Shown: in pieces, positions 1 through 64,000 of the stretch
Numbering within the stretch: position 1 is the stretch's first letter
How the letters are laid out: each line of letters starts with the position of its first letter
Assembly: GCA_963755915.1 (NCBI GenBank)
Contig: CAVWLP010000003.1
Location: forward strand, 1,088,001 to 1,152,000
Direction of reading: 5' to 3'
DNA from: an uncultured Phycisphaerales bacterium
GTDB lineage: Bacteria > Planctomycetota > Phycisphaerae > Tepidisphaerales > Tepidisphaeraceae
DNA: 64,000 nt
The notes under the pieces: generated by a model
What the model was told of the DNA's origin: nothing
The model's database searches: none
The model's input: only the letters and a program-made list of their open reading frames with translations
Translations under genes and position numbers: made by a program

Positions 1-240
1 CTTGGCTGAGCCGTCGAGGGTGGAGGTGATCTGGAAGTCGTAAAGCTGGTACTGGAAGGGGCCGGTGAGGGCCTGCGGGTCGTGAATTGCGGAGAGTTTG
101 GCCATTGCGATGAGGCTGGACCACTGGACGGCGCGGTCGTCAAGGGAGTCCCGCAAACATCCGAAAGCTGGGAGGGGAGCGATTGCGAGCAGCAGCGCAA
201 CCAAATTGGTGACAACCGTTAAGGAAGGATTCATTCGCAT
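1..240 (-). CDS. Secreted hypothetical protein, N-terminal part (runs off window start)
   Basis: Manual translation from ATG at 240: MRMNPSLTVVTNLVALLLAIAPLPAFGCLRDSLDDRAVQWSS..., signal-peptide-like, no stop before base 1. Confidence 0.6.
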   Translation of the reverse strand, partial: MRMNPSLTVVTNLVALLLAIAPLPAFGCLRDSLDDRAVQWSSLIAMAKLSAIHDPQALTGPFQYQLYDFQITSTLDGSAK

Positions 241-362
241 GTTAAGCTCCGATGGCACATGGACTAATGTACATTGACTCAAACGCTCGAAACAGAAATT
301 TATTGATTTTGATCGATCATATTCGGTAACCTAGCTGCGACCTGTCTTGCACGGATTCGTTC

Positions 363-722
363 ATGGAAAATGATAACAAGTCAGAACCCGGTGGGTCGGT
401 TGTCGCCCCAGAGAAGAAGGTGTCGCCGTCAAAAAAGGGGAAACCGGCCCAATTGCCTCCGTACAACGTGATTTTGCTGAATGATGACGATCATACCTAT
501 GAGTATGTGATCGAGATGCTGAAGGCGATTTTCGCCTATCCTGACGAGAAGGGGTTTGAGCTGGCGAAGGAAGTGGATAAGTCCGGGCGGGTGATTCTGA
601 TGACGACGCACCGTGAGCGTGCGGAGCTGAAGCGGGATCAAATTCATGCGTATGGGGCGGATCATCGGGTGGCCACGTGCCAGGGGTCGATGTCGGCGAC
701 GATTGAGCCGGCTGAGGGGTAA
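363..722 (+). CDS. clpS: ATP-dependent Clp protease adaptor ClpS
   Basis: PYNVILLNDDDHTYEYVIEML...VDKSGRVI...AELKRDQI ClpS signature. Confidence 0.93.
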   Translation: MENDNKSEPGGSVVAPEKKVSPSKKGKPAQLPPYNVILLNDDDHTYEYVIEMLKAIFAYPDEKGFELAKEVDKSGRVILMTTHRERAELKRDQIHAYGADHRVATCQGSMSATIEPAEG

Positions 723-733
723 TCGAAAAGTTG

Positions 734-1651
734 TCAGGGCAAGGCAAGATACGCTCGCAAAGCGGCGGAGAGGGCCTGTGCGCCGGCGGTTTTTACGGCG
801 GCGGGGTCGAGCTGTACCGGCGGGGTTTCGGCGGCGTCCATTGGGGCGGCGAATTGCGGGGTTGCCCCCCCTGCCGTTGGCTTGTGGTTGGTCATCAGAA
901 GCGCGAGAAAACCAACCCAGACCATGCTGACCATCAGGTGCAGGGGCGGCATCGGGCGGGGCTTCTTTGCGGGCTTGGGGGGCGGCGTTGTCGCGACCGG
1001 GACGGGCTCTACCTGGAGGGAAAAGTCGGTGGGGCTTGAGGGGCGGACGCGTCGGCGGGGCTGGGAATCTTCTTCGGCAAATTGCGAATCGCCGACGAGT
1101 TCGGCTGAGCGGAGGGGCTGCCTGGCCTCGGCATAAACCGAATCCCAACTGCTGGAGGCGATGGCGGTGAGGAGGGTTTGGAGTTCTTCATGATCGTAAG
1201 CGGGCGGATCTTTGGGGCGAGGGCGCGGGCAGGGCATGTCGCCGGGGGCTTCGGTTTCGCCGGGGAGAAGAAGGGAGAATCCGGAGAGAGTTCCGGCGAG
1301 GGAATCGCCGGGATCGGCCGGGCGGGCGGGGGACATCAGCTCCTGGGCAAAGTCGTCGTCGAGGAGGCCGGCGTGGAAGATGATCTTGGATCGGCCGAGG
1401 CGGATGACGTCGTTGTCGTTGAGGAGGCGCGGGACGCGGAGGCGTTCGCCGTTGATGAAGGTGCCGTTTTTGCTTTGGAGGTCCTGGATTTTCCAGCCGT
1501 CGTCGGAGGGAACGAATCGGCAATGGCGACGGGAAAGAAGGATGTCGCGGATGACGATGTCGGAATCGGGGGCGCGGCCGACGACGACGCCGATTTCGAG
1601 CTCGCGGCGGGCGAGGTCCTGGTCGTTGGATTTCACGACGATGAAAGGCAC
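734..1651 (-). CDS. FHA domain protein with C-terminal TM segment
   Basis: GRAPDSDIVIRDILLSRRHCRF...DLQSKNGTFING FHA motif; start taken at GTG 1651 inside ORF 734..2404. Confidence 0.85.
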   Translation of the reverse strand: MPFIVVKSNDQDLARRELEIGVVVGRAPDSDIVIRDILLSRRHCRFVPSDDGWKIQDLQSKNGTFINGERLRVPRLLNDNDVIRLGRSKIIFHAGLLDDDFAQELMSPARPADPGDSLAGTLSGFSLLLPGETEAPGDMPCPRPRPKDPPAYDHEELQTLLTAIASSSWDSVYAEARQPLRSAELVGDSQFAEEDSQPRRRVRPSSPTDFSLQVEPVPVATTPPPKPAKKPRPMPPLHLMVSMVWVGFLALLMTNHKPTAGGATPQFAAPMDAAETPPVQLDPAAVKTAGAQALSAALRAYLALP

Positions 1652-1771
1652 TTCAATGTTATCGAACCTTCGGGGGGATAAGCCGCAATTTTCGCGGGTG
1701 GGCGGTTTTGGTATCATTGCTTGGTGGCAAGGGTTAGCGGGATTGGGGGTTTTCAAGAGGGTTCCAGCGTC

Positions 1772-4325
1772 ATGAAAGGAGGTTTGCGGGCGATGGGATT
1801 TCGTATTGGGATTGTTTGTGCGCTCGTGATGGGGCTTGGATCCGGGGCATTGGCGGATAGCGTGGTTTTCACGGCGCCAAGCTCGCCGCGGCAACGATAT
1901 GGCTTTGACGATGACTGGAAATTTGTCCGGAAGGATGTGCCGGGGGCGGATGCGGCGCAGTTTGATGATTCGAGCTGGGGGGATGTCAGTACGCCTCATA
2001 CCTATAACGATGTGGATACGTTCAATAAGATCATCTCGCATGCGCAGGGGCAGCGCGGGGCGTATATGGGGGTGGCTTGGTATCGGAAGCATTTTTCGCT
2101 GCCTGCGAGCGCGCGGGGGAATCGGGTGATCTTGGAATTCGAGGGGATGCGACAGGCGGGGCAGTTTTATCTGAATGGGAAATCTGTGGGGTTGTATGAA
2201 AACGGAGTCACAGCTTATGGGATCGATATCACCGACAGCGTGAATTTCACGGGCGAGAACGTGCTGGCGGTGCGGATCGACAATAGCGCGAATTATGCGG
2301 AGAAATCGAGCGGGACGGTTTTTGAGTGGGAATCGAAGGATTTCAACCCGAACTACGGCGGAATCAATCGGCATGTGTGGCTCGATATCCTGGGGCCGAT
2401 TCATCAGACGCTGCCGATTTATGATGGGCTGGGGACGACGGGGATTTATGTTTATCCGTCCAACATCTCTTTAGGCGACGAATCTCTGGATGTGAACGTT
2501 CAATCGCAGGTGGCGAATCAATCGGGCGATCAGGCTTCGGTGAGTTTGTCGGCGATGGTGGTGGATGCGGATGGGCATGTGCAGGGGAAGTTTGACGGGG
2601 ATACGGTGGACCTGGTCGCGGAGGAGAAGACGGACATGCAGGCGAGCGGGCATTTGAATCGGGCTCGCCTGTGGAGTCCGGATGATCCATATCTTTACAG
2701 CGTTTATACGGTGCTGACCGTGGACAACCAGGTGGTTGACGTGGCGAAGACGACGACGGGTTTTCGGCTGGCGGAGTTTAAGGGGGGGGCGGGGACGGGG
2801 GGCGTTTATGTGAATGGGAAGTTTGTTTATCTGCGCGGGTATTCGCAGCGATCGACCAATGAATGGGCGGGGCTGGGGCAGGCTTATCCGGATTGGATGC
2901 ACGACATCACGGCGAGATTGATCCGGGACAGCCATGCGAATTATGTGCGATGGATGCATATTTCGCCGCAGCGGGTGGATGTGGATGCGTTCGACCGGTT
3001 CGGCATCATCGAGGTTTGTCCGGCGGGGGATAAAGAGAAAGACGCGACCGGGCGGCAGTGGGAGCAGCGAAAGGAAGTGATGCGGGACTCGATGATTTAC
3101 TATCGCAACAGCCCGAGCATTTTTTTCTGGGAGGCGGGGAATAATGGGATCACGGCGGACCATATGAAGGAGATGGTCGATCTGAAATCGCAGTGGGACC
3201 CTTCGGGCGGGCGGGTGATTGGATGCAGGACGCTGGACGATCCGAAGGCGACGCCGGTCGCAGAATATTTTGGGGTGATGATCGGGCAGGATGCGCGGAC
3301 GGATGCGCTGAAGTCCCCTACCGCGATGTTCCGGGCGTACAGCGCGGAGCGGCGGGACCGGGCGCCGATCATTGAAACGGAGGATTTTCGGGATGAGGCG
3401 GCGCGGCGGTTCTGGGATGATTATTCGCCGCCGGCTTTTGGGTTTAAGCCGGGGCCGAACGACGTTTATCACTGGAACAGTGAGACGTTCTGCCTGGCGG
3501 CCGCGGGGCGATATTGGGCTTATTGGAACAATCGGATTTCGAATACCGATCCGGCGCATTCGAAGTGGTCGGGGTATGCGTCGATTTATTTTTCGGATTC
3601 CAACGCCGATGGACGGCAGGATTCGAGCGAGGTCTGCCGGGTGAGCGGGAAGGTGGACGCGGTGCGGCTGGAGAAAGAGGCGTATTTTACATATCGCGTG
3701 ATGCAGAATGAAAAGCCGGATATTCATATCATCGGGCATTGGACTTATCCGGCGGGGACGAAGAAATCCGTCTATGTTGTGTCCAATTGTCAGGCGGTGG
3801 AGCTGAGCATCAATGGAAAGACAATCGGGCGCGTGGATCATCCAAGCAACGGCTTTATCTTCGCGTTTCCCGATGTGGCGTGGACCGCGGGGACAATCAA
3901 GGCAATGGGGTATAACGAGGGTAGGGCTGTTTGCGATCACGAGCTGACCACCGCGGGGCCGGCGGTGGCGATCAAGCTTACGCCGATCGTGGGGCCGGAT
4001 GGGTTGCGCGGATGGGGAGGAGGTGGCGCTTTTCGATGTTGAGGTGGTCGATGCGCAGGGGAGAAGGTGCCCTACCGATGAGGGTCGCGTCGACTTCGCG
4101 GTTTCGGGCCCAGGCGTATGGCGCGGGGGGTATAACAGCGGGATTGTGGACTCGACGAATAACCTTTATCTGAACACTGAGTGCGGGATCAATCGCGTGG
4201 CGATCCGCTCGACGCGGACGGCAGGAGCGATCACGCTCATCGCGACGCGCCAGGGGCTGGCGATGGGGAAGGCGACGGTGAATTCCGCGGCGGTGAAAGT
4301 GGTGGGTGGGGTTGGCGATGGATGA
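1772..4325 (+). CDS. Secreted glycoside hydrolase family 2 (beta-galactosidase-like), frameshift near 4010
   Basis: Signal peptide; WYRKHF, LEFEG, YGGINRHVWL, RNSPSIFFWEAGN, SGKVDAVRL, HIIGHWTY; C-terminus ADGEEVALFDVEVVDAQG continues in ORF 3999..4325. Confidence 0.88.
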
Positions 4326-4340
4326 TGGTGGGCGGTGGTA

Positions 4341-4658
4341 TCAGTGGCTATCCGGTGAAGTAGGCCCTGACGAATCGCCAATTGACCACACCTCAGTTCC
4401 GATAGGCACGTCCTCTTTTTTGAATGTTTCCGCCAGCAAAATGACAAAAGCTCGACTTGGAGGGATTGGCGAGAGGATCTCAATGCCCTTAATTTTGGTC
4501 CGAACAACGGTGGCATCCGGCTTTCGAAGTTCCACCGTATCACCAACGCGAAACCGTTCGTCCCCCTCTGGACTAATTCCTGGGGCCAAGGCAATGCCGC
4601 GACCTTTCACTGCGAAGGTGGCCGCAATCACAAAGAGACATCTGGGGGAGGCCGGCAT
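4341..4658 (-). CDS. Small stand-alone protein resembling EF-Tu domain II (beta-barrel)
   Basis: TFAVKGRG...VGDTVEL...RTKIKGIE...ILL...KEDVPIG pattern parallels EF-Tu domain II (VFSISGRG...VGEEVEI...TGVEMF...LLRGIKREEIERG). Confidence 0.6.
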   Translation of the reverse strand: MPASPRCLFVIAATFAVKGRGIALAPGISPEGDERFRVGDTVELRKPDATVVRTKIKGIEILSPIPPSRAFVILLAETFKKEDVPIGTEVWSIGDSSGPTSPDSH

Positions 4659-4752
4659 CAGCTTGATTTTACGCTGGTGAATGCTCGCACGGAACCCTCA
4701 TGTCTACCGGGGATTGGCTAGCTTACACCCCTCGCTATAGACTCCCGCGGCT

Positions 4753-5456
4753 ATGGCAATCGCGGACATGCGACGGGAATTTGACGCCGGAGGGATCGAC
4801 CGGGGGGACATGGATGCCGATCCGCTGCGGCAGTTTCAGGTCTGGTTCGATGCGGCGGCCGCGACCAGCGGAGGGAGATTCCGAAAATTCTGCGTCGATA
4901 TATATAAGGCTTTCGGGGCGCTGTTTGGGGCCAAGTCGATCGAAGCGAATGCGATGGCGCTGGCGACGGCGAACCGCGAGGGGCAGCCTTCAGTTCGGAC
5001 GGTTTTGCTGAAGGGCGTCGATTCGCGGGGGTTTATTTTTTTTACGAATTATGGGAGCCGGAAGGGCGCGAGCTGACGGACAATCCGCGGGCGGCGCTGG
5101 TGTTTTACTGGCCCGAACTGGAGCGGCAGGTTTGTGTGGCGGGGATCGTGACGCAAATTTCACGGGAGGAATCGGAGGCGTATTTTCGCACTCGGCCGCG
5201 CAAAAGCCAGATTGGCGCGGCGGCATCGGATCAAAGCGCGGTGGTGAAAGGGAGGAAGGAGCTGGAGGAGAGGTTTGCGGAGATTGAAAAGCGGTTTGAG
5301 GGGAAGGAGATTCCGATTCCGGAGAACTGGGGGGGGTATCAACTCAAGCCGCAACGGATTGAGTTTTGGCAGGGGAGGCGAAGCCGGATGCATGATCGGA
5401 TTTGCTACACGCGCGATGAAAAGGGTCAATGGCGAATCGAACGCCTCTCGCCGTGA
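4753..5456 (+). CDS. pdxH: Pyridoxamine 5'-phosphate oxidase, frameshift near 5070
   Basis: [54 protein letters not shown]. Confidence 0.93.
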
Positions 5457-6070
5457 GCGCGCCTCCGGCGCATTGCCAACCCTGCCATGCCGATGCCAAT
5501 CAGGGAAATCGTGCCCGGCTCCGGCACGGCGGTCACCAGCAGATTGAAGACATCGGACTGTGAGCTCGTCGGTTGATTGAAGAGCGTGAGATAAGTCGTA
5601 GAAGTCCCGGTCGAGCCCAGAGGCGGATTGCGAACATCGAGGTAGTCCTCATCCACCGTGGTTCCGAGGGGGTCTTGAACGCCCATATAGCTCTGGTATT
5701 CCCACGTGCTCGCGCGAGAGCCGACGGTCTGGATCCAGGGATTGACGCTGTAGCCCAACGTTGAAGCGAGGAGATTGCCCGGGGTCGTGTCGGTGATGGA
5801 GCCGTTCGGCACATCGGCGGCGGGAATCCCGGCGTCTTCGAGCAGCGAATCGAGCTGCGGGCCGGTGGCAAGCGTGAACTGGGGATAATCGGCCAGGGAG
5901 GTGTCGACCGATTGCCCGAGCGTGGCGCTGGCGTTGAGATAGGCCAGGTTGGTGGCGGTATCGATTGCCACGGATTGGCCGTCATATGTACCGGCAATGA
6001 TGGATGCGCGGGCCGCGCCAGCAAGGGCAAGCATAGCCACAGCATAAGCAAAAGTTCGATAGTTTCTCAC
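5426..6070 (-). CDS. PEP-CTERM sorting domain surface protein
   Basis: Signal peptide and C-terminal VPEPGTISLIGIGMAGLAMRRRR. Confidence 0.9.
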   Translation of the reverse strand: MRNYRTFAYAVAMLALAGAARASIIAGTYDGQSVAIDTATNLAYLNASATLGQSVDTSLADYPQFTLATGPQLDSLLEDAGIPAADVPNGSITDTTPGNLLASTLGYSVNPWIQTVGSRASTWEYQSYMGVQDPLGTTVDEDYLDVRNPPLGSTGTSTTYLTLFNQPTSSQSDVFNLLVTAVPEPGTISLIGIGMAGLAMRRRRAHGERRSIRH

Positions 6071-6276
6071 AACCTTGCTTCTACCTTTCCCAAAATCGCG
6101 TCAATCGCTTCGCAAAACACGTAATAGCGTTAAACGCATTACCCCTGCGGGCTCAGACACTTATGCTAAAATCTCGATTTCCCCAAATACAAGATTAGTG
6201 TTCGAAGTATGACGGTTTCTGATACCGCCGTCAATCGCAAAATTCGTCTGGCAATAAATAGCAATAAATGCGGGAT

Positions 6277-7772
6277 CTAAAACCCCTGCTGGGCGATCTC
6301 GACCGCTTTGAGCAGCGCCTTCGCCTTGTTCATGGTTTCTTCGTATTCGTTTTCGGGGACGGAATCGGCGACTACGCCTGCGCCGACCTGCACGTCGAAG
6401 ATGCTGTTTTTCCAGACGATGGTGCGGAGGGCGATGCAGGTGTCCATGTTGCCGGCGAAAGTCGAGGTATCCGACGGCACCGCCATAGGGGCCGCGGCGG
6501 GTGGGCTCGAGCTCGTCGATGATCTGCATGGCGCGGATTTTGGGGGCGCCGCTGACGGTGCCGACGGGGAGGCTTACACGAAGGGCGTCGAGGGCCGTTA
6601 AACCGTCGGCGAGCTCGCCGGTGACATTGCTGGTGATGTGCATGACGTGGCTGTAGCGCTCCACCGTCATCACGTCGCTGATTTTGACGGTGCCGACCTT
6701 GGCGACTCTGCCGACGTCGTTGCGATGCAAGTCGACGAGCATGATGTGTTCGGCGCGTTCCTTGGGGTCGGCGAGGAGCTCGCGTTCGAGGGCGGCGTCT
6801 TCGGCGTCGGTGCCCCCCCGCCGGCGGGTGCCGGCAAGCGGGCGGCTGGTGACGATTCCATCCGAGACGCGGCAGAGGATTTCCGGGCTGGAGCCGATCA
6901 GGGTGCAGGCGGGGCTCTTCAGGATAGAACATGAACGGGGAGGGATTGATGATCCGCAGGGCGCGGTAGACATCCAGCGGATCGACGGGGGAGATGACTC
7001 GAAGGCGCTGGCTGGGGACGAACTGGAAGATATCGCCGGCCTTGATGAATTCTTTTCCCGCCCGGACCATCTGCTCGAACTGATCGCGGGTGCAGTTGGG
7101 GGTAAATTTCAGGGACATGGGAGCGGTGGGGTCGATCTCGCCGAGGCCGGAGCTGGGAGGCTGATGGAGGCGGGAGACGATTTCGTCGATCCGCCGGCAG
7201 GCATCGCGATAGGCCGACTCGATTCCGGCGGGGCCGATCTGGGCGTTGGCGACGACCTTGATGGTCTTATCGACATGATCGAAGATCACGATCTCGCTGT
7301 AGAGGGCGAAGAGAAGATCGGGGAGCTTTCGGTCGTCGAAGGGAGGGGAGGCGAGCTTTTCGCCCTCGTAATAGCGGATCGTGTCGTAGCCGGCGTAGCC
7401 GACGAGGCCGCCGGTGAAGGCGGGGAGATGCTTGTCGCGGAAATATTTTTCGGCGGGGAGGAGTTTTTGCAGGTCGGCGAGGGGATCGGTGGTGTTGAAT
7501 TCGCGCGGGGGCTGGCCGAATTCCTGGATCGAGGCTTTGCCGCCGGCGACCTGGTAGACCGATCGCGGTCCGGCGGCGATGAAGCTGAAGCGGCCGATTT
7601 TTTCGCCGCCGATCACGCTTTCGAGGAGAAAGGCGTGCTGCTCGCGGCCGAGGACTTCGAAGGCGGAGACGGGAGTGAGGTGGTCGGCGAGGAGCTGGCG
7701 GTAAACGGGGATGATGTGCGCGGTGGCGGCGGCGGCCTTGAATTCGTCGAGGGTGGGGAAATAGCGGCGCAT
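6277..7772 (-). CDS. trpE: Anthranilate synthase component I, frameshifts near 6925 and 6460
   Basis: [78 protein letters not shown] spread over three ORFs. Confidence 0.93.
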
Positions 7773-7822
7773 GGGCTAGTGCAAAGGTAAGAGCGGTGGG
7801 GGAAAAGTCAAAATCAGCCCTG

Positions 7823-8256
7823 CTAAAGGTCGGCCAGTTTCGCGCCCATGAGGCCGACCCTGATTCCACTGCTTTCCAACATGTGCGTCGCCTTCTGATT
7901 GATTTTCAGCAGAAAAAACAGGTTGGCCAGGGGGATAATCATTCCAAATGCGCAAAGAAGTCGCATGGCTGCACTGTAGCCCAAGGCCGCCGCCATTCGA
8001 TAACTGAAAACCGCCATAAAAATGGGGAAAGCCAACTCGACCAGCAACAAGAGGAAAAAGATGATCAGGCCTCGAAGGTTGGGAGAGGAAGGAGTCATGC
8101 CAATGCGGATAAGCACACAAAGCGACTTGTAGCGCACCTGCGACGATGGCCCACACAAGCTGGCGCTGGGCCAGCCCGATCGCCCGAAGCGGTGGATTGC
8201 CGCGCAAGGGGGGTTGCGTATTGCAGGGGCATTGCGGGTGGGATCTGGTCGGACAT
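7823..8256 (-). CDS. Small multi-pass membrane protein, paralog B (frameshifted)
   Basis: MSDQIPPAMPLQYATP...AQRQLVWAI...GMIIPLANL...NQKATHMLESSGIRVGLMGAKLADL. Confidence 0.7.
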
Positions 8257-8288
8257 GAGGCCCCCCGGGGGCACTAAAAAGCGACGGA

Positions 8289-8725
8289 TCATTTGCCCTC
8301 TAAGTCCGCCAGCTTGGCGCCCATCAGCCCTACGCGAATTCCCTGACTCTTGAGCAATTTGGTGGCTTTCTGATTGACGACAAGCAAAATGATCAGGCTG
8401 ACGAGCGGAATGATCATGCCGATCACAAGCAATACGCGCTTGGTGCTGCCATCCCCAAGGGCGGCGGATAATTGATAGACGCAAACCATCATAAAGATGA
8501 TAAATCCGAACCGCACGACGTAGAGCAGAAAGAGGGTCAGGTCCAGCCCCAGCGGCGAATTGGCGGTGATGGCTGCTCCCATCGCCGCGGAAATGCCGAC
8601 CAGGAATGCGCAAGAATGGCCCACATCATCCGTCGCTGCGCCATGGCGACGGCGCGGACTGTCGAAGTGCCGCTTCCAGGAGTGGAATATTCCAGGGAAA
8701 CCGAGGGGGGAATCTGCTGTGACAT
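8289..8725 (-). CDS. Small multi-pass membrane protein, paralog A (frameshifted)
   Basis: MSQQIPPSVSLEYSTP...AQRRMMWAI...GMIIPLVSL...NQKATKLLKSQGIRVGLMGAKLADL; GGAGG RBS upstream. Confidence 0.7.
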
Positions 8726-8856
8726 TTAACCTCCGCAAGAATTGAGTGAAAGCGATGCTACTCGCCGATTTCCGTGGTTGCAAAAAACTGTAAGGTTCCC
8801 GACGCCAGGGTGCCCTCAAGGGGGAATGGCGTTTGGGAGGGTTTGGGTTTACCGCG

Positions 8857-8914
8857 AATGATGCGCACCGCGGCGGCGGTGAACTCGGGGAGGGTGGGGA
8901 AATAGCGGCGCATG
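8857..8914 (-). pseudogene. Degenerate duplicate of the trpE 5' end
   Basis: 25 nt (8890-8914) identical to 7749-7773; translates [19 protein letters not shown] versus [21 protein letters not shown]. Confidence 0.85.
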
Positions 8915-8915
8915 A

Positions 8916-9377
8916 CTATGGACTTCCGGTCATTGGCGGCGGAAGCCGCGCCGGGTCAATCAGATTGATTCCCGCAAACCGGGAAAAATCCTGGCCATTG
9001 AAGGTCAGGATTCGATCCAGCCGGTGCACCCGCATGGCCGCAACCAATCGAGCATCGTGAGCGATTTTGCCGTGGCAGTCGCCATCGAGAACGATGCGTC
9101 GCCACTCGGCAAAAATTTGCGCGGTGTCCGGAAGCAGTACGAATACTTTGGTCAATTCATCAACTTTCGCGCTCGCTTCACCGGTCGTCATGGCAAGACC
9201 ATTGTTGGCAACCGGCCGGGTTGCCACGACCCAGAATTCGTAGACGCACTGCGGAACGATATTCAGGACTTCACCCCGCGACAGCAACGACCGAACAGCG
9301 TCGGCTGCCATCATACTTTGTTGTTGGTTTGGCTCAGCAATTCGGGTCAGAACGTTCGTGTCCACCAGAACGCTCAT
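8916..9377 (-). CDS. vapC: PIN-domain toxin (VapC family)
   Basis: VLVDTNVL...YEFWVVATRP..NGL...HDARLVAAM...ILTFNGQDF. Confidence 0.92.
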   Translation of the reverse strand: MSVLVDTNVLTRIAEPNQQQSMMAADAVRSLLSRGEVLNIVPQCVYEFWVVATRPVANNGLAMTTGEASAKVDELTKVFVLLPDTAQIFAEWRRIVLDGDCHGKIAHDARLVAAMRVHRLDRILTFNGQDFSRFAGINLIDPARLPPPMTGSP

Positions 9378-9678
9378 AAGCCGCGACCTTCATAGATGCT
9401 TTCGCGACTGTCATCCACCTTATGGCCGGGTGGCAGATTCTGGCGCCCCACTCGCGCATTTTGGCAACCCATGCATCCCACATCGCGACGCGATTCGGGA
9501 TTGAATCGCTGCCGCCGTTGCCCGATCGGGATGCGATCGCCTGCTCCAGAAGATCGGACGCGACGGACCCCAAATCCTGGCCGGTTTCGGCTGCGCGATG
9601 GGCGAGCTCGTCGCTTGCGTCTCTGGAGAGCCGGATTCGAAGCTCCAATTCGGTTTTTTGCCCGGGGATGGCGGCCAT
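9374..9678 (-). CDS. Putative antitoxin (RHH-like N-terminus), frameshift near 9445
   Basis: LRIRLSRDASDELAHRAAETGQDLGSVASDLLE; other frame ends VDDSRESIYEGRGL*, overlapping the toxin ATG by 4 nt. Confidence 0.82.
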
Positions 9679-9791
9679 GGCTCACTCCTATTACGAATGA
9701 TAGCAGCCTGGATTCGGACCGCATAGTGCGCGGCGCCCTGCCCTTGAGGGGGATGGCAATCGCCCGGGTTTACGTTTACGGTACCGGGCCG

Positions 9792-10154
9792 ATGGCCTTT
9801 GAGATCACAATCACGCGTCAGTTCTCGGCCAGCCATCAGCTTCGGCTCTATGATGGCTCGCTGGAGCCGCTACATGGGCATAACTGGGTGGCGAAGGTGA
9901 CGGTGGCGAGCCCGAAGCTCGACGCCATCGGCGTGGTGATGGATTTTCACGAACTTGAGCGGCTCGTGGATGAGATCGTTGGGCCGATGAACAACCGCCA
10001 TCTCAACGAACTTCCTGCATTCGCGAAGCGGAATCCCTCGGCAGAGGGAGTGGCGCTTCACCTGGCGGAAAGGCTCTCACTGCCGGAGGGAATTAAGCTG
10101 GCGGCGGTGGAAGTGTGGGAGACGGTGGGGTGCTTGGCGGTTTATCGGCCTTGA
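9792..10154 (+). CDS. queD: 6-carboxytetrahydropterin synthase / PTPS family
   Basis: FSASHQL...LHGHNW...VMDF...HLNE...NPSAE...VWET. Confidence 0.88.
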   Translation: MAFEITITRQFSASHQLRLYDGSLEPLHGHNWVAKVTVASPKLDAIGVVMDFHELERLVDEIVGPMNNRHLNELPAFAKRNPSAEGVALHLAERLSLPEGIKLAAVEVWETVGCLAVYRP

Positions 10155-10225
10155 ACTATCAAGCGTATGGGGGGTTAATATATGTTTGACCCGCGCTAAG
10201 CCGACTAATAGGATTAAGCATTGAA

Positions 10226-10726
10226 ATGAAGTGCGAAAAGTGCAACAGGCTGGCGACGGTTCACCTTACCGAAATCCGCAACGGGAAGCAGATCGTTAAA
10301 CATCTCTGTGAGCAGTGCGCCGCCGCGACGGAGGGGATTCCCTCCAAGTCCCATACGCCGATCAATGAATTGCTGACCAACTTCGTGATGCTGCACAGCG
10401 GGATGGCGAAGGAGCAGTCGACGTCCTGTCCGCATTGCCAGATGGCGTGGGCAGATTTCCGGCAGACGGGGCTGCTGGGATGCGAGCACGATTACACCGC
10501 TTTCGAAAAAGACCTGACCCCCCTGCTGCAGCGGGCTCACGATGGGGCGACGCATCACCTGGGCAAGGTTCCCACCCGGCGCGGCGGGACGAGCGTGCCG
10601 ATGAAGCGGCAAATCGACATCAACCGCTTGCGGAAGGAATTGAGCCGGGCGGTGGAATCTGAGGATTACGAGAAGGCTGCGAAATTGCGCGATCAAATCC
10701 GGGAAGCTGAGACACAGCAAGGCTGA
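10226..10726 (+). CDS. mcsA: Protein-arginine kinase activator McsA
   Basis: CxxC motifs, GLLGCEHDY, C-terminal UVR motif EDYEKAAKLRDQI. Confidence 0.92.
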   Translation: MKCEKCNRLATVHLTEIRNGKQIVKHLCEQCAAATEGIPSKSHTPINELLTNFVMLHSGMAKEQSTSCPHCQMAWADFRQTGLLGCEHDYTAFEKDLTPLLQRAHDGATHHLGKVPTRRGGTSVPMKRQIDINRLRKELSRAVESEDYEKAAKLRDQIREAETQQG

Positions 10727-10735
10727 GAAGCTGGC

Positions 10736-11790
10736 ATGAAATTAAGCGATCTGACGAGTCAGGCGGGGGAATGGCTCCGCGGCAGCGGGCCCATGAGCGA
10801 GATCGTGATCTCCTCGCGCATCCGCCTGGCAAGGAATGTATCCGGGTATCCGTTCCTGGCCCGGTGTCCGAAATCCAAGCGGCAGGAGCTGGAGCAGAAG
10901 GTTCGAGACACGATTTTGCAGGGACGGCTTTCGCCGCGGATGCTTTACGTCGATCTGGAATCGGCACCGGAAATCGACCGGCTGCTGCTGGTGGAACGGC
11001 ATCTGATCAGCCGGCCGCATAAGGACGCGCAGGGGCGCGCGGGGTGGCGATCGGGGAAAACGAAACGCTAGCGATCATGGTCAATGAGGAAGACCATCTT
11101 CGCATCCAGGTTCTTCGCAGCGGGCTCCAGCTTGAAGAGGCGTGGGAACAGATTAACGCGGTGGACGATCAGCTCGAGTCGTCACTGGATTTCGCGTTCA
11201 ATCCGCGGTTTGGATATCTGACGGCGTGCCCGACGAACGTGGGGACGGGAATTCGCGTGAGCGTGATGCTGCATCTGCCGGCGCTGAAGCTTACCAGCGA
11301 AATTGAAAAGGTATTCAGGGCGGCGAAGGAGATGCGTCTGGCGGTGCGCGGGCTGTATGGCGAGGGAACCGAAGCGACGGGGGATTTTTACCAGATTTCC
11401 AACCAGACGACGCTGGGGAAGAGCGAAGATGAGATCATTCGCGATTTCAAGGACGTGGTGATTCCCAAGATCATCGACTATGAGCACCACGCCAGGCGGG
11501 CGCTGCTCAGCGAGAGGCCGCTGGCGCTGGATGACAAGGTTTACCGGGCGCTGGGGCTGTTGCGGACGGCGCGGCTGATGGAGACCGAGGAGACGCTGGT
11601 GGCGCTGAGCCACGTGCGGCTGGGGGTGAACCTCAAGCGGGTGAAAGACATCGACATTAACAAGGTCAATGAGCTATTCCTGCTGACGCAGGAGGCACAT
11701 CTTCAACGGATGGTGGGGAAGAAGCTGGATGGGGAAGCGCGGAAAGCGGCGCGGGCGGAGTTCATTCGGCAGAAATTGTCGGCAAATTAA
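10736..11790 (+). CDS. mcsB: Protein-arginine kinase McsB, frameshift near 11040
   Basis: SSRIRLARN, ERHLIS, MVNEEDHLRIQ, GYLTACPTNVGTG.R.SVMLHLPAL, QISNQTTLG. Confidence 0.93.
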
Positions 11791-13037
11791 AAAATAGCTA
11801 TTTCAAGCCAGAACGTGCTCGGGCGGCGCTTCGGAGATGCCGGCGGGATGGGGGGGTGTTTGAATCTGCGGCGATAGAATCGGCGCAGGCGCTTGTAGCC
11901 CAACCGAATGAAATCGGTGTAGAAGAAAAGGATCAGGCCGGCGTCGTTCCAGGGCATGTCGGTCTTGAGGGCGCCCGAGGTCCATTTCGCCAGGCCGACC
12001 AGGTCGTATTCGGTGACGCAGCGGCGGATTTCCTGGGGAAACATGTGAACGATCGGCGCTTCGCCGGGGGGGAGGGTTGGCTCCTGGACCGTTTCTTCGC
12101 CGTGGAGGAAATCGGCGATGGCGCACTCGTAGTCGACGTTGACGTATTTGCCGAGGTGGTAGGTGGCGATGGTGCGGCCGTTGAATTCGATGACGACGAA
12201 TTCGCCGGTTTTTTCGTTTTGTATCCAGTCGAACCCGCAGAGGCCGTGGAAGCCGGTGAGCTTGCCGACATCGGCGGCGATCTTCTGGAGGCGGTGGTCG
12301 CAGAAATATTTGCGCACACAGGAGGGACCGAATTTTCCGGGCCAGGTGCGGACGGCGTAGGCGCTGGTGTGGCACATGAGCCGGCCATGGCTGTAGAGGG
12401 CGTTGGTCTTGCCGACGGCGCCGTGAACCATTTCCTGGATGACGACGGGGCCGGTGTCGCTGAGTTTCTGGAAGGTGGCAGCAACATTGGCCTTGCTCGC
12501 GACGAGGACCACGCCGGCGCCGGCGCAGTCGACGTCGCGCTTGAAGAAGAGGGGAAAGTTGAGGTCGTCGGCGGCTTTTTTGGCCTCGGCCTGCGTGCGG
12601 CAGACGCGCATGGGGGGGATTGGAATTCCGGCGGCGGCGGCGGATTCCATGAACGCGGCCTTGCGGAAGATCATGTCGGCGTGCGTGAAGGGATCGACGG
12701 GGAAGATTTTGGGAAGCCATTTCTGATCGCGGCAGAGGATGCCGGCCTGGAGCGCCAGTTCATCGCCGAAGACGACCCAGGGGAGGTTGCGGCCATATTG
12801 CCAGATGAGGCTGGAGAGGGCTTTGGCGGCGGAGCGAGGATCGATAGGGCACGGGATGACTTTATCGACGAACCTGGAGGAGCAGACGGGCGTATTGGGA
12901 TCGCCGAGGACGACGATGCGGCAGCCGGCGCCGTAGAGGAGGGAGGGAATGCGGGCGAGGCTGAAGCGATCCTCAAGTGCGATCAGGATCACCTCACGCC
13001 GGTGGGCGTGGTGCAGCTTATGTGCTCCAGCGGACAT
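11787..13037 (-). CDS. ATP-grasp domain protein
   Basis: AGIPIP, FPLFFK, AGAGV, VIQE, GFHGLCGFDW, IEFNGR. Confidence 0.8.
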   Translation of the reverse strand: MSAGAHKLHHAHRREVILIALEDRFSLARIPSLLYGAGCRIVVLGDPNTPVCSSRFVDKVIPCPIDPRSAAKALSSLIWQYGRNLPWVVFGDELALQAGILCRDQKWLPKIFPVDPFTHADMIFRKAAFMESAAAAGIPIPPMRVCRTQAEAKKAADDLNFPLFFKRDVDCAGAGVVLVASKANVAATFQKLSDTGPVVIQEMVHGAVGKTNALYSHGRLMCHTSAYAVRTWPGKFGPSCVRKYFCDHRLQKIAADVGKLTGFHGLCGFDWIQNEKTGEFVVIEFNGRTIATYHLGKYVNVDYECAIADFLHGEETVQEPTLPPGEAPIVHMFPQEIRRCVTEYDLVGLAKWTSGALKTDMPWNDAGLILFFYTDFIRLGYKRLRRFYRRRFKHPPIPPASPKRRPSTFWLEIAIF

Positions 13038-13449
13038 AGATCAATTGTCGGCCGACGACCGCTTAAAATTGAAGTGACGGTCGGCAAACTTCCTCGGGGG
13101 GGAGGCACCCATTGCTTTCCCGGAGGATTTTCCCGCCTGACACCCACAATGTCCAGCCGGAGGGAGCAGAACCGGCAGCCGAAATTGTCGTATGTTATGA
13201 GACGAGAGTTGTGGGAAGGGGCTTTGGCAGGCCCGGAATTCAGGGGATAGAAAAAAGGCGAAAAAGTTGACCGTGATTAACTTCACAATGTTTCTGTCGT
13301 TTTATTAATAGGAAAACAGCGGGTCATTCAGAATCTGCCGGGAATTTAAACACGCCGCCTGGGGTTTTCTGAGTGAGTCGCGCATGCATCGGCACATGGG
13401 TTGCTCATTGTATTAAAGCGACCTCAGACGCTGATGGCGGAGCAAGGCA

Positions 13450-13823
13450 ATGATTACGATCAAGCACTTTATGGACCCTGTCGAGAAGGAGGACGGGAAT
13501 CGGATCTGGGTGGAACCGATTGGGCTGACGCTGGACCTGAAGAAATGGTGCAAGGTGAATCACACCCTGTGCCATGTCGCGCCCCGCGCGATCTGTGGGA
13601 CTGGTTCCTGGAACATCCCGATGGCTACGCCTACTTTCGTGGGCGGTATCACGATTGGCTTCGAAAGAGCCCGTACAAACCGGCGCTGCAGCAGCTCGCT
13701 TTGGCGGCGATGAGGGAGAATATCGCGCTGCTGCATCAGTCGGACGATCCGGCGCATAATTCTGCGACTGCTCTGTATGAATTCCTGTCGGAGCTGGAAG
13801 CGTATTGCGAGCCTGAGTTGTAG
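13450..13823 (+). CDS. DUF488/YeaO-like protein, frameshift near 13585
   Basis: MITIKHFMDPVEKEDGNRIWVE...VAP/PRDLWDWF..HP...FRGRY...LLH...HNSATALYEFL. Confidence 0.75.
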
Positions 13824-13876
13824 GGCGAAATCTCCCGGGCGTAATTCGCAAGTCGCGGGGCTGACATCTTTCCACT

Positions 13877-15292
13877 ATGATCGGCGGGCGCTGGCGTCGA
13901 TCTTCGGTGGCAAAGATTTCATCTGAAAAATCATCAACGAGCGGTGCGGAGCCGGTCTCCTTCTGGCAGGGATTCCGCGCCCTTCGCCATCCCAATTACC
14001 GCCTGTTCTTCGGTGGGCAGCTCATCTCCGTCATCGGGACGTTTCTCACCAACACCGCGATGGGCTGGCTGGCGAGCACCCTTACCAGCGATCCGCGGCA
14101 GAAGGCGATCTACATCAGCATCGTCCTCTTCGCGTCGCAGATTCCGCTGTTCGTGCTGGGCCCCATCGGCGGAGTGTGGGTCGATCGGCTCAATCGCCAG
14201 AAGCTGATTGTGGCAACACAAATATTGTCGATGGTGCAATCGTTTGTGCTGGCGGGGCTGTCGCTTACCGGCAATATCAATGTTTACTGGGCAGTCGGGC
14301 TGGCGCTTTTTCAGGGGCTGATCAACGCGATCGATATCCCCGGCCGGCAGGCGTTTCTGGTGGAAATGGTCACCGATCGGGGTGATCTGGCCAATGCAAT
14401 TGCGCTGAATTCGACGATGGTCCATGGCGCGCGGCTGATCGGGCCGGCGTGCGCGGGGCTGCTAATCCACTGGGTGGGGATGGGATACTGCTTTCTGTTC
14501 GACGGCTTCAGTTACCTGGCGGTGATCGCCGCCCTGCTGGCAATGCACATCGTGCCACGTCCGCGCAAGCAGCGGCAAACGGTGCTGCGTGAATTGCGCG
14601 AAGGTTTCCGCTATGTCGCCCATTTTCCTCCGGCGCGGGAGCTGTTGATGCTCATGGCCATATTCAGCCTCTCCGGCGTCCCCGCCATGATGGTGCTGAT
14701 GCCGCTGTTTGGCCTGCGCTTTGGCGGAACGGCGCGTGGGGACCTGGTTTACGGGTTTCTCAGCGCCGCTTCGGGGCTGGGGGCGCTCTTTGGGGCGATT
14801 CGCCTGGCGCTGCGCAAGACGGTGCTGGGGCTGGGGCGGATCATCGCCCTTTCGTCGCTCCTGTTTGCGCTGGGAATCGCGTGCTTTGCGTTCTCGCCCC
14901 ACCTGGCGATTTCACTGCTGATTCTGCCGTTTTGCGGGTGGGGAATGATCACCAATTTCGCCGCTTCGAATACGATTCTGCAGACGATCGTCGACGACGA
15001 CAAACGGGGAAGGGTGATGAGCCTCTTCGCGATGTCGTTCATGGGGATGACGCCGTTCGGGGTTTTGATCGCGGGAGGACTGGCGTCGCACCTGGCGGTC
15101 GATCCGTTCGTCGGGGCGTCGCGCACGCTGCTGATCATGTCGGCGGTTTGCATCGCGGCGACGGTGCATTACTGGGCGAAACTGCCGAGGATTCGCGAGT
15201 TCATCCGGCCGATTTACATCAAGCAGGGGATTCTGCCTCAAATCGCCGAAGGCTTGCAGATCGCAGCGGCGCAGGTGCCCACCGAGTCGTAA
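13877..15292 (+). CDS. MFS transporter
   Basis: ALRHPNYRLFFGGQLIS, GVWVDRLNRQKL, RGRVMS, about 12 TM segments. Confidence 0.92.
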   Translation: MIGGRWRRSSVAKISSEKSSTSGAEPVSFWQGFRALRHPNYRLFFGGQLISVIGTFLTNTAMGWLASTLTSDPRQKAIYISIVLFASQIPLFVLGPIGGVWVDRLNRQKLIVATQILSMVQSFVLAGLSLTGNINVYWAVGLALFQGLINAIDIPGRQAFLVEMVTDRGDLANAIALNSTMVHGARLIGPACAGLLIHWVGMGYCFLFDGFSYLAVIAALLAMHIVPRPRKQRQTVLRELREGFRYVAHFPPARELLMLMAIFSLSGVPAMMVLMPLFGLRFGGTARGDLVYGFLSAASGLGALFGAIRLALRKTVLGLGRIIALSSLLFALGIACFAFSPHLAISLLILPFCGWGMITNFAASNTILQTIVDDDKRGRVMSLFAMSFMGMTPFGVLIAGGLASHLAVDPFVGASRTLLIMSAVCIAATVHYWAKLPRIREFIRPIYIKQGILPQIAEGLQIAAAQVPTES

Positions 15293-15305
15293 CGTCGAGA
15301 CAAAT

Positions 15306-16798
15306 TTGACCACCCCGCTTATAAACCCATCCAACGTGTCCCCCGAGTCGCTGGAAAAACTTTTGCGCGATCTGCCGCGGATCGGCACGCTCGTCAGGGA
15401 CCGCGGCTACCGGCAGATCTGGCGGTTCGAATTCGAGGGGCGGGGGTATTACCTGAAATATTATCCGCGCCGGGGATCGGCGCTGAAGCGGCTGGTTCGC
15501 GGCAGTCCGGCGCTGCGGGAATTCGTGCGGCTCCAGGCGCTGCAACGCGCCGGCATCAACGCGCCGCGCGCGGTGGCGCAACTTTCGGGATTCCAGTTGC
15601 GCGGCGACTTGGGAGACGCGGTGATTCTTGAGGCGATCGAGCCGGCGGTGCAGCTCGATCAATATGTCACCGATCTTGCGATGCAGGGGGATCCGATCCC
15701 CAATCGGGTGGAGCTTGGCGACAAAATCATCGGGCTGTGCGCAGTCTCGGCGAAGCCCGGCTCGGACACGACGATCTCCACCTGGGAAACATGCTGCTTC
15801 AGGATGGGGAAGTCTTTTTGCTCGACGGATATGCGGTTCGATTCGGCGGCCTGCGTCTCAAAAACGTGATGAAGCTGGCGCACAGCGTTCGCGGATTGGC
15901 GACGCGGACCGACCTTTGGCGCGCCTGGAACGAGCTTGGCCCGGGCGGACCGATGCCGTTGCGCAATCCCCTCAGCGACCCGCAGTGGCGGAAATTCCTC
16001 CAGCGCACGCATGGCGAAAATGAATATTTCGGAAAATTGAGTTTCGGCGCCTGGCGCGGGCACTTCTTCAAGAGATATAAATATCCGCGCCGCTGGGCGC
16101 CGGTCAGCGAACTTCAGTTCAAACGGGAAGACTGGGAGAGATCGTGGCCGCAGCTTCTGCAGAAAATCGAAGCCGGCGAATTCGAGGCGATCAAGCGCGG
16201 CCCCAGCGGGGAAGTCCTTTCGGGGCAGATACAGCTTGGCGAAAAATCAATTTCGGTGATCCTGAAGCGGCCATTCAAGAGATATTGGTATCGCTATCTG
16301 AATGAGATCGGCCGGGGCAGCCGGGCGTGGCGGGCGTGGTACAAGGCGTGGACGCTGATCGTGCGCGATCTTCCCACGGCGTGGCCCCTGGCGGTGATGC
16401 AGAAGCGGGTGATGGGGTACATCACCGACAGCGTGATCGTGCTGGAACGGGTTGAGGGGCCGGTCCTGGCCCACGCGGACCTGGACGCGATGAATCCCAC
16501 TCAGCGCGACATGCTTTTTCGCCGGACGGGCAAAATACTTCGGCAGATCGACGACCTTGGTCTTTCGCATTTCGACGCGAAGGCGAGCAATTGGATCGTT
16601 CAGGAGGACCCAAAACTCGGCCCGCGTCCGATCATCGTTGACGCCGACGCGATCAGGTTCCGCCGCTGGCGGGCGCTGGGGATTGAGCGTTTGTTAAGGG
16701 CCATGCGCGATCACCCGCAGTACACTCCGGCCGATTCCCTGGCCCTTTGCCAGGGATATGCCCCCTTCTCGCGAATCGGTCGCGAACGACCGGCGTGA
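15306..16798 (+). CDS. Tandem lipopolysaccharide kinase (Kdo/WaaP/InaA-like) domains, frameshift near 15735
   Basis: Two kinase-like halves: YYLK...REF..L..L...HDDLHLGNMLL...LLDG and VILKR...SRAWRAW...HFDAKASNW...IIVDAD. Confidence 0.78.
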
Positions 16799-16906
16799 CA
16801 ACTTGTCGCATATTTTATTAAGATTTGGTTAGTTCTGTTCGAGGGTTTGTTCAATTGAGGACGAAGGGATAGAGTGGGGGGACCAGGACGTACCGGGAAG
16901 GCAAAT

Positions 16907-17323
16907 ATGACAGCGCAAATGCGGGCCGCATTTCGAGCGGTCGTTCTACCTGCCAGCGAACCCCCTCCGACTTACGACACCCCAACGCGCAGGCTGCTTG
17001 GGGAGCTTGGCCATGATGTGGCACGCGCGGCTTCGCCCGATCATGCGATGCAATTGATCGCCTCCGACCACACCGACCTTCTGGTCGTCGATATCAGCAA
17101 CAGCAACAATCGGGAATTGTTAGATTCGCTTGAGGATCTGCCTGAATCGCAGCGCCCCGATCAGGTAGCGGTCTTCAGCGATACCGGTGATGTGTCGCTG
17201 CGAGATCTGCGCCGAAAGGCAGCCCCCTCCCACGTTCACGTCTTCTTGAAGCCGCTGCACATGCACGGACTTCTGGGCGTGCTCCGGCAGATGGAACGCC
17301 GGCAGACGACGCCCGACGCGTGA
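16907..17323 (+). CDS. Degenerate single-domain receiver-like protein
   Basis: LGHDV..A...DLLVVD...AVFSD...FLKPL. Confidence 0.6.
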   Translation: MTAQMRAAFRAVVLPASEPPPTYDTPTRRLLGELGHDVARAASPDHAMQLIASDHTDLLVVDISNSNNRELLDSLEDLPESQRPDQVAVFSDTGDVSLRDLRRKAAPSHVHVFLKPLHMHGLLGVLRQMERRQTTPDA

Positions 17324-17354
17324 ATACTCTCGACGCCTGAATAGCTCTCTCTCT

Positions 17355-18764
17355 TCAAAGCGACAACTGAAATTGCGCCCGCAGAAGGAACTCGTTGCGC
17401 CCGTTGTCCTGGAGGATATCGAGGTAGTTCACGTCTGTCGGGCAGCCATTGGGCAGCCATGTGCCGTCGAGGGTGAATTTGGCTTCCTTGGCCATGAAGT
17501 AGTAATTGGCCCCGATGGTGATCTCGTTGAGATTGTCCTGCACGACGCCGGGAATCGCTTTGCCGTCGAGGTGGGTGTAGTCGTAGCGGAAGAAGGGCTC
17601 AATGTAAGGCGTCAGCATATACGCGACCTGGACCATGACGCCGTTGTCGTAATAGCTCCCGGGCGCCACGCCGCGATTGGTTTTGATTTCGCGATAGACG
17701 CCCAGGTATGCGCCATAGATTGACCACCCGCTGGCGGTGGAGAATTGGGCATCGACGGTGTGGAAGAGGATATTGTTGGCGCCGGATTCGGAGTAATCGA
17801 CTCCGGCGCCAGGGACCAAAATATCCTGGCTGTCGCCGCGGGCGGTGAAATGGTCGTACTCCGAAAATGGATTGAACGACGGTTCGCGGTCGCCAATGGC
17901 AAGATATTCAACCCGCCCGCTGGCCCCCCAGTTGGTCGGCTGAAGCCCCGCCGACGCCGACACGGCCGATCCCAGACCACTCGAACTGTAAAACGGCTGG
18001 TTCAATCCATCGTACCCATCGTGCACCGCCAACTGCCCGCGCAAGCGGTCCTGATCGTAAATAATCGCCGCCCCCTGCACGCGATCCAGCTCGCCCCCAC
18101 CCACCAGCGCGCTTGCCAGCGACCGATCGGCGGCCATCAGTTGGCTCGGCAACAGGTTCTGTTCGTGCCAGACCGGATCCTTAAACTGCCCGACTTTGAT
18201 CGCCAGCGGCGATTGCAGCCCCACGCGATACATCGCGTAGGCGTCGAGGAGGGTCAACTGCCTCATGCTCGCGTCGTCGGCAAGCTGGATGTAGTAAGTC
18301 AGCAACTGGGAAAAGAGATTTCCGTCCAAGGTCAGACGAAACCGGGTCATCTCAAAACCGTTTTGGGTGTCGTCGCCCTGCTTGCCGGTGACTCCGCCGT
18401 CGCCGGTGGGGATGCGGGTGCGGTAGTCGGTGACGTTGCGGAACTGCATCAGGATGCCGGGGTGGGCGGAGAAATTTCCGTCGTCGCTTTGGATGATGAA
18501 ACCGACATCAGGGTCGTAGCCGCTGAAGAATGGTACGTCGGAGATGAATTTGGAATGGGCGTCGGCGTCGTCCTGGATTTGATTCATCACGGCGCTTTGC
18601 CGGGCGGCGGACTGGGACTGGAGGCGATCGATCCGCGCGTCAAGGTCGGCGATTTTCTGCCGCAGCGCCGCATCCGACGGCCGCGAGGTCGGCTCCGCCC
18701 CCCGCGCGGTTGATCCGATCGATGCGAAAATCAGACCGGCGGCGAGGAGGATCTTTCGCAGCAT
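17355..18764 (-). CDS. Outer-membrane porin (OprO/P-like) with N-terminal coiled coil
   Basis: Signal peptide, coiled coil, GF.I.SDDGNF, KVGQFKDPVWHE, NEITIGANYY, ends LRAQFQLSL. Confidence 0.82.
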   Translation of the reverse strand: MLRKILLAAGLIFASIGSTARGAEPTSRPSDAALRQKIADLDARIDRLQSQSAARQSAVMNQIQDDADAHSKFISDVPFFSGYDPDVGFIIQSDDGNFSAHPGILMQFRNVTDYRTRIPTGDGGVTGKQGDDTQNGFEMTRFRLTLDGNLFSQLLTYYIQLADDASMRQLTLLDAYAMYRVGLQSPLAIKVGQFKDPVWHEQNLLPSQLMAADRSLASALVGGGELDRVQGAAIIYDQDRLRGQLAVHDGYDGLNQPFYSSSGLGSAVSASAGLQPTNWGASGRVEYLAIGDREPSFNPFSEYDHFTARGDSQDILVPGAGVDYSESGANNILFHTVDAQFSTASGWSIYGAYLGVYREIKTNRGVAPGSYYDNGVMVQVAYMLTPYIEPFFRYDYTHLDGKAIPGVVQDNLNEITIGANYYFMAKEAKFTLDGTWLPNGCPTDVNYLDILQDNGRNEFLLRAQFQLSL

Positions 18765-18803
18765 TCTGGTTCGATCGCGCCAGGCGCGCCGTAAGGAGAT
18801 TCG

Positions 18804-20282
18804 TCAGATCGCCAACTGGAATTGCACCCGACCGACCCATTCCGTGTGGTTCTGATTCGCCAGGATGCCCAGGCCGGGCGCGTCGACGGTCGACCCGCTG
18901 GGCAGGAAACTGATGTCGCCTGAAATCTTGGCGTTGTAGCCGTAGATGTAATAATTCACGCCGGCGGTGAACTCGTTGTTGTTGTTGGTAGCGCCGGCGT
19001 TGCCCCCGGGTTTCTTGTTCCCAAACGCCAGGATGTCGGCGTATCGGCTGTCGAGCACGGCCACGTCGTAACGCCCAAACACTTCCACCTGGGGCCTGAT
19101 TTTGTACGCCGCCTGAATGATGAACCCGTAGTTCGGATAACTGCCGGCTACGTCGCGCTCCAGGATGGACGTCGAGTCGTTGTTGTCCGACCAATCGTTG
19201 TAATCCAGCAGAAATGCGCCGTAGAGGCTCAAACCGCAGCGAGAGATGTATGAACCGTCGAGGGTGAGATAAATGTTGTCGAGGTTCGACGCTTCGGCCC
19301 ACTCGAAACCACCGCCGACGAAAGCCGCATCGGTCTTCGCGTTGAGGGAGGAGAACGAGTTGTAGGCGTCCCACGCCGTCTGGTTCCCCTTGATCTTGTA
19401 ATCCACTCGCCCGCCGATGCCGAAATTCTGCGCCGGAAATCCCGTGACGGCCGGCACATCATAGAACGGCGTATTGGCGGTGTTTTTCCCGTCGGTCAGA
19501 TCGACTTCATCGTGCATGCACTGGTTCTGATACTGCAGCGCCACGCCCTGCACCCGCTCGGCGATGTTGTTGAGCCCATTGTTGCCGCCCAGAATCGCGC
19601 CGGCGAGGGAGCGATCGACCATCGCCTGGTGGGCGTCGTCGACGTTTGACTCGTGCCAGATCGGATCGACGTATTGCCCGGCCTTGACGATCCAGGGGCA
19701 ATCGTTGTTGAAGCGATAGGTGGCATAGGCGTCCTGGAGAGTGACGCCCCCGCCGCTGGAGGGGACGTCGATCATGACGTAATACTGGAGGTTGGGGCCG
19801 CCGATGTGTCCATCGAGGCCGATCATGAGATTGTGGACTTCAAAGCCGTCGGTCTCGTGGCTTCCGAGCACGGGATGGGCGGTTCCGCCGCCGGTGTCGC
19901 CGTTGCTGAATTCGCGGACGCCCTGGCGGTCGTTGATGTCTCCGCGAAACTGTCCGAGCAGCCAGGGATTGAGCATGAAATTGCCGTCGTCGCTGGAGAG
20001 ATAGAACCCGATGTTGGGGTCATATCCCGCGGCGATGTTGCCGACATCGCTCGACATGAATTTGCTGTTCTGGTCGGCGTTGGATTGGATCGCCTGCATC
20101 GTGTTCGAGTCGTTGTTCTGCTGCTGGTTTTCCAGCGCCTGCACCTTGGCCTCAAGCTGATCGACCTTCTGCTGAAGCTGCTGGTTGTTCTGCGAGTCGT
20201 CGGCGCGGGCGATGTCCACTCCGCAGGCGATCGCTGCAACCGCGAGAGCAACATAAATTCTATTTTTACCTGTAACGTGCAT
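18804..20282 (-). CDS. Outer-membrane porin (OprO/P-like), paralog
   Basis: Signal peptide, QQLQQKVDQLEAKVQALE, KAGQYVDPIWHE, NEFTAGVNYY, ends GRVQFQLAI. Confidence 0.82.
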   Translation of the reverse strand: MHVTGKNRIYVALAVAAIACGVDIARADDSQNNQQLQQKVDQLEAKVQALENQQQNNDSNTMQAIQSNADQNSKFMSSDVGNIAAGYDPNIGFYLSSDDGNFMLNPWLLGQFRGDINDRQGVREFSNGDTGGGTAHPVLGSHETDGFEVHNLMIGLDGHIGGPNLQYYVMIDVPSSGGGVTLQDAYATYRFNNDCPWIVKAGQYVDPIWHESNVDDAHQAMVDRSLAGAILGGNNGLNNIAERVQGVALQYQNQCMHDEVDLTDGKNTANTPFYDVPAVTGFPAQNFGIGGRVDYKIKGNQTAWDAYNSFSSLNAKTDAAFVGGGFEWAEASNLDNIYLTLDGSYISRCGLSLYGAFLLDYNDWSDNNDSTSILERDVAGSYPNYGFIIQAAYKIRPQVEVFGRYDVAVLDSRYADILAFGNKKPGGNAGATNNNNEFTAGVNYYIYGYNAKISGDISFLPSGSTVDAPGLGILANQNHTEWVGRVQFQLAI

Positions 20283-20407
20283 TCTGATTCCTTTCCTGTT
20301 CCGCCACGTTCAGATTCGGTCAGCGCAGGGCGCGGGGATGATTTTTTCGGGGACGTGAATGCGTCCGATAAACGCGCGCGGCAAAACGCCGCAACGTCAA
20401 TCGGACG

Positions 20408-20602
20408 TCACGACAATCCGTCCCAGCGCTCCGCGTCTTCGTCGTTGCGAATGGGAATGTCGGTGGCCCATCTCCGCGCTGTCTGCGACGGAAGATCAAA
20501 CAAGCTCGGACCCGGCAACTCGCGCTTGAAAACCCTTCGCGATGCGACCGGCGAGCGCGCCCGCTCCAGCAAATCCTCGGCAAGTGCAACCGTGCAACTC
20601 AT
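20408..20602 (-). CDS. 64-aa small protein ending DEDAERWDGLS
   Basis: AAGGAG Shine-Dalgarno 7 nt upstream of ATG; fills the gap upstream of the porin pair. Confidence 0.6.
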   Translation of the reverse strand: MSCTVALAEDLLERARSPVASRRVFKRELPGPSLFDLPSQTARRWATDIPIRNDEDAERWDGLS

Positions 20603-20756
20603 ACTCTGGCTCCTTCCGCGGCGATCACGTCCGTGCGTGAACCATCCGTTAAAATTTCCAGCGGTCGGATCGGACCAGAACCCCTTCCACCATTAGTTGT
20701 GGCATCTGAATTTTCTGCGTCTGATAATCCAATCTCCATCAACTCCGATAATCGCT

Positions 20757-20805
20757 CTCTTACCCCCGCCCCCGGTAATCCGGGGGAGGGCAGGGGAGGG
20801 GGTTG
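20757..20805. repeat. REP-like C-rich/G-rich palindrome
   Basis: ccccgcccccgg-taat-ccgggggagggcaggggaggggg imperfect hairpin in intergenic DNA. Confidence 0.5.
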
Positions 20806-20856
20806 AGGCGCGAGCTTAGTTGCGTCCCGCGCCGCGCATTGTTACCACTTGCGGAA

Positions 20857-21429
20857 ATGTCCATCCTCTCTGACATCCAGGAACACAACCGGCTATTCGT
20901 TGAACGCCGCGAGTACGAGCCATTTCGCACGGATGTCTTTCCGGACAAAAAGCTCGTGGTGCTGACCTGCATGGACACCCGGCTTGTCGAGCTTTTGCCG
21001 CGAGCGATGAATCTGAAGAACGGCGACGCCAAGATCATCAAAAACGCCGGGGCGATCGTTTCCCACCCGTTCGGCAGCGTCATGCGCAGCGTGCTGGTGG
21101 CAGTGTATGAGCTGACGGCCGCGGAAGTGGCCGTGGTTGGGCATTTTAACTGCGGCATGACCGGCCTAAGTTGCGAGCGCGTCATGCAGAAGGTGCTGGC
21201 ACGCGGCATTGAGCCGAGCATCATCAAGACGCTCGAACATTCCGGCATCAATCTCCCGGAGTGGTTGCGCGGCTTCAATTCCCCGGAAGACGGCGTTCGA
21301 CGCAGCGTCGATGTCATTCGAAATCACCCGCTGCTGCCGAAGGATATTCCCGTGCATGGGTTGATGATCTCGCCGGAGACGGGGAAGCTGGATTTATTGA
21401 TCGACGGGTACAAGGCGGTTAAGTCTTAG
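20857..21429 (+). CDS. Beta-class carbonic anhydrase
   Basis: LTCMDTR, KNAG, GHFNCGM zinc ligands. Confidence 0.93.
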   Translation: MSILSDIQEHNRLFVERREYEPFRTDVFPDKKLVVLTCMDTRLVELLPRAMNLKNGDAKIIKNAGAIVSHPFGSVMRSVLVAVYELTAAEVAVVGHFNCGMTGLSCERVMQKVLARGIEPSIIKTLEHSGINLPEWLRGFNSPEDGVRRSVDVIRNHPLLPKDIPVHGLMISPETGKLDLLIDGYKAVKS

Positions 21430-21561
21430 TCGGGGGCGCGTGGGGCCTGTGAGTCCGAGTATCAAACGAAAATTCGCGGCCGCTTTCGGTGCATCGTTTC
21501 AATGTTTGCCTCTTGAAATACCGAAGAAATAGGTATACCGATTGCGCAAGGAGACAGCGGA

Positions 21562-22850
21562 ATGAAGCGAATCTGGGTGATTCCGGGGACAATCGCCGCG
21601 ATCGGGCTCACTCTGAGCGCGTACTTCTGCGCGGACGATCTGCAATTCCGCTTGCCAAGGGGGATACGGCTGTTGTTGCGCGGCGCGGCGATATTTCCCA
21701 GGTTATTTCCGCCAGCGGAACCGTTTGCGGCAATTGTGAGCAGGTCGTGAATTGCCTCGCCAGCGGGGAAGTCGTCAGGCTTCCGTTTGCCCTGGGTGAT
21801 GGCGTGAAAAAAGGGCAGGTGGTCTGCCAACTCGATCCGAGCCAGGAGCAGGGCGCACTCGATCAGGCGAGGATGGCGCTCTCCCAGGCGACGCACAAGC
21901 TGGAGGAGACGGAGCAATCTGCCAAGCTCGCGGAAGATGACATGGCCATCTCCATTCAGCAGGCGGACGACAACATCGCCTCGCTGCGCGTGAAGGCGAC
22001 CAACACGCAGAACAAAGCCGACCGGCAAAACACGCTGCTGTCGCAATCGCTTTCGTCCCAGGAAGAGTATGAGACGGCCCAGACCGAGGCGTCGCAGGCG
22101 GCCACCGAATTTCGCAATGCCGAGCTGGATAAGCAGGAATTGAAAGACCGCAGCGTTATGCTCAAGACCGAAAAGGCAATGGATATCGAGGCGGTTGAAG
22201 AAGAGGTCAGGAAGGACGAAGTCGCGGTGAAGCAGGCGGACGATCGGCTCGCGGCAACGACGATCTCAGCGCCGATGGATGGGGTGATCTCCGATCTGAA
22301 GACAACCCTCAATTCCTGGATCGAGCAATCGGGCGGCGAGTATTCGCGCCAGCCGGTGATGACCATTTCCGATCTGTCACGGATTTTTGTGTGCGTCGCG
22401 ATCGGCGAGAAGAAGATCGGCTGGGTTCATGTGGGGATGCCGGCCGAAATTGTTGCCGATACCTATCCGGGGAAGAGTTTTGCCGGCACGGTAGTGGCGG
22501 TGGCGCCGACGGGAACGGTTAGCAATAATGCCGCGAGTTTTGGGGTGAAGATTGAGTTGACGGGAGGAGATAAGTCGCTGCTCAAGCCGCCCATGACGGC
22601 GACGGCGCGAATTATTCAGCAGACGACGGCCGATGCGCTCCTGGTTCCCAACCGGGCCGTCGAGAAGCGGGGGCAGGGGGCATTTGTGACTGTTGTCGGC
22701 AAGGATGGGCATGTGCAGGATCGAGCCGTGCTCGTGGGGATTTGCGATGGAGTGAATGACCAAATCATCGGCGGCCTGACCGCGGGCGATCGCGTGGTGG
22801 TTCGCGGGCCCAGCGCGGGAACGGAAGTGGCGCAGAGTGTGGATGAGTGA
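21562..22850 (+). CDS. Efflux periplasmic adaptor (HlyD/MacA-like), frameshift near 21640
   Basis: GDGVKKGQV...LD, long coiled coil, ISAPMDGVI, LKPPMTA, GLTAGDRVV. Confidence 0.85.
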
Positions 22851-22884
22851 AAAGTGTGAAAGTGTGAACGCGCCGGAAAATTTG

Positions 22885-22947
22885 CCCGGCCATGGATTGC
22901 GAGATTGAACAGGTGGTCGTCGCTGGGGCACCCCGCGAGGCGGTCAC
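22885..22947 (-). pseudogene. Remnant of PIN-like toxin
   Basis: GTG overlapping the antitoxin stop, then PSDDHLFNLAIHGRANF resembling the C-terminal D-D..L..A..G.A.F motif of PIN toxins. Confidence 0.5.
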
Positions 22948-23225
22948 GCCGATTTCGCTTTCTTTTCGCGCCGCTGCGCATTCAGTTCACGATGCAGGAG
23001 ATCGTCGAGCTGCTCATCGGTCATGCCGCTGTCTATGAATTGCTTTCGCACCGGCGCCATAATCTCCTCGATGCTGGGACGGGTGACAGCCTGTTCGATG
23101 AGTTCCGACGCAACGGCGGAGATATCCTGCCCGGAGCTTTTGGCTTGCTCGGCGAGCTTGGCGCGAGCCCGTTCCGAAAGATGCAGGGTTATAGACGTGT
23201 CAGTTGTCTGGCCGGGTGTTGCCAT
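22944..23225 (-). CDS. Orphan antitoxin-like protein, paralog of 9374..9678
   Basis: ITLHLSERARAKLAEQAKSSGQDISAVASELIEQA aligns with LRIRLSRDASDELAHRAAETGQDLGSVASDLLEQA; AGGAG RBS. Confidence 0.75.
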   Translation of the reverse strand: MATPGQTTDTSITLHLSERARAKLAEQAKSSGQDISAVASELIEQAVTRPSIEEIMAPVRKQFIDSGMTDEQLDDLLHRELNAQRREKKAKSA

Positions 23226-23265
23226 GGTGCACTCCTAATTGCGATTATAATCCGCCAACGGAGAA

Positions 23266-23837
23266 TTGGCGCTGGTTTTGGCCAAACTTGATATGCATGA
23301 CGAAGACATATTGAAATTCGCAAGAGAGCACGTCGAACCATTGCCGGCTGTGGGGCCAAATAGCGAGCGATACCGCGTGGCGGCAACTCTCAAGGACGGC
23401 ACGCATCTTCCGTGCGTGGTTGTCGAAAGCGCGTCAAAGCGAGTGGAATTGGCGCTGCGCCGCTTTGACGAGACGCGTGCGTCGTCACATCCGATGATGG
23501 GATACCAGGCGATTGTCGAATCATTTGTTACTCACGGGAACAGCGTAAGCCCATACGACATCAAGGAATTGTCCGAAAGCCCATTCGCGATTCCTCTGCC
23601 GCGAATGAGCGAAATCCGGGGCGAAACATCCATGAGCTGGACACAGTTCACCGCAATAATGGCAGACGGAAAAGAGTTTCGCTTTGGTACTGCCTTTTCA
23701 CGGGAATTCTTTGAAATGCCCAGGGCTATACCGCTGGGGAGATTCGAAAGATCATGCCGGCGGTGCGCGGAGAAAGAAAAGTCGAAGGAACCTACCGGGA
23801 GAAACCTTTTTTCACGTGCTATGTCCTGGGCATTTAG
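23266..23837 (+). CDS. Hypothetical protein, frameshift near 23720
   Basis: YRVAATLKDGTHLPCVV...IRGETSMSWTQFTAIMADG...; other frame ends YREKPFFTCYVLGI*. Confidence 0.65.
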
Positions 23838-23959
23838 ATGAAACGGATCACACGCACAATGAACCGCTATCCCAATCCCCCCATCCCGCCCAGTTTGTTG
23901 CCGACTGTCCAATTTTGTATTTAATGGGAACGACCAGAAAAAATATTCGAGAGCACCCC

Positions 23960-24619
23960 TCACGCCGTATGCAAATGCCGAATGATATGCCCCGTATGGA
24001 TGTAAACTACATCCTCGGCAATGTTCGTGCAGTGATCCGCAATCCGCTCCAGGTTCTTCGCGATCATGATGTTCCCGAGCTCGGTGTTCGCCTTCTGCCC
24101 GTCGCTTTCCATCAGGCAGATCATGTCCTGAACGATCTGGTGATAGAGCGCATCCACCACGTCGTCGCTCTTCAGAACATGGCGGGCCAGGGCTTCATCC
24201 TGGAGATTAAACGCCTTGATCGTGTCGCGCAAAGTTGTCAGCACCGAATTGGCCATCAATTTCAGATCCGGCGGCGGCTCATAATCCGGTAGCTGTGAAA
24301 GCGGCAGCACCCGCTGGGCAATATTCACCGCGCAGTCGGCAATCCGCTCAAAATCCGCATTGACCTTGATGATCGTGGTCACGGTCCGCAGATCGACGGC
24401 CGCCGGCTGCTGCAGGGCGAGGAGGTCGATGGCGCTCTTTTCCACCCGCACTTCCTCTTCGTCGATACGCTGGTCGAGACTGATCGTGGTCTGGGCGAGC
24501 TTGGCATCCGCGGTGAAGAGGGCCTCGCACGAGTGCTCCACCGACTGGAGCACCAGCGCGGTCATTCGCGCGACCTGCGTCCTGAGGCTCTCCAGAAGAT
24601 CGGCCAGATGATGCGACAT
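23960..24619 (-). CDS. phoU: Phosphate signalling protein PhoU
   Basis: LALQQPAAVDLR, ERIADCAVNIA, KNLERIADHCTNIAEDV. Confidence 0.95.
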   Translation of the reverse strand: MSHHLADLLESLRTQVARMTALVLQSVEHSCEALFTADAKLAQTTISLDQRIDEEEVRVEKSAIDLLALQQPAAVDLRTVTTIIKVNADFERIADCAVNIAQRVLPLSQLPDYEPPPDLKLMANSVLTTLRDTIKAFNLQDEALARHVLKSDDVVDALYHQIVQDMICLMESDGQKANTELGNIMIAKNLERIADHCTNIAEDVVYIHTGHIIRHLHTA

Positions 24620-24666
24620 TGGAATACTATCGGCTATCCGAGACGCCGGGCGAGGATTGAGGGCGA

Positions 24667-25536
24667 TCAGCCGAACCGGCCGGTAATGTAATCCTCAGTC
24701 TGCTTGCGGAGCGGGTTCGTGAACATAGCCGATGTGGCATTATACTCGACGAGCGACCCCATATAGAAAAAAGCCGTAAAATCGCTCACTCTTGCCGCCT
24801 GCTGCATGTTGTGGGTGACGATCACAATTGTGTACTTGTCGCTGAGAGCAGTGATCAGGTCCTCGATCTTCGTTGAAGCAATCGGATCCAACGCGCTGCA
24901 CGGCTCGTCCATGAGAAGCACGGTTGGGCGAGTCGCCAGGGCGCGGGCGATGCAGAGCCGCTGCTGCTGCCCGCCAGACATTCCCAATGCGCTGGTCTTG
25001 AGGCGGTCCTTCACCTCGTCCCAGAGTGCGGCTTTCTGGAGGCAATCCTGCACGATGGCATCGAGCTCGGAGCGGCGATGGATGCCCTGGAGCCGGGGGC
25101 CGTAGGCGATGTTATCGAAGATCGATTTGGGGAAGGGGTTGGGCTTCTGGAAGACAAGGCCGACCTGCTGGCGAAGGGCGACGAGGTCGACCTTGGGCTC
25201 GTAGACATCCTGGCCGGAGATGAGGAGCTGGCCTTCGACCCGGCAGCCGGGGATCAGGTCGTTGAGGCGGTTGATGGAGCGCAGGAAGGTGCTTTTTCCG
25301 CATCCGCTGGGTCCGATCATGGCGATGACGCGGTTGCGGGGCATGGCCATGGAGGCGGATTTAATGGCCGGATGAGCCCCGTAGAAGACGCTGAGGCCGC
25401 GGGCTTCGATGAGGACGTCGCCGGCGGCAACGAGTTCGGCGGGGGTAGCGGTCGCCAGGGGCGGGGCAGGCGCCGCCTTTTCCGGCCTGGCGGATGTACC
25501 CAGGGGAGTCGTTGTCCGCAGCGCCGTCCGGCTCAT
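24667..25536 (-). CDS. pstB: Phosphate ABC transporter ATPase
   Basis: [51 protein letters not shown]. Confidence 0.96.
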
Positions 25537-25798
25537 AGTTTGTTATTGCTCCAAGATTTCCAGAGTTTAAGGGGCATGGCCGTGCCTTCAAGGGCATTAA
25601 GAAAGATTAACAGAACACGCCAGTAGGTTTACCCAAATTGCCGTCCGATAAAAGTGGTCGCAATTCGCAATTTTCTATTGAACCGGACACAAGATCAAAT
25701 TATACTCCAGAAATCGGGCTCCCATTTGTACATAGGAATAGCCAGACCATTATAACGCCAACGGCAGAATCGTTGGATTTCAGAAGGAAGGGAAGAAA

Positions 25799-26584
25799 AT
25801 GTTTCGCAAGCTTGCAGCAGTGGCAATGTTGGGGATTTTGGGGGCCATGGCGTCTTCGAGCCGGGCGGATACTTATGTAGCCGCTAACCTGACAGGCGTG
25901 TCGCCGTCATTAAGTTCTGCCACTCTGAATGGCGGTGGCGGTTTTTATGCCGGCCTGTTGAATTGGAACGTGGTTGCGACGAGCAATAGCTCGGTTTTCG
26001 CAGTCGGCTCCAACTTCAACACGTACTGCGTCGATATCAGTCATGATATTGGGATCGGCGGCACCTACCAATACGATTTGACTTCCCTTGGCAATGCTGC
26101 CGCCCTGCAAGGCACTTACAACTATGGCACTGGCACGGTTTCGATGGTAACCGCCATCGATACCCTGTATAGCGAATTTTATGGGGGAAGCACCACCGCC
26201 ACGATAACCTACAGTGCCGATCAGGAGGCGGCGGCATTTCAGGGTGCGGTGTGGACGGTACTCTTTACGCCACCGAACTCAATCGGTTTAGGTGACGGCG
26301 GCGCGACCACCCTTGAGGGTGACGAATTGGCGGCCTTGGATACTCAATTGGCCACTGTCGGCGGTCTTGACGCGTACAACGTCATGGCGCTGGTGGCCGA
26401 TCCGAATGGTCCGCTTCCGTACAATGTACAAGGCCAGGATCAAGCGCTGGTCGTGATGCCGACCTTCGGGTCAGTTCCGGCGCCGCTTCCGAGCACAAGC
26501 ATGGGTGGTTGCGTGCTGCTGGGTTTGTTTGGCCTTGGAGTTGCCTCAAAGAAGCGGTTGAGTTTGGCCCACCAGAAGATTTGA
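25799..26584 (+). CDS. Exosortase-target-like surface protein (PLP-variant PEP-CTERM)
   Basis: Signal peptide; FNTYCVDI...AAFQGAVW; C-terminal PAPLPSTSMGGCVLLGLFGLGVASKKR. Confidence 0.8.
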   Translation: MFRKLAAVAMLGILGAMASSSRADTYVAANLTGVSPSLSSATLNGGGGFYAGLLNWNVVATSNSSVFAVGSNFNTYCVDISHDIGIGGTYQYDLTSLGNAAALQGTYNYGTGTVSMVTAIDTLYSEFYGGSTTATITYSADQEAAAFQGAVWTVLFTPPNSIGLGDGGATTLEGDELAALDTQLATVGGLDAYNVMALVADPNGPLPYNVQGQDQALVVMPTFGSVPAPLPSTSMGGCVLLGLFGLGVASKKRLSLAHQKI

Positions 26585-26619
26585 AATTCCTGAGAGATTT
26601 GAAATTCAACGATCAATTC

Positions 26620-26652
26620 AACCGCCGGGCACTGCCCGGCGGTTTTTGTTTT
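26620..26652 (+). terminator. Intrinsic terminator
   Basis: aaccgccgggca-c-tgcccggcggtt hairpin followed by tttgtttt. Confidence 0.85.
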
Positions 26653-26690
26653 GCCTCAAAAATGCTGATTTTTCTGGTATATAGTTCTTT

Positions 26691-27878
26691 ATGAAGTTGG
26701 TTCTGGCCGGGGCTTTTCTTATTGCCGGGGCGGTCCTTTCCGGGTGCGCATCGGCGCCGGTTGCCGTGGTCTCGGCGCCGCAGCGGTTGGACGCACGTCC
26801 CTCGATCCCAATTGCCGAATTCCAGGGGACGCCTGCTGAGATCGGCAGCGAGCACGGGACGCGATTTCGATCGCAGATCGGCGAGCTTCACGACAAGTAT
26901 CTGCTGGTTGAGCTCCAGGGCCAGAGCCTGGTGCAGGCAAGGCTGGCGGCGGCAAGCTTCGAGATTTTTATGCCGCCCGATGACCGGGCGGAAATTGAGG
27001 GTTTGGCGCAGGGGTCGGGGCTAAATGTCTATGACGCGGTCCTCGCGCAGTGTTTCCTCGATCTGATGCCGGTGGCGGGGTGCTCGACGATTTCATTGCC
27101 GGCGTCGGCGTCGCCGGACGGGGTGGCGCGGTTTGGGCGGAACCTGGACTTCGATTCCCTGAATGTGCTGGATAAGAATTCGGTTTTGATCGTTTATCAC
27201 CCGAGGAGGAAGTATCAGTTCGCGACGATTGGATGGCCGGGGATGATCGGGGCGGTTTCGGGGATGAATGAATATGGGCTGTGCCTGGCGAACATGGAAG
27301 TGCCGCGCGGGTTTCGGCCGCCGATGGCGATGCCATATACGCTGCTTTATCGGGAGATATTGGAGCGGTGCCGGACAGTGAAGGAGGCAATCGATCTGCT
27401 CAATCGCGAGCCGCGGCAGACGGCGAATAATCTGATGCTGATGGACGCCGCCGGCAATCGCGCGGTGGCGGAGATTCGGCCGGAAGCGGTGACGGTGCGA
27501 TGGGGCCAGGCAGACGCGGCGCTGATCAGCACCAACCATCAGCGCGGGCTCGATACGGCGACGCCGGGATTTTGCTGGCGGTATGACTCGCTCCATGCGG
27601 AATCGGGGCCGGAGATGGGGCATATTGATTTGCCGCACCTGGAGAGGATGCTTGGTGGTGTTGTTCAGGGGGAGGGGGGAAGCATGACGATTGAGTCGAT
27701 GGTGTTTGAGCCGGCAAACCGTGTGGTTTATCTGGCTACGGGGGCGAATGCACCGGCGAATGGGTATGGGAGGATCGATCTTAAGAGTTATTTCCGCGCG
27801 GCGGGCGGCGCTCGGCCAATCTGCCTGAAGGCAGGTGATGATTTCCACATCTTTTGCACCGGTATATGTGGCGCGTAA
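26691..27878 (+). CDS. C45-family Ntn-hydrolase lipoprotein
   Basis: Lipobox LSGC; nucleophile CSTI, GRNLDF, SGMNEYGL, TNH. Confidence 0.85.
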   Translation: MKLVLAGAFLIAGAVLSGCASAPVAVVSAPQRLDARPSIPIAEFQGTPAEIGSEHGTRFRSQIGELHDKYLLVELQGQSLVQARLAAASFEIFMPPDDRAEIEGLAQGSGLNVYDAVLAQCFLDLMPVAGCSTISLPASASPDGVARFGRNLDFDSLNVLDKNSVLIVYHPRRKYQFATIGWPGMIGAVSGMNEYGLCLANMEVPRGFRPPMAMPYTLLYREILERCRTVKEAIDLLNREPRQTANNLMLMDAAGNRAVAEIRPEAVTVRWGQADAALISTNHQRGLDTATPGFCWRYDSLHAESGPEMGHIDLPHLERMLGGVVQGEGGSMTIESMVFEPANRVVYLATGANAPANGYGRIDLKSYFRAAGGARPICLKAGDDFHIFCTGICGA

Positions 27879-27944
27879 GTTGTTTTTTGAACTGCGCTTA
27901 GACGTTGGTCGCAAAATCCGATATGAAGCGGTGCAAATTCGCCC

Positions 27945-27972
27945 TTGCTTTTTGGTCGGATACCGTTAATAT
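27945..27972 (+). promoter_or_regulatory. Candidate sigma70 promoter for intergenic sRNA
   Basis: TTGCTT-16nt-TAATAT pointing into the hairpin array. Confidence 0.5.
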
Positions 27973-27978
27973 CTTAAG

Positions 27979-28141
27979 AGCGTATCGGGCGTTGAGCCGC
28001 CGATGCGGTTGGAAAAGAAAAGAGCGTTTGGGGGAAGGGGTCCCAAACGATTTACAATCCTCAACCGTCCAAGCACCCCCTTGGACGACCTCCCTTCCTA
28101 AAGGGAGTTACGCCCCGGATCCCCCCGTCCGGGGCCTTTTT
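27979..28141 (+). ncRNA. Candidate five-hairpin small RNA with C-rich loops
   Basis: Five consecutive stems; the last is followed by a T-tract; lies between convergent genes. Confidence 0.65.
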
Positions 28142-28272
28142 ATGCGCCGAGCGGGGAGAGAGTTGAGGGGAATGCGGAGACACGGCGAGCCGTTCGGCGA
28201 CGCTCACGGCGAGCAAGCCCGCCGGCTACACGCGCGGGATGCGGAAATCAGATTTTTATTTGATCGCGGGTG

Positions 28273-30288
28273 CTATTTGTGTGACGGTGACGGCGCCGGG
28301 GCTTCGCTGAAATTCCAATAGCGTTTCATCTGGACGATCGCGGAATCCTGGCCGCCGGATCGCTTGTCGGAGTTTTCGAGCCACTGGGCGGCTTGTCCGA
28401 GATGGTGGGAATTGTAATAGACGTAGGTTAGCAGGAACGAGTGGAGGGTGTCGTCGGGGGCATCCTGGGAAATCTGCTTCAAATCGGTAATCAGAGATTT
28501 GAGGCGATCGGCGCCGAGATGCTTCTGAAGGTCGTACTGTCCGAGGAGAACGGCGGGGTCCTGAGCGACGGCGACGTGAATGTCGGCGTTGGCCTGGGCG
28601 TAATAGCCGCCGCCAAGCTCCGCGGTGGCGCGGGCCATGAGAATCAGTGGATTGTTGGGGGCGGCGTCGATGGCCTCGTTGTAATTGGTAATGGCTTTGT
28701 CGTAGCGCTGGCTCTGGACGTTTTGCTCGGCGGTGCCGATCAGGTCGGCCAAACCCTTGGACCTGATTCCGTTGGCATAGCTGTCGATTGGAATGGGGGC
28801 CGGGGAGGCGGGCGGGGCAGTCAGGGGCGCCGGCCCGCCAAGATTGGTCGGGAGCTTGCTGAAATCGGGAGCGGCTCTATTGGGTTCAGCCTGGCTTGGT
28901 ACGGCTTCCTGTGGCGATCCGCCGTTGGCGTTGTTTTGATCGGGACTTGGAATACCGCTGGGCAGACCACCCGGCAACTGCGTGGGGGCGGCTGTCTTTC
29001 CGGCGAGAACATCGGCGCCGCTCTCGGCGTTGGTTTGCGCCAATTGCTGAAGGCGGCGAATCTCCTGGAACTTGCGGTTGGCCTGTTCGTCGGTCATGGA
29101 ATGCGAGCTGTCATAATCCTCCATGTTTTGACGCAGCTTGGCGTACAAGGCGCTCTGCTGCGTGGGGGGTGGGAGGCTCGCGTCGCTGGGCAAATACGTG
29201 CGATTCGACTGATCGGTGGAAACGTCCCCGGCCGCGGGGGTGAGACTGGAGGACTGCAACTGCGAGTTATTTGAGTTCACATCGGTAAGCGGCTGATTGA
29301 AGCTCGAGGTTTGGCTGCCGGGCTGCAACGGCTGAAGCAGGGAGGCTCCGGAGCCATTTGCAATGCTGCCAGTTGTGCCACTTTGTGCGGAGTTGGCGGC
29401 GGAGGGGATTGGATTCTGCAGCGTGAGTTCCTGGCGAATCTGACGAATGCGCGCCTGGACCGGCATGGGTCCGACGGAGGTGGAACTTCCCTGCGTCTGG
29501 TTGGGACCGAAGACGGAGGATTGCTGGTTTGCCTGGCTGTTGTTGGGATTGTAAAGGTTTTGACCGCTGTTTTGCGTGAGTTGGGAGTTGTCGGTGTTGA
29601 GCTGGACGGTTCCCCAAAGGGCGGAGCCGGAGAGCAACTGCTGAGCGCTTTCGGAGGGATTTACGCTGGAATCCACAGGGCCCGGAACGACGATCTGATC
29701 GGGCTTGGGTAGAACCTGGGTCTGTCCACTGAAGTCGATGGTGCCCAGACGCACGTCCTGAGGGGACTGGGCGAGGGGCTGCTGAAGCGTGAATCCGGGG
29801 GTTCCGGAAGTCGCCGCGGTTCCGTTTAAGCTGGTGTCGGGCGGGGCCTGGATGTGATTCGACAAGCCGTAATAAATCTGCGAAGGCGAAGAGCCCTGGG
29901 CATAGTTGCCGGAGGAGGCCGTTGGGTTGGCCATGGTGGGGACGCCAGTGGAGTTTGCGATGAACTGGTCGACTCCCTGTCCCGGGATAAGTCCGCGGAA
30001 GGCGAAGGGATCGGTGTACCCTACGCCAAGGTTAACGCCGTCAATTTCCGGGCCGCGGAAAGAATAGCCGTTGCGGGCGTTGCCGGTCGCGATGGCATTG
30101 TTGTACTGCGTCCAGCTCTGGACGGTGTTTGCAGGGTTATTGAACCCCCCGCTGCCGACCTGGGGGTTGGCGTCCATGGCCTGACCATTGGTGTTGACGC
30201 GCATCTGGCCGATTGCCGGAGCGGCGGCGAAAGCGGCGCCGCCCAGCGCCGCGAGCATTACGACATACGAGCGTTTACCACACTTCAT
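28273..30288 (-). CDS. Secreted low-complexity (Q/S/P/N-rich) protein with C-terminal TPR repeats
   Basis: Signal peptide; RYDKAITNYNEAIDAAPNNPLILMARATAELGGGYY TPR. Confidence 0.8.
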   Translation of the reverse strand: MKCGKRSYVVMLAALGGAAFAAAPAIGQMRVNTNGQAMDANPQVGSGGFNNPANTVQSWTQYNNAIATGNARNGYSFRGPEIDGVNLGVGYTDPFAFRGLIPGQGVDQFIANSTGVPTMANPTASSGNYAQGSSPSQIYYGLSNHIQAPPDTSLNGTAATSGTPGFTLQQPLAQSPQDVRLGTIDFSGQTQVLPKPDQIVVPGPVDSSVNPSESAQQLLSGSALWGTVQLNTDNSQLTQNSGQNLYNPNNSQANQQSSVFGPNQTQGSSTSVGPMPVQARIRQIRQELTLQNPIPSAANSAQSGTTGSIANGSGASLLQPLQPGSQTSSFNQPLTDVNSNNSQLQSSSLTPAAGDVSTDQSNRTYLPSDASLPPPTQQSALYAKLRQNMEDYDSSHSMTDEQANRKFQEIRRLQQLAQTNAESGADVLAGKTAAPTQLPGGLPSGIPSPDQNNANGGSPQEAVPSQAEPNRAAPDFSKLPTNLGGPAPLTAPPASPAPIPIDSYANGIRSKGLADLIGTAEQNVQSQRYDKAITNYNEAIDAAPNNPLILMARATAELGGGYYAQANADIHVAVAQDPAVLLGQYDLQKHLGADRLKSLITDLKQISQDAPDDTLHSFLLTYVYYNSHHLGQAAQWLENSDKRSGGQDSAIVQMKRYWNFSEAPAPSPSHK

Positions 30289-30449
30289 TGGCGATCCTTG
30301 TTTGAATCTGAATTATATCATTCCCCATACCGCCTCACGGCACAAAAACGCGATTTGTATCCTTATAGATGGCCGGGATGGGCTAAAAGTTGCAGTTTTT
30401 CGCTGTTTTGGGCGATCTGGCCGCCTATACAGCTATATCGGTAGATAAA

Positions 30450-30836
30450 CTAGGGGAGATGTGGAGCGGACACAAGCGGTGTGGCGGCGGGCGGGGTTTT
30501 TGCCCTCACGGCCGCTAAAAACCGTAAACTTGGACTGATTTTTGGGGGCTGAGGTGTGCGAAAGCGCTCCCCTGCATTAGATCGCGCTTTGGGGAGGGAA
30601 CTGGTTTTGCAGTTAGTACGGCGGATCCGCCTAAATCGTGTGAGAGCGGTTGATCAAACCCTGAAAGTAAGTGGGTGATTGTCCGAAGCAGGAGGGTTCT
30701 CCTGTTACCCGGCGGGACAGGCTTCCCATCTTTAAAACTCGACGCGTGAGCATCAAGTGCGGGCGTGCCATTTCGCCGGCGGCTATCCCCAAGGGTTGAT
30801 TATAGGTTTAACCAATATGGCTCTCCAATCACCTAG
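30450..30836 (+). ncRNA. Large structured ncRNA, OLE-RNA-like
   Basis: Complementary termini; many internal stems; CAAGCGGTG...CACGGCCGCT and TTGCAGTT motifs; no ORF of 60 aa or more. Confidence 0.7.
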
Positions 30837-30996
30837 AAAAGCAGAACATCCGTACGTTGGAAATAATATCGGTCGTCGGCGCGCGGGCAATGAAAGAATT
30901 GGTTAAAAAGGCGCTGGCGGAAAAAAATAAAACGGCCTGAAAAATCAGGCCGATTTGGCGCACTTTTTTCTTGACTATTGAAACGGATAACGATCG

Positions 30997-32168
30997 TCAA
31001 AACGGGGGCGGTTCGCCGCGTTTCCACCAGTCGGCGTCGTCCTTTTTCTTGCGGCGGGGCGAGGAATCGTCGGGCCCGTCCATGAGGGGTCCGTCGAACT
31101 TTTCGTCGTCTTGCTCATCATCGCCATAGTCGTTGCCATCTTCGCCGCGAACCATGGTCGCCAGCGTCACCGCGAAGACGGGGGCGATGGCGCGAAGCGT
31201 GGCGGCATCTTCGGGAGAAAACGGCTTGGACCCCTCCCGGAAAAGCACGATGCTGGCTAGCGATTCGCCCAGGTACGTGCAGTGAATTCCCAGGACGGTC
31301 TGGTTGCGCAGCAGTTGGGCTTCGGCGGGGCTCATGACCTTCATCGCTTCGCTGGCCTCCAGGTGCATCATGCCGTCCCGGCGGATGATCTGGAGCAGCC
31401 CGCCCCGCATCGCTTCGGTGAGCGCAGGGTCGCCGGGAATGGTGTATTTCATGTAAGCGCCGAGCTGAAAATCGGGGTCCGGCCCCGCCAGCCAGATGGC
31501 GACGTTGGAATACCCGATCTGGCGGAGGATCCAGTCCATCGCATGGCAGAGCATCTGCTCCAGGTCTTCGGAGGCGACGATCACCCCCCGGAAGGATTCG
31601 ACGATCCTGACGAGATCGAGCTGACGGGAGAGATCGCCGTAGGCGGCGACCAGATCGTTGCACAGCAGGTCGACCTTGCGGGTGACGAGCCTGCGGGCGT
31701 CGTTGAGCCGGCGGACGGCCAGGCGGAGCCGCTCGACGCGGTTTTCCGACTTCACCCGCTGTGCGTTGCGGTGCAGTGCCGAGCGAACCCGGTGGACGAA
31801 ATCATCCGGCATGAGCGGTTTGCTCATGAAATCGACGGCGCCGTGACGCAGGGCGGAAATGGCGGTATCCACCGTGGGGGCGCCGGTGACGACGATGGCG
31901 CTGGCCAGCGGCTGGCGAGCCTTGAGGGTGGCGAGCAGCTCGCTCCCGTCCCCGTCGGGAAGATTCAGATCGACGATGAGCAGATCGACCGGCTGGGTTT
32001 CGATGATGTGCAGGGCTTCGCTGAACCCGGCGGCCTTGGCGAGGCGGCAATCGATGTTGCGGCCGATCATTTCGGTAATGACCTCGACGATGTCGACCTG
32101 GTCGTCAACCACCAGCACGCGCGGGGAGGTGGAATGTTCGGTTTGGGGTGGTTGTCGGACTGGCGTCA
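30997..32168 (-). CDS. Response regulator with C-terminal GAF-like domain
   Basis: VLVVDD, LLIVDLNLPD, VTG, FMSKP; acidic tail ending WWKRGEPPPF. Confidence 0.85.
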
Positions 32169-32179
32169 TTCGCTCTCCA

Positions 32180-34477
32180 TTACTTCGCGGACCGTCCGCT
32201 TTCCGCGGACACCATTTTCCCATTGGCCGTTGGAAGCAGGATCAACGTCCTGGTTCCCTGCTGCGGGCGGCTTTCAAGCCGCATGGTCCCACCGCTGGAT
32301 TCGAGCCAGCGCATCGCCTTGGGCAGCCCAAGTCCGCGGCGTCTGCCGGCGGGCTTATTGCTGAAGAACGGGTCGAAGGCGCGTTTCACCGTTTCTTCGT
32401 CCATTCCACAGCCGTTGTCGGTGATCGTCAGCGCCACGCGGGACGAATAAGGGTCGTACGCCGCATGAATCGCCACGTGCCCTTTTTTCGGATCGGTCGC
32501 CGACAGGGCGTTGTCGAGGACCTCTGTGAGCGCCGCGGAAACCTGCCGCGGATCGACCATCACCGGCGGGACATCGCCCATGGTCAGCTCAATCGTCCTA
32601 TCGGCAGGATCGGTATGCTGCTTGGCATCGTGCAGCGCCCGGGCAACTAAATCTGCCAGGTCGGATTCTTCAAATTTGGGGGGCACCGGTTTGGCAAAGT
32701 CCATCAGTTCGGAAATGATTTCGCTGAGGCGATGACTTTGATCGTAGATGAGATGGGCCATCGCTTTGTGCTTGGGGTCCGCTAATTGGCTGGCCAGCAA
32801 CTGTGATCTGCCGCTGATTACCGCCAGGGGATTGTTCATCTCATGGGCGGCGCCGGCGGCCATTTCACCGATGCTGATCATCATTCGGGAATGAAGGATT
32901 TCGTTTTGAGCGGACTGGAGTCGGCGATTGGCCTCGGCGAGTTGCTCGGCAAGAGCGCGGGCTTCTTCGCGAATCTGCGCGGTACGCAAGGCAAGCGCCC
33001 AGCCGCCCGCCATGGCGTTGAGTTCCTGCACCTGGGGGCTGAGCCGCTGGCTTTCACCGGCCGGTGCGCCCCAGACCACGCCGCCGACGCACGTGCCTTC
33101 GGCGCTGAGGCAGGTCCAATATCGCTGATCTCCAACGAGTCGCGGCGAAATCGCGGAGAGGAGCCAATCCAATTCGTCACCCGCGTGAAGGACCGGGCCA
33201 TCGCCGGCTCCAACCGTGGGGCGGGCATGGCAATCGACGAGGGAGGATTCGAAAATATCGCCGGCTTCGTCGAAGAGGAGGACTTCGGCGTAATCCTGGC
33301 CGGGCATCAGAGAAAACGCCGCGACACAGCGTACGCCGAGCACGCCCACCGCGGTCTGGCCGATCCCGCGGAGGACGATCTGCGGGGATGCATCCGGGCG
33401 AAGCTCGCCCTGAAAAGAGCTGAGAGCGTCAAAGAATTGTGCGCGGACGGCGAGGCGACGGTTCTTGGCCGCGAGCTGTCCGCTGACGCGGCCGAGTTCC
33501 TGGTTGGCCCGCGAAAGGGCCTGGTGATAAAGCTCCTGGGTGCTGGCCTGGCCGAGATGAAGCGCCTTGGCGCGCGATTCGATCCGGCCCACCAGGCCGG
33601 CGACGGCGGCGTCGATCGCCGCGACGGAGAGGCCGAGGGCTTCGCCCATTCGTTCCCGGCTGACGCTGAAGCTGTAGTTGCCGCTGTAGCCAAGATGCTG
33701 CTCGCGGACGATGAGGTCGGCGAGGGTGACCAGGTTGATCATCCGGGGGAATTTCACCGAGTCGGGCAGCGCTTCGGGAAGCTGGCCGTGCAGCCAGATG
33801 GTCTCGCGGATCATCTGCGGCAGTTCCCATCGCTCGGCCAGCCGTTTGCCGACGACCATGTGATCGAGGCCGATGACCGTGCGCTCGACATCCGCGATGT
33901 TTCCGCGCAAAAGGTCGGCGGCTTCAACGACGCGGGCAAAGCTTTTGGGAAGGATCGCATCGAGGGCGACTTTGCCCAAATCGTGAACTAGTCCGCAGAC
34001 GAACGCTTCGGAGGGTCGGAATCCGTTGCCGCGGCCCTGGGTTTTTTCCATCGCTTCGCCGAGCAATTCGGCGCAGCAGGCGGTCGCCAGCGAATGCTTC
34101 CAGAATTCCTCGCGCGAAAATTGGGATGAATTGGACCTGGCGGCGGAGAAGGTTTCGAAGACCGAGACGGCCAGGACGGCGCTGCGAATCGCCTCGAAAC
34201 CGAGGAGGATGACGGCGCGCTCGAGGGTGACCTCTTCGAGGCGAACGCCCATGTCGGCATGGTGGATGAGCTGAAGAATCCGGGTGGTGAGGGCGGAATC
34301 GCTGCTGATGAGAGCGACGATATCGCGGACCGAAGATTCCTGGTCGGCGACGGCTTCGATGACCCGCGCGGCGACGGCGGGGAGGGTGGGAAGCTCCTCA
34401 AGCTGCTGCAGGATCAGCTCGACGCGCCGGGGGGGAAGTTGGTCCGGGGACGAGGACATCTGGGGAATGATCGCCAT
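32180..34477 (-). CDS. HDOD-domain sensor histidine kinase
   Basis: LPTLP, FWKHS, GLVHDLGK; AHEMNNPL, DNGCGM, FDPFFS, GLGL. Confidence 0.9.
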   Translation of the reverse strand: MAIIPQMSSSPDQLPPRRVELILQQLEELPTLPAVAARVIEAVADQESSVRDIVALISSDSALTTRILQLIHHADMGVRLEEVTLERAVILLGFEAIRSAVLAVSVFETFSAARSNSSQFSREEFWKHSLATACCAELLGEAMEKTQGRGNGFRPSEAFVCGLVHDLGKVALDAILPKSFARVVEAADLLRGNIADVERTVIGLDHMVVGKRLAERWELPQMIRETIWLHGQLPEALPDSVKFPRMINLVTLADLIVREQHLGYSGNYSFSVSRERMGEALGLSVAAIDAAVAGLVGRIESRAKALHLGQASTQELYHQALSRANQELGRVSGQLAAKNRRLAVRAQFFDALSSFQGELRPDASPQIVLRGIGQTAVGVLGVRCVAAFSLMPGQDYAEVLLFDEAGDIFESSLVDCHARPTVGAGDGPVLHAGDELDWLLSAISPRLVGDQRYWTCLSAEGTCVGGVVWGAPAGESQRLSPQVQELNAMAGGWALALRTAQIREEARALAEQLAEANRRLQSAQNEILHSRMMISIGEMAAGAAHEMNNPLAVISGRSQLLASQLADPKHKAMAHLIYDQSHRLSEIISELMDFAKPVPPKFEESDLADLVARALHDAKQHTDPADRTIELTMGDVPPVMVDPRQVSAALTEVLDNALSATDPKKGHVAIHAAYDPYSSRVALTITDNGCGMDEETVKRAFDPFFSNKPAGRRRGLGLPKAMRWLESSGGTMRLESRPQQGTRTLILLPTANGKMVSAESGRSAK

Positions 34478-34540
34478 TTTTCCCTCTCCCGAAACCCAAT
34501 GGGAGAGGGAGCTAAAGCGTTTCAGCGGGGAAACCGCCGA

Positions 34541-35104
34541 TCACGCCCCCAGCATTTCCCCGATCCGTTCAATCAGCTTTTCGATGTTGAACGGCTTCTT
34601 GACGAAATCGTCGGCCCCGGCCTTGAGCAGGTCGTTGATCTCATCCTGGTTCACAACGCCCGAGACGATGACGATTTTCATGTGCTCGAAGTTGGGATTT
34701 TTGCGGATGGTCTGGCAGACGACGTTGCCGTTGATGTCGGGAAGCATGTAGTCCAGGATGACCAGGTCGGGGAGGAATTCCTGGGTGAGGATGCCGGCGT
34801 CATAGCCCGTCGCGGCGGTCTTCACTTCGAAGCGGCCGTCGCGTTCCAGAACGTCGACGAAGAGCTCGACAATCTCCGGATCGTCATCCACAACCAGGAT
34901 CTTCAGCTTGCCGTTGTCCAAGGCATCCGGTGGGATGCCGTTGTCCTTCATAAAGGCGATCAGGGCATCGCGGGGAATGCGACGGAACCGGCTGCCGGGC
35001 ACCCGGAACCCACGCAGACGACCACTGTCAAAACAGCGAATAATGGTCTGCTGTGAAACTTTGCAGATCTCTGCGGCCTCTCCAGTCGTGAATACGGTCT
35101 TCAT
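34541..35104 (-). CDS. Excisionase-type HTH plus receiver domain regulator
   Basis: FTTGEAAEICKVSQQTIIRCFDSG..GFRVPGSRFRRIPR followed by REC domain. Confidence 0.9.
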   Translation of the reverse strand: MKTVFTTGEAAEICKVSQQTIIRCFDSGRLRGFRVPGSRFRRIPRDALIAFMKDNGIPPDALDNGKLKILVVDDDPEIVELFVDVLERDGRFEVKTAATGYDAGILTQEFLPDLVILDYMLPDINGNVVCQTIRKNPNFEHMKIVIVSGVVNQDEINDLLKAGADDFVKKPFNIEKLIERIGEMLGA

Positions 35105-35188
35105 GGTTTCCTCGAAGCAAGCTGTTAAAATCGGCGAGAGTATTACAGGCTTTATTGTTTTACCTGTTTATCCATCTTCGCTATTTGA

Positions 35189-35215
35189 ACATCGGCCGTA
35201 ACAATTTGCAACTTA
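35189..35215 (-). promoter_or_regulatory. Sigma28-like promoter candidate
   Basis: TAAG-N15-GCCGATGT upstream of HTH-REC gene. Confidence 0.5.
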
Positions 35216-35334
35216 AACAACGCGCTTACGTTAAAACGCGCAAATCAGGCAAGATCGGAAGAACACACGACTTAGACATACTACGTCAGATAAAAGGCGT
35301 GGTTCAGAGCCGGTTTGGGGAAAAATGAGGGGCT

Positions 35335-36159
35335 TCAGTAAGGGATTGGCCGGAGGTGGGTTGCGAAAAAAACGAAAATAGCGGTTCCGACGACGGCAAC
35401 GGTGAGGGTGCGCCAGAGGTTTACGGGCTGATCCAGCTTTCGGCTGAGGAGGCCACCGAGAATCAACCCCCCTACCAGGCCACCGCCGTGGGCGGAAAGA
35501 TCGACCTCGCGGGACATGACGGCGAAGATGAAGTTGTAAACCACGAAGATCCCCACCGAATTACCCAGGGAGCGCAAAATCTGCGCTGGAACGGCTCCCC
35601 GCTGCACATATAAGTAGCCAAGCAGAGCGCCAAAGACGCCAAAGACCGCCCCAGAAGCGCCACCGGTAAGGCTTCGCGGATGAAAGTGCAGGCTGACGAA
35701 GCTGCCGGTTAATCCGGAAAGCAGGTAGATCACCAGATAGGTGAAGTTGCCAAAGAGCCGTTCCACGATCTGGCCCCCCTGCCAGAGGACGAACATGTTC
35801 ATGCCGATGTGGATGATTCCGAAATGGACGAACATTTCGGTGAAGAGCCGCCAGGATTGGTGATCGGTGGTGAGGGGACCGTAGCCGGCGCCCCAGCGAA
35901 GCATCTGCTGCGGGGTGGGATCGAAAAATCCGCCGCCGGTGAGAACCATCAGGCCGAAGACCAGGGCGTTGGCGGCGATGAGGGCGTTGGTAACGTAAAT
36001 CCGCGGGGTGAGTGTGAAGAGCCGGCGATAAAACGCCACCTCCGGCGGCTCCCCGGCGTAATTCACCTGCACATGAATCGGCTGCTCGCCGGCTCCGGGC
36101 ACGGGAGGCAGGGGAAATCGCGGATCGGTACTCATTTCGACTCTGGGATCGGAAAACAC
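35335..36159 (-). CDS. Rhomboid family intramembrane serine protease
   Basis: WRLFT, HFGIIHIGMN, GASGAVFG, AHGGG. Confidence 0.92.
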   Translation of the reverse strand: MFSDPRVEMSTDPRFPLPPVPGAGEQPIHVQVNYAGEPPEVAFYRRLFTLTPRIYVTNALIAANALVFGLMVLTGGGFFDPTPQQMLRWGAGYGPLTTDHQSWRLFTEMFVHFGIIHIGMNMFVLWQGGQIVERLFGNFTYLVIYLLSGLTGSFVSLHFHPRSLTGGASGAVFGVFGALLGYLYVQRGAVPAQILRSLGNSVGIFVVYNFIFAVMSREVDLSAHGGGLVGGLILGGLLSRKLDQPVNLWRTLTVAVVGTAIFVFFATHLRPIPY

Positions 36160-36188
36160 ATCTCACCGCGGTGAGCCGCATTTCTCAA

Positions 36189-36788
36189 TCAGCGATAGAA
36201 TTCGATGATCAGGTTCAGGTTCACTTCGAAGGGAACGTCTTCGATCACGGGCATGGCCTTGATCGTGCCGGTGAGTTGGGCGGGGTTCCATTCCAGCCAG
36301 TTGGGGACCTGGTGGCCGGCGTTCTGCTCCATGTTGTCGCGAAGAACTTTGTGAATGCCTTCCTTGAAGGTGATCGTCTGGCCGGCCTTGACGAGGAAGC
36401 TGGCGATGTCGGTCTTTTGGCCGTCGACGATCACGTGTCCGTGCGAAACGATCTGGCGGGTGGCCCAGATCGTGCGGCCGACGCCGAGGCGGCGAAGGAC
36501 GTTGTCGAGGCGGCACTCCAGAAGCTGCATCAGCGTGTTGGCGGTGTTGCCCTTGGATTTTTTGGCGATGGTCAGAAATCGGCGGAATTGCTTCTCGTAC
36601 ATGCCGTAGTGATAGCGGAGCTTCTGTTTCTCGTTGAGGCGAACGCCGTATTCGGTGTTCCGGCGGCCGCGATACCCGTGCATGCCGGGGAGTTCGAGCT
36701 CGCCTCTTGCGGTGTGTTTGGGAACGTCGGCAATCGGAACGCCAACACGACGGGAGAGCTTCAGCTTCGGACCGGTATAGCGGCCCAT
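36189..36788 (-). CDS. rpsD: 30S ribosomal protein S4 (no zinc-ribbon cysteines)
   Basis: MGRYTGPKLKLSRR, EKQKLR, LECRLDNV, RQIVSHGH, IIEFY. Confidence 0.97.
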   Translation of the reverse strand: MGRYTGPKLKLSRRVGVPIADVPKHTARGELELPGMHGYRGRRNTEYGVRLNEKQKLRYHYGMYEKQFRRFLTIAKKSKGNTANTLMQLLECRLDNVLRRLGVGRTIWATRQIVSHGHVIVDGQKTDIASFLVKAGQTITFKEGIHKVLRDNMEQNAGHQVPNWLEWNPAQLTGTIKAMPVIEDVPFEVNLNLIIEFYR

Positions 36789-36942
36789 GAGAGATCACTT
36801 TCTACGGGCGATTCGGGGCCCGTCTCAAAACATGCGCGGCGGCTGAAAAGGTCGGCCGACTTATACGCGGTCATCCACCGGCATGGTTCTGAGGCATGCG
36901 AGGTGGGGATCAGGAGTATAGCGATGGGGCGTGTGGAATCAA
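36789..36942 (-). promoter_or_regulatory. rpsD promoter and structured 5' leader
   Basis: TTGATT-16nt-TATACT (36942-36915), then long stem 36893-36824 and hairpin 36823-36804. Confidence 0.6.
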
Positions 36943-36984
36943 TTCGGCTTGGCCGCGAACACGACAGTGCCGCAAGAGAAACAA

Positions 36985-37055
36985 CGGGGACGCAGCTAGT
37001 TTTTAACTAGCTGCGTCCCCGTTTTCGGAGCTGGAGATAACTGGGACGCAGCTAG
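36985..37055. repeat. REP palindrome plus half-site upstream of RAYT
   Basis: acggggacgcagctagtt-ttt-aactagctgcgtccccgt; extra gggacgcagctag at ~37043. Confidence 0.9.
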
Positions 37056-37057
37056 AT

Positions 37058-37801
37058 TTGGCCAGCGACCAGGTTCTCGGTATTCTGGTGCTCATGCCCA
37101 GACAAGCCCGCGCCGCCCCTGGTGGTCTGATCTATCACGTGCTCAACCGTTCGGTTGGACGAATGAAATTATTCCGGAATGACCGCGATTATGCGGCGTT
37201 CGAGCGTGTTCTCCAAGAAGCACACCAACATTTTCCCATCCGGCTCCTGGACTACTGCATCATGTCAAACCACTGGCACTTCGTTGTCTGGCCAAAGGAG
37301 GATGGCGAAGTGAGCCAATTCTTCCGGTGGCTTGCCCACACGCACGCGATGCGTTGGCGCGTGTCTCACGAAACGGTTGGAGACGGGCATCTTTACCAGG
37401 GCCGGTTCAAAAGTTTCCCCGTGCAGGATGACGAACATTTTTTGACACTCTGCCGATATGTCGAGCGCAATCCCGTTGTGGTTGGGGCCGTGGAACGTGC
37501 GGAACTCTGGCGATGGGGCAGCCTCTGGGCACGCCTGCAAGGTGACGTGAAACAAAGATCCATGCTCTCGCCGTGGCCTGTCGACCGGCCACGTGACTGG
37601 ATCAAGCATGTCAACGAACCGCTTCACGAAGGCGAGTTGTCGGCGATCAAAACGAGCCTCCTGCGAGGCAGGCCGCTGGGAAGTTCCGCGTGGATCGACA
37701 AAACTGTTGCGCGTCTCAACCTGGGTCACACTGTCCGAAGAGAGGGACGGCCGAGAGTATCCGAAAAACGGGAAACGGGGACGCAGCTAGATAGAAACTA
37801 G
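37058..37801 (+). CDS. REP-associated tyrosine transposase (RAYT, Y1 HUH); likely start MPRQAR at 37094
   Basis: YHVLNR, YCIMSNHWHFVV (HUH), GHLYQGRFKSF, RYVERNPV, WRWGS. Confidence 0.92.
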   Translation: MASDQVLGILVLMPRQARAAPGGLIYHVLNRSVGRMKLFRNDRDYAAFERVLQEAHQHFPIRLLDYCIMSNHWHFVVWPKEDGEVSQFFRWLAHTHAMRWRVSHETVGDGHLYQGRFKSFPVQDDEHFLTLCRYVERNPVVVGAVERAELWRWGSLWARLQGDVKQRSMLSPWPVDRPRDWIKHVNEPLHEGELSAIKTSLLRGRPLGSSAWIDKTVARLNLGHTVRREGRPRVSEKRETGTQLDRN

Positions 37802-37814
37802 CTGCCCCCCGTTT
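37775..37814. repeat. REP palindrome overlapping RAYT 3' end
   Basis: aacggggacgcagctag-atagaaa-ctagctgccccccgtt. Confidence 0.88.
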
Positions 37815-37921
37815 TTTGGCGGGCCCCTGTCAGATTCTTTGCATTCTCATCAATCACACAGAAAAATTCCGGGATTTTTGAAAAATAGGTCCAAAACGTA
37901 CACCCTTTGGACCTATATATA

Positions 37922-39599
37922 CCCGGATTTCCCAGATGGCACTGGACTCCGCGTATAATGAATTGTCGTTTGGCCGCGTGAATATAGCCCTTTTTCCAAC
38001 ATTCGGGACATGATGTCGGGAGAACCCAATGGGTGCAAGCAGCACGGAAGCTCTCGGGATGGTTTTTGACGTGAGTCTGAAGCTCGAATTTCACGGCTCA
38101 AGAGTCACCAGCGACGCAGGATTGCTGGTCTATCGGGAACTGGATGAAACGCTGGGCTTGACGAGCATGGCTGGAACTCTGCTCCAGGATTGGCGCACCG
38201 GGAAGAACACCCAGCACACCCTGGTGGGTCTACTTCGTCAATCCATCTACAGCCGACTGGCCGGTTACGAAGATACCAATGACGCCGAGCGATTGGCCGT
38301 TGATCCGACGATGCGGCAGTTGGTCGGCGGCAGAGCCAAACAGCGCACCGCCGCCTCCACCAGCCAGATGGGCAGGTTTGAGACCGACGTGCTGACGCAA
38401 CCGGAAAACCTCAGAGTGTTGAGCAGCCTGTCGGGCCAATGGATCGACACGTTACGGCAGCGCAAGCCCAGCGACCGAATCATTCTGGACATGGATAGTT
38501 CGGTGAGTGAGACCTACGGCCAGCAGGAGGGATCGGCCTACAACGGTTACTTCGAATGCACCTGCTACCACCCGGTGTTTTGTTTCAACCAGCATGGAGA
38601 CCTGGAACGGGCACTGCTTCGCAACGGCAACGTGCACAGCGCCGATGATTGGCGGTCGGTACTGGAGCCGGTGGTCGCCCGCTATCGAACCATGCCGGTG
38701 AAAAAGTTCTTTCGCGGCGATTCGGCCTTCGCCATTCCCGAGTTGTACGAGTTTCTCGAAACCGAGGGCTATCAGTATGCGATCCGCCTGAAGTCAAACA
38801 GGCTGTTGGAGCAGGAGATTGAGCATCTGCTGAAGCGTCCGGTGGGCCGTCCGCCGGAGAAGCCGATTGTGCTGTTCCATGACTTCCACTACCGGGCCGC
38901 CAGTTGGGATAAGGCCCGCCGGGTGGTGGCCAAAGTCGAATGGCATCGGGATGAACTGTTCCCACGCGTAGGGTTCATCGTCACCAACATCGGCGGAGGC
39001 GCTGCACCCGTCACCTGGTTCTACAATGGCCGGGGCACGGCGGAGCAGTGGATCAAGGAGGGCAAGAATGCGGTGCGGTGGACCAAGCTGTCCTGCCACG
39101 ACTTCGTGGACAACCAGGTTCGCCTGCAACTGTTCGCCCTGGCGTACAATCTGGGGAATTTCCTGCGGCGGTTGGCGCTGCCCGGAGCCGTGAAGCATTG
39201 GACGCTGACCACGTTGCGGGAGAAGCTGATCAAGATTGGGGCCAAGGTCGTGCATCACGCCCGCCGGGTGGTCTTTCAGATGGCCGAGGTGGCGATCCCT
39301 CGCCCACTGTTCGCGGCGATCCTGAGGCGGATCGAGCGATTGCGTCTGCTGACCCCGGCCTCACCATGAGCGCGATACCCGCAAAATCGAGGCGGAGACG
39401 GGCCGGGGCGCGGTGGGTCTGTCCTCGGGAGGCCGCAAATCGGTTTTCTGCCGCTGAAACAGCCATTGGCGCAGTGTTTTTGGCCAAGATTCCGAGTCGC
39501 TGGGACAGGATTTTGCTTGTTTGCAGTACGCTGGCGCGGTATCACGCTTCCCCGTTGCTCGCGACGGTCGCGGGCGGGAAGTCAAATGGGAAATGTCGG
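37922..39599 (+). mobile_element. Complete IS1380-family insertion sequence
   Basis: IRL cccggatttcccagatg; IRR reverse complement ccgacatttcccatttg; ATATA on both flanks (37917-21, 39600-04). Confidence 0.92.
38029..39369 (+). CDS. IS1380-family DDE transposase
   Basis: [49 protein letters not shown]. Confidence 0.95.
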
Positions 39600-39837
39600 A
39601 TATATGAGCACTGTTCCTCGGCACAAAGCGCCGTAGATAGCCGCCCGATCTGCCCAGATTTTGGGGGGTATTGGGGAATCGACTGAAATTCATTCCCATA
39701 TCCCCTCCGTCTCCAATTTGGGGAAAAGTGAGATAACGTGAGATAAAGTGGGAGTACCCAAATGGGGAATTCCGGGGAAATCGCCTGCTCCTCCGCCGGA
39801 CCACGCGGGACGTTCTCCCCCTTCCGCAGCTAAATCC

Positions 39838-42365
39838 CTATTTGGGGGTCCTCGGCCCAGTCAGCCTCAGCGCCGCGTTAATCAAGCCCAGATGCGAATA
39901 CGCTTGCGGGAAATTTCCCAGCGTCATTTTGCTCGGCGGGTCATATTCCTCCGCCATCAATCCGGTCGGCCCGGCGAGCGCCGCGTACCCTTCGAAAAGC
40001 TCTTCGGCTTCCTTCCAACGCCCCAGAAGTGCGTAGGATTCGATGAGCCAGGTGGTGCAGATGTTGAATCCCCCTTCGATGCCGGGCAGGCCGTCGTCGT
40101 AGCGGTAGCGATAGACGACCGGGCCTTCGCGCAGTTCGCGCTCGACGGCCTGGACCGTGGAAACGAAGCGGGGATCGGTTGGTGGAAGCAGGCCGCTGAG
40201 GCCGACCCAGAGCGCGGCGGCGTCGATATCGGGGCTTTCGTAGCTGGCACAGAACGCGCCAACCTTTTCGTGCCAGCCATGCGCGAGGACGTCGTCCGCG
40301 ATTTCCTGGCGGAGTTTTATCCAATCCGGGCGGTCGTGGCCCATGTACTCAGCCACTTTCAGGGCGGAGTTGACGGTCTGCCAGCACATGACCTTGGAAT
40401 GAACGTGATGTTTGCGCGAATCGCGGATTTCCCAGATGCCGTGATCGGCCTCGCGCCAGCGTTGGGCGACGGCCCCCACCATGGACTCGGCCATTCGCCA
40501 GTGTTCGGGGGTGAGGGACATTCCGCGCTCGGCCTGCATGGCGATCAGCTCGGCGACGGGGCCGAGCACGTCGAGCTGGACCTGGTGTGCGGCGACGTTG
40601 CCGACACGGACCGGCCGGCTGCCGCGATATCCGGAAAGCTCGGCGATGGAGCCTTCGGGGCCGAGGTGGCCGCCGGTCACCGTGTAGACCGGATGGATCA
40701 GGGAGTTGGGCTGCAATTCTTCGAGAATACCGATGAACCCATCGAGCAGTTTCATCGCCGGCCCCGGGCGCCGAGTTTCGTCAGCGCCATCGCCGACATG
40801 GCCGCATCGCGTGGCCAGCAGAAGCGGTAGTCCCAGTTGCGCACGCCGCCGGCATGCTCGGGGAGGCTGGTCGTCGCGGCCGCGGCGATGGCGCCGGTGG
40901 GGCCGTAGACAAGGGCCCGCAACACCAGCGCCGTGCGCAAGCAGATCGCGATGAAACTCCGGCAGTTTCAACGTCGAAGCCCAGACGCTCCAAAACCGGT
41001 CCGTCTGCGCCCGGCGATCGCTTTCGGCGGTCAGGGCGGGGGCAAAGCTGGCCGTGCCGTAGCGGAGTTCAAGAACGATCGGGTCGCCCTTCACTTCCAC
41101 TTCCGCGACGGCCGTATCGTGCTTGCCTTCTTTGACGATCGACCAGCGAACTCCCGGCGCGTACAGCACGCACGCATCGAGAATCCCTTCGACAACCAAT
41201 CCTTTCTCCGCGACGCGGAGGCGGGTTTCGAGGGTGCCGAAATTGATGCGCGGCGCGAAGCTGATTTTCGCCCGGCCCTTGCCCTCGATGACGCGGATCA
41301 AGTCGGTGCGTCCGGCGCGCTGATAGGGGCGGCCCGCGGAGCAGTCCAGGTAGTCGATCACCTGGATAGAATCCCAGGCGGTTTTAAGGATGAACGTGTT
41401 GCCGACGTATTGCTGTTTCGCGGGCGCCCCGCAGGAAGCGGGCAGATGTCGAAATATCCGGCTGCGGGGCCGAGGATTTCCGCGAACAGAGCCGAGGAAT
41501 CGATGCGCGGCATGCAGAGCCAGGCGATTCGGCCTTGCGGGCCGATGAGCGCGCAAGTGCGCTGGTCAGAGAGCATCGAATGGCGTTCGATGGGAACGGC
41601 CCTGGAGCCGGCGATCCAGGCTTGCCGTTTTTCCGCGAGCCGGGCCAGCAGCCGGGCGGCGTCTTCGGTCGTATTCACGCGGAATTTGGCGATGGTGTCG
41701 CCTTCACCGACTTTGATTCCCACATCCGGCCCGGCGAGCTTTGCAAAGACGTCTTCATCGGTGATGTCGTCGCCCAGGAATATCACGGCCGATGCGCCGA
41801 GGCGCTGGCGAAGTTTTTGAAGGGCCTCGCCTTTGTCGGTCTTGACGACACTCAGTTCCAGAATCTTTTTTCCGTTGCGGGCGTGCAGACCCTCTTCGCC
41901 GCGGAGTGAATCGAGCAGCTCATGCGCGGCCTTTGAGCCCGCGTCCGGGTCGGCGTTTCGAAAATGAAAGGCGATTGCCGCGGGTTTTTGCTCGACCCTC
42001 GTTCCCGGCGTGGCTTGCGAAATTCGCCGAGCGGTTTCTTTCGCTTTTTGAAGCAATGTGGCGCTTTTGGAATCGAGATGGGCCGCATATCCGACTTCGA
42101 ACTCGCCGCCGTGGCTTCCGACGAGATGAGCGCGCTCGAGGCCTTTGAGATGCGGGCCCAGATCGGAAAGCGAGCGTCCGGAAATAATGGCGACTTGGGT
42201 CTGGCTCGTCTCGGCGAGGGATTTGAGGGCCACCAGCGCCTCGCGATGGATTTCGGCTTGGTCGGGATCATCGACGATCGGCGCCAGCGTTCCGTCGTAA
42301 TCGGAAGCGACGATCAGCACCGGCGCCTGGGCGGCTTCATCGATATGGCTTTGCAAATCCTCCAT
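39838..42365 (-). CDS. otsB: Trehalose-6-phosphate phosphatase (OtsB-like HAD) fused to GH15 trehalase-like domain; several frameshifts
   Basis: [24 protein letters not shown]; then [61 protein letters not shown]. Confidence 0.88.
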
Positions 42366-42380
42366 GCTGGTTTGCCCGAT

Positions 42381-43835
42381 TCATCCGGCCTTTACCAGGG
42401 CGGCGGGAGGCGCCGCGCCACCCGGCTTTACGCCGCAGACGCGCAGAAATTCGTTGGCCCACCAGAAGACGTTTTGCTCGCGGATGTTGGCGCGGAGCTT
42501 TTCCATCGCAGGGCGGCGCTCCTTTGGCGTCATCATCACGGCCAGCTCGATGGCATCGGCAACGAGCTCGATGTCGTAGGGATTCACGAGGACGGCCGAT
42601 CGCCCGAGCTGCTCGGAAGCGCCGGCGAATTCGCTGAGCACCAGCACGCCGTTGTTTTCGACCTGGCAGGCGCAATACTCCTTGCAGACCAGGTTCATGC
42701 CGTCTTTCAGCGATGTCACCAGCGCAACATCGGCCGCGCGATACCACGCCAGGAGCTCTTGCCGCTCGACATGGCGGAAAATATGCTGAATGGGAACCCA
42801 CCCCGGCTGCGTGAACTTTCCGTTGATCTGCGCCACCAGCAGCTCGATCTCCTGCTTGAGGTCCTGATACTGCGGCACCATTTCCCGGCTGGGAACGATG
42901 AGCTGAAGCAGCGTCACCTTCTTGTGCAAATCCGGATGCCGCTCGAGCGAGCGCGCGTAGGCCCGCAAGCGATAGGGGATGCCCTTGGTGTAATCGAGCC
43001 GATCGACGCCGAGGAGAATCTGCTGGCCGGCGTAGGTTTTTCGAAGCTCGGCGATGCGCGTGGCGATTTCCGGTTGGGCCGCCGCTTCCGCGAAATCTTC
43101 GTAATCGATGCCAATGGGAAATACCCCGATTTTGCACGTGCGCCCATCGATCTCGACGCGCGTTTGCCTGGGCAATTGGTGCTGACCGGCTCCGGGGAGG
43201 AGCGCGCTGACGCAATCCGAAAAGTTCTTCACGTCTCGAGTCGTCTGCAGACCGATCACCCGGTAATGCAGCAGCGCCGTCAGCACCTCCTTGCGCCATG
43301 GCAGCTTCAGGAAAATGTCCGGCGGCGGAAAAGGAATATGCAGGAAAAATGCCAGCGGGTTCTCGATTCCCCGATCCTGCAGCGTCTTTCCCAGGCCCAG
43401 CAGGTGATAGTCGTGAACCCAGATCAGGTCGTCGTGCTCGATCCGGCTCTGCACCACATCCGCGAACGCCTGCTCCACCTTCAGCGAGACCTTCCAGTAT
43501 TCGGGCTGGAAATTGCAAAGCGATTGAAGATCATGAAAGAGCGGCCAGATGATCTGATTGCAGAACCCCTCGTAAAAAAGCTTATAGTCGGCCGGCGTCA
43601 ACGAAACACCGGCGATTTCGCATCCCTGCTGGTGTCCATAGTCTTCCAGAAGCGCGTCAAGATCTCCCGATTCATTCTCAACTTCGCCTGGCGAGCCGAT
43701 CCAGATTCCGCCGAGACGCTTCAGCGCCGGCACCAGTGCCGCCACCAACCCGCCCGAGCCGGGATGGACCGACAATTCCGTTCCTTCCCGCTCCACGACA
43801 ATCGGCAGCCGATTTGAAACCAGTACGATTCTCAT
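42381..43835 (-). CDS. otsA: Trehalose-6-phosphate synthase
   Basis: [48 protein letters not shown]. Confidence 0.96.
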
Positions 43836-43977
43836 ACAACGCCTTTATCCTTTGCCACGAAACCGATGCTACGACGGAGGCAGCCGGTTGGTCAGCGCAG
43901 GAAATCGCCGCTGAGGCCGCATCGCGGCTTCAGTCTGGGTCCGGAATGGCCGACGATTCATTAGCGCTCATTCATAT

Positions 43978-44520
43978 ATGAAAGCAATCACGCAATTAGT
44001 CGTGGGAACGGTGTTGCTCGCAATGCTTGCCGCCGGGTTGCGGTATATGTTTGATCGTGTTCGCGGCGCGGTAATCGATGGCAACATTGGCGGACTGGTC
44101 CTTTGGGAAAATGACTGGAATGAGGCGCTCGCGAAAGCCTCGGCGCAGAACAAGCCGCTACTGGTGGAATTCGCCAGGGGTTCGTCCGCGAACTGCCGGG
44201 ATTTGGCGAAAAACGGGTGGTCGCGGGGCGATATCGTGAGTGCGGCGTCGGGCTATGTGCCGCTGCTCGTGGATGTCGATTCGAATCCGGATCTGGCGAA
44301 ACAGTACGACATCGGACCGGTCCCCTCGCTGGTGGTAATCGACGCGAAGAGCCAATCGATCATCCGCGACGGCCGCGGCCAGGCGTTCACGCCCGACGAC
44401 CTGCTGCTATGGCTCGATCCCAACGCCCAGCCGAAAATGAACCCGTCGTTTCCTGACAGCAGCACGCTCAATTCTCAAACGGGATCGCTTGATCTGCAAA
44501 AGAGCCCGTTTTCACCTTGA
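43978..44520 (+). CDS. Membrane-anchored thioredoxin-like protein (no full CxxC)
   Basis: ALAKASAQNKPLLVEF...SANC...VDVDSNPDLAKQY...PSLVVID. Confidence 0.75.
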   Translation: MKAITQLVVGTVLLAMLAAGLRYMFDRVRGAVIDGNIGGLVLWENDWNEALAKASAQNKPLLVEFARGSSANCRDLAKNGWSRGDIVSAASGYVPLLVDVDSNPDLAKQYDIGPVPSLVVIDAKSQSIIRDGRGQAFTPDDLLLWLDPNAQPKMNPSFPDSSTLNSQTGSLDLQKSPFSP

Positions 44521-44557
44521 GGGCAATCGTCGTGCGCACCGCTGTCGAACCCAAAAG

Positions 44558-45313
44558 TCACCGCAACGCACGATAGTGATAGTCGTACCGCCAGCGAAAA
44601 CCCGCGCGGGTGTACAGCGATTTCGCGGCGGCGTTGCCCGTCATTACCTGCAAATAGAATGCGCCGGCATTGTTGCGAAGCGCCCATTCGGCGAGGAAAT
44701 GAATTAATCGCGTGGCATGTCCTCGCCGCTGGTGGGATGGGAGGGTCGCCATGCAATAGAGCCACGCGACGCCGCCGTGGATGGCGCTTAGTGCGCGGGC
44801 GACGGTCTGCCCAGAATCCATGGCCGAAACAAAAACGCGGGGCTCTGCGATGCGATGACAAAGCTCTTCCAGCGAGCCAGCGCCGTGCGGATGTACATCG
44901 CATTGGAACCAAGCTTCGGTCGGCGAGTCTGACGCGCCTATCCAAAAATTGGATTTCAGAGGCACAATGGAGGCACTAACCGCTGCAATATCCGCTCCCC
45001 AAATGTTGGAAGATTTTTCTATGCGATATCCGCGAGACGCGAGCCGCTGATCTAGATTGCGCGGGGCCGACGCCGCGGTAATGTGAAAAATCGGCGGCAA
45101 ATTTCTGGTGCGATAAAATTTCTCCGCTCGGGCGGTCAGCTCTTCCCAATCGTAATCGTCCGATTTGTCGCCGGCGGTACGCACGGAATTCGCACGGTTT
45201 GTAAAACCGCGATTGGCGCGAAGCTGCCACGGTCCCAGCGAGATCGATTCCTCCGCCGGCCAAGTGGCATCGGCCGATAATTCGGCCTCGGTGATTGATA
45301 TCAGACGATCCAT
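44558..45313 (-). CDS. GNAT family acetyltransferase
   Basis: GFTNRANSV; MATLPSHQRRGHA; YLQV..N..A..LY..AGF. Confidence 0.88.
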   Translation of the reverse strand: MDRLISITEAELSADATWPAEESISLGPWQLRANRGFTNRANSVRTAGDKSDDYDWEELTARAEKFYRTRNLPPIFHITAASAPRNLDQRLASRGYRIEKSSNIWGADIAAVSASIVPLKSNFWIGASDSPTEAWFQCDVHPHGAGSLEELCHRIAEPRVFVSAMDSGQTVARALSAIHGGVAWLYCMATLPSHQRRGHATRLIHFLAEWALRNNAGAFYLQVMTGNAAAKSLYTRAGFRWRYDYHYRALR

Positions 45314-45501
45314 AACCTCACGTCGTCCTCTGCGCACGCCGCAGGATCGCTACATCTTAACCGCCCCTCCTGGGCGGACGATGAGGTTGATGCGGCGAAG
45401 TCCGCAAAGCCTGATGGAAACGCCGGGGACAAACAGTCCGCCCCTCCCGCCGGCAGCGCTCCCGCTCCCGCCGCGCCGAAGCCTCTCTGCGCCTTGCCAG
45501 G

Positions 45502-47069
45502 ATGGTTGGCCTTGAGGGAAAAATCGTCATGGCGGTCATCGCGCTGCTGGCGGTGGCGCTGGGATCGACCTGCTGGCTATGGGCGTCGCGGATCGATCCG
45601 CAGGTCGCGGAGATGCTGGGTGAGCAGGCGCGGCAAACGGCGGTCACGCTTTCCATGGCGGCCGGACCGGCAATGAAGGCGCGGGATGTGGAATCCATGC
45701 GGACGATGGGCGCGAGCTTCTGCACGCCCGCAATATTCTCTTCATCGCGTTCTACGATGTGAATGGCGCCAACCTCGCGCTGGCCGACCGCAACGTAACC
45801 CGCGGTTCCCCCTGGCCTTCGCTTCAGCAAGGGGAAATCAGCTATCTTGCGCAGGTCCGGCACGGGAGTTCGCCGAAGTTCGGAGAATATCTGGAAGTTT
45901 GCCAGCCGGTGCTAACGGCGATTGCTCCGGGGATGTCGCGTGCGCTGGCACGGTCGCGTCTCCTGGGATACGTCTCGGTGGGAATCTCGACGACCCAGGA
46001 GCAGTCGCAGGTGAAGCGCGTTAATTATCTGGCCATCGGGATTGGATGCTTCGTGATCCTGGGCATCCTTCCGCTGGCGTATCTGCTGGTGCACCAGATC
46101 TTCCTGCCGATCCGCAAATTGGTCGGAGCAACCAATCGGATCGCGGCGGGCGATCTGGACTATACGGTGGCGATCGACCGGGCCGACGCCATCGGCGATC
46201 TGGCCCGGTCGTTCAACGCGATGACGGCAACCATCAAGGAACACCAGCTCCGCCTGCACGAAGCCAACTCGGAGCTGGAGCAGAAAGTGCGCCAGCGTAC
46301 CTCGCAGCTTGAGGCGGCCAACCGCCGGCTATCCAGCGAAATCGCGGAAAAAGAGGATTTTCTCCGTGCCGTGAGCCACGACCTCAACGCCCCGCTGCGG
46401 AATATCAGCGGCATGACCTCAATGCTGTTGATGAAACATCGCGAGGGGTTCAACGAGGAAATTGTCCATCGGCTCGAGCGCATCCAGAAAAATGTCGAGG
46501 CGGAGACGGAATTGATCTCGGAGCTGCTGGAACTTTCCCGAATCAAGACCCGGCGGGAGAAGATGGAGATGGTGGAGCTCGGCCCGCTGGTGCGCGAGCT
46601 GGAAGGGATTTTCGAAAACGACCTGAAAAGCGGAGACATTCTCTTCGCGATCGACACGCCTCTTCCCGTGGTCAACGGCGAACGCTCGCGATTCCGGCAG
46701 GTGTTTCAGAACCTTATCGACAACGCGATCAAATACATGGGAGACGGCGGGGCACGGGAGATTCACATCGGCTGCCGGGTGCGGGCGACGGAATCGGAGT
46801 TTTATGTCCGCGACACGGGGCTGGGGATCGATCCCGACGATGTCGGCAAGGTTTTTTACATTTTCCGCCGGGGGAAGAATTCCGCCGTGCGCAACATACC
46901 GGGCAAGGGCGTCGGCCTCGCCTGCGTCAAAAGCATCATCGAAACTTACAGTGGAACCATCTGGGTCGAAAGCGAGCCGGGCAAGGGGAGCACCTTCCGG
47001 TTCACGATCAACGGGCAGTTTGTCCCCGGATCGGCAACTCGTGAAACGAAAGTGAGCAGTGCAGCATGA
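45502..47069 (+). CDS. HAMP-domain sensor histidine kinase, frameshifts at 5' end, start uncertain
   Basis: TM segments, HAMP, SHDLNAPL, FQNLIDNAIKY, DTGLGI, GKGVGL. Confidence 0.88.
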
Positions 47070-47558
47070 AGCGCTGGAACGTCACACAAACATATTCGGG
47101 AAAACGGCATCACGATCCTGCTGGTCGACGACGATCAGGATTGCCGGATGCTGATTCGCGACGCGATCAGCTCAGAGCAAAGTGAGCAACGAGGTATTAC
47201 GAAGTCGCCAATGGGCGAGCAGGCGCTCGATTTTCTGCATCGGCGGGGCCAGTGGCGCAAGCGCCGCGGCCGGGACTGATTTATCTGGATATTGAGATGC
47301 CGGGCATGGACGGGCAGGCGGTGCTCAAGGCGATTAAAGCTGATCCGGATTTGCGGGATATACCGGTGGTAATGATGACGGGAGTGGCGGATGAAGGCGC
47401 AGATGCGCATCGCCGCCGCCGCGGGGGCGAACAGCTACACGCTCAAGCCCGCCAGCGCCGAGCAGTTTCTTAAAACCGTGGTTTCAAGCACGAAATATTG
47501 GCTGACGATCCATCAATATCCGGACCATCACCTCCCTTCGGAGAAGTGCAGGAAATAA
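47066..47558 (+). CDS. Single-domain response regulator (Rcp1-like), frameshifted
   Basis: ILLVDDD...ALDFL..RG...PRPGLIYLDIEMPGMDG...IPVVMMT...GANSYTLKP...YWL across frames. Confidence 0.8.
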
Positions 47559-47686
47559 GTGGGGCTAAACAGGTAATTTGCGAAAGAGTTTGCTGCTACC
47601 GCGCGGGCGATAAATGTCGCCCCTGCTTCACCTTGCGGGCAGGCACGCCGATAAGACGGCTACAGGAGTGAGAAACCGCGACCGAC

Positions 47687-48685
47687 ATGGAATGCCTGAA
47701 ACTGCTCATCGTCGAGGACGATCCGGACCAGCGGCAGCTCATCTCCGAAACCCTGGAGGAGCATTTCCCGACCAGCACGATCGTCTCCGTCGAATGCGGG
47801 GCAGAGGCGATGAATCTGGAGCTGGGTTCATTCGACTTGATCCTGACGGATTTCAATCTGCCGGACGTGAGCGGGATGGAGCTGCTGGAAAAAATCCGCC
47901 GGCAGTGCACCACGCCCGTGATCATGGTTACCGGAGAAAACGTCGGCTACTTCGCGGCGGAGGCCATCCGCAAAGGGGCGATGGATTACGTCGTGAAGTT
48001 CGGCGACTATCTCTTCACCATTCCCCTCGTGGTCGAGAAAAATCTTACCGTCGCGAAGCTCTACAAGGAAAATGAAAAGCTGCGGTCGGAACTTGAGCGC
48101 GCATTGGGGGAAGTTCGCCATAAGAATGCACAGCTTGAAGAGTCGCTGAAGATGGTTGAGGAGATGGCCGCGACGGACGCACTCACCGGGCTTTACAACC
48201 GCCGGCATTTCAATCGCGTGCTCGATCAGCTTTACTCCGAGAGCGAGCGGCTCGATACCGACCTTTCCTGCGCGATGATCGATCTCGACGGATACAAACA
48301 GCTCAACGACACGTTCGGGCACGCGATGGGGGACCAGCTTTTGGCGATCGCGGGCAAGGTGATCCTGGCCAACATGCGCCGGATGGACGTGGCCGCTCGT
48401 TACGGCGGGGATGAATTCGTCCTGCTTTTGCCGCACGCTTCGGCACAGGAGGCGGCAAGCGTTGCCCAGCGCATCCGGGATGAATTCTGCCAGGGGTCTG
48501 CGATCCTGCTTCGGCGAAACGAAGGCGTCGGCATGTCTGTCGGCATCGCATCGAGAAAGAACAACGGTGCCACCGGCGGCGAACAGTTGCTGGCGCTGGC
48601 GGACGCCGCGCTCTACCAGGCCAAGGGAAACGGGCGCAACCGCGTCGTCGTCAATCCCCCGCAGCCTCTGAGCGCTAATCACTAA
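47687..48685 (+). CDS. Receiver-GGDEF diguanylate cyclase
   Basis: REC, coiled coil, DALTGLYNRR, RMD I-site (RxxD), RYGGDEF. Confidence 0.93.
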   Translation: MECLKLLIVEDDPDQRQLISETLEEHFPTSTIVSVECGAEAMNLELGSFDLILTDFNLPDVSGMELLEKIRRQCTTPVIMVTGENVGYFAAEAIRKGAMDYVVKFGDYLFTIPLVVEKNLTVAKLYKENEKLRSELERALGEVRHKNAQLEESLKMVEEMAATDALTGLYNRRHFNRVLDQLYSESERLDTDLSCAMIDLDGYKQLNDTFGHAMGDQLLAIAGKVILANMRRMDVAARYGGDEFVLLLPHASAQEAASVAQRIRDEFCQGSAILLRRNEGVGMSVGIASRKNNGATGGEQLLALADAALYQAKGNGRNRVVVNPPQPLSANH

Positions 48686-48799
48686 CGGCAAATCCCCCGG
48701 TTTTTCGCACTCGGTATTGATTATTTCGGGAATATTAAATTCCTGACAAGCGTCATCACTTCGGTTATAGTCCCTCCTAACCCCTTTCCCGGAGGCATC

Positions 48800-49402
48800 A
48801 TGAATTCGCCGTTGTGGTGTGTGGCATTGTTGCTCGTGGTGACCCTGACTGCCTCGGTATTCGCGGAACCAACGACGCAGCCTTCGACGCAGCCCAGCGC
48901 GGTTTCGTCCATCGGGGCTCCTCTGCGGTTTACGATGAAATCTCTTGACGGGCGTGACGTCGACCTGTCTCAATATCAGGGCAAGGTGATCCTGATGGTG
49001 AACACCGCGAGCAAATGCGGCAACACGCCGCAGTATGCACCGCTTGAGGCGCTATACACAAAATATGCTGACCGGGGCTTCGTGATCCTCGGCTTCCCCT
49101 CAAACGATTTCGGGCACCAGGAGCCGGGCAGCGATATCGAGATCAGTGAATTCTGCACGAAAAACTATGGCGTGACCTTCCCGATGTTCTCGAAGGTGGA
49201 CGTAAAGGGGGACAACATCTGCCCGCTTTATGCATATCTCACGAGCAAGGATACCGACGCCCCGTTTGCGGGAACGATCACATGGAATTTCGAGAAATTC
49301 CTGATTGGACGGGATGGAAATATCGTCGCCCGGTTTAAACCGAAGACCCAGCCGGATTCACCGCAGGTGCTCGCGGCGATCGAGGGGGAGCTGGCTAAGT
49401 AG
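48800..49402 (+). CDS. Exported glutathione peroxidase family protein (Cys-type)
   Basis: VNTASKCG, LGFPSNDFG.QEPG, WNFEKFL. Confidence 0.93.
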   Translation: MNSPLWCVALLLVVTLTASVFAEPTTQPSTQPSAVSSIGAPLRFTMKSLDGRDVDLSQYQGKVILMVNTASKCGNTPQYAPLEALYTKYADRGFVILGFPSNDFGHQEPGSDIEISEFCTKNYGVTFPMFSKVDVKGDNICPLYAYLTSKDTDAPFAGTITWNFEKFLIGRDGNIVARFKPKTQPDSPQVLAAIEGELAK

Positions 49403-49464
49403 GCCGTTTAGCCGCGACCCGAAGGGGAGCGCTCTTCTTCCTATTCACTCCACGATGTCAACTC

Positions 49465-49700
49465 GTGAAAACTCTCACCATTCGAATTCCCAGAATTCTC
49501 GACGCGAGGCTTGCGGCTGCCGCGCGGGATGAAGGCGTCAGCAAGTCCGCTCTCATTCGTAAGGTATTGGAGGAAAGGCTCGCAAGACGCCGCGCAAGGC
49601 ACCGCGCGTTTACGACCTTGTCGGTCATCTCAGTGGCAGCGTAAAGGGACCTCCCGATCTTTTGACGAACCCTAAATACATGATTGACTTCGGCAGATGA
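49465..49700 (+). CDS. Orphan CopG/RHH antitoxin-like protein, frameshift near 49595
   Basis: Manual translation VKTLTIRIPRILDARLAAAARDEGVSKSALIRKVLE...; other frame DLVGHLSGSVKGPPDLLTNPKYMIDFGR*. Confidence 0.75.
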
Positions 49701-49721
49701 TAGGGCTGGTATCGCGGATAC

Positions 49722-50117
49722 CTAACCCTTCATCCCCACCGCCGCCCGCAGCAAGCTCGTCACCCGCGGCGTCCCAATCTCCCGCTTTCCAAATCCCGGC
49801 AGCGCCCCCGCGGCCTCGGCCGCGGTCTGTGCATCGGCATAATTGCTCACGAGCATCATCGGCAACGCCGCTTGACTGGGCCGCAGCAGACGGATCATGT
49901 CAACGCCCATTTCCGGGTCATAACCGTATCCCAGCTCGCGGTTGAACAGGACCAGATCAACCCCCGCCTTGATCGCCGACTCCATTTCGTCCTTATCCTC
50001 CGCGGAGATGATCTGGACCTGCCCCAGCGCAGTGCGAACGGCCATCCGCAGGTATGACGCATCCGGTCCGCAGTGGCCGACCAGCAATATACGCCAGGTT
50101 TTCGAAGCTTCTTCCAT
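49722..50117 (-). CDS. Atypical receiver-domain protein
   Basis: ILLVGHCGPD...DLVLFNR...MMLVSNY...PGFGK; phospho-Asp replaced by Asn. Confidence 0.7.
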   Translation of the reverse strand: MEEASKTWRILLVGHCGPDASYLRMAVRTALGQVQIISAEDKDEMESAIKAGVDLVLFNRELGYGYDPEMGVDMIRLLRPSQAALPMMLVSNYADAQTAAEAAGALPGFGKREIGTPRVTSLLRAAVGMKG

Positions 50118-50120
50118 GAT

Positions 50121-50633
50121 TTAAACCTGTGACGACGGATCCTCACCCGGCGGAATCTCCGGCTCGGGCGGCGGCTCGACCAGATCCTGCCCCACCCGGC
50201 TCAGAAAAAACTGCAATTCATTTTCGGCGACCGTTCCGGGAATCGCATCGCGCAGGTCGTATTGGTGGCTGTGATCCTCGGCACTGTCTTCGCCGCGTTT
50301 TTCTCCCTCGGTAATGATGTGGTGCTCGAAGGTCACGCAGTCTTCGTGGCTCTGCATGATCACCAGCTCGCCCCAGCGCCAGGCAAGGTGAATCCGCAAC
50401 GAAAGCTGGTTTCCCCAGGTGCTGACGCGGTGGACGATGCCGTTTTTCGCCAGGAATTTCACCAGGTCATCGACGGCGGGAAAAACAGCCCGGTTGAGGA
50501 ACTCGGCGTAGTTCTGGTTGTATTCGGCGAGCTTTTCGACGGCTTCGCGCTCGGCCGCCAGCTTTTCGGGGTGTACGTCCCGGTAGGGGACGACCCGGCC
50601 GAGCCACCATTTCACGAACGACTTGTCGAGCAT
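50121..50633 (-). CDS. Hypothetical protein
   Basis: 170-aa ORF with protein-like composition, co-oriented with neighbours. Confidence 0.7.
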   Translation of the reverse strand: MLDKSFVKWWLGRVVPYRDVHPEKLAAEREAVEKLAEYNQNYAEFLNRAVFPAVDDLVKFLAKNGIVHRVSTWGNQLSLRIHLAWRWGELVIMQSHEDCVTFEHHIITEGEKRGEDSAEDHSHQYDLRDAIPGTVAENELQFFLSRVGQDLVEPPPEPEIPPGEDPSSQV

Positions 50634-50714
50634 GGCAACAGGATAGGATGCAGCGGCGCAGGATTCCAGCGGCCGGCCGGCAGTGGTCGCCCTTGAGGAG
50701 TATCACGATCAAAT

Positions 50715-51506
50715 TTAGTCGTTGTCTTCGGGAAACTCGCGGAGGCGGTAGCCGACGCCGCGGACCGTGTTCACCAGCCAGGCGGCGTCGCCGAGCTTTT
50801 TGCGGATGGCGGTAATGTGGACGTCGATGGCGCGGTCGGTGACGAAGACGTCGGTGCCCATCGCTTTGTCCATGAGCTGGTCGCGGGTGAGGACGCGGCC
50901 GCGGGCGGTCAACAGGGCTGACAGAAGCTTGAACTCGGTCAGGGTGAGCTTGATGGGCTCTTCGTTGACAAGGACTTCATGCTTGAAGGTGTCGATGCTG
51001 AGCGGGCCGGCGCGGAGGGTTCCGCCCTCAGTGGCGCCAGGGCCGGTTTCGGAGCGGCGGAGTACGCTGCTGACGCGGGCGAGGAGGACTTTCATGCTGA
51101 AGGGCTTGGTGACGTAATCGTCGGCGCCCAGGGTGAGGCCGACGACGACATCCGTTTCCTCGCCCTTGGCGGTGAGCATGACGATGGGGATGGAAGCGGT
51201 TTTGGCGTCGGATTTGAGGCGGCGGGCGACTTCCATGCCGTCGATGCCGGGAAGCATGAGATCGAGAATGATGAGGTCGGGCGAATTTTTCGAAGCGCTG
51301 TCGAGGGCGTCGTTGCCGTCGCTGGCGGTGAGAGTGTCGTAGCCGTTGCGACCCAGGTTGTAGGCAACGAGGTCAACAATGTCTTTTTCGTCGTCGACGA
51401 TGAGGACTTTTTTGCGTGCGGGTGGGGTGGCAGCCGGATTACGCGCCGAAGGCTGACGAGCCGGATCGTTGATTCTGCTCATAGGTGTCCGCTCCATCAC
51501 TTGCAT
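50715..51506 (-). CDS. OmpR/PhoB-family response regulator
   Basis: LDLMLPG, MLTAKGEE, GADDYVTKPF, LTLTEF, DRAIDVHI..IRKKL, TVRGVGY. Confidence 0.93.
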   Translation of the reverse strand: MQVMERTPMSRINDPARQPSARNPAATPPARKKVLIVDDEKDIVDLVAYNLGRNGYDTLTASDGNDALDSASKNSPDLIILDLMLPGIDGMEVARRLKSDAKTASIPIVMLTAKGEETDVVVGLTLGADDYVTKPFSMKVLLARVSSVLRRSETGPGATEGGTLRAGPLSIDTFKHEVLVNEEPIKLTLTEFKLLSALLTARGRVLTRDQLMDKAMGTDVFVTDRAIDVHITAIRKKLGDAAWLVNTVRGVGYRLREFPEDND

Positions 51507-51760
51507 GTGAACGCTCCTGGGATGCCCTTCCGGTAAAAATGGCGAAGATAACTTTGGGCAGGAACAACAATGGAGTCAAGGCGCTAGCGCGGACTTAACG
51601 GGAGTGATATGGAATCTGAATTATTCGTCCGAAAATCGGGCTGGACTGGGTAAGTTAACAGAGATATATCGCAATATTGCTGGTGTGTTACCTTGGGGCT
51701 TCTGATATCATTTGTGGAATTGGAGCATTGATCAGACGGGGTTTTTGAGCAGGAGATGCA

Positions 51761-52330
51761 ATGAACGAGCTGAACCGGAGGGAATTTGTTGCCGCCGTGG
51801 CGTGCGCGGCTTGCATGTGCGGGTTGGGCGGGGCGGCCAAGGCATTGGCCGACGACATGGGTGGTGCGACGACGATGCCGGCGACCACGCCGAGCACGCT
51901 GGACGCGGGGTTGAAATCGGATTACGCCCAGGATGGGATCACCCAGACCTGGATGAAAGCCCCCTACCGCATCGCGATCGTGCGGGATAAGGGGAAGATT
52001 TTCGCGCTCACGATGGTTTGCACGCACCGAGGGGGGACACTGCGCGAGGCGGATGACGGGGTGAGCTTCAAGTGCCCGCGGCATGGGGCGACGTTTGACA
52101 TGGATGGACATGTGACGGGCAAGCCCGCGAAGAGGCCGCTGTCGCGGTATGCGATTTCCGTCGACGGCAACGGGCACATCATCGTCGATACCACCACTTC
52201 GTTCACGATGGATCAGTGGGATGATCCGGCGAGTTTTATCGCGGTGAGCTGCGCAGTTGCGACGGCTCGGTTCCGAAATAAACGCAGGCAGTGGAAGAGC
52301 CACCGTCGCTGTTTGGCGCGTAGATGCTAA
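51761..52330 (+). CDS. Tat-exported Rieske [2Fe-2S] protein (true end probably ~52250)
   Basis: NRREF Tat motif, CTHRG, CPRHGATF. Confidence 0.88.
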   Translation: MNELNRREFVAAVACAACMCGLGGAAKALADDMGGATTMPATTPSTLDAGLKSDYAQDGITQTWMKAPYRIAIVRDKGKIFALTMVCTHRGGTLREADDGVSFKCPRHGATFDMDGHVTGKPAKRPLSRYAISVDGNGHIIVDTTTSFTMDQWDDPASFIAVSCAVATARFRNKRRQWKSHRRCLARRC

Positions 52331-54201
52331 CGTGCGGGCTGCCATCGACCCACATGTGTAGCTTTATGGTGAATTCGCCGTCTCCGTTTTTGATTATAAT
52401 TGGATCGCAACCGTTCTGTCCCGGCGGATTCTGGGCCCAGGACGTGACATAAACCGCTAGTGTCGCCTGTTGATGGGAAACCAGGTGATATGAGCCTTTG
52501 ATTTCATAGTTGTTCAGGGCCGCAACATGATCGGAGCTGCCACGGATTTCCTGGATGGTGAGACTGTCGCCGGAATTGAAATACGTTTGACCAATTTTGA
52601 ACGGCACTTCGTGGCTCAAGTCCTGCGGGAGCGCGGGGGGAAGGGCTTATGGGGCGGATTGATGCCTGTCATGCTCAAATAGGCCAGATGATGGTTCTGG
52701 ACAAGACGTTCAGCTTGATATTGCGCATAAAAGTACATACCCACCGATACGTCTGGGGATGCGGCCGATAGTGCCAGGACCGTGACCCTTTGCTGAGACT
52801 CCGGCATGTCTTCCAGACGCCGATCAATCTCGTGCCAGGAACTCGGTGCGCCGTCGCTGGTCAGGCTGCCATTGGCACTGACCGTGAGGTCGACGAACAG
52901 ATGCTCGGCTTTCTTTGTGTGCTGATCAATTTCGTGCTGGGCAGCCGCGACTCTAACGTTGGTCGCATCCAATTTCTGCTTAAGCCTTAATATGTCGGGG
53001 TCCTGATCGTCGTCGCCCTGGGCCTGCATTGCCGCCAGCTTTTGCTCTATCGCGCGTTGCTCATCGGTTAACACGTTAAGTTGCAATTCCAGCTCGCTGC
53101 GAATCTGGTTGTCGGAAGATTTTTCGTCGTTGAGAATCTCGGATTGAACAATGTCCGATTGGGTTGTCGCAGGACCTTGAACCTGTGATTGGCCATGCGT
53201 GACCGACGGCCAATAGAGTGGAGCCCAAATGCACAGGACAGCGATTACTGCGACGAGCAAGGAAGCCATCCAGCCGCCGCGCGTTTGGGGTTCGCCGAGG
53301 AGGCGCCTGACCCGACGGAGGAGCGAGCCTCCTGAAGCCGCGGGGACGGCGCGGAGGGTGCGCCTGGATTCCAGGGCAACGAGCGCCGAAGCGCAAGTCA
53401 CCCGCCCGCAAACTGCGGCGGCGACATCGTCGCAGCAGTTTTCCCGCTCGCGGCGAATCTGCGAGGAAATCCACCAGACGGCCGGGTGATAGAAGAAGAT
53501 CGTCTCAATCGCGATCTGGACCAGATTCACCGCGTAATCGCAGCGACGAATATGGGCCAGCTCGTGCGCCAGAATGGCTTCGGCATGATCGATCGACATC
53601 TCGTTGAGCATCGCAAAGGGAATGACAATCACCGGGCGAAACATTCCGATGACCGCCGGAACGTCGAGCCGCCTTGAGGCGACGAGCTGCACGGTGCGCC
53701 GGATGCCAAGCTTGGCGGCAATGCGCTTCATCGCACGCGTCCAGAGTTGATCGGTGATTTCCTCGCCACGGGCTTTTCGACGAATGCTCAGCATCGAGGC
53801 GCTTTGCCAGGCGAACTGCAAGCATAAACCGAAAGCCCAGAGGGATACGACAATCGGCAAAAGCCGCGGCAGGTCTATCGGCTCGGATGAAACGGTGCGG
53901 ATCGACGGCGCTTGCAACGGGGGCGGATTTTCGACTACCTGGCGGAAACCGGTGTCCGCAGACAATTTCAGCGCGGCCGCGGGATAATAGATTGCAAAAG
54001 TGGCAATCGAAGCCGCCACCACGGCCAGCAGCGTTGCGCAAGCGAAAATATATCGCAGGTTGGAAAACGCAGCGGAGCCTCGGCCGCGCAGCGGCAGGAG
54101 AACAATTGCCAATATTGCCGCCGCCAGAGTCCCCTGCCAGAGGCTGTGGACGAGCATCCAGCCGAGCGCATCGACGAAACCCGATTGTGAAAGCGCATTC
54201 A
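52236..54201 (-). CDS. BlaR1/M56-family metallopeptidase; ORF 52236..52619 is probably its frameshifted C-terminal domain
   Basis: LGWMLVHSLWQG, HELAHIRR, FYHPAVWW, RERENCCDD; frame of small ORF is open upstream into a C-run near 52635. Confidence 0.85.
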
Positions 54202-54580
54202 TGGTTTGGTCCTTTCGCTGCTTTGCGCCCGTTCGATGAGGCGGCGCATTTCCTGGAGTTCTTCCGGCGAGGCGCTGGACGGAAAGCGCGGCGAGAAGCA
54301 GCTTGCTGGCACTTCCGCCAAATGCACGATTGAGCAGGTCTCCAGTAATTTGCCGCAGCGTTCGCGATTCCGCTTCGGCGGCGCGATAGACGTGCGAGCG
54401 CTGGTCTTCGTTTCGGACGACCAGGCCCTTTTCGGCCATGATCTGAAGGAGTTTGAGGACAGTGGTGTAGCCGGTTTTTTCGGGCATTTCGCCGAGCACC
54501 TGGCGGACGGTGCTGGGGCCGCGGCGCCAGAGGATGGAAAGAATGGCGATCTCGGATTCTGTCGGTTTGGGAACGGGCAT
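54198..54580 (-). CDS. BlaI/MecI/CopY-family repressor, frameshift near 54280
   Basis: PTESEIAILSILWRRGPSTVRQV...YTTVLKLLQIMAEKGLV...FGGS; other frame ASPEELQEMRRLIE. Confidence 0.9.
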
Positions 54581-54586
54581 GGGGGC

Positions 54587-54614
54587 AATGTACGATAAGT
54601 TTCGTATATGTCAA
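54587..54614 (-). promoter_or_regulatory. blaI promoter with embedded palindromic operator
   Basis: TTGACA-16nt-TACATT ending 6 nt before ATG; TACGA-N6-TCGTA palindrome at 54591-54606. Confidence 0.8.
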
Positions 54615-54658
54615 CGAAAATGTTCGTAGGACCGGGGGCATCCAAGGCATCCGGGAAA

Positions 54659-55866
54659 TCAGTCGCGATTAAGGACAATCGTCGGCCAGGAATCGGTGGA
54701 CGTGGCCTGGAGTTGCCCGGCGACGGACCAGCCGGGGTAAATGGATTCGTCGATCAACAGCCGCATTGGGCTTGTCGGCGGCGTGCTGAGGAACCCTGCG
54801 GGGATGTCGGGGGCAAAACTGCGGCGCATCAGGATGAATGGCTGATCCGAAGTCAGATCGCCGGCGATCGACGTTGGCCGGCCGGAGGCGTCGCAGTCGA
54901 GAAGCAATTGTACAGACTTGGCCTGCGATTCATCAGAAAAAATCGGATGAACTTCGCCGCCGACCGGCAGGGCAAAGTGCGCCGGGCGATGGGAGGTCTG
55001 GAATAGCCAGTCATCTTCGATCGCCGCGGGGCCACTCAGGCGGATGATTCCGGATTGAGCGAAGATCGGAGATTGATGCTGGTTTTCCAGATGGAAACCG
55101 GCGATGGCGAGGATGGAAGCGGCCACGATGGCAACGGAGGTCCAGCGCCGGCGCAGGAGGGAAATGCCGACGATGACGAGGAAATAAATGAGGCCAAGGC
55201 CGACGATGTGCTTTCGGAAAGCGGCGGTTCGGCCGGCAATCCAGCCGTAGGTCGGGAGATAGGCGGCGGGGCATACGACGGGAGGCAGATTCAGATTTGG
55301 CGAGGCGGTCCACCACGATCCGTCCTGGACCCAGGGAAACAAATCGTCCGGCTTGGCGCCGGTGAGAACGGCCAGCTCAACGCCCTCGGCAAAAAGCGAA
55401 GTGCGCATGTCGATGGATATTTTGGTGTAGCTGTCGGGCGTGAGGAGGATGGCGTCGGCGGATTCCCACGCCATCGCCGGGCCCGTCAGTTCTTCTGGAT
55501 CGAGTGGGACGGTCACAAGCCGGCGATTGGGAAAAAGTTCGCTGGGATCTGCTTCCTGGGTAATTGTATCGATTACCAGCAAATCGGAGGGATCGAGAGG
55601 CTGGAGCGCGCCAAGGCTGGCATGGGACGTTGGACCCGGAGTTGCGCTATAGACGATCCAGGGAAACAGGCCCCATGGATTGCCGGCGGGATGGGCGGCG
55701 AGGTCATCGCGCCGGGAGCACTGATTTGGATGTCGCTGCCGCTGTCGGGGACGTCCCATTTCACGGGCATGGCGCGGCCGGGGTGGTAATAGCCTTGCAG
55801 GGGGAGCGAGAGGGCCTGGGCGGCGGCTGCGGAGAGAAGGACGAGGATCGCGGGAATGATTCTCAC
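54659..55866 (-). CDS. Exported/membrane hypothetical protein, frameshifted
   Basis: Signal peptide VRIIPAILVLLSAAAAQA, GYYHPGRAMPV; continues in ORF 54659..55759 with two TM helices. Confidence 0.65.
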
Positions 55867-55913
55867 GGTTGGAATTCTATGTTTGCCCCCTACCGCATGC
55901 AGGCCAAGCTGGA

Positions 55914-57829
55914 TCACAATCCGATTTCCGTCGCGAGCCGCAGGACCTCGGCGACGCTCCAGGCCTGGCGCATGCGCCGACCCGTCGGTGTGGCTCGTCC
56001 GCTTCGAAGATTTCGCCGATCTGGCCGATGCATCCGCGCTGCATGTGCTCGAAAAGCGGCTGTAGCCAGCGGCGGGCCTGATCGACCGCCCAGTCGGCGC
56101 GGTCGTTGACTTTCAGATAAGCATCCAGAAAACCGCCAATGAGCCAGGGCCAGACGGTGCCGTTGTGGTAGGCGCCGTCGCGGTCCTTGGGAGGGCCCGC
56201 GTAGCGGCCGCGATATCCGGGGTCGCCGCGGGAAAGCGTGCGCAGGCCGTAGGGCGTGAGAAGCTCGCGGCGGACGACTTCGACAACGGCCAGCTGCTGC
56301 TGGCGATTCAGCGGGCTATTGGGAAGGCTCACCGCGAAAATCTGGTTTGGACGGATCGCCAGGTCGCGGCGAGAGCCGTCGACTACATCCGCCAGGCCGC
56401 GGAAGGGGCTGATCCAGAAGGTCTTTCGAAAACTCTCGGCGACACGATCGGCTCGGGTATTGTCGCCGGTGAGACACAGGGCGTGATACCAGAGGGCGTT
56501 GATTTCGACAGGTTTGCCCTGCCGCGGCGTGAAGCAGATGTTGTTCCACTTCGCATCCATCCACGTAAGCTGCGTGTTGGCGTCGCCCTGGCGGACCAGC
56601 CCGTCGGCGGGATCGACCCCGATGTTGTAACGCGTGCCCTGCGTGTATCCCTTGATGATGGCGTTGCAGGCGGGGCGGAAGATTTTTTCAAACGTCTGCG
56701 TGTCTTTTGAAAGGCGCAGATATTCAAAGGCCGCGTGGATGAACCAGAGGCTGGCGTCGACGGTGTTGTAGCTGGGCTGGTTGGTGTAGTCGTCGAAACG
56801 GTTGGGGATCATCCCCTCGCTGATGTACTTGGCGAAAACCGAAAGCACCTGGCGGGCTTCTTCGAATCGCCCGGGATGAAGCAGAAGGCCGGGCAGCGAA
56901 ATCATCGTGTCGCGGCCCCAGTCGGCGAACCAGGGATAGCCGGCGATAATGGTGTGGCCAGGCTGGCCATCCGGAGTTTTACGGACGACGATGAAATCAT
57001 TGGCGGCGTGGGTGAGGCGGCGCATCGTCGGCGAGGCCTTGGGATCAGATTTCTCCGCCTCCCGGCGGCGCTGAAGCTCGGTCTCCCAATCGACCTGCTC
57101 CATCGGCTCGGCGCCGGCCCAGAAGGTGATGGCGGTGGTTTTGCTCACTTCGACCGTGAACCGGCCGGGCTTGTAGAGGTCTTCGCGATCGTCCAGGCCG
57201 CGCTCGGTTTCGATTGCATAGGTCTGGCCGTACCACCAGTCGGGCTCGGGCTCGAAATAGCCGGCGTCAGCGGAGATCGTCAGCGTGTTTGGGCCCAGGC
57301 CGACGGAGCATTTACGCTGGCCGTGCGATTCGACGAAGTCTGCCTTTTCGCGGCGCAGCGCATGGAAATCCATCATGCGAACGAAGGGAAGAACGGAGAA
57401 TTCCACCAGGTTTTTTCCCGGGTCGATGGTGTAGCGGATTCCGGTGGCGTTTTTTCCCCAGGCCAACTGGATTTCTTTGCTGATGCGGATCCCTTCGACT
57501 TCGTATTCCCAGCGGGCGAGTGCGATATCGAGGTCGAATCGGCGGAGATAGCGGTCGCCGCGGGGGTGGAATTTGTCTGCGAACTGGTTGATGGAGAGCT
57601 CGCAGGGGAGGGACTTGCCGCGGATTTTCAGGATTTCACCGACGCGGTTGAGCATCATGAACCGGCCGACGGGAGGCAGGAGCGCGGCACAGAGGAGGCC
57701 GTGGTAGCGGCGTGCGTTGCAGCCGACGATGGTTCCCGAGGCGAAGGCGCCGATGCCGTTGGTGAGGAGCCACTCTTCCTGCAGATGGGGGCGGAGTTCG
57801 CCGTAGGTTTCGATGGAATACAACGGCAT
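55914..57829 (-). CDS. Amylo-alpha-1,6-glucosidase / glycogen debranching enzyme family
   Basis: EWLLTNGIG, RRYHGLL, AGYPWFADWGRDTMISLPGL, LTWMDA, YHNGTVWPWL; last exon-free frame QAWSVAEVLR after frameshift. Confidence 0.92.
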
Positions 57830-57869
57830 AGGTGGGGCAGTGTGTGATCTGGGAAGGTCAAATGCAACC

Positions 57870-57898
57870 TTGACAGCGGTAAGCGGTTTCGGAATGAT
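57870..57898 (+). promoter_or_regulatory. tRNA promoter candidate
   Basis: TTGACA-17nt-AATGAT. Confidence 0.6.
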
Positions 57899-57919
57899 TC
57901 GGGTTTGGCATTGTTTCGA

Positions 57920-57993
<74 letters not shown>

Positions 57994-58042
57994 TTAGGCA
58001 CAGCAAGGACTTACAGCTGTCCCTGTGTCTGCTAACCACCGT

Positions 58043-58066
58043 TCCGTACTAAACTCCGTACTAAAC
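58043..58066 (+). repeat. 12-bp tandem repeat, probable integrase arm site
   Basis: TCCGTACTAAAC x2, 50 bp from the tRNA end. Confidence 0.7.
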
Positions 58067-58162
58067 TCATGCCCTCGCTGAAAAAAAATCAGCCGAGGGC
58101 CGAGGGTGCCAGACCTTGCGGTCGAGCCTTTTTTTCAAGGCTCTTTTGACTGGAGGTTTGGT

Positions 58163-59215
58163 ATGTCGCGTCCGAACAAAATCTGGTTCCGCAAAGACAT
58201 TGGCTGGTGGATGGTCACCGTCGCCGGCCAGAGAATCCGTCTGGCCCAGGGCCGGGCCAACCGCAAGGTCGCCCAGCATAAATTCCACGAGCTGGCCATC
58301 GAGCGAACACAGGCGCCGGAGGCCCCCACCGCCCGCGTAGCCGATGTCATCGAGCCCTTCCTCGCGTGGGCGAAAATCCATCGCTCGGCTGATACCAACC
58401 GCAACTATCGCTGGTATGGCCAGCAATTCTCTGAGCACTCGGGCTATCTGCTGGTTTCCGAACTCAAACCCATCCACCTGACCCGCTGGCTGGACGAGAA
58501 GGGATGGAACGAGACGACGAACCGCAACGCCCGCCGGTCGATTCACCGGGCCTTTTCGTGGGCTTGCGAGGAAGGCATCCTGCATCGCAACCCGCTCCAC
58601 GGCATGAAATGCCCCCGAGCGACGCCCCGCAACCGCATCATGAGCAACGAGGAATATCGTTCGCTCCTGCGAAACAGCCGCAGTGATTTCCGGCTCCTGC
58701 TTTTCGTGTTGAAAGAGACCGGTTGCCGCCCCATCGAGGCACGCATGCTACGCTGGGACCAGGTGAAGGAGGACAGATGGGTCCTGCAGGAACACAAAAC
58801 GGCCTACAAAGTCCAAAGGCCCCGCGTAATCTATCTAACCCCACCCATGCGAAAACTCATGGTGATATTGCGCCGTCGCAGCACTACACCCCATGTCTTC
58901 CTGAACGCCCGCGGAGTCTCCTGGACTCGAAACGCTGTCGTGCAGCGTTTGAACCGGCTTAAGGAAAAACTCGATCTGGCGCCGGATCTGTGCACCTACA
59001 TGCTCCGCCACTCTTTTGGCACCACCGCCATCCTTAACGGCGTGGACGTTGCGACCGTGGCGGAACTGATGGGACATCGGAGTCTCGAAATGGTTTCGCG
59101 GGTGTACTTGCATTTGGCGGGCGAACACGCACACCTCACCGCCGCCGTGGAAAAAGCTACACGGCCTGTCGGTCCTTCCAGGCCTGCGCCAGTCGCTCCC
59201 CATCAAGGTGGGTAA
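58163..59215 (+). CDS. Tyrosine recombinase/integrase
   Basis: GGAGG RBS; TGCRPIE, HKT, YMLRHSF, LMGH, VYLH catalytic residues. Confidence 0.93.
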   Translation: MSRPNKIWFRKDIGWWMVTVAGQRIRLAQGRANRKVAQHKFHELAIERTQAPEAPTARVADVIEPFLAWAKIHRSADTNRNYRWYGQQFSEHSGYLLVSELKPIHLTRWLDEKGWNETTNRNARRSIHRAFSWACEEGILHRNPLHGMKCPRATPRNRIMSNEEYRSLLRNSRSDFRLLLFVLKETGCRPIEARMLRWDQVKEDRWVLQEHKTAYKVQRPRVIYLTPPMRKLMVILRRRSTTPHVFLNARGVSWTRNAVVQRLNRLKEKLDLAPDLCTYMLRHSFGTTAILNGVDVATVAELMGHRSLEMVSRVYLHLAGEHAHLTAAVEKATRPVGPSRPAPVAPHQGG

Positions 59216-59417
59216 AGACGCCGTTTGGAGCAGAGTGGGTGAGGGCAGGGGATTGCACGGCCCGTGCCTGATACTGTGCCAGAGCATCCTCGCGGATGCG
59301 GATGGTCCCCCGCCCCAGGCCATAGCGCTCGTGCTCAAGTTTTCCTTGAGCACAGAGCGCGTAGATCAGGCCTTGCGAGACATTCAGGATTTCAGCCGCA
59401 CCCTTAACGGTAAGCAT
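59157..59417 (-). CDS. Excisionase-like HTH protein
   Basis: MLTVKGAAEILNVSQGLIYALCAQGKL...GTIRI. Confidence 0.85.
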   Translation of the reverse strand: MLTVKGAAEILNVSQGLIYALCAQGKLEHERYGLGRGTIRIREDALAQYQARAVQSPALTHSAPNGVFTHLDGERLAQAWKDRQAV

Positions 59418-59570
59418 GATATCACTCGCATGGAAAATCTACGCCGATGCGCCGGGGCAGGGGGCAGTTATCTGGGACATGGGCTCACGCGCCCGCGAGG
59501 CCGCCGGGGAGGTGGACCGGTTGTTCCGCGAGCTGGTGCCGGATGCGATCAAGGGTGCCAGCCGGCGGCG

Positions 59571-60095
59571 TCATGCGGCAACAGCGTAAAGGAGAATAAC
59601 TGCCTCCTCTTCTTCGTTGGTAAAGCCGGTCACGCGTTTACCGTTGACCAGCGGCTCGCCCTGGTACTTCACATGGCGCAGCACTCCGGGCGAATGGCAG
59701 ACGAGCGCGATCGGCTTGCCGGAATTGTAGAACGATTCAAGAAGCGCGATCGAGACCGGGCTTTCGGCCAGGTCCCACATGGGTCCGTGGCCTCCGACAT
59801 AAAACACGGTGTCGAAGTTTTCGGATTTGGCGTCGGCGAGCTTGACGGTATTGGCCAGCGCCTTCTGTGCATCCTCATCGCGCTTGAAGCGGGACATCGC
59901 CGGGGTCTGATTTTCGGGTAAATCGCTCTTGGGATCGACCGGAGGCTGTCCACCCTTGGGAGAGGCGAGGGTCAGATCGACGCCTGCGTCCCTGAAGACG
60001 AAATAGGGTGCCGCAAATTCCTCCAGCCAGAATCCGGTCTTTCGGCCCGTGTTACCCAATTGATCGTGCGACGTTAGCACCATAAGAATTTTCAT
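59571..60095 (-). pseudogene. DJ-1/PfpI-type glutamine amidotransferase-like protein, C-terminally truncated
   Basis: TGFWLEEFAAPY, GGHGPMWDL, VCHSP, VTGFTNEEEEAV then abrupt end. Confidence 0.8.
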
Positions 60096-60213
60096 AGCCT
60101 GTCTCCTTTGGTTTGAGTGCGAATCACAACGATGCTCAGGTTATGAACCGCAAGGAGAAGAAACCATTGGACGAAGGTATCGAAGATACCAAGGTATAGG
60201 TTGGGCCGTGGCC

Positions 60214-60400
60214 TGGAGCGTTTTGCATCTGACCGTAGCGTCTGCGTTGCGTTCCAAGGGGTCGGATGCAAGGAAGAGCGACGAAGCGGGTTTGAATAGA
60301 CCCGTTGAGGAGCGATGACGCCGCAGGCGACCCCTTGGAACGCAACCCGAAGGGCCGCCGTAGGCGGCGCAGACGCTACGGTCAGATGCAAATCGCTCTA
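60214..60400. mobile_element. MITE-like element with long terminal inverted repeats
   Basis: tggagcgttttgcatctgaccgtagcgtctgcg / cgcagacgctacggtcagatgcaaatcgctcta, plus inner 18-bp IR ttgcgttccaaggggtcg / cgaccccttggaacgcaa. Confidence 0.8.
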
Positions 60401-61836
60401 ATTGGGCAGAACGGCTGCTTCAGTCTGAGGAGGAGGATCAGCTTTTTCGAAAAACAAATGTTTGGATTTAATAATCTCAGCGGCCTTCTCTGGCACCATC
60501 GTTTCCCATGTGGCGTCTCGTTCGACCATGCGACGGCTCACATCTTGAGGATCGATTGACAGGAACGCTTCGTCCGAGGGACGAAGGCCTTCCAATCGGC
60601 CCAGCTCTCGAAGCAGTTGGAAGAGGTGCTGCCAGGAGCTTGGCACGACAACGTCGTCGATGGTTTCGATCTTGCCGCTTTTTGGATCGCGGGCGGGATA
60701 GACATATATTTTCACCGACCGCTTGAAGAGACGACCCATTCCTTCAAGAACCCCTCCAGCAAGGCCGGCGAAGAATTGCTCTTCGACGAATTTCCTGGCT
60801 GTCGGCAGGACGACCGCAACGCCGATCGGCTTGTCGGTATAGGCGGCCAAATACTCGGCCACCTGGTAATTCAGCTCAAAGTGGGAAATCAGCACGTCAA
60901 ACCCCAGGGCGCCAAGTATGTCGGCGCGGGCGAGAAAATCCGCGTGTCCCATCGCAGACGGCTGATTAAGATTCCGGGACGACATCTCGGCCAGAACCAC
61001 CGGCTGCTCTCCTTCGACACCCGGTTGCTTCAAAAAAGCCTCGCGCGCACGTTCCAGCAGATCGACTTCAAGTTTAGTGGCCGGGCGAAAACTGCCTCGT
61101 TCAATCAGAATCGGTTTCTTGTAAAGCACCTCGGACGGCTGAACGACTTCACCATCAGCCGTGAACATCGCCGCGTCGGTAAACTTATTCTCGACGAGTT
61201 GAAGGCTCATCAACCGATTGTCGACTCCGGCGAATCCCGGACCGGCGAATTTGATCATGTCGATTTCGATTCGCTCGCGAGACAGCTCGTCCATCAGCCC
61301 GGCTATGAGCTCTACAGGACTATCGTGGCGCAAACATGCGCCAAAAATCAGATTAACACCCAGGATGCCAAGCGCGTCCTGTTCGCGATCGGCGCAATAT
61401 CAAGCAGGTGAGCGTGAAGGGTTATTTGCGACGGCTCTTCGCGAGGTTGTGTCTGGAAGCGAATGCCGATCCATCCATGACCATGTTCTGAGCTCTGAAA
61501 GCGCCGAGTGGCGACCGTGTCGGCGAACGCGAAAAAACGTCGGCTTTCACCCGCCTTGTCCTTCAGTTGATCCGATACCATCGCGAATTCGTAATCGAGC
61601 ATCGAATTGAGACGCTTGCGGCTGACAAATGGTTTGGCCGCACCGTAAATCCGATCGCTGATGGCCATGTCGTAGGCGGAGATCGTTTTGGCGACTGTTC
61701 CGGCCGCGCCTCCGACCCTGAAAAACCAGCGTGCCACCTCCTGGCCACCGCCGATTTCGGCGATCGAGCCGTAGGTCTTGGCGTCAAGATTCAATGCCAG
61801 TGCCTTCTGGTGAGTGGTGAGCTTTGGGGTATCCAT
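60398..61836 (-). CDS. Conserved protein of the family variably annotated nicotinate/NMN adenylyltransferase-like, frameshifted near 61340-61400
   Basis: KALALNLD..YGSIAEIGGGQEVARWFFRVGGAAGTVAKTISAYDM; IEIDMI.F.GP; ERGSFRP. Confidence 0.7.
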
Positions 61837-61846
61837 CTTTGAACTC

Positions 61847-63478
61847 CTAATGATCGCTCGAAGGTCCCCAGCCGCCGCCAAGGGCGCGGTAGACATTGAT
61901 CAGATCCAGCGCCACATTCCCCTGCGCGACTGCAAGCTGGTCCTGCACGGATACCTGAGACCCTTGCAGCTCAAAAACGGTCGTGAAATTGGTCGTGCCG
62001 CCCTGATATTGCCCGACACCTACCTGAGTTGCATCGGTCGCGGCCGCAACGCTTTGACTCAAAGCGTCGACTTGCTGGCGCGTACGGACGAAGGCTCGCA
62101 AAGATGTCTGCACTTCCTGGGCAGCCGTCAGCACCAGATTCTGATAGGCGGCAACAAGCTCCTGCGTTTTGGCCTGCTGAAGGTGGACATTGTTCTCAAT
62201 GCGCCCGTAATTGAGAATATTCCATTGAAAGCCGGGTGATATGGTCCCGAAGAAACTTTTAGACTCGAACAATTTATCGAGGTCGGCCGCCTGCCAGCCC
62301 AGCGAGCCGTCGATGGAAAATGACGGGTAGAGATCGGCCTCGGCGACTCCAATGAGGGCACTTTGCGCCGCGACTTGTCGTTCGGCGCTGCGAATGTCCG
62401 GCCGGCGCCGCAGCAAGTCGGCTGGGATTCCCGTGGCTACCCATGCCGGAACACTGGCCATCGGATCGGCGCCAAGCCGGGTTCCCTCCCCCAAATCGGC
62501 GCTGAGATCGCGCGGCGGAATGCCCAGCAACGTACAGAGCTGGTCGTTGGCCTGGCCGAGAGTAATTTCAAGAGCCGGAATGTCGGAACGCGTTTGCTCG
62601 AGCAGGGTTCGCGCTTGCGCGACATCGAGCCGCGTCGCGGTGCCGACTTTGAATCGCTGGTCCGCGAGAGCGACAATCGACGTCTGGATGCTTACGTTAT
62701 CGCGAGCGATCTCGATCCGCTGCTGGGCGACGCGGTACTGCACGTAGTTTGTTGCCACATCCGCCAGCAAAGTGACCATCGCGGCGTCATAGTCCGCCTC
62801 CGAGGCTTCCATGTTGGCATCCGCAGATTCGATCGCCCGGCGGAATCGGCCCCAAAAATCAAGCTCCCAACTCAGGTTGAAACCTGCCGACCAGTTATCG
62901 TAGTAATTTCCAAGCAGCGGTGGGACGGAGGTTCCATGGGGCAAGGCTGCGCCAATTGCTCCTGGGTTATTAAATTGATTGAAACTGAGGTTGGAGTGGC
63001 TGTACTGCCCCGTCATCTGCTGGGTCTGGGGAAAGAAATTACCGACGGCGATGGCCTGCTCGGCCCTGGCTTCCAGCACGCGCATCCCCGCCTCGCGCAA
63101 GGTGAGGTTTTGCTTGCACGCCGTCTGGATGAGCCAATCGAGTTTTGGGTCCTGAAACACCTGCCACCATTGATCGATTTGGCGTTTTTGAACGGCAGGG
63201 TCTCCGGCGTCGAGCCAGCCATCCGCGACAGACGCCGGCGGCGTTGAATAGTTAGGCCCGACTTTCAGGCCGTGCCGAGTCCAATCGATCGGACTGGTCA
63301 TGCATCCGGTGACTGTCGCAAGCATGCCGATCAGGCTCGTTTTGAAGACACCAGGCAGCAAAGCCCGGCAACGCCGGAAAAAAAAGGCCTCTTGATTATT
63401 GATATGTTGATGCATGACTTCCTCGAGAGGTTGATTCTGTGCGTATGTGTCGCCATTGTGGACTCGTTCCGGGTCCAC
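61847..63478 (-). CDS. Efflux outer-membrane lipoprotein (NodT/TolC family); start uncertain
   Basis: VTGC lipobox-like, VGPNY, SWELDFWGRFRR, LLRRRPDIRSAE, VYRALGGGW. Confidence 0.9.
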   Translation of the reverse strand: MDPERVHNGDTYAQNQPLEEVMHQHINNQEAFFFRRCRALLPGVFKTSLIGMLATVTGCMTSPIDWTRHGLKVGPNYSTPPASVADGWLDAGDPAVQKRQIDQWWQVFQDPKLDWLIQTACKQNLTLREAGMRVLEARAEQAIAVGNFFPQTQQMTGQYSHSNLSFNQFNNPGAIGAALPHGTSVPPLLGNYYDNWSAGFNLSWELDFWGRFRRAIESADANMEASEADYDAAMVTLLADVATNYVQYRVAQQRIEIARDNVSIQTSIVALADQRFKVGTATRLDVAQARTLLEQTRSDIPALEITLGQANDQLCTLLGIPPRDLSADLGEGTRLGADPMASVPAWVATGIPADLLRRRPDIRSAERQVAAQSALIGVAEADLYPSFSIDGSLGWQAADLDKLFESKSFFGTISPGFQWNILNYGRIENNVHLQQAKTQELVAAYQNLVLTAAQEVQTSLRAFVRTRQQVDALSQSVAAATDATQVGVGQYQGGTTNFTTVFELQGSQVSVQDQLAVAQGNVALDLINVYRALGGGWGPSSDH

Positions 63479-63516
63479 AAATTCGATTTAGCTGTTGTCG
63501 CGATTGCTCCCCCCCA

Positions 63517-64000
63517 TCATTTTTCTCTCGGAATAAAACCCGGAACACCGGCTTGCACGACGGTGTTAAACCTGACGCGCAACTTGATTCCATCGCTGAT
63601 CTCCCTGATGGCGTCTTCCGGAAGAGCGGAAACTTCAAAGTTCTCGCCGATGCGGGCGGGAGTTTTCGAGGTGGTCAGGAGGGCTGTTCCGCGTTGGATC
63701 GCCCAGGCGAGTAAGACCTGCGACGGAGTCTTATTAACCCGCCGGGCGACGGCGACGACGACAGGATCTTCCAATAACTTCGGATCGCTGCTATGGCCCA
63801 GCGCCGCGAAAGCCTGCAGGACGATGCCAATTTTTTTGCAATAGTTCAAAAGATCCCATTCCGGCAAATATGGATGGGATTCGACATGAACCACCGCGGG
63901 CTTAACCCTTGCGGCTTCAACGATATCTTTTACCTGTTGCAGATTGACGTCAGACAAACCTATGGCCTTGCACTTGCCTTCTTCCACCAATTGTTCCAGG
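63517..64000 (-). CDS. Aldo/keto reductase, C-terminal part
   Basis: EEGKCKAIGLSD, ESHPYL, TPSQVLLAWAIQRG, RIGENF. Confidence 0.9.
   Translation of the reverse strand, partial: LEQLVEEGKCKAIGLSDVNLQQVKDIVEAARVKPAVVHVESHPYLPEWDLLNYCKKIGIVLQAFAALGHSSDPKLLEDPVVVAVARRVNKTPSQVLLAWAIQRGTALLTTSKTPARIGENFEVSALPEDAIREISDGIKLRVRFNTVVQAGVPGFIPREK

Follow-up and report, generated by a model that had tools for sequence, protein, structure and literature searches.

The element described here lies between two convergent genes in the window, i.e. the whole 64,000-nt stretch of DNA that was analysed; the gene orientation is as given in the preliminary description. The upstream gene is on the same strand as the element, and the gene beyond it is on the opposite strand. 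The features are listed below.

26691-27878, + strand: upstream gene, C45-family autoproteolytic acyltransferase/hydrolase (Pfam AAT, 1.2e-22; NCBIfam C45_proenzyme, 8.9e-54)
27945-27972, + strand: promoter-like site, with -35 TTGCTT at 27945-27950, a 16-nt spacer and -10 TAATAT at 27967-27972 (sequence, conservation)
27981-28007, + strand: 5′ hairpin 1 (RNAfold), lineage-specific
28025-28049, + strand: 5′ hairpin 2, stem CGUUUGGG/CCCAAACG at 28025-28032/28042-28049 with a G-rich loop (RNAfold), present in part of the genus
28057-28144, + strand: conserved 88-nt core, comprising the 5′ single strand AUCCUCAACC, three hairpins and a U-tract (model R1, covariation)
28066-28073/28080-28087, + strand: core hairpin 1, loop CACCCC (sequence, covariation)
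28088-28107, + strand: linker AC and core hairpin 2, stem CUCCCUU/AAGGGAG at 28090-28096/28101-28107, loop CCUA (sequence, covariation)
28112-28119/28128-28135, + strand: intrinsic terminator hairpin, loop TCCCCCCG in DNA and UCCCCCCG in RNA (sequence, terminator scan)
28137-28141, + strand: TTTTT (UUUUU), preceded by C and closing the terminator of 28112-28141 (sequence)
28273-30288, - strand: downstream convergent gene, Q/N/S-rich protein, hydrophobic stretch near the N-terminus, TPR region at the C-terminus

Folding of 27979-28144 (+) with RNAfold returns exactly the five hairpins that had been proposed for this region, at -71.0 kcal/mol (z -3.56; none of 200 shuffles was equally stable). 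For the stretch 27975-28145 the z score is -3.37 on the + strand (1/200 shuffles) and -1.96 on the - strand (8/200). We consider the hairpin array not to be a chance arrangement because of its conservation and covariation (see below) and not because of its fold energy. An anti-SD-like ACCUCCC sits on the 5′ arm side of core hairpin 2 (28088-28107), where the CCUCC-like stretch is half buried in the helix. The minimum-energy fold of 23 of the 56 cores is an alternative one: hairpin 1 is then enclosed by pairing between the 5′ CUCUCAAC and GUUGAGAG. The sequence GUUGAGGG at 28160-28167, past the terminator, is able to pair with the 5′ CCUCAAC; it is missing in the nearest relative (L010), and this pairing was treated as chance. 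Two open reading frames span the RNA, one of 138 aa (27905-28321, +) and one of 51 aa (28061-28216, -). These are probably non-coding, since the length of the core varies from 84 to 95 nt with one-base steps inside it, and the core contains no ATG.

The promoter-like TTGCTT-16-TAATAT reported earlier is present at 27945-27972 (+). The argument that it is a promoter comes from conservation, since a generic scan did not call this site, and TTGCTT has 3/6 matches to the -35 hexamer. In a genus-level alignment CCCTTGCwTTT...GCTAATAT is aligned in 11/18 loci. When the pattern TTG[AC]nn-N16-18-TAnWWT was sought within 300 nt upstream at 55 loci, a promoter-like site was found on the sense strand at 33 of them, compared with one on the antisense strand. 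Short paralogues of the RNA (L146, L149 and L028/L031) have a promoter-like -10 immediately 5′ of the core. From the sequence we infer that transcription starts near 27979. At the other end, the T-tract-ended hairpin that had been noted (28112-28135 with its tail) is the sole site found by a terminator scan of the + strand in 27500-28600, where shuffles gave a mean of 1.4, so that the scan alone is not significant. Loops that contain CCCC occur in 5 of the 392 strict terminator-like hairpins of the genome, and CCCCC occurs only in the terminator of this RNA.

Parts of the stretch are contained in 17 runs on record as RNA (24 rows, 20 studies), which are metatranscriptome assemblies from soil, rhizosphere, wetland and peat according to their run labels. 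In all four of the runs examined there are contigs over 27986-28147, while 27800-27985 and 28242-28300, and with them the ends of the flanking genes, are bare. The bare flanks are a weak hint only, since strain variation interrupts Logan contigs and rare variants are lost from them. One of the RNA contigs belongs to a close relative with 96% identity in its upstream DNA, which would have aligned had it been present. Two contigs extend 95-108 nt beyond the terminator, into the spacer toward the TPR gene; the contigs carry no information on strand, ends or level. Taking together the conserved promoter-like site, the terminator and RNA contigs that are limited to the RNA on its upstream side, we conclude that 27979-28141 (+) is a discrete small RNA gene that is transcribed separately, from its own promoter to its own terminator, giving the transcript of ~165 nt that had been proposed.

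The core (28057-28144) scores 109.6 bits with the covariance model R1. R1 has matches in 72 of the 141 genomes of the window's family (Tepidisphaeraceae in public records), spread over 41 of its 76 genera; most of these genomes have one match and none has more than four. Within the genus of the window the core is 94-100% identical in 11 of 12 genomes. The exception (G005) is attributable to an assembly gap, as its contig ends 80 nt past the stop of the TPR gene. Five of the 72 matching genomes (G024, G071, G087, G095 and G096) are included on weak matches only, with best E values of 1.8e-6 to 6.2e-4. Family matches below ~31 bits at L153 and L157-L160 look like ordinary terminators after genes and were set aside. 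We note that at L144 (28.5 bits) the first hairpin differs from that of the core. A class-wide search outside the family matched 11 of 130 genomes, all weakly (25-41 bits); the three retrieved from family f18 are look-alikes that have two hairpins, with loops rich in C. A search at the level of the order repeated the family result, Tepidisphaeraceae being the only family in the order. A pattern scan of the genome collection gave 49 stretches; 20 of them run on into a full core, the remaining 29, from other phyla, match by chance, and viral contigs gave no match to the core pattern.

Homologs and covariation had been proposed as checks on the element, and both bear it out. In an alignment of 58 members (56 distinct sequences) that was fitted to the R1 model itself, compensatory changes are seen at 23/23 base pairs and 92.1% of cells are paired. 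None of 500 shuffles reaches this result, and slid controls have 34-54% of cells paired. A MAFFT alignment of 15 sequences already has compensatory changes at 7/23 pairs (0/500 shuffles). All three hairpins contribute. Core hairpin 1 has 8/8 compensatory pairs with 93% of cells paired and the terminator hairpin 8/8 with 100%; core hairpin 2 has 7/7, with only 82% of cells paired.

The C-rich loops that had been highlighted are the best-conserved unpaired parts of the RNA. Among the 56 distinct sequences CCCC is kept in the loop of core hairpin 1 in 54, YCCC in the linker or the 5′ arm of helix 2 in 52, and CCCC in the terminator loop in 52. The stems thus vary while the C-runs of the loops are held, which is the pattern expected of recognition sites. 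In sRNAs of the RsaE type the seeds are likewise more conserved than the stems.

The preliminary description had treated the five hairpins as a unit, yet only the last three are conserved, and both 5′ hairpins vary among the species of the genus. 5′ hairpin 1 is common only to the nearest relative, L010 (96% identity, query 1-208), and the other species of the genus differ there. A hairpin similar to 5′ hairpin 2 is found in L010-L014 and L016 and is missing in L015, L017-L020 and L027. It had also been suggested that the G-rich loop of 5′ hairpin 2 might act as a switch by pairing with the C-rich loops, but this feature is not conserved; L011 keeps the hairpin with GUAGUGCUUU, so the loop is not necessarily G-rich. 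We propose that the 5′ hairpins are exchangeable, lineage-specific additions to the core.

Long forms of the RNA in other genera have an additional 59-nt hairpin with a C7 loop (termed M3, with covariance model R2). M3 alone is found in 113 of 141 genomes of the family at 1-7 copies per genome, and some genera retain only M3 and a plain terminator at the same locus. We considered whether 5′ hairpin 2 of the window (28025-28049) could be a decayed M3 and rejected this, as a search with R2 that had its filters off and allowed E up to 10 found nothing at 28019-28056. The genome of the window has three R2 matches elsewhere.

No Rfam family was matched at threshold. With Rfam 15 at gathering thresholds the 64-kb window gives only a tRNA (57920-57993), and 15 loci with relatives of the long form likewise give only a tRNA. 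Below threshold, RF02837 (anti-hemB, Burkholderia RNA 7) aligns at 28064-28143; in a 551-nt search it scores 30.7 bits (E 2.7e-5), short of its gathering score of 49.5. RF02278 (Betaproteobacteria toxic sRNA), aligned at 28083-28142, reaches 24.3 bits where the gathering score is 50; the RNA is a member of neither. Both share with it two or three hairpins, C/U-rich loops and a GC-rich terminator end, although the match is mostly to generic terminator and C-rich loop composition, and the phylum is unrelated. None of the listed titles and abstract openings from the literature on planctomycete and Phycisphaerae sRNAs describes this RNA, and a further listing contained nothing on Tepidisphaera.

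The interpretation that we favour, to which we would give slightly less than an even chance, is that for the RNA of the independent gene at 27979-28141 (+) the likeliest mode of action is in trans, through base pairing of C-rich seeds. The RNA is transcribed from its own sigma-70-type promoter and ends at its own intrinsic terminator, and its working part would be the 88-nt 3′ core with three stable hairpins. Three C-rich motifs are predicted to be unpaired or half exposed, i.e. the CACCCC loop of hairpin 1, ACCUCCC at the base of hairpin 2 and the UCCCCCC loop of the terminator. Any one of these redundant seeds, or several of them, might pair with G-rich stretches of mRNA (ribosome-binding sites of the GGGA/GGAGG type, or other G-runs), and such pairing could alter the translation or stability of the mRNA in the manner of the UCCC-motif RNAs of Firmicutes. 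We infer the action in trans, the pairing via C-runs and the kind of target, with support that includes the analogy with known RNAs discussed below; the status as a gene, the structure, the conservation and the occurrence in RNA libraries are what the data show. Features of the C-rich multi-seed class of sRNA are present: the RNA is an independent transcription unit (promoter-like sites at 33/55 loci, a terminator and upstream genes that vary), and at least two of its C-rich motifs, lying in loops or single strands, are conserved.

Several observations bear on possible targets. The genome uses AGGAG, GGAGG or GGGAG at -15 to -6 of its genes (using rough, self-made gene starts), and its 16S RNA ends ...CACCUCCUUUCU. 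The perfect partner of the loop C-runs, GGGGG, is not enriched at ribosome-binding sites, again with rough gene starts. In a crude scan using rough starts, duplex energies for four accessible segments were no better at 4318 start regions (-35 to +15) than in intragenic windows of the same genes. Duplexes at -16 kcal/mol or below numbered 112 at starts versus 155 in intragenic windows for loop 1, 246 versus 247 for the linker and helix 2, and 604 versus 829 for loop 3. Hfq was not found in the genome (81% complete), so a mechanism of the Hfq type is without support.

The LhrC1-5 RNAs of Listeria monocytogenes, which are multicopy, provide a known system of similar design. As set out in PMC4132741, LhrC carries CUCCC or UCCC in three places (loop A, the region that separates hairpins, and the loop of the terminator), and each of these C-rich sites can bind the G-rich site that precedes the start codon of lapB. 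According to the same paper, LhrC has its own promoter and terminator like the present RNA, and its three redundant C-rich motifs are similarly placed (PMC4132741). Sibling copies are a further likeness, there being 1-4 R1 matches per genome here. However, the two have no sequence relationship (no LhrC or Firmicute family is among seven Rfam matches with E up to 10), and they belong to different phyla, that of the window having a GC-rich genome. The present RNA also has CCCC(C) in place of CUCCC...UUUU, and an extra middle hairpin. RsaE/RoxS and the Staphylococcus UCCC-motif sRNAs (RNAIII and SprD) are described in that paper as using C-rich seeds in loops or single strands against Shine-Dalgarno regions, in a class said there to be typical of low-GC bacteria (PMC4132741). 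These RNAs are not homologous to the one studied here, which comes from a Planctomycetota genome of 59% GC. As G-rich sites are common everywhere in such a genome, the specificity of pairing would be uncertain.

Other origins or roles for the locus can be weighed against this. That it is merely an elaborate 3′ end of the C45 gene, i.e. a 3′ UTR or a cluster of terminators, has almost no probability in our view. The RNA does lie 67 nt downstream of that gene on the same strand, and seven of 31 loci have a C45-family gene before the RNA; in the other 24, however, the upstream gene is a different one (NuoC in three, an ABC ATPase in three, and others). Moreover, a promoter-like site is conserved before the RNA, and the RNA contigs of the four runs examined never extend upstream of 27986. 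The downstream side is more constant. The TPR-protein cluster is the commonest neighbour, lying tail-to-tail with the RNA in 17/31 loci from at least eight genera while the upstream genes change. The RNA could be a cis-antisense partner of the TPR gene: a read-through mRNA would pair with the RNA, to which it would be fully complementary, and the 3′ end or stability of the mRNA would thereby be controlled. Between the TPR stop at 28273 and the RNA there is no terminator-like site or notable structure on the - strand (z 0.38), and some RNA contigs, which are unstranded, run on into this spacer. Yet the downstream gene is another one in 14/31 loci, extra copies of the RNA are found elsewhere in the same genomes, and the shared synteny may be mere descent. 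The TPR protein is present in 134 of 141 genomes compared with 72 for the core; a phylogenetic profile of the two was uninformative, the protein being near-universal. Antisense pairing would require neither conserved C-run loops nor covarying stems, and we regard this role as improbable.

The RNA might also derive from a miniature transposon (MITE), as a relic or a domesticated fragment that does not itself regulate anything. A palindromic element of ~118 nt with inverted ends of ~40 nt (GACCTCAACCGTCC...CTTGTCCGACCTCCC) exists in the genus of the window. BLAST matches to it, counting both strands and ends, number 21 in G002 and 36 in G012, corresponding roughly, to judge from the coordinates, to at least ten elements in each; the genome of the window (G000) has four matches at two places. 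The MITE ends resemble positions 3-41 of the core, sharing 11 invariant bases CTCAACCGTCC plus GACCTCCC, so that the likeness covers the first third of the core and the inverted ends of a same-genus element of a kind akin to the bacterial Correia and RUP-type MITEs. Furthermore, the alternative fold of 23/56 cores is the pairing that MITE-like ends would make, and contigs of fragmented assemblies often end at the RNA, as they do at repeats. However, the RNA has neither the many dispersed copies nor the terminal inverted repeats that define a MITE, and no target duplications. It is single-copy in G000, where other matches are of 20 nt or less with E of at least 0.28, which disposes of the concern that it might be a multicopy repeat in this genome, and most genomes of the family have one R1 match. 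No terminal inverted repeats bound 27945-28141, the only pair being of 13 nt with one mismatch (27839/28238) and having one arm in the upstream coding region. The core is found in 41 genera, whereas the MITE is seen only in that of the window; viral contigs lack the core pattern. With its conserved promoter, terminator and synteny, 23/23 covarying pairs and RNA contigs, the locus is highly improbable as a MITE relic. A role as a decoy that titrates a protein is unlikely. The C-run hairpins would bind a protein that prefers C-rich single strands (such as a KH-type or cold-shock-type protein, or Rho), just as CsrB and RsmZ act as decoys for CsrA, for which a GGA loop motif is the defining feature. 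Like CsrB, RsmY and RsmZ, the RNA is an array of stable hairpins repeating one loop motif, with a number of units that differs between lineages: there are three C-motifs here, long forms add M3 with its C7 loop, M3 alone occurs one to seven times per genome, and some genera have M3 and a plain terminator only. The loop sequence is steadier than that of the stems, and the scan for pairing at start regions showed no enrichment. On the other hand, no candidate protein partner was identified, and three sites are few for a sponge. The genome has three matches to CsrA genes, but the one bacterial sponge system known, the CsrA type, needs GGA in loops; here the loops are C-rich (CACCCC, CCUA and UCCCCCCG), and the GGA triplets of the core hairpins are in paired positions in the stems.

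A broader and distinctly unlikely possibility is that the core and M3 form a modular system of C-loop RNAs peculiar to Tepidisphaeraceae. Both carry runs of 5-7 C, and they would have been mixed, split and duplicated between genera; in the long forms they would follow two mutually exclusive hairpins (M1 and M2) that resemble an attenuator. The modules might jointly titrate one partner, be it a protein that binds C or an RNA rich in G, and the first third of the core might have been exchanged with MITE ends. If this were true, transcripts bearing the MITE would contain a stretch complementary to the RNA, which would pull them into its network.

The last three hairpins present C-runs and are kept across a bacterial family, so the RNA probably belongs to a familiar kind of regulator, of which hardly any are known from its phylum; to our knowledge the regulatory RNAs of Planctomycetota are almost unexplored. 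The R1 and R2 covariance models could be converted into Rfam-style families. With its unusually clear comparative support, the RNA offers an entry point to post-transcriptional control in an abundant and mostly uncultured soil lineage and, if the proposed mode of action is true, the C-rich multi-seed design of low-GC Gram-positive bacteria would have arisen independently in a GC-rich phylum.

The candidate small RNA lies between two convergent genes, and the promoter-like site, five hairpins and terminal T-tract of the preliminary description are all present in the sequence.

Features of the RNA locus (window coordinates)
26691-27878 (+) and 28273-30288 (-): flanking genes, convergent, with the RNA in the intergenic region between them
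27945-27950: -35-like TTGCTT, read in the sequence
27967-27972: -10-like TAATAT, separated from TTGCTT by a 16-nt spacer
27981-28007: hairpin 1
28025-28049: hairpin 2
28066-28087: hairpin 3
28090-28107: hairpin 4
28112-28135: hairpin 5, followed by C and TTTTT at 28137-28141

Folding of the predicted transcript (27979-28144) gives precisely these five hairpins, with a free energy of -71.0 kcal/mol (z -3.56) that none of 200 shuffled sequences matched; nearly the same stretch read on the opposite strand (27975-28145) has a less distinctive fold (z -1.96). A generic scan called the terminator and did not call the promoter TTGCTT/TAATAT, because the -35 hexamer is weak. No Rfam family reached its threshold for the window RNA, the best look-alikes being anti-hemB (30.7 bits, 49.5 required) and a betaproteobacterial toxic sRNA (24.3 bits, 50 required). 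C-rich loops are unusual among the terminators of this genome: CCCC occurs in the loop of five of its 392 strict terminator-like hairpins, and CCCCC only in that of the window RNA's own terminator. We note that the intergenic region as a whole is flanked by two inverted 13-nt sequences differing at a single position (TGATTTCCACATC at 27839-27851 and GATGCGGAAATCA at 28238-28250); one arm is within the coding region of the upstream C45 gene, and the pairing is probably due to chance.

The RNA stretch is single-copy in its genome (6.6 Mb in 3 contigs, 81% complete). In a BLAST comparison with 40 relatives, 28059-28147 shows 94-100% identity across 11 of the 12 genomes of the genus and is also found in some other genera, while the 5′ part can be aligned in the nearest relatives only. 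In the sole genome of the genus without the RNA (G005) a contig ends exactly at the expected position. Public records with the same core, i.e. the conserved 88 nt at 28057-28144 (+), are labeled as Tepidisphaeraceae, Tepidisphaerales, Phycisphaerales or Planctomycetota MAGs, and in one case as Planctomycetaceae. A pattern scan of the genome collection gave 49 matches, comprising 20 true cores and 29 chance matches in other phyla; none of the viral contigs searched had the pattern. Three loci (L021, L028 and L031) come from an unpublished genome, G014, on which alone no conclusion rests; the core stretches of L021 and L028 are identical to public records L070 and L075, and L031 appears to match L044, in the same public assembly.

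A covariance model of the core (R1; 15 sequences, with the three-hairpin structure drawn by hand) matched 72 of 141 genomes of the Tepidisphaeraceae, five with weak matches only, in 41 of 76 genera and with 1-4 copies per genome; among the better assemblies the proportion was 30 of 72. The order contains no other family. Elsewhere in the class there were matches in 11 of 130 genomes, all weak (25-41 bits), and the three inspected are two-hairpin RNAs with C-rich loops. RNA-like stretches of ~72 nt at L128, L121 and L122, from another family of the class (genomes G251 and G221; R1 33-41 bits), have a hairpin CCGUCCA...UGGACGG followed by a terminator with the loop UCCACCCCG. They could be relatives of the core in a reduced form.

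A MAFFT alignment of 15 sequences has two-sided changes in 7 of 23 base pairs, a number reached in none of 500 shuffles. When 58 members (56 distinct) were aligned to R1, compensatory changes were found in all 23 pairs and 92.1% of cells were paired, compared with 34-54% in controls where the 3′ partner was slid by 1-3 columns; this alignment was fitted to the model and is thus biased in favor of the structure. Since the independent MAFFT alignment agrees and the slid controls are low, the three core hairpins can be regarded as safe on comparative grounds. Helix 2 is the weakest (82% paired), and the minimum-energy fold of 23 of the 56 cores is an alternative in which 5′ CUCUCAAC pairs with GUUGAGAG around core hairpin 1. 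The most constant feature of the core is its unpaired C-runs, with CCCC in loop 1 of 54, CCCC in the terminator loop of 52 and YCCC in the linker or helix-2 arm of 52 of the 56 distinct cores. The helix-2 region (28088-28107, ACCUCCCUUCCUAAAGGGA) is similar to the 3′ end of the 16S gene together with the first spacer bases (ACCUCCUUUCUAAGGGA, on contig C2); past ACCUCC the likeness is limited to the window's genus and could therefore be fortuitous.

Most other genera have further conserved parts 5′ of the core that are absent from the window; the window's genus combines the core with lineage-specific 5′ hairpins.

Conserved parts of the long form
Part 1: 5′ hairpin with a CGAGGG/CGAUGA-type loop
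Part 2: small hairpin GAGCC/GGCUC, whose 3′ arm doubles as the 5′ arm of a terminator-like hairpin plus U7
Part 3: M3, a 59-nt nested hairpin with a C7 loop

In long forms such as L101:1589-1740 (-), L129, L130 and L119 the GAGCC-N5-GGCUC hairpin is upstream of M3 and shares its 3′ arm with the terminator-like GCUCCG...CGGAGC plus U7. This pair, which the window's genus lacks, looks like an antiterminator/terminator choice placed before the C-loop modules. Rfam gave no family for the long-form relatives. A model of M3 (R2) has compensatory change in 5 of 16 pairs with 99.7% of cells paired, and matched 113 of 141 genomes in 63 of 76 genera, at 1-7 copies per genome. The window's genome has three, all away from the window RNA.

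M3 copies in the window's genome (R2 matches)
C3:47538-47593, i.e. L161:1503-1558 (-)
C3:515971-516027, i.e. L162:1495-1553 (-)
C2:2327401-2327458

One copy has a promoter-like site and a U-tail, and so may be a separate RNA of ~65 nt; another follows the apparent 3′ end of a tRNA gene. Hairpin 2 of the window was considered as an M3 and rejected, having no R2 match. In two core-less genera M3 and a plain terminator lie downstream of the same TPR gene that converges on the window RNA; the upstream gene there looks like nuoC, from the similarity of its last residues to NuoC-containing ORFs. Each module thus presents C-runs on a stable stem, and the combination that is kept differs from lineage to lineage.

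A promoter pattern (TTG[AC]nn-N16-18-TAnWWT, within 300 nt upstream, both strands) was found on the sense strand at 33 of 55 loci; the antisense strand of these stretches had it at only 1 of the 55. The -10 element ends ~84-99 nt 5′ of the core in the window's genus and ~120-180 nt in most others; in some extra copies (L146, L149; L028/L031) a promoter-like -10 directly precedes the core, predicting RNAs of ~90 nt. Part of the stretch was contained in 17 runs recorded as RNA, mostly to an extent fitting the core alone (24 table rows and 20 studies, with runs labeled soil, rhizosphere, wetland and peat metagenomes). In four runs from four studies that were examined, contigs lay on 27986-28147 in all four and none lay on the end of the C45 gene, the promoter or the end of the TPR gene; one is from a near relative with 96% identical upstream DNA, which would have aligned if present. 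Two contigs extend 95-108 nt beyond the terminator. The RNA gene and downstream spacer are thus present in RNA libraries and the signal is confined to them, as assembled contigs that carry no strand, true ends or level, rather than as a mapped transcript. The spacer contains a direct repeat (CACGGCGAGC twice, 28181-28214), and in two runs 28182-28232 is matched at ~90-94% by separate contigs from the RNA libraries, with unlike sequence on both sides. Conservation, covariation, promoter-like sites and presence in RNA libraries together support the original interpretation as an sRNA.

Could the RNA instead belong to its neighbors, or to a mobile element? A 3′ UTR of the upstream gene is argued against by the promoter-like site and by the variety of upstream genes (C45 acyltransferase/hydrolase in 7 of 31 loci, NuoC in 3, ABC ATPase in 3, the rest various). 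A cis-antisense partner of the TPR gene is possible, as that gene lacks both a terminator and any notable structure between its end and the RNA. At 17 of 31 loci, from at least 8 genera, its protein cluster (Q/N/S-rich, with a hydrophobic stretch at the N-terminus and a TPR region at the C-terminus) lies tail-to-tail with the RNA. However, the downstream gene differs in the other 14, RNA paralogues are located elsewhere, the TPR protein is nearly universal (134 of 141 genomes) where the core is not, and such pairing leaves the conserved loops unexplained. A relative's TPR orthologue (G006:C5:392564-394303) reads through 5 in-frame TGA codons, and is either a broken gene or reflects errors of a 59%-complete long-contig assembly. 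Against a MITE, the RNA is single-copy in its genome, has no bounding inverted repeats in the window and gives only 1-4 R1 matches per genome in the family. Following up weak partial BLAST matches of the RNA revealed a genuine palindromic MITE (~118 nt) within the genus, with 21 matches in G002, 36 in G012 and 4 at 2 places in the window's genome (both strands and both ends counted).

MITE-like elements
L032:771-888; L029:1499-1617; L030:1499-1669: example loci
C2:4390679-4390720; C2:4138225-4138267: matches in the window's genome

The ~40-nt inverted ends of this MITE resemble core positions 3-41, a relationship that may run in either direction.

The window RNA has three redundant C-rich motifs: one in a hairpin loop, a second between hairpins or at their foot, and a third in the terminator loop. 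This is the design of LhrC; in PMC4132741, each C-rich site is able to bind the G-rich sequence that precedes the start codon of lapB, and LhrC is grouped with the UCCC-motif RNAs RNAIII, RsaE, SprD and FsrA. From this likeness we favor an RNA that would act in trans by base pairing with G-rich sites. Our own tests lend this reading no further support. In our rough gene calls (5161 ORFs retained, of which 5094 have starts) AGGAG, GGAGG, AAGGA and GGGAG are enriched at -15 to -6 of the starts and GGGGG is not; the 16S RNA ends in ...GGAUCACCUCCUUUCU. Duplex energies for four accessible segments were no better at 4318 start regions, from the same rough starts, than in intragenic windows. Hfq was not found in the 81%-complete genome. 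The anti-SD action originally proposed is a plausible hypothesis, and the accompanying switch by self-pairing of a G-rich loop is not supported. Given the repeated-module architecture, a protein decoy has to be taken seriously as a rival; there are three CsrA homologues in the genome, and unlike CsrA-binding RNAs the loops of the window RNA lack GGA. The window RNA represents a new RNA family, though one of a known kind; hardly any sRNAs have been described from its phylum.
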